64,000 nucleotides of DNA from Acaryochloridaceae cyanobacterium VAR_48_metabat_390 (GTDB lineage Bacteria; Cyanobacteriota; Cyanobacteriia; Thermosynechococcales; Thermosynechococcaceae), in the NCBI GenBank assembly GCA_031422435.1, contig JANPLU010000128.1, forward strand, positions 64,001 through 128,000. Direction: 5' to 3'. The notes under the pieces were generated by a model. That model ran no database searches and had not been told where the DNA came from. It was given only the letters and a program-made list of their open reading frames with translations. Shown piece by piece: positions 1-64,000 of this stretch (the stretch's first letter is position 1; each line of letters begins with the position of its first letter). Both the position numbers and the translations under genes were made by a program.

Positions 1-30
1 AAAAATAGGGGATAGTTCTTGCACAAACAT
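1..30 (-). CDS. 5' start of a small conserved cyanobacterial protein (UPF0426-like), truncated by the window edge
   Basis: Minus strand GAGG-N5-ATG then MFVQELSPIF, resembling the MFxDELxPIF N-terminus of this family; only 10 codons are visible. Confidence 0.45.
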   Translation of the reverse strand, partial: MFVQELSPIF

Positions 31-146
31 AGCAACCTCGCACACCTTAACAATTTGATCTTAACGGGTAACCCAAAAAAAGGTTTTAACCAATCTACTT
101 TCCCTCGGCCTTAGTTAAAGACTGATTTCTAGGCATTAGCTCAACA

Positions 147-156
147 TATTATAATA
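147..156. promoter_or_regulatory. Symmetric -10 element (possible bidirectional promoter)
   Basis: Perfect palindrome TATTATAATA gives TATAAT on both strands. Confidence 0.4.
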
Positions 157-278
157 GCCAGGGAAGTTTATCGATACGGCAACCCACGCTTATCCAGCCA
201 GCTTCAAACTGTTAGAGCCAAGCCTTCTACCAAACGTGGGCTTAGGCCTACTCACAGTGGAGAAACACTCCTCCTTGC

Positions 279-311
279 AAAAAAGGGTCTGCAGCTTGCA
301 GACCCTTTTTT
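279..311. terminator. Bidirectional intrinsic terminator downstream of tsf
   Basis: AAAAAAGGGTCTGCA-GCT-TGCAGACCCTTTTTT, a hairpin with a U-tract on either strand. Confidence 0.85.
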
Positions 312-329
312 ATAACAGTTCTAGTTCAA

Positions 330-1052
330 TTACTTCTTTTTTTTGCCCGTGCTTTTGGGTTCAGAAGGTTTTTCTTCGGCTGCTGCCGCTGGAGCAGCTT
401 GCCCTGCGGTGGCTGCAACTTCGTCTGCCAAGTTAGAGACAGGCTTATCAATGCCTTCACCCAGCACAAATCGGCTAAAGCGACGCACCTGGATGTTTTC
501 GCCCAGCTTAGAGATGCTTTGCTTAATCAGCTCTTCGACCGTAATGCTTTGGTCTTTAATGTAAGGCTGGTTGAGTAGGCACAGCTCTTGCATGACCTTA
601 TCGACTTTGCCCTGCACAATTTTTTCTTTCACGCCTTCGGGCTTACCCTTGAGCGTGTCAGATTCGAGGGCGATCGCCTTTTCACGGGCAACAAAGTCAG
701 CCGGAATTTCACCGACGTGAACATAGGAAATATTAGGACAAGCCGCAATCTGCTTGGATATATCCTGGACTAGTGCCTTAAATTCTTCGTTACGAGCAAC
801 GAAGTCGGTTTCGCAGTTAACTTCAACCAGTACACCAATCTGTCCGCCAAAGTGGATATAGCTACCCACTAAGCCTTCAGCGGCAACCCGACCTGACTTT
901 TTACCCGCAGAGGCTAACCCCTTTTTACGGAGGTAGTCTACTGCCTGTTCTAGATCGCCGTCAGTTTCCTGAAGCGCTTTTTTGCAATCCATCATCCCTG
1001 CGCCGGTTTTTTCGCGCAGTTCTTTCACATCTTTTGCTGAAATCTCTGCCAT
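330..1052 (-). CDS. tsf: Translation elongation factor Ts
   Basis: [19 protein letters not shown] and [12 protein letters not shown] motifs; downstream of rpsB. Confidence 0.99.
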
Positions 1053-1194
1053 GATGCTGCCTCAGATGTTCTCTAATGTCAAAATACGCTATGGATTCAA
1101 GAGTAATGTGTTGCGGTTAAAACGCGCAGCACACGAGATTTATGCATCTCATTTGAGCCTACACAGTTTTTAGATGGGGCTTAGTCTTAAATTC

Positions 1195-1222
1195 TAGGGT
1201 GCGATAGGTTTGTCGCACCCTA
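1195..1222 (-). terminator. Intergenic stem-loop between rpsB and tsf (attenuator or stabiliser)
   Basis: TAGGGTGCGATA-GGTT-TGTCGCACCCTA inverted repeat. Confidence 0.55.
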
Positions 1223-1233
1223 AAACACGAGTT

Positions 1234-2019
1234 TTACTCTTCTGAATCTCCGGTGGCTTCGGTGCCGTCGTAGGCTACATCGTCTTCGTATACTGTATCG
1301 TCTTCGTCGTAGTCGAAGTCTGCGCCGCCTTCCACTTCGCCATGTCGCCCTTCGTAAATGGCATCTGCCAATTTACCCACGATAAGCTTAATGGAGCGGA
1401 TTGCATCGTCGTTTGCAGGGATGGGGATGTCTACCCAATCTGGATCGCAGTTGGTGTCGAGCAGCGACACGATGGGCAGACCCAGCTTTTGGCATTCCTG
1501 CACGGCGTTATATTCACGGCGCACATCCACCATGATCACGACATCTGGCAGCTTGCTCATTTGCTTGAGTCCACCGAGATACTTTTCGAGCTTTTCGAGT
1601 TCACGACGGAGTTTAGAAGCTTCTTGCTTAGGCAGTAGTTCAAAAATGCCGCTGTCGTGTCGTCGCTCTAGATCTTTGAGGCGATCAATTCGGGTTTTGA
1701 TGGTGGTCCAGTTGGTGAGCATTCCACCTAGCCAACGCTGGTTGACGTAGTAGCTACCGCAGCGGGCGGCTTCTTGAGCCACAATGCCAGCGGCTTGGCG
1801 CTTAGTACCCACAAACAAAAAGCGTTTGCCAGATTCTGCTGCTGAGCGAACATAGTAGTAGGCATCATCCATGAGCTGGGCGGTTTGCACCAAGTCAATG
1901 ATGTGGACGCCATTGCGCTCAGTAAAGATGTAGCTAGACATCTTAGGGTTCCAGCGGCGCGCTTGATGACCGAAGTGAACTCCGGCCTCAAGCATTTGAG
2001 CGAGACCAATAACGGGCAT
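1234..2019 (-). CDS. rpsB: 30S ribosomal protein S2
   Basis: [27 protein letters not shown] and [10 protein letters not shown] motifs. Confidence 0.99.
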
Positions 2020-2032
2020 ATTTCTTTCTCCT

Positions 2033-2112
2033 ATTCGGGTTTATCCTCCATCTGAGGGGATTTCAGCGCCTAGCTGGGCAAGCTGGAAACACCCGAATTC
2101 TCAGATGTGTGA
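2033..2112 (-). promoter_or_regulatory. rpsB 5' leader (S2 autoregulatory, t44-like RNA)
   Basis: Minus strand CACACA-TCTGAG...GGGTG...CTCAGA-TGGAGG...AAACCC; the CATCTGAG/CTCAGATG stem and GGGT/ACCC complementarity match the S2-leader layout. Confidence 0.75.
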
Positions 2113-2293
2113 TTTTTAGACAACTCTGCTAGGGTAACATACCTGATGTTTGAGTTGAATACCTGAAATTAGGCGGCAATGGTGTTGTGAGCCTATGGGA
2201 ACACAATCTCAGCTCTCGTTTTGTCGCTAATTCAGCCCTCTAATCAACATCCTGTTGAAGGGATATGTTCTATGTTCTCGGCTAAATTTAGCC

Positions 2294-3403
2294 TTAAGCG
2301 CAGGTTTGCCAGAGCGCATCAATGGCTGAACCTAGGTTAGGAAAATCTGAATGCTGCTCAATCCACTGGACTATTATTGGTTGATTCTCAGTGCTAGATT
2401 TACCTAACTTTCCTAATGCCATAGCTGCTCTAAACCGCACAAATGAGTATTCATCCTTGAGGAAGCCTAACAGTCCCTGTAATACAATTTCTGAGCGATC
2501 ACCCAGTTTCAAAAATGCGGTGACGGCATCAGCACGCATATCGGCCTTTGGATCCTCTAGGAGGTTGAGAAGTTCGTTAACCACAGCTTCAGAGCGATCT
2601 CCCAAGTTCACCAATGTCTCTGCGGCCCCATAACAGACATATGAATTTTCATCTCTAAGCAGTGCGAGGAGTTTTGAGTAAATCTGATTTAAGAGACCGT
2701 CCAAGTGCCCTAATGCATCTGCTACCTCGCGAGGCACATATGAGTTTCCATTTCTATACAGTCTAATAAGAGCTTGGCGCACAGCTTCGGAGATATCACC
2801 TAATTCCATTAGTTTCTTAACTGCTCGAACACAAGTGTATGGGTGTGTATCCTTAAGTAGGTCAGTAAGAGCTTGGCGCACAGCTTCAGAGGTATCACCT
2901 AATTCCACTAGCTTCTCTGCTGCTCGAATACGCACCTCTGAGTTTTCATCCTTAAGTAGAATGAGAAGAGCTTGGATTAAAACTCTAGAGCAGTCATCCA
3001 AGAATACTAATGCATCTATTGCTAGATGGCGAACTGCTGGGTCTTTATTCTTAAGTAGTGTCCTGAACGCTTGTTGGAGAGAATCTTTAGTCCAATCACC
3101 GATGAAACTCAAAGCATATGCTGCAAGACAACAGACTTCGTAATCTTCATCCTTAAGCAGTTCAATGAAAGTCTGGCACATAGCTTCGGAGGTATCAGCC
3201 AATTCCACTAATTTCCTTGCTGCTCGAACACGCACCTCTGAGCTTTTATCCTTAAGAAGGTTAATCAGGATTTCAAGGGCAATCTTTTTTTCTCCCAAAT
3301 TTATTTGAAAATCTAGAAATCTATCTTGATCAATTTGAGCTTTTGAAGCTTTCAAATAGGTTAAGACTTTGACATCAAAAGCAGTTTCCTTAAGCCAACT
3401 GAA
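2294..3403 (-). CDS. HEAT-repeat (PBS-lyase-like) domain, probably the frameshifted C-terminus of the upstream NACHT protein
   Basis: About 9 repeats of LxxLLKDxxxxVRxxAAxxL; the frame is open upstream of the TTG at 3355 as far as about 3407 (FSWLKETAFDVKVLTYLKASK). Confidence 0.85.
   Translation of the reverse strand, partial: FSWLKETAFDVKVLTYLKASKAQIDQDRFLDFQINLGEKKIALEILINLLKDKSSEVRVRAARKLVELADTSEAMCQTFIELLKDEDYEVCCLAAYALSFIGDWTKDSLQQAFRTLLKNKDPAVRHLAIDALVFLDDCSRVLIQALLILLKDENSEVRIRAAEKLVELGDTSEAVRQALTDLLKDTHPYTCVRAVKKLMELGDISEAVRQALIRLYRNGNSYVPREVADALGHLDGLLNQIYSKLLALLRDENSYVCYGAAETLVNLGDRSEAVVNELLNLLEDPKADMRADAVTAFLKLGDRSEIVLQGLLGFLKDEYSFVRFRAAMALGKLGKSSTENQPIIVQWIEQHSDFPNLGSAIDALWQTCA
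2767..3255. repeat. Nucleotide-level tandem duplication of HEAT units (99-nt period)
   Basis: TAAGAGCTTGGCGCACAGCTTC recurs at 2767 and 2866; a near-copy lies at about 3175-3255. Confidence 0.8.
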
Positions 3404-5496
3404 ATCTCAAAGGTTTCTTTTTTGATCGATCTTCCAATTCGTTTTTCATCGTCTGTTTCTAGAGTAACAAGCCGTTGTAATATTTCTGAAACAGTTCCTA
3501 GTGATGCGGGCGCTAATTTTTCTGGGTCTTCGGTCAAACAATGCCCTGCAAAAAGCAAATCTCGATGCAGCCATTTCTCATACTGACTATTCCGTCGCAA
3601 AATAACCTCGATAGCCTTTGCTGCTTTTTTCCCCTGTAACTGACTAACAAGCAGCAAAATTACTTCTCTCCAATGAGAATTGTGTAAATGGGTTTGAATT
3701 GCCTCGTAGATCAGTTCTGAATTATCTTCGTACTCTGCTTGGTTCAGAATTGCTTCTGCCGTCAAATATTCCTGAAACGTCTTATGCACAAAAGCATAAC
3801 GACCCCGCCCATACTCATTCAACAAACCCGACCGATCTCGAATAAACGCCACAAATCGCTCCGCCTCCTCCTTTGCCTGATGGAGCTTCACCTGCGGGTA
3901 TTCCTGCCGAATAATTAGGCTTAACTGGGTAAGCAACTCCCCTTCTTCAATCACTGTGCCGCTTTCCGTTGTCTGGGTTTCGTACTGGGTATGTATCCAG
4001 TAAGCCAACTGACTCATCACCCGCCGCAAATCATCATCTCGATCTAGATGCTTAAATTCCCCATAGGTTTCTCCCTTCCCCTTACGATCCCAACTTTTCA
4101 GCAGCGTATCCACCGCACGGTCATAAAGCTTATATCGCCGCTTCGGCAACGTATCCTGATAGCGATGAATCAACGCCACCATCGTCAACAGCAGTGGGTT
4201 CCTCACCAGATCTTGCAAACGATCTTTACTCTTGAGCGCATCCTGCAAATCCCGAATCATCTCCTGCGCCTCCGCCGCATTTTCGCAGCGGTTTTCATAC
4301 CAATGCTCAATAAACTCCTGAATTTGCGCCTCATTAAATAGCTCTAACTCAAAATGCGGATAGGCATCCGTACGGAAATAATCTCGCCGATAGCCCCAAG
4401 GACGCGACGTAATCACCGCCCAATTATTCTCATGGGCCGCCAAAAAGCAGTTAATCTTTTCCACCAGCGCCGCACGGGTCGAATCTTCCGCCACCTCATC
4501 TAAGCCATCTAGCAACAGCAGCGCCTGTCCCTCCGTCCAATGCTCCAAAAATCCCGTCGGCAAATCCACTTGCAGCGTATTCTCAGCAAAATCTCGCACC
4601 TGATCTAGCAAAGACCGTTCAGGATACTTCGCCCAATCCCGCATATAAACCAAAATCGGCAACCGCTCCACACCTTCCGGCAAGCCAATCTCAGCCCCTT
4701 TCTCCCCAGCCGCCATCACCGCCAAATACCGCATCAGCGTCGTCTTCCCTGTCCCTGGATCGCCCAACACCACCACCCGCTGCCGCGTTGTCGCCCTCAA
4801 TATTTCGTGCGCCAACATCGATCGCCCCCGCTGTTGAGCATGGCGATCGCGCTGTTCTTGCCACAGTTGTGCTTGTCGCTCCGTCAACTGCTCAGGGCGT
4901 TCTGGCAATAACCGCTCAGGACTGAATGCTAATTTTGTAACCTCTTCCGACACATTCGGCACCACAAAAATATCCAGCAGCCGCGCCGCCCGATGATCCT
5001 CACGGGCGCTAACATCAATCCCGACAAACTTCACATCCTCACAGCTCGTAATCAGCCGATCTCGGTATTCCCGCAGCTTGGCACGGTAGCGGATAAACGT
5101 ATTCGTTTGTTCAAAATACGTCTCCACAAAAATCCGCAGCCATTGTACAAGCTGTTCTGGTTCCACGGATTTCATGCGAGGCGTTGCTTTGGCTGCCTGC
5201 TCAAAGGCAACCCTTAAAACCTCAACATCCGGTTTTTCTGCACCCTTCTGCAACTCTTCTAGACCAATGCCACCACCCAAAAACGCCTGCAAAAACCCTT
5301 CAACCCGATCTTTATCATCTGCATTCAGCGATGGCACCAGTTCAGCTTTTGCTTGAGCTTTATTCAATGTAACTTCAAGCGCTTTTTCAACCTCGCTTTT
5401 GCTGAGTTGCTGGGAAACGCCGCTAATCCCAGCCTCTACAACCCTACGGGCGATCGCCCCTACAATGGCCTTTCCAAACCCTAATTCCCAAACCAT
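3361..5496 (-). CDS. NACHT (STAND) NTPase, NLR-like, N-terminal part of a split gene
   Basis: Walker A GDPGTGKTT, Walker B LLLLDGLDEV, ITSR, NPLLLTM, FVHKTFQEYL and WREVILLL motifs. Confidence 0.93.
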   Translation of the reverse strand: MVWELGFGKAIVGAIARRVVEAGISGVSQQLSKSEVEKALEVTLNKAQAKAELVPSLNADDKDRVEGFLQAFLGGGIGLEELQKGAEKPDVEVLRVAFEQAAKATPRMKSVEPEQLVQWLRIFVETYFEQTNTFIRYRAKLREYRDRLITSCEDVKFVGIDVSAREDHRAARLLDIFVVPNVSEEVTKLAFSPERLLPERPEQLTERQAQLWQEQRDRHAQQRGRSMLAHEILRATTRQRVVVLGDPGTGKTTLMRYLAVMAAGEKGAEIGLPEGVERLPILVYMRDWAKYPERSLLDQVRDFAENTLQVDLPTGFLEHWTEGQALLLLDGLDEVAEDSTRAALVEKINCFLAAHENNWAVITSRPWGYRRDYFRTDAYPHFELELFNEAQIQEFIEHWYENRCENAAEAQEMIRDLQDALKSKDRLQDLVRNPLLLTMVALIHRYQDTLPKRRYKLYDRAVDTLLKSWDRKGKGETYGEFKHLDRDDDLRRVMSQLAYWIHTQYETQTTESGTVIEEGELLTQLSLIIRQEYPQVKLHQAKEEAERFVAFIRDRSGLLNEYGRGRYAFVHKTFQEYLTAEAILNQAEYEDNSELIYEAIQTHLHNSHWREVILLLVSQLQGKKAAKAIEVILRRNSQYEKWLHRDLLFAGHCLTEDPEKLAPASLGTVSEILQRLVTLETDDEKRIGRSIKKETFEISVGLRKLLLMSKS

Positions 5497-5597
5497 CTGC
5501 GATCACTCTCCACCTTCATCCCTCTGTCATTTTAGGTGAGGGAAAATGGCGATCGCAGTTTTACGACTGAAGTAACGGGTTCTTTTGAGCTTGTTTT

Positions 5598-6515
5598 TCA
5601 GGAATGCGATTGCAGCCAGTCATCCAAATCAGCCATCTCAGTAAAATCCAACAGCGCCTCACCCAGTGCTTCAACTTGGGTAACAGATAAAGCTTGAAGT
5701 TGGGACTCCACAGATGAAGTCAACGTCCCAATACGTCGGTTGAGTAGTCGAAGAACAATAGATCTCTCCCCATCTTGCCGCCCACGCTGTAGACCTTGTT
5801 GCAAGCCCTCTTCTAAAGTCTCTTGCCGCCACTTCTCGTAAACCGGAGTCAAATTCATCGCCAAAGCCCTCTCGTCCGTGGTTAAATTCTGCCCTATATT
5901 CAAGCTAATTTGCAACACCGCCAAATGCTCCATCGTTTTACGCTTCATCGAGTGGTCTGACGGTAAAGCCAATAACTCAGAAATCGCCCTTCGCTGCACC
6001 CCATCTCGCCCCATTAATCGTAGCCATAGCGTTGTCTCATCCACCGGAAGCTGATGAATTGCCACCAGCGCCGTGCGAAACTGCGGCGGTAGAAAGTAAA
6101 ATCCCGTAGACCAACTGGGGTCGTATCCTGCACCAAATCCCAGCACCACGCGCTCAGAAACGGTTGGGCTTAAAATCCATAATCGAGGCAAAGCCGATTC
6201 GAGCAAAGATTTTTTCTCTCGTTTCGCCTGCCGCCGAAAGACTTCGGTCAAATCAATCAGCTTGCCAACGCAGCTACTCACATCCTGAAATTGGACAGAG
6301 TTGCGAAACGGTTCAATAACACAGCACTGAACCGCCATGCGACCCAACAATCCCAAGGCAAACAAACCTTCTTGAGCTTCATCATGGGGTGAAAACCACA
6401 GGTCAACCTCACGGGTTTCACTGGTTACTTTACGACTGGTCGTAACCGTCCCCAACGATTCAAGTAATGCTTCAAGATGTTGTTTGGCAAACAGATCGTG
6501 ATGGGTACGAGTCAT
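5598..6515 (-). CDS. Rpn-like PD-(D/E)XK-family protein with a C-terminal DUF4351 domain
   Basis: HDLFAKQ..EVDLWF..IEPF N-terminus, EEGLQQGLQRG linker, LRLLNRRIG..LGEALLDF..LDDWL tail. Confidence 0.85.
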   Translation of the reverse strand: MTRTHHDLFAKQHLEALLESLGTVTTSRKVTSETREVDLWFSPHDEAQEGLFALGLLGRMAVQCCVIEPFRNSVQFQDVSSCVGKLIDLTEVFRRQAKREKKSLLESALPRLWILSPTVSERVVLGFGAGYDPSWSTGFYFLPPQFRTALVAIHQLPVDETTLWLRLMGRDGVQRRAISELLALPSDHSMKRKTMEHLAVLQISLNIGQNLTTDERALAMNLTPVYEKWRQETLEEGLQQGLQRGRQDGERSIVLRLLNRRIGTLTSSVESQLQALSVTQVEALGEALLDFTEMADLDDWLQSHS

Positions 6516-6605
6516 CCAGGGAAATTAATGGTGCATTGCGCCAACCATCGTACTACACCGCTATCACAACCCACTCTCTTAGCTACGGTTATAGCCCAAC
6601 CAGAA

Positions 6606-8948
6606 CTAATTCACCCGCTGGAGCGCAGTAATTTTGGGGTCTAAAATCTTTTGTCCCATCCCTGGGAACTTGACTGCCAAGCAAATTTTGTCGGCTGCAC
6701 CAAAGATATGGGTCACTTCACCAATGCCAAAGCCCTTGTGGATGAGGCGATCGCCCACGGACCAATCTTGAGCATGGGTATTGGGCAGTGCCGAAGGCTT
6801 TTCTTTCGTGGGCGCTGCCATTTCAGGCTTGTGCTTGGGAATCGCAAGGGGCGAGTTGAGCTGCATTAGCTCTCGCGGAATTTCTGACAGAAACAGCGAA
6901 GCCACCGCAGGTTCACGAGAGCCGTAGAGCCGACGTTCACGAGCATGGGAAATAAACAGTCGCTCCTGGGCGCGGGTAATGCCCACGTAGCAAAGGCGAC
7001 GCTCTTCTTCGAGAGAGGCAGGGTCATCTAAAGAGCGGAAATTAGGGAACAGTCCCTGCTCTAGCCCTACTAAAAACACAATCGGGAACTCTAGACCCTT
7101 CGCCGAGTGCAGCGTCATCAGCGTAACCGTATCCGTTGAGTCTTTGCTGTCTGCATCGGAGGCCAAAGCAGCATTCGCCAAGAAGGTATTTAGCGACTGG
7201 TCATCATTTTCTTCGGCGTACTGAAGCGACGCATTATAGAGTTCTTTGACGTTGCCGAGCCGCTCGTCAGCTTCATCGGTGCCCTGCTCCTGCAAATCGC
7301 GCACATAGCCAGACTGCTCCAAAACACCTTGGATAATATCGGCAGCGGGCTTGGTTTCAACTTCTGCCTGCCAGTGCTGAATCATGGCAACAAACTGCAA
7401 AATCGGCTTTGAACTACGAGCCGCTAGAGTTTTAACCGCAGATTCATCACTGAGGATTTCCCACAGCGGAACGCCCAGCTCCTGCGCCGCTTGACCCAGG
7501 CGATCAAGGGTCGTTTTGCCTACGCCACGTCGCGGGGTATTAATCACCCGCTGAAGGCTGAGAGTATCAGCAGGGTTGACGATGAGACGCAGATAGGCCA
7601 ACACGTCCTTAATTTCTTTGCGGTCATAGAACTTGAGTCCCCCCACCACGGTGTAGGGAACGCCCCACCGTACTAAAGAATCTTCAAACGCACGGGATTG
7701 GGCATTGGTGCGGTACAGAATGGCAAAGTCGCCAAAGTTCACCTCTGGGTTCTCTCGCTCAATCGTCCGGATTTGGTCGATCACAAACTCGGCCTCGTGC
7801 TGCTCATCATCGGCACGGAAGCAGTAGATCGTATCGCCTTCGCCCCGCGTGGCCTTCAGCACCTTATCGATCCGCTCGGTATTGTGCTCAATCAGGGCAT
7901 TGGCGGCTTCGAGAATATTGGCAGTAGAGCGATAGTTTTCCTCCAGCTTCACCATCGTGCGGGTGTCGTCATCGGGGAGTCGATCGCCAAAATCCTGCTG
8001 GAAGCCCATCAAAATGGTGAAGTCAGCCGCACGGAACGAATAAATGGACTGATCCGCATCGCCCACCACAAAAATGGAGCGGTTCTGCCAGTTTTTGAAA
8101 GTTTCGACAGCCTCGCCATTGGTGGCGATATATCGCAGCAGATCGTACTGGGTGCGGTTGGTGTCTTGGTACTCATCCACCAGCATGTGATGGAACTGGC
8201 TGTGCCAGTAGGCCAACACCTGTTCATTTTGGGCAAAGAGCTGCACCAAAACCCGAATTAAGTCATCAAAGTCGAGGGCGTTGTTGGCAGCTAGCGCATC
8301 TTGGTACGCCTCATAGACGCTGGCGATGACGCGACCGCGAAAGTTATTGTTCTCGGCCTCGTACTGTTGGGCGGTCTGGCCTAAGTTTTTAGCGTTGCTA
8401 ATGGCAAAGCGTACCGAGCGAGGTGGAAACTTGCGATCGTCTAGATTCAGACGGTTGGTGACAATATCTTTGATCAGGCTTTGAACATCCGATTCATCAA
8501 AAATCGAGAAGTTTTTCTCCCAGCGACGACCCTTTTCATCCTGATACTTATTGATTTCCATCCGCAGCAGCCGCGCACACAGACTATGGAAGGTGCCAAT
8601 CCATAAGTGCTTCGTAATGGTTTTGTAAACCCGCGATCGCAGTTTGGTTTGCTCATAGGCTGGCAGTAGCTCCAATGCCTTACCCTGCTCCTGAAGCGCT
8701 AACTGCTCTGCAAATAGTTTCTCAATCCGCTCCTTCATTTCGCGGGCGGCCTTGTTAGTAAACGTAACCGCCAAAATATTTTCTGGATTCACCCGATGCT
8801 TCAGCACCAAATTAGAAATGCGATAGGTAAGGGCGCGGGTTTTGCCCGAACCTGCGCCAGCCACCACCAGTAAAGGGCCGCAGTAATGCTCGACAGCCTG
8901 ACGTTGAGAAGAATTCAGGAGGCTTAAAAAGTCAGCAGAGGAGGGCAT
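6606..8948 (-). CDS. pcrA: ATP-dependent DNA helicase PcrA/UvrD
   Basis: AGAGSGKT, VDEYQDTN, VGDADQSIY, ENYRS, TLHSAKGLEF and YVGITRA helicase motifs. Confidence 0.97.
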   Translation of the reverse strand: MPSSADFLSLLNSSQRQAVEHYCGPLLVVAGAGSGKTRALTYRISNLVLKHRVNPENILAVTFTNKAAREMKERIEKLFAEQLALQEQGKALELLPAYEQTKLRSRVYKTITKHLWIGTFHSLCARLLRMEINKYQDEKGRRWEKNFSIFDESDVQSLIKDIVTNRLNLDDRKFPPRSVRFAISNAKNLGQTAQQYEAENNNFRGRVIASVYEAYQDALAANNALDFDDLIRVLVQLFAQNEQVLAYWHSQFHHMLVDEYQDTNRTQYDLLRYIATNGEAVETFKNWQNRSIFVVGDADQSIYSFRAADFTILMGFQQDFGDRLPDDDTRTMVKLEENYRSTANILEAANALIEHNTERIDKVLKATRGEGDTIYCFRADDEQHEAEFVIDQIRTIERENPEVNFGDFAILYRTNAQSRAFEDSLVRWGVPYTVVGGLKFYDRKEIKDVLAYLRLIVNPADTLSLQRVINTPRRGVGKTTLDRLGQAAQELGVPLWEILSDESAVKTLAARSSKPILQFVAMIQHWQAEVETKPAADIIQGVLEQSGYVRDLQEQGTDEADERLGNVKELYNASLQYAEENDDQSLNTFLANAALASDADSKDSTDTVTLMTLHSAKGLEFPIVFLVGLEQGLFPNFRSLDDPASLEEERRLCYVGITRAQERLFISHARERRLYGSREPAVASLFLSEIPRELMQLNSPLAIPKHKPEMAAPTKEKPSALPNTHAQDWSVGDRLIHKGFGIGEVTHIFGAADKICLAVKFPGMGQKILDPKITALQRVN

Positions 8949-9113
8949 AGCAGATTGTCAGCAGAGCGTGGGAGGAATTTAGAATCTTGCAAAACCATTA
9001 CAGGACGACACATCGCCTTAGCACCTTGGTTTTATAGAGCGCCTCTCCATCTTAAGACCGATCTGACTAAGCATATTGGCTTACTTAAGATTTTGATGAT
9101 TCTGGTCTTCTAT

Positions 9114-9533
9114 TTAAACCTGATCGCAGGTTTCACAAGCCCCATGAGGATACTTGGATTGATAAGTCTCTGATCGCCGTCCAAACCAGGCATAGCGGTT
9201 ATCGCGAACTTGTGTATAGGTGCGATCGCCCAATCCCTTGAGGCCAGGAATGGCGCGGTACGCCTGAACTGCGATCGCACCCGCAGGCAGTAGCCGCGCA
9301 ATCTCTTCAGCAGCGTCACTGCCCTGCCAGCGCTGAAATGGGTTGTCTGCTCGCAGCAAAATCATGCCCATCTCGCAGTCTTGGGGAGTGATATTCCACT
9401 GTGCAAGGGTGTCCGAATCCTGCATGGGTACGTAGCTAAACAGACTGCCGCGCTCTAGCTGTTCTAGCGCCTGCACGAGCGTTGAGCATAAATTACAGCG
9501 ACCGTCATAAATTACGACATAAGAAGCAGTCAT
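9114..9533 (-). CDS. DCC-family thiol-disulfide oxidoreductase (DUF393)
   Basis: N-terminal YDGRCNLC (DxxCxxC) and C-terminal NRYAWFG. Confidence 0.88.
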   Translation of the reverse strand: MTASYVVIYDGRCNLCSTLVQALEQLERGSLFSYVPMQDSDTLAQWNITPQDCEMGMILLRADNPFQRWQGSDAAEEIARLLPAGAIAVQAYRAIPGLKGLGDRTYTQVRDNRYAWFGRRSETYQSKYPHGACETCDQV

Positions 9534-9539
9534 ACAGGT

Positions 9540-9794
9540 TTAACGCTTAAGCACAACGGTAATAAAAACTGAAATAGTGGCGCTGGCAATCAGTGAAAAA
9601 GCTAGATTGATGATCGATTGCGTGGATTGCTGATAATAGCCAAACCGCAGACCTAGCTCTTTTGCCTCTTCGCGCTGTTGGTCAATATCACGGGTCAATT
9701 TTTCAATCGCGGCAGAATTCTTTTCAACAAGTTCTGAATTCCGCTCCACGATGGCTTCAATGCGGTCAAGACGGTCGGTTGGGTTGGTGGTCAT
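9540..9794 (-). CDS. Small coiled-coil protein with a C-terminal transmembrane helix (84 aa)
   Basis: MTTNPTDRLDRIEAIVERN..YYQQSTQSIINLAFSLIASATI, a pattern common in small cyanobacterial hypotheticals; start set at ATG 9794. Confidence 0.7.
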   Translation of the reverse strand: MTTNPTDRLDRIEAIVERNSELVEKNSAAIEKLTRDIDQQREEAKELGLRFGYYQQSTQSIINLAFSLIASATISVFITVVLKR

Positions 9795-9985
9795 GGTTTT
9801 TTGTTGTCTAGATTTTGGGCGATCACAGCGCTTAAATCCTCCCAAAACGCCGCGTGCAGCAGATTTTCTTACTTTAGGCTAGCACTTCAGCAAAAAAGTG
9901 AAGCGGGTTCTAGGTGGCTGAGATCACAAATCTAGCCCTCTTACCATCACTCAACATAATTCGCAGAATCACTCAGCAGCATGGG

Positions 9986-10309
9986 ATGCAGTCACTGAGC
10001 AATTCTGCCAAAATCGAGAAGATACATTCATCGAAGAAGACATACATTACCCCTCACAGGAAGCCCACCCTGAAACGCCAGCTTGTTTACGCCTTAAGCA
10101 TTACTGCAGCCCTTGCTACTTCCGTCATTCCCGCCTATGCCAACCCCGTCGCCCCTAGCAGTCGCAGCGGCAACAGCGGTCGCGCCCCGCGCCCATTTAT
10201 CCCCCTGCTCAACAACGTCAGTTTATTGGTGTTTGGGTTCCGCTATGCAATCGACAGCAGCGCCCCTGCTGTGAGTACGGTTTCTAGTGCCAATCCAGTT
10301 CTGTTGTAA
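9986..10309 (+). CDS. Hypothetical protein with a signal-peptide-like segment
   Basis: KRQLVYALSITAALATSVIPAYA (basic, hydrophobic, AxA); start codon uncertain. Confidence 0.35.
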   Translation: MQSLSNSAKIEKIHSSKKTYITPHRKPTLKRQLVYALSITAALATSVIPAYANPVAPSSRSGNSGRAPRPFIPLLNNVSLLVFGFRYAIDSSAPAVSTVSSANPVLL

Positions 10310-10338
10310 AAATACAGCGTTGAGTTCTTCGACTGGTT

Positions 10339-10890
10339 TTAGCTCAGCGCAGAAATAACGTAGTCAAAATACATTCCACATTCTGAGGCTAAATCAGAGC
10401 AGTCTCCTGAGGTGACTTGCTTCTGAGTAGAGGAGGGGTGGCGACCTGCGTTATTAAAGCTTTGAATATGGGCAATGCAGATGGCCTTCATGATTTTGAG
10501 CGCTCGAACCATGGACGGGATACAGACATTCAGCGTCGTATAGGTTTCTTTCAGCCCGTATACGCAGCGGTTTTCGAGGACGGAAATATCGCCAGCCATG
10601 AGTGCGTAACAGACGTAGCGCAAAATAATTTCGCCATCTCGTAAACAAGCTGCCATCTTACGATTAGGATAACAAGCGCCTCCCTCTTTAATGAGGCTAG
10701 GGTCTTCACAGAGCATTCCAGAGATAGCATCCGAGACACAGCAGCTTGCAATACCAGAAAGAGCCTCAATCGCGTCAAACCGCTTGTTGAGTCCAGCGGT
10801 AATGACTTTAATCTCCTCTAATTCAGCTTTACCCATGCAGGCAGTATTTTTATTTGCACGCTCAGCAACGCGGGAAAATGCATCAAACAA
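10339..10890 (-). CDS. cpeB: Divergent phycoerythrin beta-subunit-like phycobiliprotein (orphan)
   Basis: MFDAFSR start; C50, C61, C82 (AACLRDGEIILRY) and C164 (GDCS) in PE-beta register; YFDYVISALS end; GGAG SD before a TTG start. Confidence 0.85.
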   Translation of the reverse strand: MFDAFSRVAERANKNTACMGKAELEEIKVITAGLNKRFDAIEALSGIASCCVSDAISGMLCEDPSLIKEGGACYPNRKMAACLRDGEIILRYVCYALMAGDISVLENRCVYGLKETYTTLNVCIPSMVRALKIMKAICIAHIQSFNNAGRHPSSTQKQVTSGDCSDLASECGMYFDYVISALS

Positions 10891-11167
10891 GGGAGTCTCC
10901 TTTCCGTTCGGGAATTTCTAGATCTGTAGGTCTAGGGTGATTCCAGACTTGAGCTGATTTCACAGAGGTTCATAATTTTTTATAAAAGAGGGAAAGGTTC
11001 AAAGTGCAAGGGATTAGGGTAGAGCATCACTGCGGAAATTACTTACGCAAATGTGCGGAGATAGCGCATCATTTTAGCCGTCAAGTCGCGTGTATTCAAC
11101 GATGTACTGAGTATGCAGATTCCCAATAATAGGAGACATAGCTTATCAGTGAAACGGAAGACCCACA

Positions 11168-11968
11168 ATGGCTTACAAAACTTCAGCTCACTCCGAAACG
11201 TTAGAACTGTTGATGGCCTATCGCCAGAATCCATCTGTGCATCTTCGTAACCGTGTCGTAAAACTCAATGCAGGCTTAGTCCGTAAAGTAGCGCACCAGC
11301 TCGCCAATCAAAGCCCCCTCCCGTTTGAAGACTTAGAGCAAATTGGCTATATCGGCTTAATTACCGCCGCCGAACGTTTTGACCCGACCCAAGGCTATGC
11401 TTTTAGTTCTTTTGCAGTTCCCTACATTAAGGGCGAAATGCTTCACTTCCTGCGTGACCGCGCCAGTGCCGTGCGAATTCCGAGACGGCTTCAGCAGTTA
11501 AGTAACGAAGGCGCAAAAGTATCGCAGGCTTTGATTGAAAAATTGGGTCGTCAGCCGAATGATCATGAAATTGCAGCAGCGCTGAACATTGACCTCCAGG
11601 AATGGCGTTCAGTTAAGCTGTCTTCTATTAACCGTACACCCATGAGCTTAAACGCCTGCCTCAATGGTGGCGGTTCCCAGCAGGCAGAAGCGGTCATGAC
11701 CTTGGGAGACACCCTTGTAGATGTTCGTAGCCAAATTCAGCAAGACCACGCAGAAGAGCGTTTGGCACTACAGCACGCCTTAAATCAGCTTGAAGATAAA
11801 ACCCGTGAAATCATTGAGGCGGTTTTTCTACATCAGCATTCTCGTCAAGAAGTTGCCGCAAGAATTGGCATTAGCCCCGTAACCGTCACCCGACGTATTA
11901 AAAAGGGGATTGAGCAGCTAGCAGAAATGATTCAGATGCCCAGTTTGACTGTCTTGGCTGAAGGGTAA
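11168..11968 (+). CDS. sigF: Group 3 RNA polymerase sigma factor (SigB/F/G family)
   Basis: DLEQIGYIGLITAAERFDP, FSSFAVPYIKGEMLHFLRD, VRIPRR and HTH GISPVTVTRR motifs. Confidence 0.9.
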   Translation: MAYKTSAHSETLELLMAYRQNPSVHLRNRVVKLNAGLVRKVAHQLANQSPLPFEDLEQIGYIGLITAAERFDPTQGYAFSSFAVPYIKGEMLHFLRDRASAVRIPRRLQQLSNEGAKVSQALIEKLGRQPNDHEIAAALNIDLQEWRSVKLSSINRTPMSLNACLNGGGSQQAEAVMTLGDTLVDVRSQIQQDHAEERLALQHALNQLEDKTREIIEAVFLHQHSRQEVAARIGISPVTVTRRIKKGIEQLAEMIQMPSLTVLAEG

Positions 11969-12038
11969 ACTGCGGTTCTAGGCCATTCATTGTCATCAGA
12001 AGCTATAACAAAGCTGGATACTGTGTTTAGCGAAATAA

Positions 12039-13433
12039 GTGATGACCAACCAAATTGCAATGCCCTCAGCTCTGCAAACCCTCGTTCAACAGCAGCGCAG
12101 CTTTTTTGGCACGGGTCAAACAAAACCCCTAGAATTTCGGCTCCAGCAGCTCCAAAAGCTTCAGCACGCGATCACTGAGTATCAAGGTGCCATTGTCAAA
12201 GCCGCTCAGCAAGATTTAGGGCGACCGGAGTACGAAGCGTACTTTGAGATTGCCACCGTTTCTGAAGTTAAAAAGGCGATTAAGTCTCTTAAGCAGTGGA
12301 TAAAGCCCCAAAAGGTTGCAACGTCCATTGACCAGTTCCCTTCTCAAGCCTGGGTTCAGCCCGACCCCCTGGGCGTGGTTCTGATTATTGGGCCGTGGAA
12401 CTATCCATTTCAACTCATTATTTCGCCACTGGTGGGGGCGATCGCCGCTGGTAACTGCGCCATCCTCAAGCCTTCAGAACATGCGCCACACACGGCACAG
12501 GTTGTTTCAGAAATGATTCGGTCTGCCTTTGACCCTCAGTACATTGCGGTAGCTCAAGGCGATGCCGAGGTCAGTCAACAGCTCTTGGCAGAGAAGTTTG
12601 ACCATATCTTTTTTACAGGCGGCACGGCGATCGGACGAATTGTAATGGAGGCCGCCGCCAAACATCTCACCCCTGTCACCTTAGAGCTGGGTGGCAAAAG
12701 CCCCTGCATTGTCGAAGCAGATGCGCGTCTAGACTACGCCGCTAAGCGTATCGCCTGGGGCAAGTTCATCAACGCGGGGCAAACCTGCATTGCGCCAGAC
12801 TATCTGCTGGTGAACCGCCGCATTAAGACAGAATTTTTTGAGAAGCTGAAGCAGTACATCCAAGAATTTTATGGCGAGAACCCTGCCGACAGCGCTAGCT
12901 ACGGTCGCATTATTCATCAGCGACACTTTGCGCGGCTGGCTTCATTTTTAGACAATGGCAAAACTATTACAGGAGGTCAGACCGATCCAGACACCCGCTA
13001 CATTGCGCCCACCGTTTTGGATGCGGTGAGCTGGAGCGATCCGGTGATGCAGGACGAGATCTTTGGACCGATTTTGCCTGTGTTGGAGTATGACGAACTC
13101 GAAGAGGCGATCGCCCTCATCAATGCTAGACCCAAGCCTTTAGCCCTTTACTTTTTCTCAAAGGACTCACGCAAGCAGCAGCAAATTTTGAACTCTACCT
13201 CATCGGGGGGCGTTTGCCTTAACGATACGGTAATGCAAATTGCGGTAGCCACCCTACCCTTTGGCGGCGTGGGCGAGAGCGGCATGGGTCGATATCACGA
13301 CAAAGCCAGCTTTGATACCTTTTCTCACTATAAGAGCGTACTCAAAAAGTCGTTCTGGCTTGATTTAACGTGGCGCTATGCCCCCTATACTACCGATAAG
13401 CTTAAGTTGATCAAGCGAATTGTGAACGGCTAA
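12039..13433 (+). CDS. Aldehyde dehydrogenase (ALDH3-like)
   Basis: PWNYP, FTGG, LELGGKSP, GQTCIAPDY and EIFGP motifs. Confidence 0.95.
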   Translation: MMTNQIAMPSALQTLVQQQRSFFGTGQTKPLEFRLQQLQKLQHAITEYQGAIVKAAQQDLGRPEYEAYFEIATVSEVKKAIKSLKQWIKPQKVATSIDQFPSQAWVQPDPLGVVLIIGPWNYPFQLIISPLVGAIAAGNCAILKPSEHAPHTAQVVSEMIRSAFDPQYIAVAQGDAEVSQQLLAEKFDHIFFTGGTAIGRIVMEAAAKHLTPVTLELGGKSPCIVEADARLDYAAKRIAWGKFINAGQTCIAPDYLLVNRRIKTEFFEKLKQYIQEFYGENPADSASYGRIIHQRHFARLASFLDNGKTITGGQTDPDTRYIAPTVLDAVSWSDPVMQDEIFGPILPVLEYDELEEAIALINARPKPLALYFFSKDSRKQQQILNSTSSGGVCLNDTVMQIAVATLPFGGVGESGMGRYHDKASFDTFSHYKSVLKKSFWLDLTWRYAPYTTDKLKLIKRIVNG

Positions 13434-13541
13434 GTGCAGTTGAATGAAAATATATTGGCTTTTCTTTTGTCTCGTTTGTGCCAAAGCAGCAGCTTCCTAG
13501 ATAAAATGGGCTTCTGATCATAAGTCTTTGCTGCGCGCGCC

Positions 13542-14066
13542 ATGAAACACACGCTATCGGTTTTAGTTGAAGATGAGGCTGGAGTTTTAACCCGAATTGC
13601 AGGGCTATTTGCCCGACGGGGCTTTAATATTGAAAGCCTTGCGGTAGGGCCTGCCGAGCAAATGGGCGTGTCTCGCATCACGATGGTAGTTCCAGGCGAA
13701 GACCAGGTGATTGAGCAGCTTACCAAGCAGCTTTATAAGCTTGTGAATGTGCTTAAAGTACAGGATATTACCGAAATCCCCTGTGTTGAGCGGGAGCTGA
13801 TGCTGGTTAAGGTGAATGCGACAGCCCAGCTTAGGTCTGAAATTTTAGATATTGTTCAGATCTTCAGAGCCAAGGTGGTAGACGTTTCTGAAGATTCTGT
13901 CACCATTGAGGTTTCGGGCGATCCTGGCAAAATGGTGGCGATCGTGCAGATGGTCAATAAGTTTGGCATTCGTGAAATTGCACGCACGGGCAAGGTTGCC
14001 CTTACTCGTGAGTCTGGTGTGAATACAGAGTATCTGAAATCTCTTGAGGCGAAGCTTCAGTATTAA
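13542..14066 (+). CDS. ilvN: Acetolactate synthase small (regulatory) subunit
   Basis: [36 protein letters not shown] domain. Confidence 0.97.
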
Positions 14067-14403
14067 CGAAGTTTGCTCCTGCTTGGTATCTTTTAACATA
14101 CTTGCCTCTGACACCGCCAGCCATCTTGGAAAAGTCGTATTCAGGGCGTAGTTCATCAACGTCCTTTTTCATAAAATCTCCAGTAAAGCCAATTATATGA
14201 ACTGCTCGATGTCCAATTCTGACAAACCAGATTTGAGCATCTGGATATTGAGCCAACAGTTGATCTGAAGCCGTGAGACTATCTTTTGCTAATTCAAAGG
14301 CTCCCGTTTCAATGTCGATCGCCACAATTTTGCCATGATTGCCTTGCTCGACTTGAGGACGCACCTGAGATTCATAAATCTCATTACCACGTCGAGTAAA
14401 CTC
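14065..14403 (-). pseudogene. Chimeric remnant: 5'-truncated DUF5678-like gene joined in frame to a 3'-truncated BrnA-like antitoxin
   Basis: EFTRRGNEIYESQVRPQVEQGNHGKIVAIDIETG..RIG directly follows a stop, then GGAG-N5-ATG (14172) MKKDVDELRPEYDFSKMAGGVRGKY runs into the antisense of ilvN. Confidence 0.65.
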
Positions 14404-14462
14404 TCAGGCTCAACCAACTATCTCAATACGATCAAGTGTGGAAGCGGATTGTTATGCCGCCG

Positions 14463-14903
14463 CTATAACTTGAACGAGTAATGATGAAATTCCTCGTCCT
14501 TGCAGTACCCAATCGATTCATAAAGAGCCTGAGCAGAAACGTTAGAAATTTGCGTTGCTAGAGAAATTCGGATAGCTTCTGTTTGTCTTGCAAAGTCCTC
14601 TGCCGCTCTCAACAACAACTTTGCAACACCCTGCTTTCGACAGGTTGGCTCCACAAATAGATCGTTCAGAATCCAAACACGCTTCATGGACACAGAAGAA
14701 AAACTGGGATAAAGCTGCGTAAACCCAACTATCTGCCCGTTATTACCTGCTGCAAATATAATTGAATCGCCTTTGTGAAAACGCTCTTGAATAAATTTTC
14801 TAGCAGTTTCAATATCTGAGGGTGACTTGTAAAAAACACGATATTGATCAAACAACTGAGATACCGTTTCAAGATGCTCTAAACGGGCTTGAAAAGTTTC
14901 CAT
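14463..14903 (-). CDS. GNAT-family acetyltransferase
   Basis: LFDQYRVFY, GFTQLYPSFSS, LNDLFV..RKQGVA and AQALYESIGY motifs. Confidence 0.92.
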   Translation of the reverse strand: METFQARLEHLETVSQLFDQYRVFYKSPSDIETARKFIQERFHKGDSIIFAAGNNGQIVGFTQLYPSFSSVSMKRVWILNDLFVEPTCRKQGVAKLLLRAAEDFARQTEAIRISLATQISNVSAQALYESIGYCKDEEFHHYSFKL

Positions 14904-15074
14904 CTGCTATCCTCACCACTACCCCAATAATCTAGCGTCGATCACATTACCACAATCTCTAAAATACTGACTCAGCAAAAGCTTTGAATCAAACTCAAAT
15001 ACTGATAAATAGAATTCAAGAACTTCTTCTACCCAATACTTGCGGCACCACTATTGATTAGGGTGAGAGATCCG

Positions 15075-16067
15075 CTACCGGAAGCTGCCAGGGTTATCGT
15101 CAAAGTTGCCGCTGTTGTCAAAATCATCGTCAGAGCTATGCGGCTTTGGGGTACCCAAGGGTTTGTAGTCTACATAGTCACCGTCTAAAGGGCGGACTCT
15201 TGGTGCAGAGCTATCGCCATTACCTCTAGATCGGCGACGCGCACTACGAGAACTCCCACTCGCAGGAACTTCAGCTTCAGGTAACGAGGATAACGATAGA
15301 GAAGATTCAGACCGACCGCGACGACGACCACTCGCAGACGGCTCTCCCTTAGCAGGGCGCTCTTCACCATAGCTGTAGCTGCTGTTCTCTGGGGCGGCTA
15401 TAGCATCGCCCTCTAACTGAAGGGGTTGCTTACGACGACGCGCACGGGGTTCTTCCCCACCGCCATACTGCTGCTGGCTATCATCATCAGAATAAGAATT
15501 GCTTGAGCGACGGGTGCTGCTGCTTTGAGCGCGACGCGGTTCACGGGTATCTTCAGAAAGCTGATCTAAGTAAGCGCTTTGATAATTATCACGAACGCTG
15601 GCACCTTCGCGTCCCCCACGAATGCGCCGCACCCGCGAAGACTCTTCCATGGGAATAAATTCATCATCAAACTCAGCCCGTACCTCTGACCTAAAGTCAT
15701 CCTCAAAGCTAGCGCGTGAAGATCGGCTAGGCCGATCAGGAGAATTGCGGAATCCGCCGCCGCCATTCCCACCACCGCTACCGCCATTTCCTTGATAAAG
15801 AGACGTATTGCCTGGTGTACGCCGTCTAATGTTGTCGATCATCAGCGAAATCAACATCCCCGCAAAAATCATCAGCTGAAACGAAGGTAGAAACTCTTGG
15901 TTCAGTTGAAACAGGGAAAGAATGCCAACGGTCAAAAACAATACGGAGTAAACCGTGTCAGAGTCTCGCCGATAGCCCGGTTTAAACTTTTCCAAAAAGA
16001 ATAAGCCGACCGCGATGAGAATCAGAACGATTCCAACCAGTAGCGGAACAGGAGTACCAAAGTTCAC
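15075..16067 (-). CDS. ycf66: Ycf66-family membrane protein with a long disordered R/S/D-rich tail
   Basis: Three N-terminal TM helices with RRDSD, IRRR, and DYVDYKP near the C-terminus; adjacent to psbX as is usual. Confidence 0.8.
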   Translation of the reverse strand: MNFGTPVPLLVGIVLILIAVGLFFLEKFKPGYRRDSDTVYSVLFLTVGILSLFQLNQEFLPSFQLMIFAGMLISLMIDNIRRRTPGNTSLYQGNGGSGGGNGGGGFRNSPDRPSRSSRASFEDDFRSEVRAEFDDEFIPMEESSRVRRIRGGREGASVRDNYQSAYLDQLSEDTREPRRAQSSSTRRSSNSYSDDDSQQQYGGGEEPRARRRKQPLQLEGDAIAAPENSSYSYGEERPAKGEPSASGRRRGRSESSLSLSSLPEAEVPASGSSRSARRRSRGNGDSSAPRVRPLDGDYVDYKPLGTPKPHSSDDDFDNSGNFDDNPGSFR

Positions 16068-16239
16068 GGTGGATTCCTCTCAGGATAACGACTCAGTGGA
16101 AATGAAGGAGCCGTAATGGGTATAGCATTGTAGCGTCAAGCAAAGGGTTGTATACGCCACTGCTGGCTTTCTATCAGTCTAATCCTAGCGGTCTTTGTAG
16201 GTTTTGTCGTGGCTAAGGAGCATGGCTCAAATAACCTCA

Positions 16240-16340
16240 ACTTTTGCCCCTCACCCCAACCCTCTCCCTAGGGAGAGGGAGCAAGAATCCGATCCCCCTT
16301 CTCCCTAGGGAGAAGGGGCTAGGGGATGAGGGCGTGCAAA
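16240..16340. repeat. GC-rich palindromic dispersed repeat (CCCTCTCCC-TA-GGGAGAGGG type)
   Basis: Two hairpins, 16260-16279 and 16295-16318, enclosed by GCCCCTCACCCC and GGGGATGAGGGC. Confidence 0.8.
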
Positions 16341-16516
16341 ATGTAAAGTCTCTTATCGAATGCTCTAGATTATTTAATCTAGGATCCTTAGCACAACGAG
16401 ACCCTTCATCAAAAAAGCCTACGATTGATCACTTTCAACCGTAGACCTTAAAGAGCAAATGGATATTGCCTTGCACCCCCAGTCTAAAGTTGCCTGGGTT
16501 TTAACTGAAGTCAACC

Positions 16517-16639
16517 TTAAGAGCGCTGAACTTTATCAAGCTGGCTGACCACAATAACGCCAGCGGTAATGCCAGCTAACACAACGCCACCAGCCGCTAG
16601 ACCAATAAAGAACCCATTCAGAGAAGGGGTGATTGTCAT
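16517..16639 (-). CDS. psbX: Photosystem II subunit X (40 aa, not in the ORF track)
   Basis: Translated by hand: MTITPSLNGFFIGLAAGGVVLAGITAGVIVVSQLDKVQRS; TPSL and SQxDxVxR motifs. Confidence 0.95.
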   Translation of the reverse strand: MTITPSLNGFFIGLAAGGVVLAGITAGVIVVSQLDKVQRS

Positions 16640-16812
16640 TAGAACAGGCATCATAACCGTTTTCTATCAAAACATTACTTTAATCTTAGAGGGTTGCCCG
16701 ACGCTTGAGAAGCACTAATTAAAAGTCCCACCTAAACTTGACACCGAAAGAACCATTGAGGGCATCAAAGTTTTAGACTAAAAACAGCCGTTAACCCCAG
16801 AGTCTTGAAACG

Positions 16813-17094
16813 ATGGATACCGCAACGCTATTAATGTGGACAGTTGGGCCGCTGTTGGGCATCATGTGTCTTTTGTTTGTCTTTCGGATTGTATTGACCT
16901 GGTACCCTCAAGTCCCCTTTGGCAAATTCCCGTGGATTTTGATCTACTGGCCTACGGAGCCGCTGCTTGTTGTCACACGCAAAGTCATTCCGCCCATCGG
17001 CGGCGTGGATATTACGCCGATTATCTGGTTTGGATTGGTCAGCCTAGCTCGTGAAATGCTGCTAGGTCAACAGGGTCTACTTAGGATGATTTAG
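16813..17094 (+). CDS. YggT/YlmG-family membrane protein
   Basis: [25 protein letters not shown] motifs. Confidence 0.92.
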
Positions 17095-18442
17095 CAGCCT
17101 GAGCCTGCATCTGCTCGACAAAGTTGGTGTACACCAGCCCTGCCTGAAATTCGGCATTTGCCAAAATCTTTTGGTGAAACCCTATGGTGGTTGGAACCCC
17201 CGTAATGGCGCATTCTTGAAGGGCACGCTGCATTCGGGCGATCGCCGTGGGTCGGTCAGGTCCCCACACAATCAGCTTGCCAATCAAAGAGTCGTAATAG
17301 GGTGGAATTTCATAGTCTGGGTAGACATGGGAATCCATCCGTACCCCAGGTCCACCAGGGGGTAGGTAGGCCAAAATGCGGCCTGGGGCGGGGCGAAAGT
17401 TATGGTTAGGGTCTTCGGCGTTAATGCGGCACTCTATGGCATGTCCCCGCAGCGAAACCTGATCTTGGGTAAAGCTCAGCGGGTCGCCTTGGGCAATTTT
17501 GATTTGCTCGGCAATTAAATCTAGCCCCGTAATCATCTCCGTCACAGGATGCTCAACCTGGATGCGGGTATTCATCTCCATAAAGTAGAAATTGCCAGAG
17601 ATATCTAGCAAAAACTCAACGGTTCCAGCGCCCACATAGCCAATAGACTGGGCAGCTTTGACCGCTGCATCCCCCATTTTTTGACGCAGTTCAGGCGTTA
17701 AGGCGGCACTGGGCGCTTCTTCTAGCAGCTTTTGGTGACGGCGCTGAATCGAGCAGTCGCGCTCACCCAAATGCACCACGTTGCCGTGGCTGTCTGCCAA
17801 AATCTGAAACTCAATGTGACGGGGTTTTTCAATAAATTTTTCGAGGTACACGCCCCCATTGCCAAAGGCTGCTTCTGCTTCCCCTTGGGCAGCCAAAAAG
17901 AGCTTCACCAAATCTTCCGGCTCTCGCACCAGACGCATCCCGCGACCGCCGCCCCCAGCCGTAGCCTTCACCATCAGGGGAAAGCCAATGTGCTCGGAGA
18001 TCGCCTTTGCAACCTCTTCATCTGCGACAATGCCGTCACTACCAGGCACCGTTGGCACCCCCGCCTTCTGCATTGTTTCCTTTGCCGTAGACTTATCCCC
18101 CATGCGACGAATGGAATCGGGCGAGGGACCAATAAACTGGATTTGGTGATCGGCACAAATTTCGGCAAACTTGGCATTTTCAGCCAAAAACCCATAGCCA
18201 GGATGAATCGCCGTCGCATTGCGCGTCAGCGCCGCCGCAATAATATTGGGGATATTGAGATAGCTTTTTGCGCTGGGCGCTTCTCCAATACACACGGCTT
18301 CGTCAGCCAACTGTACATGGAGTGCAGATTGATCAACCGTAGAGTGCACGGCTACTGTCGCAATACCCAGTTCTTCACAGGTTCGGAGAATTCGGAGCGC
18401 AATTTCACCGCGATTGGCAATCAGAATTTTAGAAAAGCGCAT
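17081..18442 (-). CDS. accC: Acetyl-CoA carboxylase, biotin carboxylase subunit
   Basis: [28 protein letters not shown] and [10 protein letters not shown] motifs; start set at MRFSK (an alternative TTG lies at 18496). Confidence 0.98.
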
Positions 18443-18564
18443 GTTTTCAGCGGGCGTAGACGCGCGAGTAGGTATTGAACCATTAGGTTCAGTCAACTGC
18501 TCATCCTATCACGTTGTCATAGACCGCCCTCACATCAATAGCAGCTACCAAAACAAACTTAAGA

Positions 18565-20508
18565 CTAGCGATTGTCAGGGAGTGGCTCTAGGGGTGGCGG
18601 CTCACCATTCTGTAACGGGGGTTCATTTCCCAGCGGGGGCGGCTCTGACCTAACCTCAGGCGGTGGTTCGCTGGCGCTTTCTGCTGGGGCATCACTGCTG
18701 CTGCTGGGAGAAGTCGACTCAGAAGGCTGCGGTGCTGGCTCACTCTCAGCCCGAATCTGACGGCGGCGCTCAGCCCAGTCCGAAATTCTAGATTGCGCTT
18801 CTCCATACACTGCACGGTTAGACCCAATATCAGAAGCACGGGCGATCGCCTCTGATAGTCGCCCTTCACTGGCGAGCGCATCGGCTTCGTTAAGAATAGG
18901 GCGATCTTCTGCGGCCTGAGTCTGAGCAATCCACTCACCCACACGGGCTTGAGCATCTTGATAAAGCGATCGATTTGACCCAATTTTGTCAGCCGTCTGA
19001 ATCGCAGCCGTGAGGTCGCCTTTTTTGGCAAGGGCGATCGCCTGATCTAAGATGGGCTGATCTTCAATCCGTTGAATCGCGTTTCCCCACTGAGCGACCA
19101 AGGTTTGAGCGGCATCTCGTAGTGGTTGGCCTGACAAGATCTTACCCGCCTCTGTTATCGCACTCTGAAGGCTAGCAATGGTGTTGTCCACTGCCATCTG
19201 CTGAGCACGAGCCATAAACTGACGATCTTGAAGCGAACCAACCTGCTTTGTCCAAGAAGCAATTAAGGTTTGAGCCTCTACACGACGGGGCTGCCCCGAG
19301 CGAACCATCGCAGCCTGCTCCGTCGCCAGTTTGTAGCCTGAAACCTGGTCTACCCCTGCAAACCATTTGGCGATCGTCAATTGCCCCCACGCCTGAATTT
19401 GCCCTTCCCACCTCTGACGCTGCGCTTTAGTCGAATCATAGACAGGCGTATTGGCATCAATTTGGGCAGCAAAAGCATGAGCCTGAATCGCAGACCACAG
19501 CGTCTCATCCTTCGCTGCCGTCCCTGCACGACCTAACTGAAGGTAAGAAGCAGCAACATTGGCAACTTTCGCGGTCGGCGGCACCTTCTGTGCCGCATTT
19601 ACCATCTGTGCATAGTCGCCATTCGCTTGAGCAGACTTAGCAATGGCAACGAGTTTTTCACTCCATTCATCAATTTTTTCACCCACACGCTTACGCGCCA
19701 AACGCTTTGGGTCAATTTTGCTTGCGGCCTGAATTGCCTTAGCAAAATCATCGGGACTTCCATAATCTGCAATGGCCTGTGCTGAAGCAATTTTATAAAA
19801 CGCCTCTTGCTCAACGGACATTTCTTTGACAATTTTGTCTGCTTGCCCCTGCCAGAAGCTGCTGCCAAGCTGCATCAAATCGCGGACTTGCTCCATTGCT
19901 AGGCCCCAATTTTGATCCTGAATGGCTGTTTTCGCTTTCTTAAACGTTGCGTCCCCTTTTTGCCAGTTGCCCTGCCAATCTTGAATCATGGCCTGAGCAT
20001 CTGCATGAACGCCGCTGGTTTTAGGCACTTTTTGAGCTAAAGCAATTCCCTTTTTGAGATCTCCCGCTTCTACTTTTTTACGAGCTAACACCAAAATAGA
20101 CTCAGACCAATGATCTGAGAGCTGTCTAGACTGCTCAAATAAGGGGTCGGATTCTGTAATAGAGCCAGCCAATTGCAGTGCGGCGGAGAGGGAAGCTTCA
20201 TCCCCTTTTCGGGCCGACTGATCGGCACAGTAGAGCTGTCCAGAATCTGACAGCGTTGCTTTGAAAAGCTTACGGCAGCTTGGAGTCGGCGGCAAACCCG
20301 TCAGCCACTGAAAGGCGATCGCTCCAGTCAGGGTCGAGGTGGCCAACACAACAAGCCAAAATAAACCCTGAGAGCGTTTGTAGGGGAACCGCTCCCAAGC
20401 TTCCTGCATTGGCGTAAAAATCGTCTTTTTAGGTTCGGGCGCAGCACCCACTTCAGCCTCTATTTTTGGCTCCGAAGCAGGAGCCGACGAAGGTTCATTC
20501 GTGGACAT
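18565..20508 (-). CDS. Membrane-anchored alpha-helical repeat protein conserved in cyanobacteria
   Basis: Single TM helix, C..YC motif, repeated A..I..A..I/V.....Y..A...I..W units, Pro-rich tail. Confidence 0.8.
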   Translation of the reverse strand: MSTNEPSSAPASEPKIEAEVGAAPEPKKTIFTPMQEAWERFPYKRSQGLFWLVVLATSTLTGAIAFQWLTGLPPTPSCRKLFKATLSDSGQLYCADQSARKGDEASLSAALQLAGSITESDPLFEQSRQLSDHWSESILVLARKKVEAGDLKKGIALAQKVPKTSGVHADAQAMIQDWQGNWQKGDATFKKAKTAIQDQNWGLAMEQVRDLMQLGSSFWQGQADKIVKEMSVEQEAFYKIASAQAIADYGSPDDFAKAIQAASKIDPKRLARKRVGEKIDEWSEKLVAIAKSAQANGDYAQMVNAAQKVPPTAKVANVAASYLQLGRAGTAAKDETLWSAIQAHAFAAQIDANTPVYDSTKAQRQRWEGQIQAWGQLTIAKWFAGVDQVSGYKLATEQAAMVRSGQPRRVEAQTLIASWTKQVGSLQDRQFMARAQQMAVDNTIASLQSAITEAGKILSGQPLRDAAQTLVAQWGNAIQRIEDQPILDQAIALAKKGDLTAAIQTADKIGSNRSLYQDAQARVGEWIAQTQAAEDRPILNEADALASEGRLSEAIARASDIGSNRAVYGEAQSRISDWAERRRQIRAESEPAPQPSESTSPSSSSDAPAESASEPPPEVRSEPPPLGNEPPLQNGEPPPLEPLPDNR

Positions 20509-20613
20509 CAGAGAAATCTAAAGAATAAACAAGACTAAAACCCATCTAAAGACAGATTGTTAGATTTTATCTTAGGGCTTTGGGTCTCTAATCACAAATC
20601 TTGGGCAATTCAT

Positions 20614-20659
20614 ACAAAGAAGGTGTGTAATGCAAATTGACATTACACACCTTCTTTGT
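20614..20659. terminator. Perfect 19-bp hairpin downstream of rplT
   Basis: ACAAAGAAGGTGTGTAATG-N8-CATTACACACCTTCTTTGT. Confidence 0.8.
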
Positions 20660-20709
20660 GTAGATATTTAAGCTTTGAATCGCTAAGCACCCCAAAAACA
20701 AAGGATTAA

Positions 20710-21069
20710 CTAAGCTTTTGCTGCCTGAGCCGCAATCTCTAAAACAGAGGTAAATCCATCGGGATCTAAGACCGCAAGCTGAGCCAACATTTTACGATTG
20801 AGTAAAACATCAGCTTTTTTGAGATTACCAATAAGCTGGCTGTAGCTCATTCCATGCAGACGAGAGGCCGCATTAATCCGAGCAATCCACAGGCGGCGGA
20901 AATCGCGCTTGCGCTTACGACGGTCACGATAGGCATTTCGCAGCGCCTTCATGACCTGCTGGTTAGCAGTACGGAACAAACGAGAGTGTGACCCTCGGAA
21001 GCCTTTAGCTAACTTAAGAATTTTTTTGCGGCGCTTGCGAGCGACGTTACCGCGTTTGACCCGTGTCAT
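20710..21069 (-). CDS. rplT: 50S ribosomal protein L20
   Basis: [39 protein letters not shown]. Confidence 0.99.
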
Positions 21070-21127
21070 GTCTTCGTCCTTGTTTCCAGTGTTGTTACTC
21101 TATGCGCAAAGGTAGTGCGCTCAAAAA

Positions 21128-21325
21128 TTAGGCGTAGGGCATCATAAGACTGACGTTACCAGCATCTCGCTCATCTACTACAGCCATATGAGACAGCCGA
21201 GTTTTTTGAGACGTTGTCTTATGTTCTAAGATGTGGTTTTTACCGGCCTTGCGACGCATAAACTTTCCGCTACCACTGCGCTTGAATCGCTTTGCGGCGG
21301 AGCGTCGCGTTTTTAACTTGGGCAT
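21128..21325 (-). CDS. rpmI: 50S ribosomal protein L35
   Basis: [21 protein letters not shown]; upstream of rplT. Confidence 0.99.
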
Positions 21326-21422
21326 GGTGTTCCTAGATATTAAACACAGTCTTTAACTATATGCTGTTATTAGTCTCAAACGCAAGCTTTTATTTTATTT
21401 TGCTCCAAATGCCGTCCACGCC

Positions 21423-22541
21423 TTAATTCCGAATCTGGATAGGCATGATGAGATAGGTGACTTTTTGTCCAGAGACTGGGGACAAAATGGCGGGCATGGT
21501 TTCGGCGTTTAGCTGCATTTGAATTTCGCTGCTATGAACGGCTTTCAGCCCATCACTGAGATACTTGACGTTAAACGCAATTTCAATAGACTTTCCAGAA
21601 ATCTGTGCCGGAATGGATTCTTCGCCACTGCCAAATTCTGGCGCTTCAGCAGACAAAAATAAACTCTGTTTCTCTTGATCAAGGCGCAGGCGAATAATGT
21701 TGTTTTTGCGCGCTGCCAGTACGGCAATGCGGTCTACACCACTTAAAAAAGCCTGCCGATCTACCGCCATCTGCCGCTCGAAGGTGCTAGGCACAAGCTG
21801 GTTATAGGCAGGGTACTGACCATCTAGCAGACGGCAGCTTAGGCGCTCAATGCCCTGCTCAGACTTCAGCTCAAACACAATCTGGGTTTTATCGGAGCGC
21901 ACTTCTACCATTGCGACGGTGCGCCCTAGCATTCGCTCTAGCTCTCGGAGCGCCCGTGCTGGGACGGTGACGTCGATATGGTCTGCATTACTCGAGTCTG
22001 GGAACTGGGCGATCGCCAGTCGATGTCCGTCTGTGGTTGCCATTTCTAGCCCTTCAGCAGAGGAGCTAATATGTAGCCCCGTCAAAACCTGCTTACTTTC
22101 ATCTGTGCTAGATGCAAACAGCGTGGACTGAAGCCCATCCGTCAAAACTGCTGTATCTAGAAGCAGCGGCTCAATTTCGGCCAACGTGGGCAACTCAGGA
22201 AACTCATCGGCAGAAAGCCCCTGCATTTGGTAGCGCCCTGAACCGCAAGACAGCGAAACAGCAAGTTCTTCCGTCTCAAGGCGAACCTCTTGGTTGGGGA
22301 GCCGAGACACAATTTCACTAAACAAGCGCGCAGGCAGTGTCAAAGATCCGGTCGCTTCAACTGTTGCAGGGATCCACACCTGCATCCCAATGCTTAAGTC
22401 AAAAACTGATAGTCCGAGGCGGTCTGGCTCTGCAATGAGCAGCACATTTGCAAGAACGGGATGAGTCGGGTTGGTCGGAACAATTCTGCTTATTAAAGAA
22501 AGTTTGGAACTCAAGTCACTCTGGGAACAAACTAACTTCAT
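21423..22541 (-). CDS. dnaN: DNA polymerase III beta sliding clamp
   Basis: HPVLANVL, TDGHRLA, RLLDGQYP, IAFNVKYL and YLIMPIQI motifs. Confidence 0.98.
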   Translation of the reverse strand: MKLVCSQSDLSSKLSLISRIVPTNPTHPVLANVLLIAEPDRLGLSVFDLSIGMQVWIPATVEATGSLTLPARLFSEIVSRLPNQEVRLETEELAVSLSCGSGRYQMQGLSADEFPELPTLAEIEPLLLDTAVLTDGLQSTLFASSTDESKQVLTGLHISSSAEGLEMATTDGHRLAIAQFPDSSNADHIDVTVPARALRELERMLGRTVAMVEVRSDKTQIVFELKSEQGIERLSCRLLDGQYPAYNQLVPSTFERQMAVDRQAFLSGVDRIAVLAARKNNIIRLRLDQEKQSLFLSAEAPEFGSGEESIPAQISGKSIEIAFNVKYLSDGLKAVHSSEIQMQLNAETMPAILSPVSGQKVTYLIMPIQIRN

Positions 22542-22697
22542 ACTGCCGCTGCTTAAAATCTGCTTTTAAAAAATGGACTGCTTGACAAAGGTGGAATGCA
22601 ACTGAACCGAATTTGTAGCGACCAACATCCTACCACCCTTTTTTCAAATTCCGAGAAGGGCATTTTCTACAAATCACTTTTGCTCTAAACGATTCCT

Positions 22698-22933
22698 ATT
22701 CTTTTTAAAATTTAAAACTAGTAGCTATAGTAGGGGCTGTGGAAACTGTGGATAACTTTTTAAAAGCCTTGCTCAGCAAGCGTTAAAGGCACTTACCCCC
22801 TGTGGATAACTTGTGGATAACTTTGCCGAGTTATCCACAGCCTGTGGAAAGATAAAAAGTATTCCACAGGCAAGCCGAGTTATCCACAGGTTTATCCACA
22901 GGTTTATCCACAGAAAACGGGTAGTTATCCACA
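22698..22933. other. Putative chromosomal replication origin oriC
   Basis: Perfect TTATCCACA/TGTGGATAA boxes at 22747, 22801, 22812, 22831, 22880, 22892, 22904 and 22925; 1-mismatch boxes at 22738, 22843 and 22860; AT-rich tract 22698-22717 and TAG trios 22719-22733. Confidence 0.9.
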
Positions 22934-23191
22934 GGCTGAAATGAGGTTTACGTTTCTTCATATAAAAATTTATTTTTCTCAGAAATAAGGCTGAATTGCT
23001 TGTAGGGTATACGTCTTACGTTTTGATTTGTCAAACATAAGAAATTTGTATGTTTGACTTTCTAAGCACTCTTAAATGCTCACAACTCCCTGTGTAAATC
23101 ATTTTTTGCTGATTTGGGGCAGGCTCAGATTTGCGATGATTGGCGATCCTAACTATGATGCAGATAAGAGTTCTAAGTTTTGTAAAGTTGC

Positions 23192-23824
23192 TTGAATAAG
23201 AATGCCTTGAAAATAGAAGCAGATTTTCCGCAGGATGGCTTGTCTTGTATACGAGACTGGCAGCGTCTAGAGATGAGCTGGTTTGGCGATCAGGAGACGC
23301 TACTTCATGGCGTACCTCGCCATTTGCTGACGCCACCCTGGCAGGTTTTAGTATTAGGCGATGGTTCTACTACCCGTCATCTTCAGCTTTTAACAGGAGA
23401 ATCTATTGCTGTTGATGTGGTGGATATGTCCTTAATTGGAATGCACGCTGACCACGCACCGGATTTGATTCAGGCTGTGCCTGGCCCACGCTTAAGGCGA
23501 CAGGTTTGGCTAAAAACGGCATCGGGTCAGCGTTTGGCCTATGCAACATCTTGGTGGGAGGCGAGCCATGTGGATGAGTATTTACACAATCGTTCTATCC
23601 CGATATGGTCGAGCTTAGCGAACCTGCGGATGGAGCTGTATCGAGATATCCGAGAGGCTTTTCTGGGGCACTCGGAGGCGCTGGAAATTGCCTTTGGATG
23701 CCCTGGTCCATTTTGGGGGCGCTACTACCTGTTTTGGCATAATGGCAAGCCGCTGACGCTGATCTATGAGGTGTTTTCCTCTTGTCTTAAAACCTATTTA
23801 GGCTCATCTTGCCCAGAGCTTTAG
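23192..23824 (+). CDS. ubiC: Cyanobacterial chorismate pyruvate-lyase (DUF98)
   Basis: LGDGSTTRHL, RRQVWL, YATSWW and LTLIYEVFS motifs. Confidence 0.85.
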   Translation: MNKNALKIEADFPQDGLSCIRDWQRLEMSWFGDQETLLHGVPRHLLTPPWQVLVLGDGSTTRHLQLLTGESIAVDVVDMSLIGMHADHAPDLIQAVPGPRLRRQVWLKTASGQRLAYATSWWEASHVDEYLHNRSIPIWSSLANLRMELYRDIREAFLGHSEALEIAFGCPGPFWGRYYLFWHNGKPLTLIYEVFSSCLKTYLGSSCPEL

Positions 23825-23878
23825 TGGGTCGTGTGAGGTAGGCCGATTGGTCTTCTACACTTCTCAAAAAGTGATTTA

Positions 23879-23921
23879 AAACAGTTAACCCGTCAGATGA
23901 TGTCTGACGGGTTAACTGTTT
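23879..23921. terminator. Bidirectional terminator between convergent genes
   Basis: AAACAGTTAACCCGTCAGA-TGATG-TCTGACGGGTTAACTGTTT (19-bp stem). Confidence 0.85.
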
Positions 23922-23940
23922 GAGAGAAATTGAAATTAAA

Positions 23941-24390
23941 TTAAGCGCTTTTAATGGTTTTAGCCATGTCTAGGTAAGACTTCATGTTGGCTCCAGGACG
24001 ACGGCGCGACCCGAAGACGGTGTAATTGCTAGCAGGGGTTGGTGCAGGTGTATTGCTAACGGTAACTGTAGACTGTGGGAGGTTAAGCGCGGCGGCAGTT
24101 GCGGCGGGAGCAGCAGCGGCAGGAGCTGGCTTTGTTTTAGCCGCCTTCGTTGTAGCTTTAGCGGCAGGTGCAGACGCTGGCGCTGGCGTTGAAACACCTT
24201 GGGCATCTTCTGCTTCGAGAAAGAAGGCTCCGCTCTTTTTCTTCTGTTTGGCTGGTGCTGCTGCTGCATCTGGATCTTTTTTGGAGGACAGAAGCTTTAG
24301 CGGCAGTGTAATCAGGGTGATGGGCAGCTTAAGGATTGTGACGAAAATTCCAAAAATGGAGGCAAAAAGTTTTTTAATAGAGCCGATCAT
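23941..24390 (-). CDS. Hypothetical cyanobacterial protein (hydrophobic N-terminus, Ala/Pro linker)
   Basis: Conserved-looking FFLE and C-terminal RRRPGANMKSYLDMAK motifs. Confidence 0.8.
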   Translation of the reverse strand: MIGSIKKLFASIFGIFVTILKLPITLITLPLKLLSSKKDPDAAAAPAKQKKKSGAFFLEAEDAQGVSTPAPASAPAAKATTKAAKTKPAPAAAAPAATAAALNLPQSTVTVSNTPAPTPASNYTVFGSRRRPGANMKSYLDMAKTIKSA

Positions 24391-24660
24391 GAAAAGTTCT
24401 CCTGAGCCGTGCAGTGTTATGCCGATGAAAATCGTGGATCTTTAATGAAGGTAAGTAATGGCGGGCTAGGCAATATCATCAGCCCAAACAAAAGCCGTAA
24501 CCTGACAGACAGCGAGGTTATTGAGTCTAGGCTCAGATAGCGGCAGCGTCACTAAAATTATCAGGGCTTGATGTACATCCTGAAAAGCTAAACGTTTCGT
24601 TTCGTAACAAAGCCTCAGTTTTTGGGGTGTTTAGAGTCGTAATGTTTTGCTCAACTGACA

Positions 24661-24704
24661 ACCCACCCCGCCCTTCGGGCACCCCTCCCAGGAGGGGATT
24701 TTTT
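24661..24704. repeat. Short GC-rich double-hairpin dispersed repeat
   Basis: GCCC-TTC-GGGC and CCCCTCC-CA-GGAGGGG followed by a T-tract. Confidence 0.6.
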
Positions 24705-24724
24705 CGTACTTGTGTGTACAGCCT

Positions 24725-25375
24725 CTAAGGGCGAATCGCTTCAATTCGTCGAAAGTCACCTTCGATTTCTGTCCATAAGGATTTATTGTGTGGGTCTGTT
24801 TTGAGCGCCTTTTTGAGATAGGCACGAGCCTGGGTCAGTTTTCGGTCTTCGATGAGTTGGCGACCCCAGCGCTGGTAGATAATTGCCTGCCACTGACGGA
24901 TTTCGGGGTCATTGGGGAGGCGCGCTTGCAGAGCCTCGATGATGGCGATCGCCCTTGGTAAGCTCCTGCGCTTAATGAGATCTTCGAGCTGACGGTAGGT
25001 TTCAAGCTTCAGCTTTTGGTCGGCAAAGGATAACTCTTGGGGAAGGGGTGCAGCAGATTCGGGTTGAGAATGAGTTGGGGTCTGAGGTACTTGAGCCGAT
25101 GGGGCGGCTGTTTTGACTGAAATTTTAATGTCTGGAACTGGGCTGGGCTGTGGCGTGGGTCTAACTGAAGTTGACACGGGACGAGCGGCGGCAATTTTGC
25201 CTAACACTTTATAGGCTTCAGTAATGCGAATGAAGTGATCGTGGGCTTTGGTATTGTTGGGGTTTACGTCAGGGTGAAGCCGACGGGCTAAGCGTCGATA
25301 GGAGGATTTAATATCTTCTAAACTGGCGGCTGAGGTGAGTTCTAGGAGCCGATAACACTCAATAATATCCATCAA
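24725..25375 (-). CDS. J-domain protein with C-terminal TPR
   Basis: YRRLARRLHPDVN (HPD motif); ARAYLKKALKTDPHN TPR. Confidence 0.92.
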   Translation of the reverse strand: MMDIIECYRLLELTSAASLEDIKSSYRRLARRLHPDVNPNNTKAHDHFIRITEAYKVLGKIAAARPVSTSVRPTPQPSPVPDIKISVKTAAPSAQVPQTPTHSQPESAAPLPQELSFADQKLKLETYRQLEDLIKRRSLPRAIAIIEALQARLPNDPEIRQWQAIIYQRWGRQLIEDRKLTQARAYLKKALKTDPHNKSLWTEIEGDFRRIEAIRP

Positions 25376-25627
25376 ATTTTGAAGCCTATGAAAGCCAGCG
25401 TGTTTATATCCCTTGGTTTTAGAGTGGTCAATCTCAATCGGTTTCTTTCACGAAAGGTCAGAAATCTCTATGCTGCCAGTCTGTCTGCACTACATTAACA
25501 TCTGTACTGTGGGGTCACAATTCAATGTAGGGCAACACGAGAAAGAGGCAACTTCAACTCATAAAGCTGCGTCTTTGAGAACATTGAGTGAAACATTCCG
25601 GCTTTTATGCACAAGCGATAAAGAAAA

Positions 25628-26467
25628 ATGTTGAGAGTTTGGTCTACTATGCCGCTGATGGCGTTGGGGGGAAGTGTGATGATCGCCGCGTCCCAAACGT
25701 TGGCGCTTTCTCTACCTGCGATCGCCCAGTTCCCAACCTTGGAAACATCTGCGCCGAATCAAGTGGATGCCGCTTTTCCTGAGTCGATTGGCAGCGCGGT
25801 GATGCAGGCCGCTGCTACTCAGTCTGGTTTACCGCTAGAGCAGCTAACGCTTTTTCAGGCAAAGCCTAAAACTTGGTCAGATGGATGTTTAGGCTTTGCA
25901 CCGCCAGACCAACTGTGTACCGCCGCTCTGGTTAGGGGTTGGGAAGTGATGGTGACGCACGAGCGCCAGGAATGGGTGTATCGCACCAGCGCAACGGGAC
26001 AAAAAATCATGTTAGATCCAGCAGGTGGTCGATTAAGTCGCTTAATCGTGCCTCCCGCTGAGCAGATTCCGGCGAGTCAACTGCCGCCCAAGGTAGATCG
26101 ATCTGTGGTGTTTCGAGAAATTAAGACGGATAGCTTTGCTGGCATTACCCAAGAAACCAGGCTGTATAAAGATGGACGTTTAGTGAAGCATCCGCTCTCT
26201 AAAGCGCCAAAGCCATCGGAAGGCGAACTGATTCGCACGCTCCCGAAGGCAGAAGTTAAGACATTTGTGAAGTTATTAGAAACTCGTCATTTTGGTCAAT
26301 TTGGTGGGCTACGCTATCCGGCTCCCAGTGGCTCAGCGGATTATTTCACCATTACCCTCGGCAACTGGCAGACCACGGTTCAATATACGGATATAAGTAT
26401 GAAGAAACTACCGCCTGATTTAGAGAAAATACGAGAGGCTTGGCGATCGTTGGTTTCACCTGAATGA
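25628..26467 (+). CDS. Exported hypothetical protein
   Basis: Signal peptide ending AIA; WSDGCLG..CTAALVRGW motif common in secreted cyanobacterial proteins. Confidence 0.8.
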   Translation: MLRVWSTMPLMALGGSVMIAASQTLALSLPAIAQFPTLETSAPNQVDAAFPESIGSAVMQAAATQSGLPLEQLTLFQAKPKTWSDGCLGFAPPDQLCTAALVRGWEVMVTHERQEWVYRTSATGQKIMLDPAGGRLSRLIVPPAEQIPASQLPPKVDRSVVFREIKTDSFAGITQETRLYKDGRLVKHPLSKAPKPSEGELIRTLPKAEVKTFVKLLETRHFGQFGGLRYPAPSGSADYFTITLGNWQTTVQYTDISMKKLPPDLEKIREAWRSLVSPE

Positions 26468-26488
26468 ATTGAGTCTGTGCGCACGTAG

Positions 26489-27725
26489 CAGGGCTGTTTC
26501 ATTCACTTGAAAGACTTACTGTGCATCATTCCCTGTGCATTTGAACATAGGGTTATATCATCTTAAACAAGGATTTTAATTTGTCTAAGGTAAAACTAGC
26601 TAAGCGTTGAGCTTGAGCCATGTTTTCAGAACCGCTTTCCCGATACAAATTCAGCGCGAGATTACGGGCAATTGCCCAAGATTGAATCAAAGGCGAGGTT
26701 CGAATTCGCGAGGCATCTTCGCCTTGTGTCACATCTCGAACATGATGCACCTTATTTTCGACTCCCCAATATCCGCGAATTCGCTCAGCAATTGCTTTTA
26801 CCAGCTCCCCAAAGGAAGCAACATAGTAACGAGTTTCTATAGAGCTTTCAATGATATTGGCTCGATAGATTTGGCGTTGGGAGACGACTCGAATTATGGT
26901 GTGCAACCCTGGAAATGCCGGAATACCAGCTAAGTCATGACTAATACTGATTGTCCTTTTTTCAATACGTCCATGTCCTTTATTCATTTGTTTTATGGTC
27001 TCTTGAGCTTTGAAGTTAGCCTTAACTCCTTTAAGCAATCCAGATTGATTTCCCTTGAGTGCTCCTAGATAATCATTGCCACTATCTATGATTGTCTGAG
27101 CTATTTTTTTGGGTGCTGATTGCATCAAAAGCAAACACAACTCCCTTGAGAGCCAACTGTTCAATAAATGCAGGAAGTGCGGTAATCTCGTTCGTTTTTG
27201 AGTCAACCTCATACGGTTCGAGAATCAGGCCTCGTTCGACAATATAAGCACTGACAAGCATGATTGCTGGATGTGAGTCTACCCTTGGGTCATCACTGAT
27301 GGCTTCGTAGGATCCCCGTAGCACTTTTCCGTCAGCCGCAATTGTTTCTCTAGGCAAGGGCTTAATCTCGAAAAACCGAGATAAACACCCTCCATACAAG
27401 CCATACTCTATCCTCAGCAGGGTACGTCTAATTGTGCTGTAGGATGGCAAACGGCCTTTGGGAGGGTTAAACAAAATAACTAACTGAGCATGATATGCCT
27501 TTAACCAATCACCAATGGCGAGGAATCCACGATTGCCTGCGGCTACGGCGAGGGTGAATAGGGCTAAGCATAACGCTTGAGTGTGTCGTCGCCCTTTAAC
27601 ACGACGGATATCAGGCAGATCGCGAAAGGCTTCAACAATAGCAATTTCAGACATTCGGATGACCTAACATGATTGGGGCTAACTCCCCACCATATCAATG
27701 ACTCCATAAGAATGAAACAGCCCTG
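26489..27725 (-). mobile_element. Complete ISAs1-family insertion sequence (1237 bp)
   Basis: Perfect 16-bp terminal IRs CAGGGCTGTTTCATTC (26489-26504 and 27710-27725), flanked by a 10-bp direct repeat GCGCACGTAG (26479-26488 and 27726-27735). Confidence 0.96.
26553..27654 (-). CDS. ISAs1 DDE transposase in two ORFs, joined by a +1 shift at an A7 run (27104-27110)
   Basis: PSYSTIRR, DGKVLRGS, NEI and FDA..TQK in ORF1; DYLGALKGNQ, HGRIEKR and WGVENKVH..DVTQGED in ORF2. Confidence 0.92.
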
Positions 27726-27794
27726 GCGCACGTAGACATTGCCTAAAAAAATTAGCAAGGATTATATGCTGTTCTCTGTGGGTGATGTGACGTA

Positions 27795-27855
27795 TGTTGA
27801 CAACCCGATTATGATTGAAGTGTTGACAACAGTAGCCAACATTCTTGTTGACAAT
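27795..27855. promoter_or_regulatory. Three palindromic TGTTGACAA(C/T) boxes, putative operator array
   Basis: Copies at 27795, 27821 and 27846 (spacing 26 and 25 bp), each containing TTGACA, upstream of the TA pair. Confidence 0.55.
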
Positions 27856-28061
27856 ACTAAAAAATCAATCATGATGGTGTTCTGACCGTTTTGAAAGGTT
27901 TTCTCTAGGTGTAAGCACTTGGAATTAAGAAGGATAATAGACTGCTAAAAATCTGCACGAAAATCTCAACTCTAACAAGGTTTCAGATGCTTACCAGGAT
28001 TGCTAAGGTCATGCTAAGAAAAACTATGCAGACTAAGAGATAACAAAAAAAGGACTCAGTT

Positions 28062-28565
28062 ATGGATGCTGTATTGAGAAACGATACAAAAAAAATAATT
28101 GCAATTAATATTCAAGACTTTTCGTCACGTTTAATGGCTGGTAGATTTGATGATTTATCAGCTTTAGCTCAATCGTTATTAAGTATGGGAGAGCCTAAAG
28201 AAGTTTTCCGTGTCTTTAAGTTCCCTGAGCTTTCAGCAGCAATGCTTTGGGAAGATTCCTCTCAAGAAGAAAAAGACGAGCTTTTTCAAAAATGTATAGG
28301 TGATAAGGGCATTATTATGCGTGGTGAATCATCTATGAAATTAAAAATATTTATATTAGAATTAAAACTTTCTTTTTTGACTCGAAGAAATTTTATTACA
28401 TTCATACCTCGTTTTTTTGAATTTAATCATAGATTTGCACTAGCGCTGGAGAGTTTAAAGGAAAAAGATGATATTCTGAAGGGGTTTCGTCAAAGCTGGA
28501 TTGATGCGATTGAGGGAAAGACATACCCTGTAGAAGATCTTTGGGAACAAGTTGAATGTGAGTAA
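28062..28565 (+). CDS. Putative antitoxin with a long N-terminal extension
   Basis: C-terminal ILKGFRQSWIDAIEGKTYPVEDLW resembles cyanobacterial RelE-partner tails; overlaps the toxin start; AGGA SD. Confidence 0.65.
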   Translation: MDAVLRNDTKKIIAINIQDFSSRLMAGRFDDLSALAQSLLSMGEPKEVFRVFKFPELSAAMLWEDSSQEEKDELFQKCIGDKGIIMRGESSMKLKIFILELKLSFLTRRNFITFIPRFFEFNHRFALALESLKEKDDILKGFRQSWIDAIEGKTYPVEDLWEQVECE

Positions 28566-28956
28566 GGATGAGTATTTAGTTAAGGTTTCTTATACTGCTG
28601 ACTTTTTAAGAAGTCTGAAAAGATTAAAAAAGGATCAGCCAAACATAAAACAAGATTTGAACCCAGTAATCGAAGATCTGAGGAATGGACAAGTTCTTCG
28701 TGATAGAATTCCAGGAGTAGGGAAACCTGTCTATAAAGTAAGGGTTAAAAATAGTGACAAAAAATTAGGTAAAAGCTATGGATATCGATTAATTTATTAC
28801 TTAATTGATTCTGGTTTGGTTTCTTTGTTGACTATATACTCAAAAGTAGACACAAAAAACATAAAGCCAAAAGAGATAATTGATTTACTATATGTCAGCT
28901 CAGATGATATTTCTGATTTAATAAATAAACTATATCCTGAAAATATTTCGGAATAG
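28552..28956 (+). CDS. RelE/ParE-superfamily (HigB2-like) toxin
   Basis: FLRSLKRLKK, DRIPG, VYKVRVKNSD..GKSYGYRLIYY and LLTIYSK motifs; true start is possibly GTG 28558. Confidence 0.85.
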   Translation: MNVSKDEYLVKVSYTADFLRSLKRLKKDQPNIKQDLNPVIEDLRNGQVLRDRIPGVGKPVYKVRVKNSDKKLGKSYGYRLIYYLIDSGLVSLLTIYSKVDTKNIKPKEIIDLLYVSSDDISDLINKLYPENISE

Positions 28957-29023
28957 ATTTTTAAACAAACTGTCAAGAATCTCTTGATAAGTTTGGGTTT
29001 CTACTTGTTCGGTGCATCTGTCC

Positions 29024-30907
29024 CTACGAGGGGTGAAAATAATCGTAAATTTGTTGGGCTAAGCGTGGCCCAATAGTGGGAACCTCGGCAATCTGTGCGG
29101 GTAAGGCTTCGCGGATATAGTCGATGGAGCGAAATACGCTCAAGAGCTGCTTTTGCCGATGGTGCCCAAGCCCTGGAATTTCATCCAAACGCGATCGCCG
29201 CATTCTTTCAGTCCGCTGCTGACGGTGAAAGCTGACGGCAAACCGATGGGCTTCGTCTCGCAGCCGTCGTAAAAGCTGGACTCCTGGCTGTTCGGCTTCG
29301 GTTTCTAAAGGGTTAGATTCCCCTGGTAAAAACACTTCTTCTCGCTGTTTGGCAAGGCTAATCACCGTCAGCTCATCCATTAGCCCCATTTCGGTTAGCA
29401 CGCTCACTACGCTTGAAAGCTGGCCTTTGCCGCCGTCAATCATCACCACGTCAGGCCAGTCTTCAGCGCCTGTGCGGGGTTTCTCGGGGTGCAGCCCATA
29501 GTCTCTAAAGCGTCGCCCAATCACCTCGGCAAGGCTGGCAAAGTCATCGGAGTGGCCTGTCTTAATGTTGGGGTTGCGGATTTTGTAGCGGCGATAGTGC
29601 TGCTTGGCGGGCATTCCTTCGACAAACACGACCCTCGATGCCACCGCATCTGAACCTTGAATGTGGGAAATATCGTAGCCTTCAATTCGGCGCGGCACGT
29701 CTGGTAAATCCAGCAAGGCCGATAAGTCTTCCATTGCGCTGAGGTTGCGATCGCGGGTTTTCTGAGCGCGAGCCAGTTCGTACTGGGCGTTGCGCTCTAC
29801 CATTTCAATCAGGTCGGCTTTGGTCTGGCGCTGGGGGCACACGATGGTGACCTTTCGACCTTTGCGATCGCTTAAATACTCTGCCAAAATCTCTGTTTCA
29901 GGCAGATCTTCCTGCACTAAAATTTCAGCAGGGAACTCTACTGGCTCAGCACTGGCGTAGTGGTTCTCTAAGACGCGCTGCAAAATTTGCCCTACAGAGC
30001 CAGACTGGGCATCTGCCACAAACCCTAATCGCCCTACCAGTCGCCCTGCCCGAATTTGGAAGAGCTGTACACACGCATACTCATCATCGCTAGAGAGGGC
30101 GATCGCATCTCTTGACACCGTATCGTCTGGCAATGAAACCTTTTGGTCAGCACCCAGAGTCTTTAGCCCGTTAATCTGATCGCGCAGACGCGCTGCAACC
30201 TCAAAGTTTAAATCCTCAGCGGCCTTCTCCATTTGGGCGGTCAATATCTCAATCAGCTCCCCCGCCCGCCCCTGGAACACCATTGCCACCTTGGTCATAA
30301 TTTTGTGGTAGTCCTCGGTTGAGATCAGCTTTTGACAGACTCCAGGACAGCGACCAATATCGAAGTTAAGACAGGGACGATCTTTAAACAGGGGCTTTGG
30401 GCGCTGCCGCAGTGGAAACACGCGCTTGATGATGCCCAAGGTTTGACGCAGCAAAAACGTATCGACGTAGGGACCGTAATAGCGATCGGCTTTTTTACCA
30501 AGCTGTCGTTTACGGGTAATAAAAATGCGCGGGTATGCCTCAGACCACGTAATGCAGACATAGGGGTACTTTTTGTCGTCTTTGAGCAGCACATTAAAGT
30601 GGGGCTGGTGCTGCTTGATGAGATTTGCTTCTAGGGCAAGGGCTTCGGCCTCTGTATCGGTGACGATAAACTCGATTTCAGCGACCTGCCGCACCATTAG
30701 CTCAATGCGAGGGCTAAGATCCTGCAAATTTCGGAAATATGACCGCACCCTAGACCGCAGCTTTTTTGATTTTCCAATGTATAAAATGTTGTCGCTGGTA
30801 TCCCGCATGAAATAGACCCCCGGCTCAGGCGGAATTTCTTTGAGGCGATATTCGAGACGTTCTGGATCTTTGAGCAGCGCTTTGGGGTTTGACGTTTCGA
30901 TCACCAT
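29024..30907 (-). CDS. uvrC: Excinuclease ABC subunit C
   Basis: GIY-YIG (PGVY..LYIGKS), UVR domain, [24 protein letters not shown] and HhH motifs. Confidence 0.98.
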
Positions 30908-31014
30908 GTAACGTTGTGGGCATAATAAGTGAGCAGATCACTATTACGTATTGTAATGTTTGTCTGTGAAGGGTTAGAGCCTGTCTTCATAGGCAAACAC
31001 AATTACAAACATTT

Positions 31015-32067
31015 ATGCTCCTTAGAACGTTACTTCAACTCTCGTTGACGTCTCCAGACGTTATGCTGCCTGATTGTTTACGTCAGCAGTTAAAGGTTGC
31101 TTCTATTCAGGACTGGAAAGATGTACTGACCGACCTGGAATTACACCGCCTAATGCCGTTGGTTTATTATGGCGTTCAGGTTCATGACCTAACGGACAGT
31201 ATTCCCAAGTTTGGGTTAAAAAAGCTATTGCAGGCGTACCTTTTTTCTTTAGGGCGTAATGAGATTTTCTTTAAGACCTTGGCGACTGTTTTGGAAGAGA
31301 CTTATGCGGCAGGTGTGCAGCCAGTTCTATGGAAAGGGATTGTGCTTGCCGACCAGCTTTACCCGAACCGAGCCATTCGTATGATGGGTGACATTGATTG
31401 GGCGATCGCTCCCCATGAATTAGAAATAGTTAGCCAAGTGTTTAATCGGCTCGGCTTTACGCTTCAAGATCAGATGACCACATCAGATGCCGTCTATTTC
31501 ATGGGCAAAAATCGCGTTGTGTTTGATGTGCATCATCGTGTGCGCCTCTTTGAAACAAAAGAGCATCTGTCGCTAACACAAACGCTGACTCCATTGACCG
31601 CAAGACTCCCACAAATTCACGTATTAGAACCAACTGCTATGCTGACGCACCTGACCGTTCATATGACGGGGCATAAGGCAGAAACAGGACCGCTGCTCTT
31701 TTGGATTATGGATTTTGTGTTTTTATTGCGTAAATGGGGACATCTCATCGATTGGAATCTCTTAAATCAGCTGATGCCAGATGCAGAGAGTTGGGATTTT
31801 CTAGGACGACTGCTGCGCTTTCTAGAAGTTGAACTAAACGAAACGCTACCGCCCGATTTGGCAAAGTTTTCTCAAGAATATAAGCCTCTGACCTTGGAGT
31901 TAATTACGCGTCAGTGTCGGTTAGCGGTATGGGGATTGCCATTGCCGAAAGGATGGCTCAAGCTAATTGCCTATCGTTTGGGGCTGAAGTCTTCTCGAAA
32001 ACTAAAATACCCGCAAATAAGTGATTTGTTTATGTGGGCTGTAGATGCTGCTTCGCTAAACTCTTAA
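31015..32067 (+). CDS. Uncharacterised nucleotidyltransferase (NTP_transf_5-like)
   Basis: LWKG..YP..RMMGDID, DVH and HLTVH..H..WIMD motifs. Confidence 0.82.
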   Translation: MLLRTLLQLSLTSPDVMLPDCLRQQLKVASIQDWKDVLTDLELHRLMPLVYYGVQVHDLTDSIPKFGLKKLLQAYLFSLGRNEIFFKTLATVLEETYAAGVQPVLWKGIVLADQLYPNRAIRMMGDIDWAIAPHELEIVSQVFNRLGFTLQDQMTTSDAVYFMGKNRVVFDVHHRVRLFETKEHLSLTQTLTPLTARLPQIHVLEPTAMLTHLTVHMTGHKAETGPLLFWIMDFVFLLRKWGHLIDWNLLNQLMPDAESWDFLGRLLRFLEVELNETLPPDLAKFSQEYKPLTLELITRQCRLAVWGLPLPKGWLKLIAYRLGLKSSRKLKYPQISDLFMWAVDAASLNS

Positions 32068-32075
32068 AAATTCAT

Positions 32076-33260
32076 ATGAAAAAGCGTTTACTATTTATAC
32101 AGTTTGCTGGCGATTACCGTGAAGCCGTAAAGTGTTTTTCTGAAGGTGGAAACGAAACCTATTATGCGCAAAAATATTCTGTCAATGTCGTGGCTGAGGC
32201 TGGCAAAGTAGTAGATGAGGTTGCAACACTTTGCTGCATGACTGAAGAATATTATGATGAAGTGCTTGAGAATGGCGTTCGATCAATCGGTGCTGGCTTT
32301 AAGGATAAAATTCATACCCCTCGCCTTATTCAGTTAATTGAAAAATATCAGCCTACCCATGTTGTAATTCGGGCACCCCTCAGAGGAGTAATCCGTTGGT
32401 CTATTCGGCACAAGCTTAAGATATTGCTAACGCTGGCAGATTCTTTTGGCCTGCCTCAACTCAAAATGATGTTTCAAAACTACCAGCTGAGCCAACTTTT
32501 GAATCATAAACAGGTTGACTGGGTGGGGAATCATGGCATAACAGCGTCTAAGTCCTTAGAAAAAATAGGAGTTGATGCTAGAAAAATTATTCCTTGGGAC
32601 TGGCCTCACCCTGTTTCACCTCGCTTTTTTCCTGTTAAGAATTTGCTACTTAGTCCAAATCTTTGGACGTTAGTTTATGTAGGAGGGATTCAATTTAATA
32701 AGGGTTTTGAAGATATATTGACGGCAATTTCGATGTTGACGCATAGAGGATTTCCCGTCCATCTCAAAGCAGCAGGGGTAGGGGATGTAGAACTATTTGT
32801 TAGAAAAAGTCACGATCTGAATATATCAAATCGCGTAAGCTTTCTAGGCTCAGTTCCCAATGGTGAGATAATTTCTTTGATGAGGGATTCAGACTTGGTT
32901 TTAGTTCCAAGCCGTCATGAATATCCAGAAGGGTTTCCGATGACTATATATGAGGCACTTTGCTCTCGTACACCGCTGGTGGTCTCAGACCATCCGATGT
33001 TTTTAGATACCTTAATTCATGAAGTAAATGCGTTGATTTTTCCGGCAGGAAATGCGATCGCCTTCTCTCAAAATATTGAAAATTTACTGTCTTCGCCTGA
33101 GCTTTACACCCGCCTTTCAATTGCTTCTGGTGAAACCTGGGAGAGGCTTCAGCTCAAAGCGAAGTGGGGTGACGTTGTTCATCACTGGCTGGGTAACACC
33201 GATGCAGATCGGCAGTGGCTTCGGTCATGTAGTTTAGCTTCTCAGCGCGAGGCTCCATAA
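32076..33260 (+). CDS. GT-B glycosyltransferase (family 4)
   Basis: YVG..KG and VPSRHEYPEGFPMTIYEA (ExxxxxxxE) motifs; start set at ATG 32076. Confidence 0.9.
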   Translation: MKKRLLFIQFAGDYREAVKCFSEGGNETYYAQKYSVNVVAEAGKVVDEVATLCCMTEEYYDEVLENGVRSIGAGFKDKIHTPRLIQLIEKYQPTHVVIRAPLRGVIRWSIRHKLKILLTLADSFGLPQLKMMFQNYQLSQLLNHKQVDWVGNHGITASKSLEKIGVDARKIIPWDWPHPVSPRFFPVKNLLLSPNLWTLVYVGGIQFNKGFEDILTAISMLTHRGFPVHLKAAGVGDVELFVRKSHDLNISNRVSFLGSVPNGEIISLMRDSDLVLVPSRHEYPEGFPMTIYEALCSRTPLVVSDHPMFLDTLIHEVNALIFPAGNAIAFSQNIENLLSSPELYTRLSIASGETWERLQLKAKWGDVVHHWLGNTDADRQWLRSCSLASQREAP

Positions 33261-33266
33261 AGACGC

Positions 33267-33695
33267 TTACTGAGCGTCTACGGCTAGGGCTACGCGATCG
33301 CCCCCAATGGCGCGGATCTGCCCCAAGATCTTTGCTAGTTTGTCATAGGTTAAGGTTTTGTCTGCCTGCAATACGACAACACCCTCAGGGGACTTCTGAA
33401 AATACTCCTGAAGCTCAGTATCTAATTGAGCAGGTTCTACGGGCTTATTCTTAATCATGATTTGCCCCTGCATATTCATCCCCACCATTAAAGGTTCCGG
33501 CGCTTTATCATCTTGGGCTGATGGTTTTGCACCACTATCCGTTCTGGGCAAATTGACCCCAATCACGTTTTGCCCTGTTGAGAGGGTCATGGAGATAATG
33601 ATGAAAAATGTTAGAACCACCATCAATACATCCATCATTGGAATGAGATTGACCTCTGTCATTGGCGCTTGATGATTTTGACGGCTATAGCCCAC
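33267..33695 (-). CDS. exbD: Biopolymer transport protein ExbD/TolR
   Basis: EVNLIPMMDVLMVVLTFFII; LQADK..Y. Confidence 0.93.
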   Translation of the reverse strand: MGYSRQNHQAPMTEVNLIPMMDVLMVVLTFFIIISMTLSTGQNVIGVNLPRTDSGAKPSAQDDKAPEPLMVGMNMQGQIMIKNKPVEPAQLDTELQEYFQKSPEGVVVLQADKTLTYDKLAKILGQIRAIGGDRVALAVDAQ

Positions 33696-33738
33696 GGTAA
33701 ACCTCAGTAGTGAATAAATAATCGGGTTTCCACTCTAA

Positions 33739-34464
33739 CTAATGAATGTCTACTAAGGAAGGTTTCTCTGGTCTATGTGCAGAAGATGGGTGAATTACAG
33801 CAGAAGATGGTCCGCCATTAAACGATTTAAGTTCGCACCAAACTTGACGATAGATGAGTTCTAGCTCGTTGCCAACTTCTGTAAAGTAGTCGACTTGCTG
33901 AGCCTGAAGCGAAATAAAAATTCTCAAAAACAACAGCGCAAGGATCGCGACAATCATCCCCGTGGCTGTGGCAATCAAGGCTTCGCCAATCCCAGCCGCG
34001 GCTTTGGAGGCAGACTCTGAGGATGCACCTCCCCCAGCTCCAATTTGGAGGCTACCAAAGGTTGTAATAAGACCTGTCACAGTTCCTAGTAAACCTAGCA
34101 ATGGCGAAAGCGCAACGACGGTCTCAAAAAGTTTGTCGCCCTTTCGCATCCTCACAAATTCTTTATCTGCGGATGCCTCTAACGCCAAGTGAAAGGTTTC
34201 TGGCGTTGGCTGATTTAGTCGCAGTGGAGCCAGTAAGAACCGCCCAATGGGTGAAGCTTTAGCGTATCCCGCAATGGTTGCAGCTTCGTCCAAATCTTTA
34301 TGAGCAGCCTGCAAAACATCATGGACAAGTTGTTTTTCATGACTCAGCAAGCGTATCCAAAACCAGGCTCTCTCCAGAGCAAAAGTCAAGGTTGCTACCG
34401 ATAAGCTAAGGAGAGGAACCATAACTGGTCCTCCTTCTGCCACTAAATCTAGAATTTTGGACAT
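33739..34464 (-). CDS. exbB: MotA/TolQ/ExbB proton channel
   Basis: SPLLGLLGTVTGL and GIGEALIATATG motifs. Confidence 0.93.
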   Translation of the reverse strand: MSKILDLVAEGGPVMVPLLSLSVATLTFALERAWFWIRLLSHEKQLVHDVLQAAHKDLDEAATIAGYAKASPIGRFLLAPLRLNQPTPETFHLALEASADKEFVRMRKGDKLFETVVALSPLLGLLGTVTGLITTFGSLQIGAGGGASSESASKAAAGIGEALIATATGMIVAILALLFLRIFISLQAQQVDYFTEVGNELELIYRQVWCELKSFNGGPSSAVIHPSSAHRPEKPSLVDIH

Positions 34465-34852
34465 ATACTCCCAGGCGACTGCTGAAATAAAGGAATTGCC
34501 AATTTTAAAAGCTCTTTAGTTTTAAGCTAGCGGACGGATGCACGGCAATGGGTTAAGAAAAATTTATAAAAAGGTTAAAAATCAATAATTGTTTAGAAAA
34601 CTTTTAGTGAAAATAGCTTGAATCCGCTGTGGACTGCCTAAGCTTGAAAAGTCTTAAGGATATTTCTACTGTTCGTTGATTGCTGAATTGCCCTTATCTT
34701 TCAGGTTTAGCTTTGCAAAACGGTCATAGTGGCATAGTAAAGTTTAACAGCGCAAGTGTAGTAGTAGAGAGACGCTACGGTGATACGCTCTAGTAAGAGC
34801 TGTGTTTATCATTCTAAGATCTTGTTGTTAAGACAGGGAGGGAGTTTAGGAT

Positions 34853-35281
34853 ATGAAGTCCTTTGTTCAACGTAGTGGTTTTTTAAGTGTTGTGCTGGTG
34901 GGTTTTCTGGGCATTCTGAGCTGGTTTGGCCCTGTTAACGCAGCAATTCTCAAGGTTGTGCCGCATTCGATGACGTTTGCTGTAGAAGCGGTTAGTAATG
35001 CGGCAGATTCTAAACTAGGCAGTGAATATGGTCAAAAAATAGACTTGAATAATGCCAATATTACCGCCTTTGCCCAGTATCAGGGGCTATACCCGACCCT
35101 AGCGCGTCTTGTGATTAAAAATGCACCGTACGATTCAGTAGAAGATGTTTTAGACATTGAAGGGCTGTCAGATCGTCCAAAAACGACTCTAGAAGCAAAC
35201 TTCGATCACTTTACCGTCACCTCTGTTGAAACGGCGCTGGTGAGCGGTGATGACCGCTACAACAACGGTGTTTACAGATAG
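34853..35281 (+). CDS. psbU: Photosystem II 12 kDa extrinsic protein
   Basis: KIDLNN, GLYPTLA, NAPY..VEDVL and DRYNNGVY motifs. Confidence 0.96.
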
Positions 35282-35303
35282 CTTCTGGGTCTAGCTAGAG
35301 GTC

Positions 35304-35346
35304 AAATTGAATGGCAGCCGTGCACAGCGCGGCTGCCATTCAATTT
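35304..35346 (+). terminator. Hairpin after psbU
   Basis: AAATTGAATGGCAGCCG...CGGCTGCCATTCAATTT (17-bp perfect arms). Confidence 0.8.
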
Positions 35347-35370
35347 ATGTGTTCTCTTTTTTAAATAAGG

Positions 35371-37155
35371 TTGGACTGCGCTAAGATACTTTCCAACCCA
35401 TCGGAGTTTGACGGGACTTTGCAACCCTCTCTACCTGATCCTAAAGCGAGTTGTTTTGATGTGCTCATTGTGGGTGGAGGTGCGGCTGGGCTGTATGCTG
35501 CACTGTCGATCCATCAAAGTTTGAGCGTTGGTTTAGTCAGTAAAGAAGCATTATCGTTGTCCGCGAGTGGCTGGGCGCAGGGGGGTATTGCGGCGGCAAT
35601 AGACTCTAATGATTCCCCTGAGCTTCATGCTCAAGATACGCTGGTAGCGGGTGCGGGGCTATGTGAGCCTGCGGCGGTTCAGTTTTTGGTAGAGCAGGCT
35701 CCAGCTCAGGTGAAGGTTTTGCTCGAGATGGGCATTGCTTTTGATCGCAGCGCAGACGGTCTGGCTTTTACGTTAGAGGCGGCGCACTCTCGACCACGGG
35801 TGCTGCACTCGGCCGATACAACTGGGAAAGCCCTGATTCAGACGCTTACTCATCAAGTCTTTCGGCGCGCGAATATCAAGATTTTTTCTGGTGCGTTTAC
35901 GTTGAGCCTTTGGACAGATCCGGAAACTCAGATCTGTCAGGGTATTTGCGTGATGACGGTAGAGGGTGTGATTTGGCTGAGGGCACCGAGGGTTATTCTA
36001 GCGACGGGGGGGGGCGGTCAGGTCTATGCACAGACGACAAATCCGGCATTAAGTACGGGAGATGGGGCGGCGATCGCCTGGCGTTCTGGCGCAGTCCTCC
36101 GTGATCTAGAGTTTTTCCAGTTTCACCCCACGGCGCTAACGGTGGAGGGCGCACCTCGATTTTTGATTTCTGAAGCGGTGCGAGGCGAAGGCGCTCACCT
36201 GATCGATGCCAATCAGCACCGCTTTATGTTTGACTACCATCCTCTGGGAGAACTGGCACCACGGGATGTGGTGAGTCGATCTATTTTTATGCACCTGCAA
36301 AAAATGGGCAAAACCTTAGAAGGTGCCGTGCCAGAAAATGTTTGGCTGGATCTGCGGTCAATTGAACCCGAGCAGGTACAGCGCCGCTTCCCTAAAATTA
36401 TTCAGGTTTGTAAAAAGTGGGGCATTGATGTGTTTTCGCAGCCGATTCCGGTTGCGCCTGCTGCCCATTATTGGATGGGCGGCATTGTGACGAGGCTGGA
36501 TGGTCAGACTACGATTCCTGGACTGTATGCCGTTGGTGAGGTGGCGAGTACAGGGGTGCATGGTGCTAATCGGCTCGCCAGCAACTCGCTTCTAGAATGT
36601 TTGGTTTTTGGAGCGCAGTTTGGGGGGGCGCTAGAACCGCTGCCACTTCTCGATGGGGCAGATGCAGCAGATCCTGTCTCTCTCGTAGAGAGACAAGAAT
36701 GGGTTCAAATAGATTGGTGTGCCGATGCAGAAATGATTGACCAAATCCATCAGGCGATTCCGGCGTTGATGTGGAGCCATGCGGGAATTTGCCGAGAAGC
36801 TTCTCGGTTAGAGGCGGCGATCGCCCAGGTCAGCCACTGGCGACAGCAGCTTCACGGACTAAAGCTCACTCAACTTCTCACAAATTTGCGTCCTGGCGTT
36901 TCTTTGCCGCTACCAGACCCTGTATCTCGCAAACGAATTCGGCGCTGGGCTGAAACCCAAAATTTACTCGATAATGCTGATTTAATCTTAAAAAGCGCTT
37001 TATTTCGGACTGAAAGCCGAGGAGGGCACTATCGCATTGATTTTCCTGCTACTGATGCGTCTTGGCAGTTACATACTCAGGTCAAGGGCGATGCATGGAT
37101 GCAATCGCGCCCCGTTGAGGCTGCTTCAGACTTTGGGGATAAGGCGGTGCTGTGA
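35371..37155 (+). CDS. nadB: L-aspartate oxidase
   Basis: GGGAAG, AQGGIAA, LEAAHS, QFHPT, HGANRLASNSLLE and ESRGGH motifs; exact start uncertain. Confidence 0.96.
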   Translation: MDCAKILSNPSEFDGTLQPSLPDPKASCFDVLIVGGGAAGLYAALSIHQSLSVGLVSKEALSLSASGWAQGGIAAAIDSNDSPELHAQDTLVAGAGLCEPAAVQFLVEQAPAQVKVLLEMGIAFDRSADGLAFTLEAAHSRPRVLHSADTTGKALIQTLTHQVFRRANIKIFSGAFTLSLWTDPETQICQGICVMTVEGVIWLRAPRVILATGGGGQVYAQTTNPALSTGDGAAIAWRSGAVLRDLEFFQFHPTALTVEGAPRFLISEAVRGEGAHLIDANQHRFMFDYHPLGELAPRDVVSRSIFMHLQKMGKTLEGAVPENVWLDLRSIEPEQVQRRFPKIIQVCKKWGIDVFSQPIPVAPAAHYWMGGIVTRLDGQTTIPGLYAVGEVASTGVHGANRLASNSLLECLVFGAQFGGALEPLPLLDGADAADPVSLVERQEWVQIDWCADAEMIDQIHQAIPALMWSHAGICREASRLEAAIAQVSHWRQQLHGLKLTQLLTNLRPGVSLPLPDPVSRKRIRRWAETQNLLDNADLILKSALFRTESRGGHYRIDFPATDASWQLHTQVKGDAWMQSRPVEAASDFGDKAVL

Positions 37156-37242
37156 GACAATCACCACAAAGTAGATCCGTTATCTCTAGCCCAACGCACT
37201 AAATGTTTTGAGCGTGGGATTTGATCCTTTCCTTGGCTATTC

Positions 37243-38541
37243 ATGAACATTACGCTTCAGCTTTTAATCATTGTTTTTCTACTGCTGGTGAATGCCTTTT
37301 TTGCCGCAGCCGAAATCTCGGTGGTAACGGCAAACGAAACCCGACTGCGGACTTTGGCAGAGCAAGGCGATCGCCGCGCCCGCCTGGTTGAAAGAATCAC
37401 CCGTGACAGCACTCAGTTTTTAGCCACCATTCAGGTGGGCATTACCCTTTCTAGCTTTTTTACCTCTGCCACTGCGGCTTCTCAGCTTGCAACCCCCTTG
37501 ATAGGTTTACTAGAGCCATTTATGGGCGAAGCCGCCAGCTCTACCAGCCTTATTTTGGTGACGATTGGCATTGCTTTTGTGAGCCTCATCTTTGGGGAGC
37601 TGGTGCCTAAGCGGCTAGCACTCAAACATGCCGAGGCGATCGCCCTTGTGACGGTAGAGCCAATTTCTTGGCTCCAGCGGCTCACGTCTCCGGCGGTTAA
37701 GTTTTTGAGCTTTGTGACGACTTTAGTCTTAAAGCTCTTGGGCAGCCCCCCAGGGGAAGAAGATGCTGCTATCAACGTTGAAGAGATTAAGGCTCTGGTA
37801 AACGCGGCGCGGCTAGGTGGCACGGTTGGTATGCAGGAACAGCGCATTATCTATGGCGCAGTGGAGCTAAGCAACCTCACGGTGCGCGCCATTATGGTGC
37901 CCCGCGTGAATTTGCAGTACATCAAAACCTCCGCCACCATCGAAGAAGCCTATCGAATGGCAGCGGAAACGGCTCATACGCGTCTGCCAGTCTGCGAAGA
38001 GGACTTAGACCATATTGTGGGCGTACTGCACGCCAAAGACCTGATTCGTGCCCAGTCCTCTGAAGATAAAACGCCCGTCACAATTCGAGAGCTGATGCGT
38101 CCGGTGCGGTTTGTGCCAGAATCGAAGCCTGTGGCTGACCTGCTGCGAGAAATGCAGCAAAGCCGTCTGCATTTGGTGATTGTGACCGATGAGTTTGGCG
38201 GGACGGCAGGGCTTGTGACTCTAGAGGATGTGCTCGAAGAAATTGTGGGTGAAATCCGCGATGAGTATGATGCCGAAGAGGAGCGCGAGTTTCATCGAGT
38301 GGATGAATTTAGCGGCATTTTTAAGATCCGTGCCAGTCTTTCGGTGGTCAATAATGAGATGCATGTGCGTCTACCGCGAGAGGATGCGGCTACCATTGCA
38401 GGGCTATTTATGGAAGAGCTAGAGCAGGTGCCAGAACCGGGCGATCGCCTGGAGATAGGCGATGTGGTGCTAACAGTTTTAGAAGATGGACAGCGCGTGC
38501 AGGTGACGCTGATGCCGTCTCAAAATGAAGAAGGAGATTGA
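37243..38541 (+). CDS. Hemolysin/CNNM-family CBS-domain transporter (TlyC/CorB-like)
   Basis: FFAAAE, GELVPK, IMVPR, HTRLPV and DEFGGTAGLVTLEDVLEEIVGEI motifs. Confidence 0.93.
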   Translation: MNITLQLLIIVFLLLVNAFFAAAEISVVTANETRLRTLAEQGDRRARLVERITRDSTQFLATIQVGITLSSFFTSATAASQLATPLIGLLEPFMGEAASSTSLILVTIGIAFVSLIFGELVPKRLALKHAEAIALVTVEPISWLQRLTSPAVKFLSFVTTLVLKLLGSPPGEEDAAINVEEIKALVNAARLGGTVGMQEQRIIYGAVELSNLTVRAIMVPRVNLQYIKTSATIEEAYRMAAETAHTRLPVCEEDLDHIVGVLHAKDLIRAQSSEDKTPVTIRELMRPVRFVPESKPVADLLREMQQSRLHLVIVTDEFGGTAGLVTLEDVLEEIVGEIRDEYDAEEEREFHRVDEFSGIFKIRASLSVVNNEMHVRLPREDAATIAGLFMEELEQVPEPGDRLEIGDVVLTVLEDGQRVQVTLMPSQNEEGD

Positions 38542-38702
38542 ATTTGAACGGGGATCTAGCTTTCAGTGACTTATATGCTTTTTCGTGCTGCTGTTCTGGT
38601 CAAATTTTTATGTTTTAATCGCGAATTCAGAGGTGATTTTCTACACTAAGTTTATTAAGACAAAATCTCTAGATTGAAAGCGTCTGAACCAGCAGGAGTT
38701 GA

Positions 38703-39317
38703 CTATTGGGTGAAGCTAGGGTTAGGAGAGATTGTCTTAGGCTGAGGTGTTAAGACCGTAGAAGAGGGCCTCACAGAAATGTCCTCTTCTACGGGCGCTG
38801 TCTCTAGAAAATTGGTCATGTCTACATAAAGTGAGCTGCTACTCCGCGTCAATGGGCCACCCGCACGATTACGCGCATTTAATAAGTCCTTCAAAACCTC
38901 TTGCGGATTATCCTTTGGCTCAAGGGTTAACAGTAGACCCTGGCAAGCACCGCCATATTCGTCGCTAACGCAGATGACGTTTTGAGCATTCATTTGACCA
39001 GCCGTGAGGTAAGCAAGGGCGCCTTCACTGTAGTATTTTTGGAATCGACGTGATACTTCTTCACAACGCTTAAGCGGCGTGTAGGAACTAGACTTACTAA
39101 AGTGAGTTGATTGCCATCGAATGACAGGGATGTTTCCTCGTTTTGTACGAGCAAACGTTGTCGGAACCTTTTGAGCTGTTCCTGAAATTTGGCTCTGCCC
39201 ACAGGAAAAACGCGTCGTTGGTTTCTCTTCCGCAAAACTAACGCGACCTAAAGAAATGGTTAGCAAAGAACTCATAATCACCATTCTCAGAACGGCTTTG
39301 AGCTGAGGTATTATCAT
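38703..39317 (-). CDS. COP23-domain exported protein
   Basis: Signal peptide; FSC..PTT..VIRW..TPLKRCEEVSRRFQ..VIC..C..LLLTL pattern. Confidence 0.85.
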   Translation of the reverse strand: MIIPQLKAVLRMVIMSSLLTISLGRVSFAEEKPTTRFSCGQSQISGTAQKVPTTFARTKRGNIPVIRWQSTHFSKSSSYTPLKRCEEVSRRFQKYYSEGALAYLTAGQMNAQNVICVSDEYGGACQGLLLTLEPKDNPQEVLKDLLNARNRAGGPLTRSSSSLYVDMTNFLETAPVEEDISVRPSSTVLTPQPKTISPNPSFTQ

Positions 39318-39589
39318 GGCAGTTAAAGCGTTATAAAGTAGAATTTATATCACGATTATAAACTGTCAATAACGCATTGAATATGCTCTGGCTTCTGCTT
39401 AAGATTATGAATTAAATAACCCACTCCTTTGACTGAGATGTATAGAGGTTCTGGGGAGAGGTTCAATATTTTTAATCAAATTTGGCTGGTGCTTAGCGGT
39501 TTTCAGCGCTATTTAGGCATTTTCTGGTAAGCTGTGTTCAGAAAATCATAAAGTAATACTTCAAAATTTAACAAGCGTTTTGTATACCC

Positions 39590-40693
39590 ATGTTAACGAA
39601 AGTCTTGTATGCAGATATTTTCAAAAAGTCTGTAAAACTTAATCATAAAAATACATTTCTTACTAAAGCCTTGCCCTTAGCAGCAGCTGCACTTTTAGGG
39701 AACCCTAGCCTAAACGCTGCCGCGCAGACTATAGGCTTATCGTCTCAGTCCGTGTTGACCCATACGTCTGCCATTTCTACTCTGAGTGAAGGAAGTCATC
39801 AGGTGTCAGCATCTGAGTCGTGGGATACTTCGGCTACCGACTTAATGTTTTCATCCTCTGATTTGCACTCTGAAGAAGAAGTGCATTCAGCAGCGTCTGT
39901 TTCTGATTCGTTTGCTCAGTTGCCAGACCCAATACCGGACGCCGTTGGGCAGCCCCCGAGCTTAAGAACAGAGCCTACGTCCTCTGATGAGCTTCCCTTT
40001 CAAGTCAAAAAAAACCTGCTTCAGTCTTCTAGGCGGTATAGTCCGGGCATTAGCTATCTCACTCCTTCTGCCTACGGTAAATCCTTGGGGCAGTTTTCTG
40101 TAGGAGGCAGCTTTCAATCTAAGGTGCGCTTTAGATCTGAATCCGATGCGTTTTTGGGGGGAGGGTTCGGACTGGGAGATCCTCGTAAGGCGGTTGGGCT
40201 AGATGTGAGCGTTGGCATTGCCGATATCACGACCTTCAAGCGCGGCACTATTGGATTTAAGGTTCATCGTCGGCTACCTGCTCAGTTTGCGATCGCCGTT
40301 GGTATTGACAATGCCATTACGTGGGGCAGGGTTGATGGCGCAATTAGCCCCTACGGAGTAGTGAGCAAAGCGTTTCAACTCAGAGAAGATCCTCGCGCAC
40401 CCTTTAGCCAACTATATGTTTCAGCAGGCGCTGGGACGGGTCGCTATCGTTCTCAGGGTGATATTGTCAATCGTCGCGATAGCGTTGGAGTTTTTGGGAG
40501 CGTGGCCGTTCGCGTAGTTGAGCAGGTAAACTTCATTACAGAATGGTCTGGACAAGATTTGACCTTGGGCGTTTCTATCTTGCCTTTTCCCAAGATTCCC
40601 CTAGTGTTTACCCCCGCTGTGACTGATGTAACAGGAACAGCCGGAGACGGCCCACGTTTTACCATTGGTGTGGGCTATGGGTTCTCATTTTAA
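39590..40693 (+). CDS. Putative outer-membrane beta-barrel protein
   Basis: Signal-like segment, Ser-rich linker, TPSAYG, amphipathic Gly-rich strands, C-terminal GVGYGFSF. Confidence 0.7.
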   Translation: MLTKVLYADIFKKSVKLNHKNTFLTKALPLAAAALLGNPSLNAAAQTIGLSSQSVLTHTSAISTLSEGSHQVSASESWDTSATDLMFSSSDLHSEEEVHSAASVSDSFAQLPDPIPDAVGQPPSLRTEPTSSDELPFQVKKNLLQSSRRYSPGISYLTPSAYGKSLGQFSVGGSFQSKVRFRSESDAFLGGGFGLGDPRKAVGLDVSVGIADITTFKRGTIGFKVHRRLPAQFAIAVGIDNAITWGRVDGAISPYGVVSKAFQLREDPRAPFSQLYVSAGAGTGRYRSQGDIVNRRDSVGVFGSVAVRVVEQVNFITEWSGQDLTLGVSILPFPKIPLVFTPAVTDVTGTAGDGPRFTIGVGYGFSF

Positions 40694-40729
40694 TGCGATT
40701 TTTTAGTGACTGGATAAGCCATAGATCTC

Positions 40730-42355
40730 ATGGATAAGCATTTCAGACAACAGATTGTCCAGTCTATTTCCCTAGGGCTTATGCTCACGATGGGGCTTGG
40801 TGGACTGACCAAAGGGGCGATCGCTCAAGTGATTGCCCAAAGCAGTGAAAGTCCTCCACCAATCACAGAGCCTCCGCCTGGTACAGAAATTCCGCCATCC
40901 CATACACTGCCCGGATTAGAAGATACGACCAGTCCCAATCCTAGCGAGATTGTTCCGAGTAATCCCGGCAACGCGGGTACCTCAGTAAAAACGCCTACCC
41001 TGACGGGTGATCCAGCTCAAATTATTGAGCAGCTAGAAACCTATCAATCCCAGCCCTACGCCACCTATCTCGGGCTAAACTTCTACGGCGAACTGACCAA
41101 CGCCGACCAAATTTCTCATACCCTTCAGCAGCTTGCCAAAAAAACGGGGACGAATCCGGCTCTGGTTTACGTTTTGTCGACAGGCAAAGGCTTAAAGCTT
41201 GTTTTGGTTTTACCAGGAGAGACCACGGCACCGTTTCCCTCTCGTTCCTGGCTTCCTGGATTAGATTTGCGACTTGCCTCAATGCAGCCTTGGAGAATTT
41301 TGGCACAAGCCGTTCAGCCCAACAGCCCTGTACCCCCAAAGCTGATTTCCTATGAGGTGCCTAGCGCAACGTCTGCGACGCTAAAACGCACAATCAAAAC
41401 CTTTCGCAGCCAAATTAGCGATCCTCAAAAAACAAATTCCACCAGCTATCAAGCCTCTGCCCAGCAGCTTTACGCCTGGATTATTGCCCCACTCCAGTCG
41501 ACCCTAGAGGCGAGACGCATTGATACCTTAGTCTTTAGCCTAGACAAAGGGTTTAGGGCAATGCCGATTGCTGCGCTCTACGACGGTAAGCAATTTTTGG
41601 TTGAGAAATATAACCTAGCGCTGATTCCGAGCTTTAGCCTGACCGATACGCGCTTTCAAGATATCAAGAGCAGCAAAATGCTGGGCATGGGCATTTCCCA
41701 GTCCGCCGGAGGGCTGCCCGCGCTGCCTGCTGTTTCGGTGGAAGTGCCAACCTTAACTGAAAAAATTTGGCAGGGCAGTGGGTATCTTGACCAGCAGGTT
41801 ACACTAGCGCAGTTTCAGTCTTTGGCTCAGCGAGAGCAGTTTGGGATTGTTCATCTCGCAACCCATGCAGAGTTTAATCCAGGCAACCTTAACGAATCTT
41901 TCATTCAGTTTTGGGATGGAAGACTGACGCTCTCAAAGCTGCGAACCATTGCGCTGAGTCAAAAATGGAATTCAAACCCAACCCTGGAGATGTTAGTGCT
42001 GAGTGCCTGTCAAACGGCACTGGGCAGCGACCAGGCCGAGCTAGGCTTTACGGGGCTTGCGGTTCAAACTGGGGTCAAAACTGCCATTGGCAGCCTATGG
42101 TCTATTAGTGACGAAGGCACGCTGGGTTTGATGAGCGAATTTTATCGCAATCTTAAGACAGCGCCTATTCGGGCGGCGGCACTGCGAGATGCCCAGCTTA
42201 GCTTATTGAGAGGCCAGGTTAGCGTTGCCAATGGTCAGCTAAAGTTGACCGACGGATCTGAGGTTGCACTGCCCAGAGGAAGTACGCAAAACAGCGTCAA
42301 CCTTACGCACCCGTACTTCTGGGCGGCCTATACCGTTGTTGGCAATTGGAACTAA
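40730..42355 (+). CDS. Exported CHAT-domain (caspase/HetF-like) protease
   Basis: Signal peptide, Pro-rich linker, LYAWIIAP, HLATHAEF, LVLSACQTA, SLWSISD and HPYFWAAY..VGNW motifs. Confidence 0.92.
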   Translation: MDKHFRQQIVQSISLGLMLTMGLGGLTKGAIAQVIAQSSESPPPITEPPPGTEIPPSHTLPGLEDTTSPNPSEIVPSNPGNAGTSVKTPTLTGDPAQIIEQLETYQSQPYATYLGLNFYGELTNADQISHTLQQLAKKTGTNPALVYVLSTGKGLKLVLVLPGETTAPFPSRSWLPGLDLRLASMQPWRILAQAVQPNSPVPPKLISYEVPSATSATLKRTIKTFRSQISDPQKTNSTSYQASAQQLYAWIIAPLQSTLEARRIDTLVFSLDKGFRAMPIAALYDGKQFLVEKYNLALIPSFSLTDTRFQDIKSSKMLGMGISQSAGGLPALPAVSVEVPTLTEKIWQGSGYLDQQVTLAQFQSLAQREQFGIVHLATHAEFNPGNLNESFIQFWDGRLTLSKLRTIALSQKWNSNPTLEMLVLSACQTALGSDQAELGFTGLAVQTGVKTAIGSLWSISDEGTLGLMSEFYRNLKTAPIRAAALRDAQLSLLRGQVSVANGQLKLTDGSEVALPRGSTQNSVNLTHPYFWAAYTVVGNWN

Positions 42356-42370
42356 GCTGGAGCGCTAAAT

Positions 42371-43090
42371 TTAGGGACAAGACTGGAGGCTAAGCCGAGT
42401 TTCTTTTACAAGATCGCACCAGTCACGACTGAGCTGTAAATCTTGAGGCTGTTCTTGTCGCCGAACCGCTAAGTCATGGATGGCATCGTACCAAAATCCT
42501 TCCTCTGCATAGGCATCATAAAGATTTGCTCGATCAATTTTGTTTTGTAAGGACGCAGGATATGCCGTGCGCGTTATGACGCCTTGAATGCTCAGTTGCG
42601 ATCCATCTGCGCTGTCGTCGTCGGGGTCTGATGTTTTAGAGCAAAGCAGCGTCACCCGCCAAAGATATTCTTGGCCTACCTCCAGTGCTGTAAGTTCTCC
42701 ATTGTCGGGAAAGGTAAAGCTGTCAAGAGGATTGTCTGCTGCTAATTGCAGTGTTTTGCTGTACAAGGGTATCGCTTCAGGGGCTGAATTTTGACTAGGG
42801 TACAAGTCAATCCGCGCCCATGCAAATCTGTGATTGTTAAGATACCAGTAAATCGTCGGATACGCTGCGATTGTCTGTCCGTAGTTAGACGTAGGCAAGA
42901 TTGGCTCAAAGGCAAACTGCTCTGTCATGCAGCTAGAGCGAGTTGCGCCCCCTTGACGACCTTGAGGGCGCTGTATGTTTTGAGGCGGGCGATACCGAGT
43001 GGCAAAACTTGGCAAGATGGCGCAGGTTATTTCTAGAACCGCAAAAGCTGCCGCTGCTATTTTGAGCAGGCCATTGTTAGGGATCATCAT
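42371..43090 (-). CDS. DUF928-domain exported protein
   Basis: GGATRSSC, GQT..YPTIYWY, LEVGQEYLW and YAEEGFWYDA motifs. Confidence 0.88.
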   Translation of the reverse strand: MMIPNNGLLKIAAAAFAVLEITCAILPSFATRYRPPQNIQRPQGRQGGATRSSCMTEQFAFEPILPTSNYGQTIAAYPTIYWYLNNHRFAWARIDLYPSQNSAPEAIPLYSKTLQLAADNPLDSFTFPDNGELTALEVGQEYLWRVTLLCSKTSDPDDDSADGSQLSIQGVITRTAYPASLQNKIDRANLYDAYAEEGFWYDAIHDLAVRRQEQPQDLQLSRDWCDLVKETRLSLQSCP

Positions 43091-43174
43091 TTTGGATCAT
43101 TCCTTTCGACCCTTGTGTCAAAGCGCATGATGAGCCGAAGCAGGCGTTTACGGAGTTATGGACGTGGCGATCGC

Positions 43175-43672
43175 CTACATTGTGCCGCTGCTGCTCAAAA
43201 ATTCTTTCGTGACATTCTCTAACAAACCACTACAGGCATCCAGCAGCAGATCGATCACGTGATCAAAGCCATCCGTGCCACCGTAGTAGGGATCGGGGAC
43301 TTCGGTTTCTGGCGATCGCCGACAAAAGTCGCACATGAGACGAACTTTGCTGCGATCGCTTCCAGTCCGCTCACGCGCTAAAAGCGTGCGGTAGTTCTCG
43401 TCATCCATTGCCAGAATGAGATCAAACTGCTCAAAGTCCGCTGGCTCTACTTTACGGCTGTGGCCTGTGAGGGCAATACCCTGGCGATAAGCTGCTGCCG
43501 TCATGCGGGGGTCAGGGGGTTCGTTGATGTGGTAGCCGCTGGTGCCTGCGGAATCACAGATAATCTGCCCTTCTAAGCCTGCCTGCTGAATCAAGTGGTT
43601 CATGATGCCTTCGGCGGAGGGTGATCGACAGATATTACCCAAACACACAAACAAAAGCTTAACCGTCGCCAT
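43175..43672 (-). CDS. Low-molecular-weight protein-tyrosine phosphatase
   Basis: FVCLGNICRS P-loop, DSAGT and PDPYYG motifs. Confidence 0.96.
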   Translation of the reverse strand: MATVKLLFVCLGNICRSPSAEGIMNHLIQQAGLEGQIICDSAGTSGYHINEPPDPRMTAAAYRQGIALTGHSRKVEPADFEQFDLILAMDDENYRTLLARERTGSDRSKVRLMCDFCRRSPETEVPDPYYGGTDGFDHVIDLLLDACSGLLENVTKEFLSSSGTM

Positions 43673-43693
43673 CTTTATTACTAGCCTAATTTT

Positions 43694-45190
43694 TTAGACA
43701 TTCGCTTCAAAAATTTGGGGCACAAAGCACCCATGTAAACCATAGGGGACATGATGGGTCAAATGTAAGCGGGCGATGGGGCCTTTTTCAAGAGCCTGAT
43801 TATCTAAGATGGCAACATCGGTACGGTGATGGGCAGAATCGTAGAGCAAGGCAAGGATCCAACCCGCATCTTCAGCCGTGCCCTGGGGTTTTGCCACAAA
43901 CAGCGGCTCGCTCATAAAGCCGTTGGGTGCAGCACTCCAAATCGTTTGAGCGCGTGAGTTAAGGTCTAACTTCATAATGGACTGAAGCGGGGCGTTGCCC
44001 ATAGGTTCGTGGGTGGTGCCTATGGTTACAAATTGGTAAGGACGGCCTGCGTTTTTCGGGTTGAGGGTAGGGAACTCGCAGCAGCGGGTCGTAATGACCT
44101 CACGCTCAACGGTTTTAGCACTGAGGTTGATCCGAAAGCGCCAGAATTGACCTTCGGGAAGCGTCGTGAAATCAACGTCTCGAAAGTTTTGGTCGGGGTC
44201 AACAGTCGGAAAATTCTCGTAGCAAATGGAGTCAATGAAGAGGGTGTCGCCGTCTTCGTAGGCATTGGCGTGGTGGAAGACAAAGCAGGAGGCGGTCTCA
44301 AAGGTTTGCACCTTCCCTTCGCCACGGGGCATCACCCAAACCCGCGTGGGCTGGTCGGCTTTGAAGTCTATGCACTGGCCTGCACCGCGAAACCCAAACA
44401 CAAACGGGAAAGGATTGAGGGTGACAGGGTTTTGGAAAAAGATGTAGTAGTGGGGGGTAATGACAAAATCATGAATAAAGGCAAAACCAGGAATGTTGAA
44501 GGTTTTTTGCTGGATTAGATTGCCCTTAAGGTTTAGCTCATGCACCGTCACCTCGGTCGATAGCCCCGTTTTGAGAGAGAAATTGACCAGAACGGGGTCT
44601 TGTCCGGCGACCCCTGGATCGATGCGAGGGTGAGCAGACCAGGAATCGCTGGGCTTAAGGATATCGCCGACGGTGCTGGTGCCGAGGGTTTCTAGGGTGG
44701 CGGGGTCTAGGGCATGGGGCAGTCCGGCTTCCCAGAGGGCAAGAAGGCGATCGCCCCAATACACCACATTGGTATTTGCAATGTTCTTCACCTTCAGGTC
44801 AAACAGATTTGCCAGCCAGCCACCGGGTTTCTGGGTACCAAACACCCCACGATACAAAATCTTGCCCGCCGCTGATTCGGCTAAAAAGCCCTCGGTGCGG
44901 ACGTAGCGATTGCGGAAGGTGGCCTTGCCATTCTTAAACGTAATGGCGCAGACCATGCCATCCCCATCAAAGGGATGCTGGAGTGGCGTGCCGTTAATGT
45001 CGAGTTTGCCTGGGCCATTGCGAAACAGCGTCCCCTCTAAATCAGCAGGGATTTCCCCTTCAATATTTTCGATAGCGTAGCTGTGCTCTGTATTAAGAGA
45101 TTCATAGCCCCGCTGCCAGTCCGTCACGCGATAGGAAGCAGCGGCAGCCGTTGGACGAGTATCAATAGAAGTCATGGGGTTAACGCTCAA
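43694..45190 (-). CDS. Carotenoid/apocarotenoid cleavage oxygenase
   Basis: FRNGPG and HPFDGDG; four Fe-binding His in SAHP, FIHDF, FHHAN and GLHG. Confidence 0.94.
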   Translation of the reverse strand: MSVNPMTSIDTRPTAAAASYRVTDWQRGYESLNTEHSYAIENIEGEIPADLEGTLFRNGPGKLDINGTPLQHPFDGDGMVCAITFKNGKATFRNRYVRTEGFLAESAAGKILYRGVFGTQKPGGWLANLFDLKVKNIANTNVVYWGDRLLALWEAGLPHALDPATLETLGTSTVGDILKPSDSWSAHPRIDPGVAGQDPVLVNFSLKTGLSTEVTVHELNLKGNLIQQKTFNIPGFAFIHDFVITPHYYIFFQNPVTLNPFPFVFGFRGAGQCIDFKADQPTRVWVMPRGEGKVQTFETASCFVFHHANAYEDGDTLFIDSICYENFPTVDPDQNFRDVDFTTLPEGQFWRFRINLSAKTVEREVITTRCCEFPTLNPKNAGRPYQFVTIGTTHEPMGNAPLQSIMKLDLNSRAQTIWSAAPNGFMSEPLFVAKPQGTAEDAGWILALLYDSAHHRTDVAILDNQALEKGPIARLHLTHHVPYGLHGCFVPQIFEANV

Positions 45191-45205
45191 AGAGGATTGA
45201 TGAAT

Positions 45206-46617
45206 TTAGGGTGCTGTATCTGAGACAAGGCGAATGTGGGCTTCTAATTCTGCTTCCGCCAGCAGCACTTCAGAAGAAACGCTGAAGTCATGAACAGCTA
45301 CGGACTGATCCGCATCAGAACTGCCGTTAGGAACCCAGTGCAGCATCGGTAAAGGCAAAAGCGTTGCCAGATTTGTAATCAGCACCAACTGCCAAAGGTT
45401 TTCAAAATGGGTGTCCGTTACGCCTAGCCAGTGCGTCAACAGCGCACCAGACTCATGGGATAAAATTCCGGCGAGGTTGCAGATAGACATCAAAATGGCA
45501 AACATGGTCGCCTCAACCCCTGGAGGACAAAGCTGCGCTGCCAAAATTAAGACGGGCATAAACGCAATTTGCCCCATCACCGTCAAAATCAAGCTATCGC
45601 CCAAGCTGAACCACTGGTCGGCAATGCCTAGCGCGCGGTTGGCGTGGGTCACTAAAATTAGGCTCGTTAGACCCAGCACGACAGAAATTACGGTACTCCA
45701 TAGAAAAATCTGACGTAGGGGCACCGCCTTGAGAAATCGCTGAAACGTCCAAACGCCCAGGAGCGAGGCAATACTTGTCACTAGCCGCACGCGCCCTAAA
45801 AACTCTGGGCCAAACCCGAGATCGTTGGTGGTAAAGAAGAAAAAGGCAGAATCTGAGCTAGGCGTTGCCTGCCATAAAAACACAAACAAAACGGGCAGCC
45901 AGATGGTTTTTTGGCTAATTGCCACTCTAATTTTCTGGAGCTGTGCCTTTGCTGCTCCAAAGTCTTGAGGCATGGCAATCTTGGCATCCTGAATCAGGGT
46001 TGCCGTAATCAATACCAGCAGCGGAAAGCTCGCCGTAATTAAAAAGATATTGCGGATACTCAGATGCTCTAGCAAAAAGCCGCTGAGATACGCCGTTACC
46101 AATCCCCCCAGCGCTGTCGTTGCCCAGCACAGTGCCTGAAGCGAGCCTGTGTCGGCTTGAGACTCGTCTCGGATCCGCTCCACCACAATGGAATCGACGA
46201 TCACGTCACTTACGGCGATCGCCAAGGAACACAGCGTAATGGTAACGGTTGCGGCAAGCGCAGAATGCACCACCGTCCCCATTGCGGCCCAGGCACCACA
46301 GCCCAGAATGCTGGAGATGAGAAGGTAGGAGCGACGACGATAGCCAAAAATCGGCAGGCTGTCAGACAAAAAGCCAAAGACAGGCTTAATCACCCACGGT
46401 AGAGACACCACACCCATCATGGCGGCAACCTCAGCGGGGGAAAGCCCCAGCTCATCCTTTAAGAAAAAGCTGGTGGCAAGACGCGCTAAGCCTAAAATGC
46501 CCTGGACAAAGTAAACCACCAAAATGGCAAATAGCTCCCAGCTTGGTTCTTGACCAAAAAGGAGCGTTACTTGAGGGTCACTTTGAGCCGAGGTAAGTCT
46601 GGTGCAAATGCAGCCAT
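45206..46617 (-). CDS. Folate/biopterin MFS transporter (BT1 family), with an apparent 1-nt frameshift near 46570
   Basis: FFLKD, PWVIKP, GYRRRSY and LCPPGVEAT motifs; the conserved LFGQEPSWEL lies in frame upstream of TTG 46522, but the only nearby ATG (46617) is out of frame. Confidence 0.88.
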
Positions 46618-46681
46618 TATTGAGGATCGTTAATAAATATCAACTTTCTTATCATACCCCTGTCGCTAGATGGGGTGGTGA

Positions 46682-48088
46682 TTATGGCAACCATTGAGGT
46701 TCAGTGCCCACTGCAATTACTTTAGGATTGGGCTGAGCGTCTGCCAGGGGCAAAGCCCAAATGTTGGCCTGTGTGGGCGAAGCGCCAGAAGCGGCAGCGG
46801 TGCCTTGGTCAAACAAAAGCTGAGAGCCGTCGGGGGCAAGGCTGAGGGTGACGTTGCGCTGAATAGGTAGGGTGAGGAGTTCGCTGGGCTGGCCTGTTTT
46901 TAGGTCAATTTTGGCGATGAAGGGCTGCTCTTGGTAGTCTTTGCCTGTGACCAGTCGCGTGAGCAGGCAGTACAGTGCATCCCGCTGGGCGGTAAAGCTG
47001 GTGCTGAGGATAGAACCACTGGTGCGGAGCAGTTCTCTCGGGTTCCCTTGATTGTTGACGAGAAAGAGGGAGCGGGTGTAGTCTGTATTAAATTTCACCA
47101 TGGTGGCGGCAGAGCCATCTCTGGCAAAGTTCAGCACCATGCCAAACTGCGGCAAAAAGTCGAGGGGCTGGTCGGAGGTCGACTGCGACTGCTTTTCGAG
47201 GGGCACTAAGGCTAAGCCTTTGCCTTGTGCTGCCACTAAGGTTTCGCTGTCGGGCGCAATTAAAAAGTCGCCCGCATTGGCAATCTGAATCTTCTCAGGT
47301 TTATCAGTGCCGCGAATTTGCCACAGCCCAGTCTCGCTGGCGTTTTGGCGCGCAGAGCGCTGCACGACGATGCGATCGCCATTGGCAGACAAATCAAACT
47401 TTAAAATCTGATAGTCCTGGTTATCCAACACCAAATCCACTTGCCCTATCGCTGTATCCGCCAGTCCGGTAGTGGCTTTGTAGAGCCTTGCATTCAGTTC
47501 GCTAGGGTTTGCGGCGCTGCGTTCTGATGCGGTGAACAGAAGGCGATCGCCCTTAGGATACGCCTTGAAATGCTGCACCAACAGGTTGGCAGGCGTTAAA
47601 ACCTGTTTTTGATTCTGGGTGAGATTGTAGAGAATAATCCGTCCAGCCTCATCCCCATTGATACCTAAGTAAGCAAAAGCCAGATCTCGGCTTTTGAACT
47701 GGGTACTAAAAGGCATTGCGGTACCGCCAGAGGCCGCTGTTGCGCCATCGAGCTTAAGCTGAAACGACTTGCCGTAAGCAATGGGCTGGGTCAGCGTATA
47801 GGCCAAGCGCCGCCCCGACCAGCTCGTTTTGCCTGGTAAATCTGGCGAAATCTGAATCTGTTTGGCGACGCTCTGCCAGTTCATTGCGCGATTAAAGGTC
47901 AAGGTAAAGGCGATATCTTCCGCGCCGACAGACTCCTGCGCCCAGCTAAAGTTGCGGACTTGAGGCTGGGTACGATCGCCCCAGATCAGTAGCACCCCTA
48001 AGACTAGCCACAGCAAAGCAATTAGGCCAACCACAAGACGATCCAAAGGATGCGCTAAAACCGGAAAGCGTTTAAGAAATCCTTTCAT
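46682..48088 (-). CDS. Membrane-anchored Ig-like plus beta-propeller protein
   Basis: N-terminal TM helix, LTFNRAM..SWSGRRL Ig-like domain, TolB-like blades (APDG), ends PQWLP. Confidence 0.75.
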   Translation of the reverse strand: MKGFLKRFPVLAHPLDRLVVGLIALLWLVLGVLLIWGDRTQPQVRNFSWAQESVGAEDIAFTLTFNRAMNWQSVAKQIQISPDLPGKTSWSGRRLAYTLTQPIAYGKSFQLKLDGATAASGGTAMPFSTQFKSRDLAFAYLGINGDEAGRIILYNLTQNQKQVLTPANLLVQHFKAYPKGDRLLFTASERSAANPSELNARLYKATTGLADTAIGQVDLVLDNQDYQILKFDLSANGDRIVVQRSARQNASETGLWQIRGTDKPEKIQIANAGDFLIAPDSETLVAAQGKGLALVPLEKQSQSTSDQPLDFLPQFGMVLNFARDGSAATMVKFNTDYTRSLFLVNNQGNPRELLRTSGSILSTSFTAQRDALYCLLTRLVTGKDYQEQPFIAKIDLKTGQPSELLTLPIQRNVTLSLAPDGSQLLFDQGTAAASGASPTQANIWALPLADAQPNPKVIAVGTEPQWLP

Positions 48089-48133
48089 GGAGCATCCTTC
48101 AGCGTAAGAGAGACAAAGCAGAATATTTTCAGC

Positions 48134-48910
48134 CTACATCCCCATAATGGAGTAGCCAGAATCGACGTACAGGATTTGACCCGTGATGCCGCTAGCGAGG
48201 TCGCTGCACAAGAACGCCGCCGCATTGCCCACTTCGGTCTGCGTCACGGTACGACGCAGGGGCGCAATTTCTTCGACGTGGTGAATCATATCTAAGATTC
48301 CACCCACTGCCGAAGATGCCAGGGTGCGGATGGGACCCGCAGAAATGGCGTTTACCCTCACATTCTGAGGGCCAAGCTCAGCCGCAAGGTAGCGAACGTT
48401 CATCTCTAGAGCAGCTTTGGCAACGCCCATGACGTTGTAGTTGGGTATAACCCGTGCGCCGCCCAGATAGGTGAGGGTAACAATGCTGCCGCCTTCGGTC
48501 ATGAGGGGTTTAGCCGCTCCGCTAAAGCTAATGAGAGAGTGAGCGCTAATATCAAGGGCTAGGTTAAAGTTTTCGACTTTGGTATTGCTAAAGTCGCCAC
48601 TCAGGTCTTCTTTGCTGGCAAAGGCCAAACAGTGAATCAAAATATCGAGCTTGCCCCACTGCTCTTTAATGGCTGCAAAGGTCGCTTCAACCTGAGACGC
48701 ATCCTGGACGTTGCACGGCAAAAATAAGCTGGGGTTGAGCGGCTCTACCAAGGACTTTACCTTGTCTTCCATTCGTCCCCGCTCATCGGGGAGGTACGTA
48801 ATGCCTAGGTTTGCGCCAGCGGCGTGGAGCTGTTGGGCAATGCCCCAAGCAATGGAGCGGTTGTTGGCAATTCCCGTGACAAGGGCATTTTTTCCGTGTA
48901 GGTCGAGCAT
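48134..48910 (-). CDS. fabI: Enoyl-ACP reductase
   Basis: GIANNRSIAWGIA, YNVMGVAK and SAGPIRTLA motifs; start set at MLDLHGK. Confidence 0.98.
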   Translation of the reverse strand: MLDLHGKNALVTGIANNRSIAWGIAQQLHAAGANLGITYLPDERGRMEDKVKSLVEPLNPSLFLPCNVQDASQVEATFAAIKEQWGKLDILIHCLAFASKEDLSGDFSNTKVENFNLALDISAHSLISFSGAAKPLMTEGGSIVTLTYLGGARVIPNYNVMGVAKAALEMNVRYLAAELGPQNVRVNAISAGPIRTLASSAVGGILDMIHHVEEIAPLRRTVTQTEVGNAAAFLCSDLASGITGQILYVDSGYSIMGM

Positions 48911-49081
48911 AGGCTTGGTTAAGAGTCTTGATTTACGGTTCAATCATTGCTTTCCTATTCTTGCAGCTTATGGAGTTTTCGTTAGCCTGGGTTCAGCCAG
49001 CGTGAGGACAGAGCTTGACCAAATCAACGCTTATGGATTTATCCGTTATCTGTACAGATAGGTTCGATATATTTGTAGAAT

Positions 49082-49095
49082 GTATTTTTTAATAC
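49082..49095. promoter_or_regulatory. NtcA-binding site in the fabI-ntcA intergenic region
   Basis: tGTA-TTTTTTAA-TACa, an exact GTA-N8-TAC match. Confidence 0.75.
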
Positions 49096-49257
49096 AAACG
49101 CGATATCTTGAGTTCGATTAAGTGAGTTAGAGTATCTACTATTCAAGTGCTGACCAAGAGAGCTTTATCTCAATTCTGCGAGGGAATGGGTGCGATTTAG
49201 GTCATTTCATCATGAACGGACGAGGCTTATTATTTATACCGTGATCAGGTCAAATCT

Positions 49258-49929
49258 ATGGTTGTGACGCAGGATAACCCCTTAGAAGCAGTGTTTCGTC
49301 AGATTAACGCTGGGGTTTTTCCGCCGATGGTTGAGACTTTTGAGCGCGGTAAAACAATCTTTTTTCCTGGAGATCCCGCAGAGCGGGTTTATTTTTTAAT
49401 TAAAGGTGCCGTAAAGCTCTCCCGCGTTTACGAAGCAGGAGAAGAAATTACGGTGGCGCTGCTGCGCGAGAACAGCGTCTTTGGGGTGCTGTCGCTGCTG
49501 ACTAAAAATCGCTCAGATCGGTTTTATCATGCGGTAGCCTTTACCCCTGTGGAGTTGCTTTCTGTGCCGATCGAGCAGGTCGAAAAGGCAATGAAGGAAG
49601 ATTCGGATTTGCCGATGGTGCTGCTGCGAGGGCTATCGTCTCGCATTCTGCAAACAGAGATGATGATTGAGACCTTAGCGCACCGAGATATGGGTTCTCG
49701 TTTGGTCAGCTTTATTTTAATTCTATGCCGCGACTTTGGGGCGCAAAGCGGCAACGGCATTACGATTGACCTGAAGCTGTCTCATCAGGCGATCGCAGAG
49801 GCGATCGGCTCCACCCGCGTAACCGTCACCCGTCTGCTGGGTGAACTGCGCGATCAGGGCATGATTTCAATTAACAAGAAAAAAATTACGGTACATAACC
49901 CGATTTTGTTAGGACAGAAGTTTGCATAG
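49258..49929 (+). CDS. ntcA: Global nitrogen regulator NtcA
   Basis: [30 protein letters not shown] and [13 protein letters not shown] motifs. Confidence 0.99.
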
Positions 49930-49944
49930 ATACGGTGAATTGCC

Positions 49945-50523
49945 ATGCAGGCCATAGAAGCCAGACCCCGCTATACTCCCGCCGAATATCTCGCCCTAGA
50001 AGATAAGGCCGAAGGTAAAAGCGAATATGATGATGGCGAGATTATCCATATGACAGGCGGCTCCTTCAACCACAATCGAATCATTAACCGCATCTGTGCC
50101 TATCTGTTGAATGCCCTTAAAGGCAAGAACTATGAACCTTTCAGCAGTGACGTTCGCCTGTGGATTTCTAAATATCGAAAATTTACCTACCCCGACGTAA
50201 TGGTGATTCAAGGCGAACCCATCGCCTACGAAAATCGAACCGACACCCTCATCAATCCACGCCTGATTATTGAAGTGCTTTCTAAATCTACGGAAGATTA
50301 TGATCAAGGCGATAAATTTAAGTTCTACCGCTCCATCCCAGACCTGCAAGAATATCTGCTGATTAGTCAGTATGAGCTAGACATTCAGCACTACACCAAA
50401 AGCGATGACGGCTTCTGGATTTACCGAACGTATGAGTCTTTAGAGGAGACAATCATCCTCACCTCAATCAATACCGAGATTATCGTCGCCAACATCTACG
50501 AAGGTGTAGCTTTTGAAGGTTAA
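49945..50523 (+). CDS. Uma2-family restriction-endonuclease-fold protein
   Basis: EY.DGEI, YPDVMV, IEVLSKST..D..K..Y and LQEYLLI motifs. Confidence 0.93.
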   Translation: MQAIEARPRYTPAEYLALEDKAEGKSEYDDGEIIHMTGGSFNHNRIINRICAYLLNALKGKNYEPFSSDVRLWISKYRKFTYPDVMVIQGEPIAYENRTDTLINPRLIIEVLSKSTEDYDQGDKFKFYRSIPDLQEYLLISQYELDIQHYTKSDDGFWIYRTYESLEETIILTSINTEIIVANIYEGVAFEG

Positions 50524-50534
50524 GCATTAGCGCT

Positions 50535-51104
50535 ATGACCGTGGCAGATTCTGCATCATTGCAAACCCTGGATCGCCTCATTTTAGTAACAGGGCCTTCT
50601 CGCTCCGGTAAAAGCGCCTGGGCAGAAGCGTTAGCGGCTCAGGCGCAGCAGCCTGTTTTGTATATTGCTACATCTATTAATAACCCAGACGACCTTGAGT
50701 GGCAGAAGCGGATTCAACTGCACTGCGATCGCCGTCCCCCTCATTGGCAACTCCAAGAAGTCCCCAACGCGCTAGCAGAGGCGATCACCCAAACCCCAGC
50801 TCACCACTGCATTCTGATTGATTCTCTGGGCACCTGGCTTGCCAACCAGCTAGAGCAAAGCGCCGAAGAGTGGCAAACCACAGAAGCTGCGCTTTTAGAT
50901 ACCCTTCAGTACAGCCCCCAGCAAATTATTTTAGTCTCAGAAGAAGTGGGGTGGGGCATAGTGCCAGCTTACCCAGCGGGGCGACTGTTTCGTGATCGCC
51001 TGGGCGCCTTGGCACAGCGCATTGGCGTTTTGGCAGACCAAGTTTACCTCGTTACCGCAGGTTACGCCCTAGACATCAAAGCCCTGGGGCATCTCGTCCC
51101 CTAA
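50535..51104 (+). CDS. cobU: Adenosylcobinamide kinase / cobinamide-phosphate guanylyltransferase
   Basis: GPSRSGKS, RIQLH..RRP, VSEEVGWG and FRDRLG motifs. Confidence 0.95.
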   Translation: MTVADSASLQTLDRLILVTGPSRSGKSAWAEALAAQAQQPVLYIATSINNPDDLEWQKRIQLHCDRRPPHWQLQEVPNALAEAITQTPAHHCILIDSLGTWLANQLEQSAEEWQTTEAALLDTLQYSPQQIILVSEEVGWGIVPAYPAGRLFRDRLGALAQRIGVLADQVYLVTAGYALDIKALGHLVP

Positions 51105-51111
51105 GCTTTTA

Positions 51112-51390
51112 CTAATCCCAGTCTTGACCAACATCCTGATCGCGGACGGCAGAATCTGCAAAAGCCGCTTCATCAAAGTCATCGTACACCGACCCAAATC
51201 GCCAGATCAGCGGCAGAACCACCGCCAACAGTAGCCCCACCGCAAAACTGACGCTAAGCACCAGCCCAACGGGTAGCTCAATCGACTGCCAACCCAAAAA
51301 CTGAACCGAGATCGATGCCGCATTTTGCACAGAAACCAGTGCCGCGCCTACAACCGCCAACGCAATTATCAAAAAGGCGACCAACTTCAT
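51112..51390 (-). CDS. Small two-TM LapA/DUF1049-like protein
   Basis: SVQN..FLGWQS..LPVG motif, acidic tail. Confidence 0.8.
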   Translation of the reverse strand: MKLVAFLIIALAVVGAALVSVQNAASISVQFLGWQSIELPVGLVLSVSFAVGLLLAVVLPLIWRFGSVYDDFDEAAFADSAVRDQDVGQDWD

Positions 51391-51520
51391 TGCCCTATAA
51401 ATTCCTTTTTATTATTAAAAATGCCAAAAATACTCGTTTCAAACCTGTCCTAGCCCGCTGCACCATTATGGCTTTGCACCTTACTAAATGTCGGCACTAA
51501 TACATAGAGCGATACATAAC

Positions 51521-51656
51521 AATGCAGTCGGTAACACGCCGATGACAGTGGAGCGGTTATCGGTCGGTGATCTAAGATTGGCAAATGCACCTTATAATTC
51601 AGCAGAACTGCGGCAAACCCCTCTCTGCTGAAGGGTACAGCTTTACCGACTTCATT
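51521..51656. other. Multi-stem inverted-repeat element upstream of the gyrA paralog
   Basis: Closing arms AATGCAGTCGGTAA / TTACCGACTTCATT enclose hairpins 51539-51563 and 51598-51632. Confidence 0.5.
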
Positions 51657-51684
51657 CCTCCTTGGCGCGTCAGGCATTTTTCCT

Positions 51685-54138
51685 ATGGCAAAACAGCTAA
51701 ATCTTCTGTCTTCGGGTAAGGTCGTTGACACCGCACTGCATACCGAGATGGAGCAATCGTACCTAGAGTACGCCATGAGCGTAATTGTGGGTCGGGCATT
51801 GCCAGACGTGAGGGATGGTCTGAAGCCCGTCCATCGCCGCATTCTTTATGCCATGCACGAGCTGGGCTTAACCCCTGACCGTCCCTACCGGAAATGCGCC
51901 CGTGTCGTCGGGGATGTGCTGGGGAAATACCACCCCCACGGCGACCAGTCTGTCTATGACGCGCTGGTGCGGCTGGTGCAGTCTTTTTCGACCCGCTATC
52001 CGCTGCTTGACGGGCACGGCAATTTTGGCTCGGTGGATAACGACCCCCCTGCCGCGATGCGCTACACCGAAACGCGCCTTGCGGGGGTCGCCAACCAGAC
52101 GCTTTTAGAAGAGATTGGGGAGTCAACCGTTGACTTTATTGGCAACTTTGACAACTCTCAGCAAGAACCCACGGTGCTGCCTGCCCAGCTCCCCATTTTG
52201 CTGCTCAACGGCTGCTCTGGTATTGCCGTGGGCATGGCAACCAACATCCCACCCCACAATTTAGGGGAGGTTGTGGATGCGCTGATTGCGCTGATTGATA
52301 AGCCCACGCTCACGGCGCAGGAACTCCAGACCTACATCCCTGGCCCAGACTTCCCCACGGGGGGCGAAATTATTGGTACAGAGGGCATCACTGAAGCCTA
52401 CGCGACGGGGCGGGGCAGCATTACGGTGCGGGGTATTACTCAGTTTGAAGAAGCTCAGGCTGGGAAGGGTAAGCATCGACGCACTGCGATTATCATTACG
52501 GAGCTGCCCTTTCAGGTGAATAAGGCAGCACTGATTGAGAAAACTGCGGCACTAGTGAATGCAGAAAAAATTCAGGGCATTGCTGACCTGCGAGACGAAA
52601 GCGATCGCGAGGGGATGCGGATCGTCATTGAGCTAAAGCGAGACGTCTCCCCCGAGCAGGTGCTCGAGCAGCTTTACCGCCAGACGGCGCTGCAAAGTAA
52701 CTTTGGCGTGATTACGCTGGCGATCGTTAACGGTCAGCCTAGGCAGTTGCCGCTCAAAGAGCTACTGGAAGAGTTTTTGCAGTTCCGTGAAGATACGCTG
52801 ATTCGGCGATATCAGCATGACCTCAGCCAAGCCCAAAGCCGGATTGAGATTGTAGAGGGTTTACTGCGCGCCCTCGAAAACCTAGATGCGCTGATTGATA
52901 TTTTGCGAAATGCCCCCGATGGCACCTCGGCAAAGCAGGAACTACAGGCGCGGTTTGGGTTAGACGATCGCCAATCTGACGCAATTTTGGGGATGCCCAT
53001 GCGTCGCCTGACGGGGTTAGAACAGCAAAATTTACGGAGCGAATTTGAAGAACTCACCCAGCAAATTCAGCAGCTAAACCAGCGCCTGAGCGATCGCAAA
53101 GAGCGCCTCAAAATCCTGAAGCAGGATCTGCGTACCCTGAAGCGTAAGTACAGCGACCCCCGCCGCACCCGCATTGAAACTGCCGCACCCGAAAAGCTAG
53201 TGCCCCTTAGCCCGCCAGCTAAAGATGAGCCAGTGCAGATTGAGCTATCGCAGAAGGGATATATCCGCTGGGTGAAAAACACAGGCCGCGCCCGTAAAAA
53301 TAGCCTCGAAACGTCAAATCAGCTCCAGGACTCTGCTCAAGATTTACCCATTTATAGGGGCACTGCGCTGCTTGCGGAACAGCTTTTGGTATTTACCACC
53401 AGCGGCAAAGCTTATACGGTCAACCTTTCCGATATCCCTGGCTCATCGGGGCGCGATCGCGGGACGCCGCTAGTCACGCTGTTAAGCGAGTCTGCCCAAG
53501 CCGAAGCGGTGATTGCCCAATTTTTGCCCTCTGACTACGCAACGGCAGAACGGTTTCTCTTCCTCACGCGGCAGGGACGGTTTAAGTGGTTGACAACCGC
53601 AGAGTTTACGGATTTAACCGCCCGTGGGCTAAGCGCACTTAAGCTTAAAGACGACGATCAGCTCCAGTTTGTAGTCCCCGCAACGGCGGAGATGGAAGTG
53701 GCGATCGCCACGTCTACGGGTCGTCTGGCGCGATTCCCGCTCTTGGAAGTGCCAGAAATGGGTCGTCCGGCCTTGGGGAATCAGGTGTTACGGCTCATGA
53801 GGCAGGAGGTCTTAGTGGGGTTAGCGGCAGTCTCAGACCCTGCGGAAATTTTGCTATTGTCCCGTCAGGGTTACGCGAAACGTCTGCCTTTGGCCTCTGC
53901 GCGCCTGGGACATCCAGGGGGATTGGGTACGCCTTTAGTGCAGTTTGCAAAGAAAACCGATGCCTTAATCACCATGATGCTTGTCCAGCCAGATCGTGAC
54001 CTGTACGTCACCACCGACCAAAACCGTGCTGCCGCTGTCGCTCCACAAGATCTGCCGATGGCAACCAAGGAGGGGGCTGGCACCCTTTGGATCAAGCCCA
54101 GCGCTAATGAACAGCTCGTGAGCGCATTTTTGATGTAG
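51685..54138 (+). CDS. gyrA: Type IIA topoisomerase subunit A (GyrA paralog, ParC-like)
   Basis: [23 protein letters not shown] and catalytic AAMRYTE; pinwheel CTD with no recognisable GyrA-box. Confidence 0.9.
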
Positions 54139-54154
54139 AACAACTTCCCATTTT

Positions 54155-56275
54155 TCAAGACATGGGCTGAAACCCTGTGTTAAACGTTGGGCACAGCGGT
54201 AAATCGACGGTAAAGGTCGTGACCCCCTCACCACTCTCAACCCCAATGCTGCCCTGAAGTTGCTCAACCAGGCGCTTCACGAGGGCTAGCCCTAGCCCTG
54301 TGCCACCCTGCTTCCAGGGGTCGGAGTTGGGGACACGATAGAACTTGTCAAAAATGCGAGATAGCTCATGTTGGGGAATTTCAGACTCATTGGCAACTTT
54401 GATATGAACTGCGTTTTGGGGTTCCCCAATATGGCTAATGTTGAGCGAAACTTTGCCCCCCTGCGCCGTATATTTGCAGGCATTATTTAATAGCTCTGCC
54501 AAAATGCGCTCTAAGCAGGCTCTATCCGACTTGATGGCAGGCAGATCCGGCTCACACGCGACTGAAAACTGCTGTTCTCGCTCACCCAGCCGAGACTGGA
54601 AGGGCTGAAGTATACGCGGAATTAAATCCTGTAGCTGAACATCTTCAACCCCCACTGGGTTTACGCCAGCCTCCAGGCGCTGAAGATCAAGAAGGTCGTT
54701 AATCAGCTCAGTTTCCCGTCCGCACTCAGAGTCCAAAATGTCGATATAGCGCTTCTGGCGCTGCTCTAGAGGGAACTGGTTGAGCATGTGAATCGCCATT
54801 TTGATGTTAGACATGGGCGTTCGCAGCTCGTGGGAGACGGTGCTTAAAAAGTCGTCCTTGAGGTTATTGAGCCGCTCTAGCTCCTGCATTTTTTGCTGAA
54901 GCTGAGCGGTGCGCTCCTGTACCTGGCGCTCTAGGTCTGCGTTGAGATCCTGCACCTTTTGGTAAAGCTGGGCTTGGTGAATGGCGATCGCACACTGGTC
55001 TGCAATGGTTTTGACCAGCCCTCGCTCATCGGTATTCCAGTCGCGCAGCACGTTATTGGTGGGGTTGCTCTTCTGAAAGAGGCTGATACTGCCCAAGTAG
55101 TTTTGCAGATAAATCAGCGGCGTCATGAGTACCGAAGACACCTGGCACTGCTGGGCGATCGCCAGAATTTCGAGATTTAGCCCACTATCTTCATCGGTCA
55201 GCACCACCTGGTTTCCCTGGGCCATCGCCTCCTGACACAGTCGCAGAAACCGTTCGTTCCCCTGAATCAGATCGTGACGACCTACCGCCGTATGGCTCAC
55301 ATAGTGATTCACCATTTCACCATCGGCGCTAATTTGCACAATGATGCAGTGGCTGGCTTCGAGCGCCTCTAGCAGCAGCCCTACGGTAATTTGCAGCACT
55401 TCTGCCGTCACCATCGTGCCGCGCATCGCCTGCACAATCCGGTTAATAATGGCCTCCCGCTGCGCCTGATGGCGGAGCTGCTCTTCGGCGCGCTTGCGCT
55501 CGGTAATGTCTGCGACGTAGCTACGGACGAGGTCGCTCTCGGCAATGTAGTGTACCGACTGCTCAAACACGCGATCACCAATTTCCACTTCTCGCACAAA
55601 AAAGTTGCGATGACCGGGCTGGGCAGGCTTCGCCATCGGCAATAGCCCCTGAAGCATCGGGTGCAGTACCCCAATGTCTGAAATATCAGGGAACTGCATG
55701 ACTGCCGAGGGGTTAAGATACGTCACAATTCCAGACAGATCAATTTCTAGAATGGGGTAAGGGGTCAGCTCAGGAAACGAAGCCAGCCGCACCAGGGCGG
55801 CTTCGCTCATGTCCTGGAAGTCATCATCCGTTGGCACTAAAGTCTGAAAGGGATTAACGGAGTTAGACAGAATGGTTGAGAGATCTTTCGCTTCTACAAA
55901 CCGATCAAAATCAGAATCGGTCAGGTTAGAAATGGCGTAATATTTTGCCCGAACATCTCCACCAAAAACCACCATATCCCCATGCTTGAGATCATGGGAA
56001 AAGAGCCGCCGCCCGTTAATAATTAGCCCGTTGGTGCTGCGCTTGCCCTGCAAGTCGCCATCAATCATGCGGAACAGATAGGTGGAAGAATCTGGAGACG
56101 TGACCCGCAGCAAAATGGCGTGCTGTCGGGACACCATTTTGGAGTGCAGCACCACGGAATTGGTTGAATCCCGACCAATTGAATAGGTGGCGGCCTCTAG
56201 AGGTACCGTCCGCCGCCCCTTAGCATCATCAATAATCAGCAGATGACGAAACCGATTGCGTTGGTCTTGATCCAT
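54155..56275 (-). CDS. FHA-PAS-GAF sensor histidine kinase
   Basis: FHA motifs IGR, VSRQHA and STNG; PAS ending DITERK; GAF ending IAIHQA; SHELRTP, NACKY and GTGLGL. Confidence 0.93.
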   Translation of the reverse strand: MDQDQRNRFRHLLIIDDAKGRRTVPLEAATYSIGRDSTNSVVLHSKMVSRQHAILLRVTSPDSSTYLFRMIDGDLQGKRSTNGLIINGRRLFSHDLKHGDMVVFGGDVRAKYYAISNLTDSDFDRFVEAKDLSTILSNSVNPFQTLVPTDDDFQDMSEAALVRLASFPELTPYPILEIDLSGIVTYLNPSAVMQFPDISDIGVLHPMLQGLLPMAKPAQPGHRNFFVREVEIGDRVFEQSVHYIAESDLVRSYVADITERKRAEEQLRHQAQREAIINRIVQAMRGTMVTAEVLQITVGLLLEALEASHCIIVQISADGEMVNHYVSHTAVGRHDLIQGNERFLRLCQEAMAQGNQVVLTDEDSGLNLEILAIAQQCQVSSVLMTPLIYLQNYLGSISLFQKSNPTNNVLRDWNTDERGLVKTIADQCAIAIHQAQLYQKVQDLNADLERQVQERTAQLQQKMQELERLNNLKDDFLSTVSHELRTPMSNIKMAIHMLNQFPLEQRQKRYIDILDSECGRETELINDLLDLQRLEAGVNPVGVEDVQLQDLIPRILQPFQSRLGEREQQFSVACEPDLPAIKSDRACLERILAELLNNACKYTAQGGKVSLNISHIGEPQNAVHIKVANESEIPQHELSRIFDKFYRVPNSDPWKQGGTGLGLALVKRLVEQLQGSIGVESGEGVTTFTVDLPLCPTFNTGFQPMS

Positions 56276-56304
56276 GATTTTCGTCTGTGCTGAGGGACAA
56301 GTTC

Positions 56305-56347
56305 AGATTCTTTCTCTCGCCCTGGGAGACAGGAGAGGGGCAAAAGT
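56305..56347 (-). repeat. Degenerate copy of the 16240 repeat
   Basis: Minus strand ACTTTTGCCCCTC..CTCCCAGGG..GAGAG..AAGAATC aligns with 16240-16289. Confidence 0.5.
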
Positions 56348-56387
56348 GTAGGGTCTTTAATTCATGATCCTTAGCCAATCTTAAGGG

Positions 56388-58109
56388 CTAAATTCCAAAA
56401 AGATTGTGAATCCGCTGCCGAATCCACCATAACGGAGGCTCTGCTTCATTTTGCGATAATTCGGGGGCAAGTACGCCCAGTTCTCTCAGGACTTGCTGAC
56501 GTTGCGCTAAGGTTTCTGCAATTTCTTGGGCAAGTTCTTGATGGTCTTGGAGCAACATTTTAAGGGCGCGGTGGTCTACCACAAATAGGGTTACGTCTTC
56601 TAGTGCCTGAACCGTTGTGGAGCGGGGCATTCCGGTAAATAGTGAGATTTCGCCAAAAAATTCGCCGGATTCAATGACCGCAATTTCTTGACCCAGTTTT
56701 TCAGAAATCACCTCAACGCGACCTTTCAGCAGAATGTAGAAACATTCGCCAGTGTCGCCTTCTTTACAAATAATTTGGCCTTTACGAAAAGAACGGCGGT
56801 AGCCCTGCTCAATTAGCACTCTAAGCTGCGCGTCACTGCACCCTTTGAAGTAGCTGACCTGCTTGAGCAGCACCCGCAAAGACTTTAGCGCTTGGTAGCT
56901 AGAGCGTTCTGGCGGCGGACTCTCGGTGACGGTAGCAGAAGCAGCCGCTGGGGAATGACTGTGCCCGATGTGTTCAGGCCAGTGGGCGGCTGTGGCAGGC
57001 TCTCGCAGCCGTAGCTCACGCTGAGGGAACGGAATTTCAATATTGCGGTGTCGCAGCTCTTGCTCAATGAGAAAATTTAGAGCGCTTTTGATGGGTTCAA
57101 AATTTTGGGGCTGGTTAATCCAAACTAGCAGCTCAAATTCGTAGGCGCTTTCTCCAAATGCCTTAAACCACACCACAGGGGGCGGGTCGTGCAAAACGCG
57201 GGGTTCCATCCGAGCGCAGGAAACGAGGGTTTCGGTGACAAGCACTGTATCGGTGCCAAAGGCAATGGTAATGGGGATATGTACGCGGGTTGCGGGTTCT
57301 TGGTAGCTCCAGTTGATCACGTTTTTTTGCGAAAACAGGTGGTTGGGGATGATCACAAAGCGGCGATCGGTGGTTCGTAGAATGGTGGATCGAATTGAAA
57401 TACGCTCAATAGTGCCTGTGATGCCGTCAATCTCTACAAAGTCGCCCACGCGGATTTGCTGCTCAAACAGCAGAGTCAGGCCGCTCACAAAGTTCCCCGC
57501 CAGTTCCTGTAGACCCAGCCCAAAACCTAAGCCGACCACGCCTGCTAAAACGGTCAAAGAGCTAAGGTCTAGACCGATGGTTTGCAGCAAGATGATGATG
57601 CCGAGAATGGCGATCGCATAGGTAATCAGGGTCGAGATCGCCTCCTGCATTCCGCGATCCATCCGTGATTGACCCAGCACCCAGGTCTTAATGGACTGGC
57701 TGAGCAATCGCGCCCCGATAAAAATGGCGATCGCCACCACAATTGCCGTCACAATCGTACTGAGAGACAGGCGAGTTTTACCCAGGTCAATGATTGGCCC
57801 TGTGAGCCAGTTGCCAAGCTGTGACGAGAAACCTGACATGCCAAGGTTAAGCGTTTTGGCAAGGGGCTGCAAAAACTGGACTTGGGTGAGTATGGCGGCA
57901 ACTGCCACCAGCCACAGCCCCGCGCGCAGTAGCAAAAGCAGCATCACCCCACCTAGCTCTGTCCAAAGGCGTTCTGAGGGGCGCAGATATCGCTCAGCCC
58001 AATGCCTAAAGCGTCGCAGTAAAGTGCCGAAAAGACGGTGCCCCCAGAGGGTCAAGCCCAAAATGACCAGCAGGCAGACGATTTGAAAAATGAATGGGCC
58101 TTGAATCAT
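56388..58109 (-). CDS. MscS-family mechanosensitive channel with a C-terminal cNMP-binding domain
   Basis: GLGFGLGLQ..NFVSG, IRVGDFVE, IIPN and IPFPQR; cNMP domain GEFFGE..PRSTT; start set at ATG 58109. Confidence 0.93.
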   Translation of the reverse strand: MIQGPFIFQIVCLLVILGLTLWGHRLFGTLLRRFRHWAERYLRPSERLWTELGGVMLLLLLRAGLWLVAVAAILTQVQFLQPLAKTLNLGMSGFSSQLGNWLTGPIIDLGKTRLSLSTIVTAIVVAIAIFIGARLLSQSIKTWVLGQSRMDRGMQEAISTLITYAIAILGIIILLQTIGLDLSSLTVLAGVVGLGFGLGLQELAGNFVSGLTLLFEQQIRVGDFVEIDGITGTIERISIRSTILRTTDRRFVIIPNHLFSQKNVINWSYQEPATRVHIPITIAFGTDTVLVTETLVSCARMEPRVLHDPPPVVWFKAFGESAYEFELLVWINQPQNFEPIKSALNFLIEQELRHRNIEIPFPQRELRLREPATAAHWPEHIGHSHSPAAASATVTESPPPERSSYQALKSLRVLLKQVSYFKGCSDAQLRVLIEQGYRRSFRKGQIICKEGDTGECFYILLKGRVEVISEKLGQEIAVIESGEFFGEISLFTGMPRSTTVQALEDVTLFVVDHRALKMLLQDHQELAQEIAETLAQRQQVLRELGVLAPELSQNEAEPPLWWIRQRIHNLFGI

Positions 58110-58141
58110 GAATGCTGGCTTCTCGTCAACTGTTTCCAACC

Positions 58142-58576
58142 TTAGGGCAGGTACTGTTGAACCACAATCCATCCCGTCCAAAGTACGCCCAAAAATGCTG
58201 CGCCGAGTAAAACATTAAGCGCAATATGAAGCGGTCTAGCCCAAGTGTGTCCTTTCTGAATCTGGAGTGCAGCCCCCGCAGAGAGTAGCGTAATGCTGAC
58301 CACAATGCCGCCAAAAATACCGTGATTGGAGTGCCCTAGGCTGCCATATTGCCCCAAGGTGCCCACAATGCCGATGGCTAACAGCCCTAGCACTAGCATG
58401 ACTAAGGTTAGCCCTAAGGCAATATGAAGGGTGCGCCATGCTGCACGAGGCAGTTGAGCTTTTCGGGTATGCGCCATGCCTACACCCGTTATGGCTAAGA
58501 TGCTGTAGGTCAGCAGTGACAGACCCATTGACCAAGCTGCAATTTTCCAAAGCCACAGAAACGAAGGAAGATCCAT
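58142..58576 (-). CDS. DUF4079 / cytochrome b561-like membrane protein
   Basis: Four TM helices with His residues (TLH, HSNH, RPLH); MDLPSFLWLWKIAAWSMG start. Confidence 0.82.
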   Translation of the reverse strand: MDLPSFLWLWKIAAWSMGLSLLTYSILAITGVGMAHTRKAQLPRAAWRTLHIALGLTLVMLVLGLLAIGIVGTLGQYGSLGHSNHGIFGGIVVSITLLSAGAALQIQKGHTWARPLHIALNVLLGAAFLGVLWTGWIVVQQYLP

Positions 58577-58622
58577 ATCTTAAAGTTTTGAGGAGAATGC
58601 TTCTGGTCTTAATTTAATCTGT

Positions 58623-58810
58623 GTAGTCGGTTTCTCCAGACTATTTCATCCAGATCAGGAGCGGGTTTGCCAGAAAGAAACGGCACTTATGAGGACGATA
58701 GATAGGGTAAGCCCTTCGAGGCTCAGCGTGAGCGGCTTGATCTTGAACAGCTTAGATAGGCGCAGGTTCAATCGCGGAGTGGTGCAGAAAACTTTTTAAG
58801 CTTCGACTTC
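58623..58810 (+). ncRNA. ssrS: 6S RNA (cyanobacterial SsaA/SsrS)
   Basis: GTTTCTCCAGACT..GAAACGGCAC..GACGATAGATAGGGTAAG..GTGAGCGGCTTGATCTTGAACAG..GGTTC..GAAAAC; rod pairings (ACTATTTC/GGAGTGGT, AGATCAGG/CTTGATCT) need G-U pairs available only on +; ends approximate. Confidence 0.88.
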
Positions 58811-58919
58811 AGTCGTTATTTGACTCTAAACCCTATATCTTACGTTAACCATCAGTCAAATTCTCAATAAGTGCAATCTCATGAGAACCCTGCTTCTATA
58901 TAGGCTTCATGAGTTTTCT

Positions 58920-58962
58920 GCATTTACACAGTCCAGAAGCGCTTTCTGGACTGTGTAAATGC
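58920..58962. terminator. Perfect 19-bp hairpin between 6S RNA and tRNA-Thr
   Basis: GCATTTACACAGTCCAGAA-GCGCT-TTCTGGACTGTGTAAATGC. Confidence 0.8.
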
Positions 58963-58976
58963 TTAGTCTTCTTAAA

Positions 58977-59049
58977 AGCTGGTGACAAGACTCGAACTTG
59001 CGACCGGCTGATTACAAATCAGCTGCTCTACCAACTGAGCTACACCAGC
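58977..59049 (-). tRNA. trnT: tRNA-Thr (TGT), CCA not encoded
   Basis: GCTGGTG acceptor stem, D-arm GCTCAGTTGGTAGAGC, anticodon arm GCTGA-TTTGTAA-TCAGC, T-loop GTTCGAGT. Confidence 0.97.
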
Positions 59050-59126
59050 AAATCAGACTCAATTATACACAAGGGTTTGAGTAAAATAAAGCTCAAAAAT
59101 CTAATTACACAGCTTTTTATAGAAGG

Positions 59127-59540
59127 CTAACGCCATTTTATGAGCCAATCAAGCACCTGCTGTGGTAGGGGCTGGCGCTCACGATTCAATGGATTAATGC
59201 AGGCATGACGAGTCAAAGCCTTGCTGGTCAGCTGATCGCGATTGCCCTCCCCATAAATCTCATACCGAATCTCAAACCCATTTCCAGATATAGACGCTGG
59301 AGTCAGCACAATCTCGTGGCGATCGCCACAAAACGCCGGCTGGCGATAATCTACCTCAGCATGGACGATAGGTAAGGCGATCGCGCTACTACTACTGAAA
59401 AACTGGCGCACCTCAATGCCTGCGGCAATTAGAGATTCTTCATAGGCTTCATGGCACATTGCTAAAGTGTTCGCAAAGTACACGACCCCTGCGGCATCCG
59501 TCTCTTGGAATCGGACGGTGCGTTGATAAACAAAAGGCAT
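59127..59540 (-). CDS. Hot-dog acyl-CoA thioesterase, probably DHNA-CoA thioesterase (phylloquinone pathway)
   Basis: VRFQETDAAGVVYFAN..CHEAYE and LPIVHAEVDY motifs. Confidence 0.85.
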   Translation of the reverse strand: MPFVYQRTVRFQETDAAGVVYFANTLAMCHEAYEESLIAAGIEVRQFFSSSSAIALPIVHAEVDYRQPAFCGDRHEIVLTPASISGNGFEIRYEIYGEGNRDQLTSKALTRHACINPLNRERQPLPQQVLDWLIKWR

Positions 59541-59645
59541 ATTGACTTTATGTGAACAGTTTGTTAAGTTTGGTTACATAAATTAATAAAAAAGATCTTC
59601 GCCCGCTCCTGCAAGGAACGCTCTCGATATCTGTCTTATACCCTA

Positions 59646-60599
59646 CTACTCTCCTAGTGGGGTTGTTTTTTGGAGTGGTGATGGCACAATCGGCTCGACA
59701 TGATGGAAATAGGTGCGGTCAAAATAGCGATCGCCATTGGGTTCCATCCGCACCACGTCAATAAAGCGGTGGTCAAACAGAATCTTTTCTGCGCCGTAAG
59801 CATAACGAGTGGTTACGGTGTAGGCGACAGTTTCATCTAAGCCACTCAGAGACACGATCATCTGCACATGGTCACGGACTAAATCTTCAGCCGTGCAGCC
59901 ATAAAGGGGGTGACTAGACGTAATGGGTGAGTAAGCCGTCCAAGAGATCGAGAAGCCGGGACTGCGATCGCGCAGGAGGTCGAGGATATGAATGCGATAC
60001 ATATGCTCTCCTTCTGCTGTCATTTCATTGCGAAACAGATAGACCCGTAGCTGCGCCTCTAGAATTTGGTTACGGCGCTGGTTTGCCATGCGAAACATGA
60101 GCGTTGGCACGCCATTCATGGGCGAAATGACGGCATACTGACTAAACATAATGCGCGCCGAGGGTTTAGAGAACCGCGCAAATGAAAGCCCTGTGACTAC
60201 GGCAATGACCAATAGGCTCGTGATTGCCTCAAGGGTGACAATCACATTGGCATAGGGTGTCTTAGGCGAGATTACGCCGTAGCCGATTGAGCCAAGGGTC
60301 TGGACACTAAAAAAGAATGCATCTTCAAAAGAGCCAGGGCGAGCGCCCGTGAGACAGTCGCCACCCGATAGGTAAAGCACTGCAAATACGGCATTAAGCG
60401 CCAGGTACGCCACCGAAATGATGACAATAAAGCTCCACCAAGGCACCGTTAACATTAGGTGATAGGGATCTCGCCAGTGAGCGTACCAAGTGTCTAGTCC
60501 TTCGACCTGAAACTTACCGTCCTCCTGTCGCGCAATCCGAACGGGAAGCTGACTCCGACCAGAAAGCTGTTTTGCTTTTTGCTTCAGCCGAGATCTCAT
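59646..60599 (-). CDS. Inward-rectifier potassium channel (KirBac)
   Basis: DPYH, FFFSVQTLGSIGYG filter, FARFSKP and LMFRMANQRRN motifs. Confidence 0.93.
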   Translation of the reverse strand: MRSRLKQKAKQLSGRSQLPVRIARQEDGKFQVEGLDTWYAHWRDPYHLMLTVPWWSFIVIISVAYLALNAVFAVLYLSGGDCLTGARPGSFEDAFFFSVQTLGSIGYGVISPKTPYANVIVTLEAITSLLVIAVVTGLSFARFSKPSARIMFSQYAVISPMNGVPTLMFRMANQRRNQILEAQLRVYLFRNEMTAEGEHMYRIHILDLLRDRSPGFSISWTAYSPITSSHPLYGCTAEDLVRDHVQMIVSLSGLDETVAYTVTTRYAYGAEKILFDHRFIDVVRMEPNGDRYFDRTYFHHVEPIVPSPLQKTTPLGE

Positions 60600-60629
60600 G
60601 GGTTTTGACCACGCAAGAATGCCGCTAGT

Positions 60630-62882
60630 TTACCCTATTGCTAAAGGACGAATCTGCTTGCGCTTTAGCAAACGAAAACGCTGCTGAAGATACTGGATAT
60701 CGGGGATGCTTTTGCCATAGCGCCAAGCGATATAAGCCTCAGAGAGTTCGGCAACCAATTCGGCTTTGTCGGCAGGGTAGGTTAAGCGCACCTGCTGCAC
60801 ATACTCTAACGGCGTTTCTGTCGGGTGCTTTTGTAGACCCTGTACTGCTAAGAACCGCAGCATCTGCTGGTACAGACGAGCCATGGGTGGCAGTTTCCGC
60901 AGTTGATAGAAGCCCTGAACCGCACGTCCTAAATGCCATAGACCCCATGCTCCGATGCCAAAGCCAAAGCTCAGCAAACAGAGTTTAATGATGCCCAGCC
61001 ATCCCTCAGAAAACAGTCCCAGCAGTTTACCCATGACTTTGCCTAGGAAGGCGATTGCCCCACTAATCCACGCCGCCACGGGTGAGGGGAGCCATCCCGC
61101 CACCCAGTTCCAAAATTGACGCAGCACAGAAAAGGTCTGGTCTACTTCCACCGAAGGCGGGTACAGATCGTGGCCTGGAATGGCATCAAAGGCAAACCAG
61201 CCGTGACCTGGAAAGTAGACTTCGCTGAGGGCATAAGCATCGGTGTTTTTAACCACGTATAGCCCCGTAAAGGCGTTAAATTCTCCTGGGGCAAAACCTG
61301 TGGCTAATCGCGCCGGAATGCCAATGGAGCGCAGCATGACGGTGAGCGCCGAGGCGAAATGGTCGGGGTAGCCCCCCTCCCAGTCGGTCAGAAAGGCGGT
61401 CACTAAGTCTTGATTAGCCCCAAGGGTAGGTAAATTCGCCTGAAGGGTGTACCGCTGCTTGAGTGCTTGGGTAAGATAGAGCGCCTTTTCGTAGGGGGTT
61501 GGGAGCGATCGCCCAGATTTGGCTAAGATCTGCTGGGTGACTTGTTTCACTTGAGGGGCGATCGCCGCTGGAATCTGTAGGTAATTCGCTTGAATAGACT
61601 TGGGATATTTCGTGCGGGTACGGTTGAGACTGCTGCGGTCGCGGTACGGCACATCCGACACCACAGAATAGGTTAAGCCTTCTTCGAGAGGCCCTGGCGA
61701 TCGCATACCGCCTTCTGCATCCACCGCAATTTCTTGGGTCGGGAAATAAACTTCACGGGCTTGGGACAGGGACGGCAGCAGGTTGGGGAATTCAGCCAAA
61801 ATCGAAAAGGTCTGCACCACTTCTTTGGTCTGCGATTGAGGATGCTGAGAAGGCAACACAAATCGGTAAGACCACGGTGAGCGACGCACGATGTTGGCAT
61901 CTTTGTTGCGGGAGACTTTCCAGCCTTGACCTGTATAGCGATCAAAGGCCATCACGCGCCAAAAGCCTTCAGATTGTGAGCGCACCCGCATCACAACTTC
62001 TGGCTTTAGGCTACCCCGCAGATTTTGGTTCATTTCTTCATTGAAGCCAGCGTAAAATTTGGCGCTAAAGCCTTGGCCTTCACCAGAACTCATGGTGTCG
62101 CCACCTGCGGCTCCCGCCTTGCCCCCTTTGCCTGTTCTGACATAGCCCGGATTGAAAACTTGAGCGGGGTCAAATTTCCCCTTGGGCATCGCCACTTCAC
62201 CACTGACGGGCAGGGTGCGGAACTGATACCCTGGCAGGCGCGGTGTAATGGCAAAAATCAGTAGCCCTAAGCCTAAAATTGCCCCAAACAGCAGCGCAAG
62301 GCGACGGGGCGGCAGTACCGCAAACTGCTGAAAACGAACGGTGCCCAGACCCAGATGAGAGCGATAGTCAAGGAGGAGAACGGGGAGGGCGATCGCCACA
62401 AACAGTACCAAAAATCCACCAAAGGCCATGGTTTCACTGATGGTGGCTGCCACGCCAATTAAAATCAGCCCAATGACAACGGAGTAGCCTAAATCTTTGC
62501 GGCGCGGGAGGTCAAAGGTATGTAAAACCTGAAGCTGAATCAGCAAATCTGCCAACAGCAGCCGTGAGTCACCTGCGTTGCCCAACAGACGCGATAGCAT
62601 GACGCCTAGCATCACCAGCATCCCAATCGCAATGCCAAACTTTGCCACTATATTCCGACGGCGGCGACTATACCAGCTCCAGGTTGCCCCTACAATACTC
62701 AGGGGAATTGCCCAGAGGCTATTCATGTTAGAGGCCGCAACGTCAGTCGCCGCAACCCCTACGCTCACGAGTGCCTGCACTGCAACTCTCAACCATAGGG
62801 AATCTTCAATCGCAGGGGAGGGCGATCGCGGTTTTGCACCCAGAGATTGCATCGCTTTGCGCTGGAGAGAAAAAGCCTTCAT
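60630..62882 (-). CDS. TgpA-like membrane protein (DUF3488 + transglutaminase-like + DUF4129)
   Basis: Multi-TM N-terminus; FDRYTGQGW, MLRSIGIPAR, EVYFPGHGW..FD and ETPLEY..RYG motifs. Confidence 0.9.
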   Translation of the reverse strand: MKAFSLQRKAMQSLGAKPRSPSPAIEDSLWLRVAVQALVSVGVAATDVAASNMNSLWAIPLSIVGATWSWYSRRRRNIVAKFGIAIGMLVMLGVMLSRLLGNAGDSRLLLADLLIQLQVLHTFDLPRRKDLGYSVVIGLILIGVAATISETMAFGGFLVLFVAIALPVLLLDYRSHLGLGTVRFQQFAVLPPRRLALLFGAILGLGLLIFAITPRLPGYQFRTLPVSGEVAMPKGKFDPAQVFNPGYVRTGKGGKAGAAGGDTMSSGEGQGFSAKFYAGFNEEMNQNLRGSLKPEVVMRVRSQSEGFWRVMAFDRYTGQGWKVSRNKDANIVRRSPWSYRFVLPSQHPQSQTKEVVQTFSILAEFPNLLPSLSQAREVYFPTQEIAVDAEGGMRSPGPLEEGLTYSVVSDVPYRDRSSLNRTRTKYPKSIQANYLQIPAAIAPQVKQVTQQILAKSGRSLPTPYEKALYLTQALKQRYTLQANLPTLGANQDLVTAFLTDWEGGYPDHFASALTVMLRSIGIPARLATGFAPGEFNAFTGLYVVKNTDAYALSEVYFPGHGWFAFDAIPGHDLYPPSVEVDQTFSVLRQFWNWVAGWLPSPVAAWISGAIAFLGKVMGKLLGLFSEGWLGIIKLCLLSFGFGIGAWGLWHLGRAVQGFYQLRKLPPMARLYQQMLRFLAVQGLQKHPTETPLEYVQQVRLTYPADKAELVAELSEAYIAWRYGKSIPDIQYLQQRFRLLKRKQIRPLAIG

Positions 62883-63064
62883 GGGTAACGAAATCTTTTG
62901 CTCTAAGGGTTTGCCTTTAGTTTACCCGCCGCAATCCAAACATCTACCAGAATCCGATTGATACTATCCCAATGCGTTGACGGCTCGGTGCAAGTACATG
63001 TTGCTGCTCTTTTAGCTGGGAATTGAGCGGAGGTTAGAAGAGACATTAATAACAGAGGTGAGTC

Positions 63065-63105
63065 AGAGTTTTGTGGAGTATTTGCAAAATACTCCACAAA
63101 ACTCT
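63065..63105. terminator. Perfect 19-bp hairpin downstream of the GT2 gene
   Basis: AGAGTTTTGTGGAGTATTT-GCA-AAATACTCCACAAAACTCT. Confidence 0.8.
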
Positions 63106-63141
63106 AATTCTGGTGGCTATCCATAAATTTGAGTGATGAAT

Positions 63142-64000
63142 TTATCTTGAATTCAGCGCAACGTTTGATTCGTCTTTCCAGTAAAAAGAATGCATGCTCA
63201 GCTTTTTTCGGAGCCAGTTTGGGATGAGACGATATTGTTTACCCAGTAGATAGCCTAGAAAGCTAAAACCTAGACTTAAGATAAACTTAGAAATTAGGAC
63301 GTATTCTTTCTGTTCCATTAGCTTTGACAAAATGCTGCGAGCGTAGGAAGAACCTTGGTTAACATCACCCTTTGATTCAGAAGTTGTAGCCAGCTGTAAA
63401 GCTGTAGAGCGATATACGCCTGTATCAAAGTAGCGTTTAAATTGCTCTGTGAAAGTGTAGTCATGGGAGTGATAAACTTCAGATTCTGAGGCGTAAAAAA
63501 CTTTATAGCCTTTTGAAATTGCTTTTTGGGCAAAAATAGCATCTTCTCCCATAATCTCTTTTTCAGGGAATGCTCCTAGTTCTCGGAATATTGACATGCG
63601 GTATGCGGCACAGGAGTTGGATAGAAAGTATGCGCGGGAGCCAAGTTCTGATAGTGTTTCTTGAGACTGAATAATACTGTGGTTAGGATATTTGATTAAC
63701 CGATCAAGTTGTTCTAGAAGTTGAGCTTCTTTTCTCGGAAGTTGTTTAGCGTAGGTTGCTGCAACTAGAGGATCTTTTTGAAAAGGCTCTATTAATCTGG
63801 TTAAAAAGTCAGGGTTTGCTGGTAATGCATCTTGGGTCATAAAGACGACAAAGTCTGTGTCACAAAGCTGAAGACTTAGGTTGCGAGTTTTTCCATGATT
63901 AAACTCACTGCGCTGAATACTATGGACTCGAATGCCATACTGACGTGCAATATCAACGGTCTTATCGGTAGACGCGGAGTCAACAATAAGAACTTGAGAT
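63142..64000 (-). CDS. GT2 glycosyltransferase (rhamnosyltransferase-like), 5' end outside the window
   Basis: Frame open to the window edge: IVDSASTDKT..FNHGKTRN..MTQDA..GED..VYHSH. Confidence 0.92.
   Translation of the reverse strand, partial: SQVLIVDSASTDKTVDIARQYGIRVHSIQRSEFNHGKTRNLSLQLCDTDFVVFMTQDALPANPDFLTRLIEPFQKDPLVAATYAKQLPRKEAQLLEQLDRLIKYPNHSIIQSQETLSELGSRAYFLSNSCAAYRMSIFRELGAFPEKEIMGEDAIFAQKAISKGYKVFYASESEVYHSHDYTFTEQFKRYFDTGVYRSTALQLATTSESKGDVNQGSSYARSILSKLMEQKEYVLISKFILSLGFSFLGYLLGKQYRLIPNWLRKKLSMHSFYWKDESNVALNSR

Follow-up and report, generated by a model that had tools for sequence, protein, structure and literature searches.

The cpeB2 locus

The window analysed here, a stretch of 64,000 nucleotides from the cyanobacterial genome G000, carries on its reverse strand a gene for a divergent phycoerythrin beta subunit, which we designate cpeB2. 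An earlier note, made from the letters of the window, had described a reading frame opening with TTG, and this was confirmed, at a length of 183 codons, together with a ribosome-binding site (AGGAGA) ahead of the TTG. The gene and its upstream elements are as follows.

10339..10890, minus strand: cpeB2, stand-alone divergent phycoerythrin-beta paralog, 183 aa, TTG start (PF00502, NF058508, solved relatives, clade, dN/dS)
10896..10902, minus strand: ribosome-binding site AAGGAGA, 5 nt before the TTG (from the sequence)
10969..10986, no strand assigned: conserved upstream block, an imperfect direct repeat with a 10-bp period, HLR1 (RpaB)-like, of putative function

The AGGAGA of the ribosome-binding site is invariant in all six aligned upstream regions of cpeB2. 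The TTG itself is real but private to G000, as four of five relatives have ATG at this point and one has GTG, and it carries little weight as a sign of change. The product matched PF00502 with an E value of 1.6e-40, and its best NCBIfam model was that of CpeB (NF058508), at 230.3 bits and thus below the cut-off of 275. A predicted model of CpeB2 (pLDDT 82.9) has helices at residues 4-14 and 21-46, as expected for the X/Y helices of the phycobiliprotein fold; its top Foldseek matches were phycoerythrin beta subunits, as were the solved proteins closest to it by sequence.

The upstream block aligned in all six genomes that carry cpeB2, two of which have different flanking genes. When scored against the HLR1 motif, as defined in the accessible part of PMC6525291, the block reached 13/16 in five genomes including G000, a score of at least 13 being found in 54 of 579 background upstream regions, and 16/16 in G012, which only one of the 579 attained. 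Its likeness to an HLR1 site of RpaB is offered as a lead only, and the site is putative. A scan for the sigma-70 consensus upstream of cpeB2 gave 3 sites against 1.0+/-1.0 expected, and no promoter was called. Among the sequencing runs searched a single RNA run matched, with a word share of 0.04, which does not count as a sign of expression.

Among the neighbours of cpeB2 are genes for a SigF-type sigma factor and for a DCC1-like protein, and also an ORF that matches nothing in Pfam. The SigF-family gene (window 11168-11968, plus strand) lies divergently upstream of cpeB2 and is missing at the cpeB2 locus in the three closest relatives (about 1 kb without a match); a second SigF of G000, on contig C16, is 71% identical to the one beside cpeB2. 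In relatives there are two paired ORFs of 224 and about 320 aa, and the 131-aa ORF at window 9914-10309 (plus strand) seems to be what a deletion near 10186 has left of them.

Bilin sites and diagnostic residues of CpeB2

The residues on which the assignment of CpeB2 turns were located as follows.

10852..10854, minus strand: codon 13, Asn in place of Asp, a diagnostic change of the clade
10708..10743, minus strand: Cys50 to Cys61, the double-attachment bilin site, invariant in 19/19 clade rows and 9/9 canonical rows
10675..10677, minus strand: codon 72, Ala in place of the methylatable Asn, at a position that is variable in the clade
10645..10647, minus strand: Cys82 bilin site, with Arg77, Arg84 and Asp85 kept, invariant in 19/19 clade rows
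10399..10401, minus strand: Cys164 (165) bilin site, with Asn35 and Asp39 kept, invariant in 19/19 clade rows

Cys50, Cys61, Cys82 and Cys164 are in register with phycoerythrin beta, as the earlier note had it, and Asn13 proved to be a true signature of the clade, being Asn in 18/18 clade clusters and Asp in 102/102 other homologues. The other signs of divergence that had been listed are present but less telling. Ala72 is a weak sign, since 22 of the 102 non-clade homologues have Gly there and Asn72 is therefore not strictly defining for CpeB; within the clade (n=18) the position is occupied by A in 8 cases, P in 5, N in 2, D in 2 and G in 1. CpeB2 does have 12 cysteines, but 29 of the 102 non-clade homologues have 9-11 and the clade 10-12, so that little weight attaches to the count. 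The N-terminal X/Y helices have diverged, but only modestly more than among canonical CpeBs: over residues 1-35 CpeB2 matched two canonical CpeBs at 15/35 and 17/35 positions and a red-algal one at 9/35, and pairs of canonical CpeBs matched one another at 18-20/35. A search with PF00891 for the methyltransferase CpcM returned only four marginal matches.

The residues that govern pairing with an alpha subunit were compared with two-hybrid results for CpcA and CpcB, obtained with apo-phycocyanin and not with phycoerythrin, in which the beta substitution D13N bound no weaker (PMC11610994, Table 3) and the crucial residues were R91, Y92, Y95 and R108 of beta and R93 and Y97 of alpha (PMC11610994). 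The four beta residues are kept in 19/19 aligned clade rows; the copy of G016, which was not among these rows, has Cys at 108. The alpha residues matching R93 and Y97 are invariant in an alignment that includes the CpeA of G000 described below, and this CpeA also retains D13, G16, R17, R91 and Y95. With the alpha-contact residues kept and D13N harmless in the two-hybrid assay, pairing of CpeB2 with CpeA stays plausible.

Asn13 recurs in 4 of 27 representatives of beta-like clusters at 50% identity (P0312, P0316, P0317 and P0320), all of them strongly diverged, and P0312 is without Cys50/61. D13N may be a change that betas acquire time and again as they diverge.

A genus-restricted clade of stand-alone beta subunits

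A search for homologues of CpeB2 recovered 17 clusters at 59-96% identity and the more distant P0018, all ranked above the canonical CpeBs. In a tree of 68 rows these clusters and the copies from genomes formed one clade (support 100/99) on a long stem, which in the free tree was not nested in the family's own cpeB. A tree joining the clade with the family's own CpeB was not rejected (AU p=0.56), and cpeB2 may thus have arisen either by duplication or by transfer. Among 48 genomes of the family, cpeB2 was found in six, all of one genus (6 of its 10 genomes), and it is absent from three complete or nearly complete genomes of that genus (G014, G019 and G017). A sample of 400 other genomes of the phylum yielded no clade member, and the nine of them that passed E<=1e-68 all have Asp13 and an adjacent alpha gene. 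The best match in the library at 50% identity was P0018, with no further clade member, and in a pattern scan of metagenomes the best 9 of at least 79 loci, once translated, were all canonical.

No alpha gene lies beside any of the six clade copies, which occupy three different gene contexts, as against 73 of 75 loci at which cpeA lies beside canonical cpeB. The five relatives with cpeB2 all also carry a canonical cpeB adjoining cpeA, its product being ~52% identical to the CpeB2 of G000, and a cluster of three phycoerythrin-type linkers, the third cut by a contig end in two of them. A second cpeA as a hidden partner was sought and none was found, each of the 10 genomes of the genus having at most one cpeA match. 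The cpeB2 copies form a separate clade restricted to this genus, and cpeB2 stands alone in all six genomes examined. Contrary to what had been supposed, it was no orphan at the level of the genome but a clade paralog whose bearers among the relatives have a complete cpeBA and which in G000 itself has a cpeA elsewhere. In the full-text literature covered, to which most subscription papers do not belong, no description of a cpeB2 paralog was found. Two near-canonical cpeBA operons (L112 and L122) were seen in G033, from another genus of the family.

Phycoerythrin genes kept and lost in G000

The genome of G000 (3.70 Mb, 99.99% complete) has 12 matches to PF00502, which by inspection are cpcBA, apcA/B/D/F, two pieces of apcE, two weak matches on contig C99, cpeB2 and cpeA; of these, only the products of cpeB2 and cpeA are of the phycoerythrin type. 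Just one of the 12 lies on the contig of cpeB2. The claim that no alpha subunit lies nearby holds for the 64-kb window, in which no alpha-subunit motif occurs, but not for the genome, as an unpaired cpeA is present on another contig (G000:C37:10386-10880; 276 bits against a cut-off of 225). The earlier note had named just such an unpaired cpeA, in conjunction with incorporation into rods, as evidence against a role outside the antenna, and this half of it is now in hand.

Nor are lyases wanting in the genome, since on the other contigs cpeA, pebA, pebB, cpeY and lyase genes of the S-, T- and HEAT-types were found. CpeA, the adjacent CpeY, PebA and PebB (the last two at C30:126869-128379) all scored above their NCBIfam cut-offs, on contigs other than that of cpeB2, and on C38 genes of the CpeS and CpeT families are grouped with a third, small gene. 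The genes that we take to be cpeF, cpeZ, cpeR and cpeC/D/E were named by gene order, no NCBIfam model scoring above its cut-off. CpeS is reportedly the lyase for Cys82, CpeT that for Cys165, and CpeF is said to attach the doubly linked PEB on beta; the specificity of CpeY for alpha-Cys82 is taken from the name of the NCBIfam CpeY model. The phycobilisome is represented by apcA/B/D/E/F, cpcB/A and linkers of the CpcC-, CpcD- and CpcG-types, including two of the CpcC-type.

Some observations on these gene sets may be recorded here. The apcE gene is split over the contig ends C43/C132, and a CpcC2-like linker over C118/C109, whose ends overlap. The C118 linker had been considered as a CpeE running into the cpeS contig, which was rejected, since C118 overlaps C109 and the gene is the CpcC2-like linker. 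A cassette of a response regulator, a CpcG/CpcL-type linker and a GAF-kinase, found at L139:6739-10808 in G015 and at L135 in G019, resembles what we take to be CcaR-CpcL-CcaS; queries with it in G000 gave only partial matches at 27-54%, with no orthologue of the CcaS/CcaR-like pair. Within the stretch of G015 examined (L228, G015:C42:29800-34600) there is no cpeZ-like gene after cpeY, unlike in G000, G012, G014 and G018. The two weak PF00502 genes at G000:C99:28386-31756 form a cluster with a ferredoxin-like gene; this is probably the photosystem II assembly cluster of the slr0149-type to which the accessible part of PMC6002478 refers.

Alignment of C37 to G018 and G016 showed that 590 bp are missing from G000, comprising the ribosome-binding site and nearly all of canonical cpeB (cpeB1); the last 30 or so bases of the gene remain, and its upstream DNA now abuts cpeA. 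On C38 a deletion running from about 190 bp ahead of cpeC to about 20 bp ahead of cpeS has removed the three phycoerythrin rod linkers cpeC-D-E, which are present in relatives. As about 190 bp upstream of cpeC were lost as well, cpeS-T-R may have lost their promoter. Both deletions are clean and intra-contig, neither lying at a contig end, and no remnants of cpeB1 or cpeCDE were found elsewhere in G000 by tblastn and blastn. Run X1, from which this DNA may come, has a contig that bridges the cpeB1 junction. So do X3 (record 17, with 12 differences over 551 bases) and X4 (record 27, with 12 over 358), which are other samples of the same study. Since contigs of other samples span the junction, the cpeB1 deletion is not an assembly artefact, and it is common to a strain about 2% different. 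G000 has therefore had its normal cpeB and its cpeCDE deleted, and cpeB2, cpeA, pebAB and the lyase genes remain.

Selection on the retained genes

The possibility that cpeB2 is a decaying pseudogene was discounted. Its pairwise dN/dS lies at 0.03-0.17 in 15/15 pairs, against 0-0.07 for cpeB1 in the same genomes, and on the branch to G000, in a custom three-taxon codon model, it was 0.045 (p=2e-4 for omega=1). CpeB2 evolves faster than the genus's own CpeB, and the dS of cpeB2 is above that of cpeB1 in 3/3 close pairs. On the same branch dN/dS was 0.029 for pebA, 0.066 for pebB, 0.083 for cpeY and 0.14 for cpeS (all p<=0.01 against 1), and 0.12 for cpeT (p=0.07 against 1); cpeR was accelerated, at 0.12 against 0.03 (p=0.02). 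The branch values of cpeF (0.49) and cpeZ (0.83) were indistinguishable from 1, with pairwise values of 0.07 and 0.10, and these unstable branch estimates probably stem from too distant an outgroup.

CpeA of G000 behaved differently, its omega being 0.25 on this branch against 0.016 elsewhere (16 times, p=1.5e-6) and still below 1 (p=0.004). Among the 120 CpeA matches listed, that of G000 alone is missing Cys139, which is kept in 119/119 others, and it has a new Cys at position 142, which could be a shifted chromophore site. Nine of its 17 changes fall at near-invariant sites, not significantly fewer than at random (p=0.23), and CpeA may simply be decaying; CpeB2 shows no change on the branch that matches those of CpeA. 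In a low-depth X3 contig (record 21; L016:2249-2378) there are 7 differences from the cpeA of G000, as against 18 in G018. The one X3 contig that covers the codon for Cys139 has the Cys base, and an intermediate strain may exist. As this contig is nearer to G000 than G018 is and still has the Cys139 codon, the changes in CpeA may be recent.

Such losses could be taken to mean that the whole phycoerythrin module is dying in the lineage of G000, with cpeB2 a relic that has not yet had time to show decay. Two large deletions, the change of start codon from ATG to TTG, the acceleration of cpeA and cpeR and the failure to find a CcaS/CcaR-like pair would all fit. Were this so, however, the other genes should drift with CpeA, yet the polarised changes on the branch number 18 nonsynonymous to 14 synonymous in CpeA and 30 to 121 in seven other genes pooled (Fisher p=8e-5; the pool left out cpeR, at 6 to 8, and cpeZ). 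Moreover, no frame examined is broken and the strain about 2% different has the deletion too, so that we consider a dying module very improbable.

Measured against a reference of seven genes taken as highly expressed, the codon adaptation of cpeB2 was 0.63-0.64 (four genomes), that of cpeB1 0.75-0.76 (three genomes) and that of apcD/apcF 0.63-0.66; the likeness to apcD/apcF suggests that CpeB2 is a minor protein. As the constraint on cpeB2 is unchanged after the rod linkers went, its role would need no linkers and would lie outside the rods. The part that CpeB2 plays is thus likely a minor one, away from the main light-harvesting rods.

The alternative that CpeB2 still belongs to the antenna, as a minor beta at particular rod positions in the relatives (compare ApcF in the core) and in G000 as part of a small phycoerythrin disc held on phycocyanin rods by CpcC linkers, seems to us unlikely. 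Every bilin site and pocket residue is kept, codon adaptation resembles that of apcD and apcF, G000 has a full phycobilisome with two CpcC-type linkers, and for the phycoerythrin of low-light Prochlorococcus, with its single alpha site, the accessible parts of PMC6002478 and PMC9916406 describe a minor harvesting role. The unchanged constraint after the loss of three phycoerythrin linkers argues the other way. So does the loss from CpeA of near-invariant residues around the alpha-139 site, which presumably lie at the disc-stacking face.

A parallel state in a second genome of the genus

G019, a complete genome of the genus without cpeB2, has no CpeC orthologue and no phycoerythrin linker that could be found, and it retains pebA, pebB, cpeS, cpeT, cpeY and cpeF- and cpeZ-like genes along with a diverged cpeBA. 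The cpeBA operon lies at L132:9957-12094, with cpeY, the cpeF-like gene, pebA, pebB, cpeS and cpeT elsewhere. Its beta has D13N and Y90C, and its alpha has C139G, R142C and A46E, all three common to the CpeA of G000. Changes in the two alphas coincide at 137, 139, 141, 142 and 161 (104 near-invariant sites, p=8e-4), although four of these five lie in one loop and so are not independent sites; over all sites the overlap is not significant (variability-weighted null, p=0.36). Since synonymous sites put the two alphas far apart (dS about 2), the changes are read as having arisen independently in G000 and G019, and from the sequences we infer that G019 reached a similar linker-free state independently of G000.

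This bears on whether CpeB2 has an alpha partner at all. It could instead act without alpha, in line with the earlier note, as a monomer, a homo-oligomer or with another partner, as a bilin-bound sensor or sink, CpeA being a decaying passenger before cpeY-cpeZ. The relatives have two betas and one alpha each, an alpha gene adjoins 0/6 copies of cpeB2, and CpeA is accelerated where CpeB2 is not. The clade has Asn13 throughout, and according to a review it is Asp13 that prevents two betas from pairing, although the accessible text is ambiguous as to the subunit meant (PMC4553884); a lone cpeB also persists in high-light Prochlorococcus, according to the accessible part of PMC9916406. Against this stand the invariance of the alpha-contact residues, a CpeA that is intact with omega below 1, a cpeY held at 0.083, and the case of G019, which lost the linkers too and yet retains its alpha and beta as a pair. 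On balance we doubt that CpeB2 acts without an alpha.

A proposed role for CpeB2

The reading that we prefer, to which we would give a probability of about one half, is that CpeB2 probably carries PEB and, at low abundance, probably pairs with CpeA in a phycoerythrin that has no linkers and would work outside the rods. PebA and PebB would make PEB; lyases of the S-, T- and CpeF-type would load Cys82, Cys164 and Cys50/61 of CpeB2, and CpeY/Z would load Cys82 of CpeA. CpeB2 and CpeA would then assemble as alpha-beta2 monomers or trimers which, lacking linkers and the alpha-139 bilin, would not stack into normal phycoerythrin rod discs. The pigment, low in amount to judge by codon use, might serve as a green-light or bilin-status signal or as a photoprotective sink and not as a bulk harvester, which is the least secure step of the scheme. 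Of the earlier proposal of a repurposed subunit, the derived and constrained paralog with a probable role outside the rods thus stands, but the picture of a lone beta is not supported; a function as sensor, chaperone or sink is no more than possible.

More tentatively, phycoerythrin may have a second job that is independent of rods, for example in green-light or bilin-status signalling, with a beta dedicated to it in this genus. Loss of the rods would then have left a minimal linker-free phycoerythrin twice independently, each time with beta Asn13 and alpha Cys139->Cys142, echoing Prochlorococcus; we hold this broader proposal to be possible, if somewhat doubtful.

Comparison with known systems

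The C-phycoerythrin beta subunit CpeB of Gloeobacter violaceus (PDB 2vjh_B) has the same fold as CpeB2 (TM about 0.72, 56% identity), and Cys50/61, 82 and 164 as well as the bilin-pocket and alpha-contact residues are common to the two. Unlike CpeB, CpeB2 scores under the family cut-off, lies outside any cpeBA operon, has Asn13 and is free at position 72. CpeB is built into rods by the CpeC/D/E linkers, and it is the genes for those linkers that are deleted in G000, a comparison made at the gene level only. AplA, which is allophycocyanin-like, is likewise a phycobiliprotein paralog proposed to act outside the antenna, and it reportedly has no traditional light-harvesting role; its likeness to CpeB2 is one of description only.

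The earlier note had likened cpeB2 to the lone cpeB of high-light Prochlorococcus, which is likewise a derived single-gene beta kept without phycoerythrin rods and for which sensing has been proposed (accessible parts of PMC9916406 and PMC4890579). The parallel is not supported, in that a cognate unpaired cpeA lies elsewhere in G000 and the relatives carry cpeB2 beside a complete cpeBA. Unlike high-light Prochlorococcus, G000 has a phycocyanin/allophycocyanin phycobilisome, a cpeA and a lyase set, and cpeB2 is a separate lineage, a paralog found in relatives alongside normal cpeBA. It resembles the high-light gene only in standing alone, and the state of G000 is closer to low-light phycoerythrin. 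Phycoerythrin III of low-light Prochlorococcus is an alpha-beta pigment that lies outside normal rods and has a single chromophore site on its alpha (as far as the accessible text of PMC9916406 and PMC6002478 goes), and the CpeA of G000 has lost Cys139. Unlike in phycoerythrin III, separate contigs carry the alpha and beta of G000, the beta is an older paralog, the alpha Cys142 is new and a phycobilisome is present. MpeB of marine Synechococcus is also a second phycoerythrin beta in the same genome, but has its own alpha, mpeA, and linkers (PMC6363710, accessible part), whereas no second alpha was found in any of the 10 genomes of our genus. Further background on phycobiliproteins is given in the accessible parts of PMC2327270, PMC8983314 and PMC5318389.

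The retention of phycoerythrin genes by Prochlorococcus, which has no phycobilisomes, is treated as an unsettled question in the accessible parts of PMC9916406 and PMC6002478. The genus examined here offers a natural comparison for the retention of phycoerythrin in a phycobilisome-bearing background, as it includes genomes with rods and an extra beta (some), with rods and no extra beta (G014), with an extra beta and no rod linkers (G000) and with a diverged pair and no linkers (G019). These contrasting states make a non-antenna role of phycoerythrin directly testable, and CpeB2 would be a naturally occurring beta worth trying as a fluorescent biliprotein.
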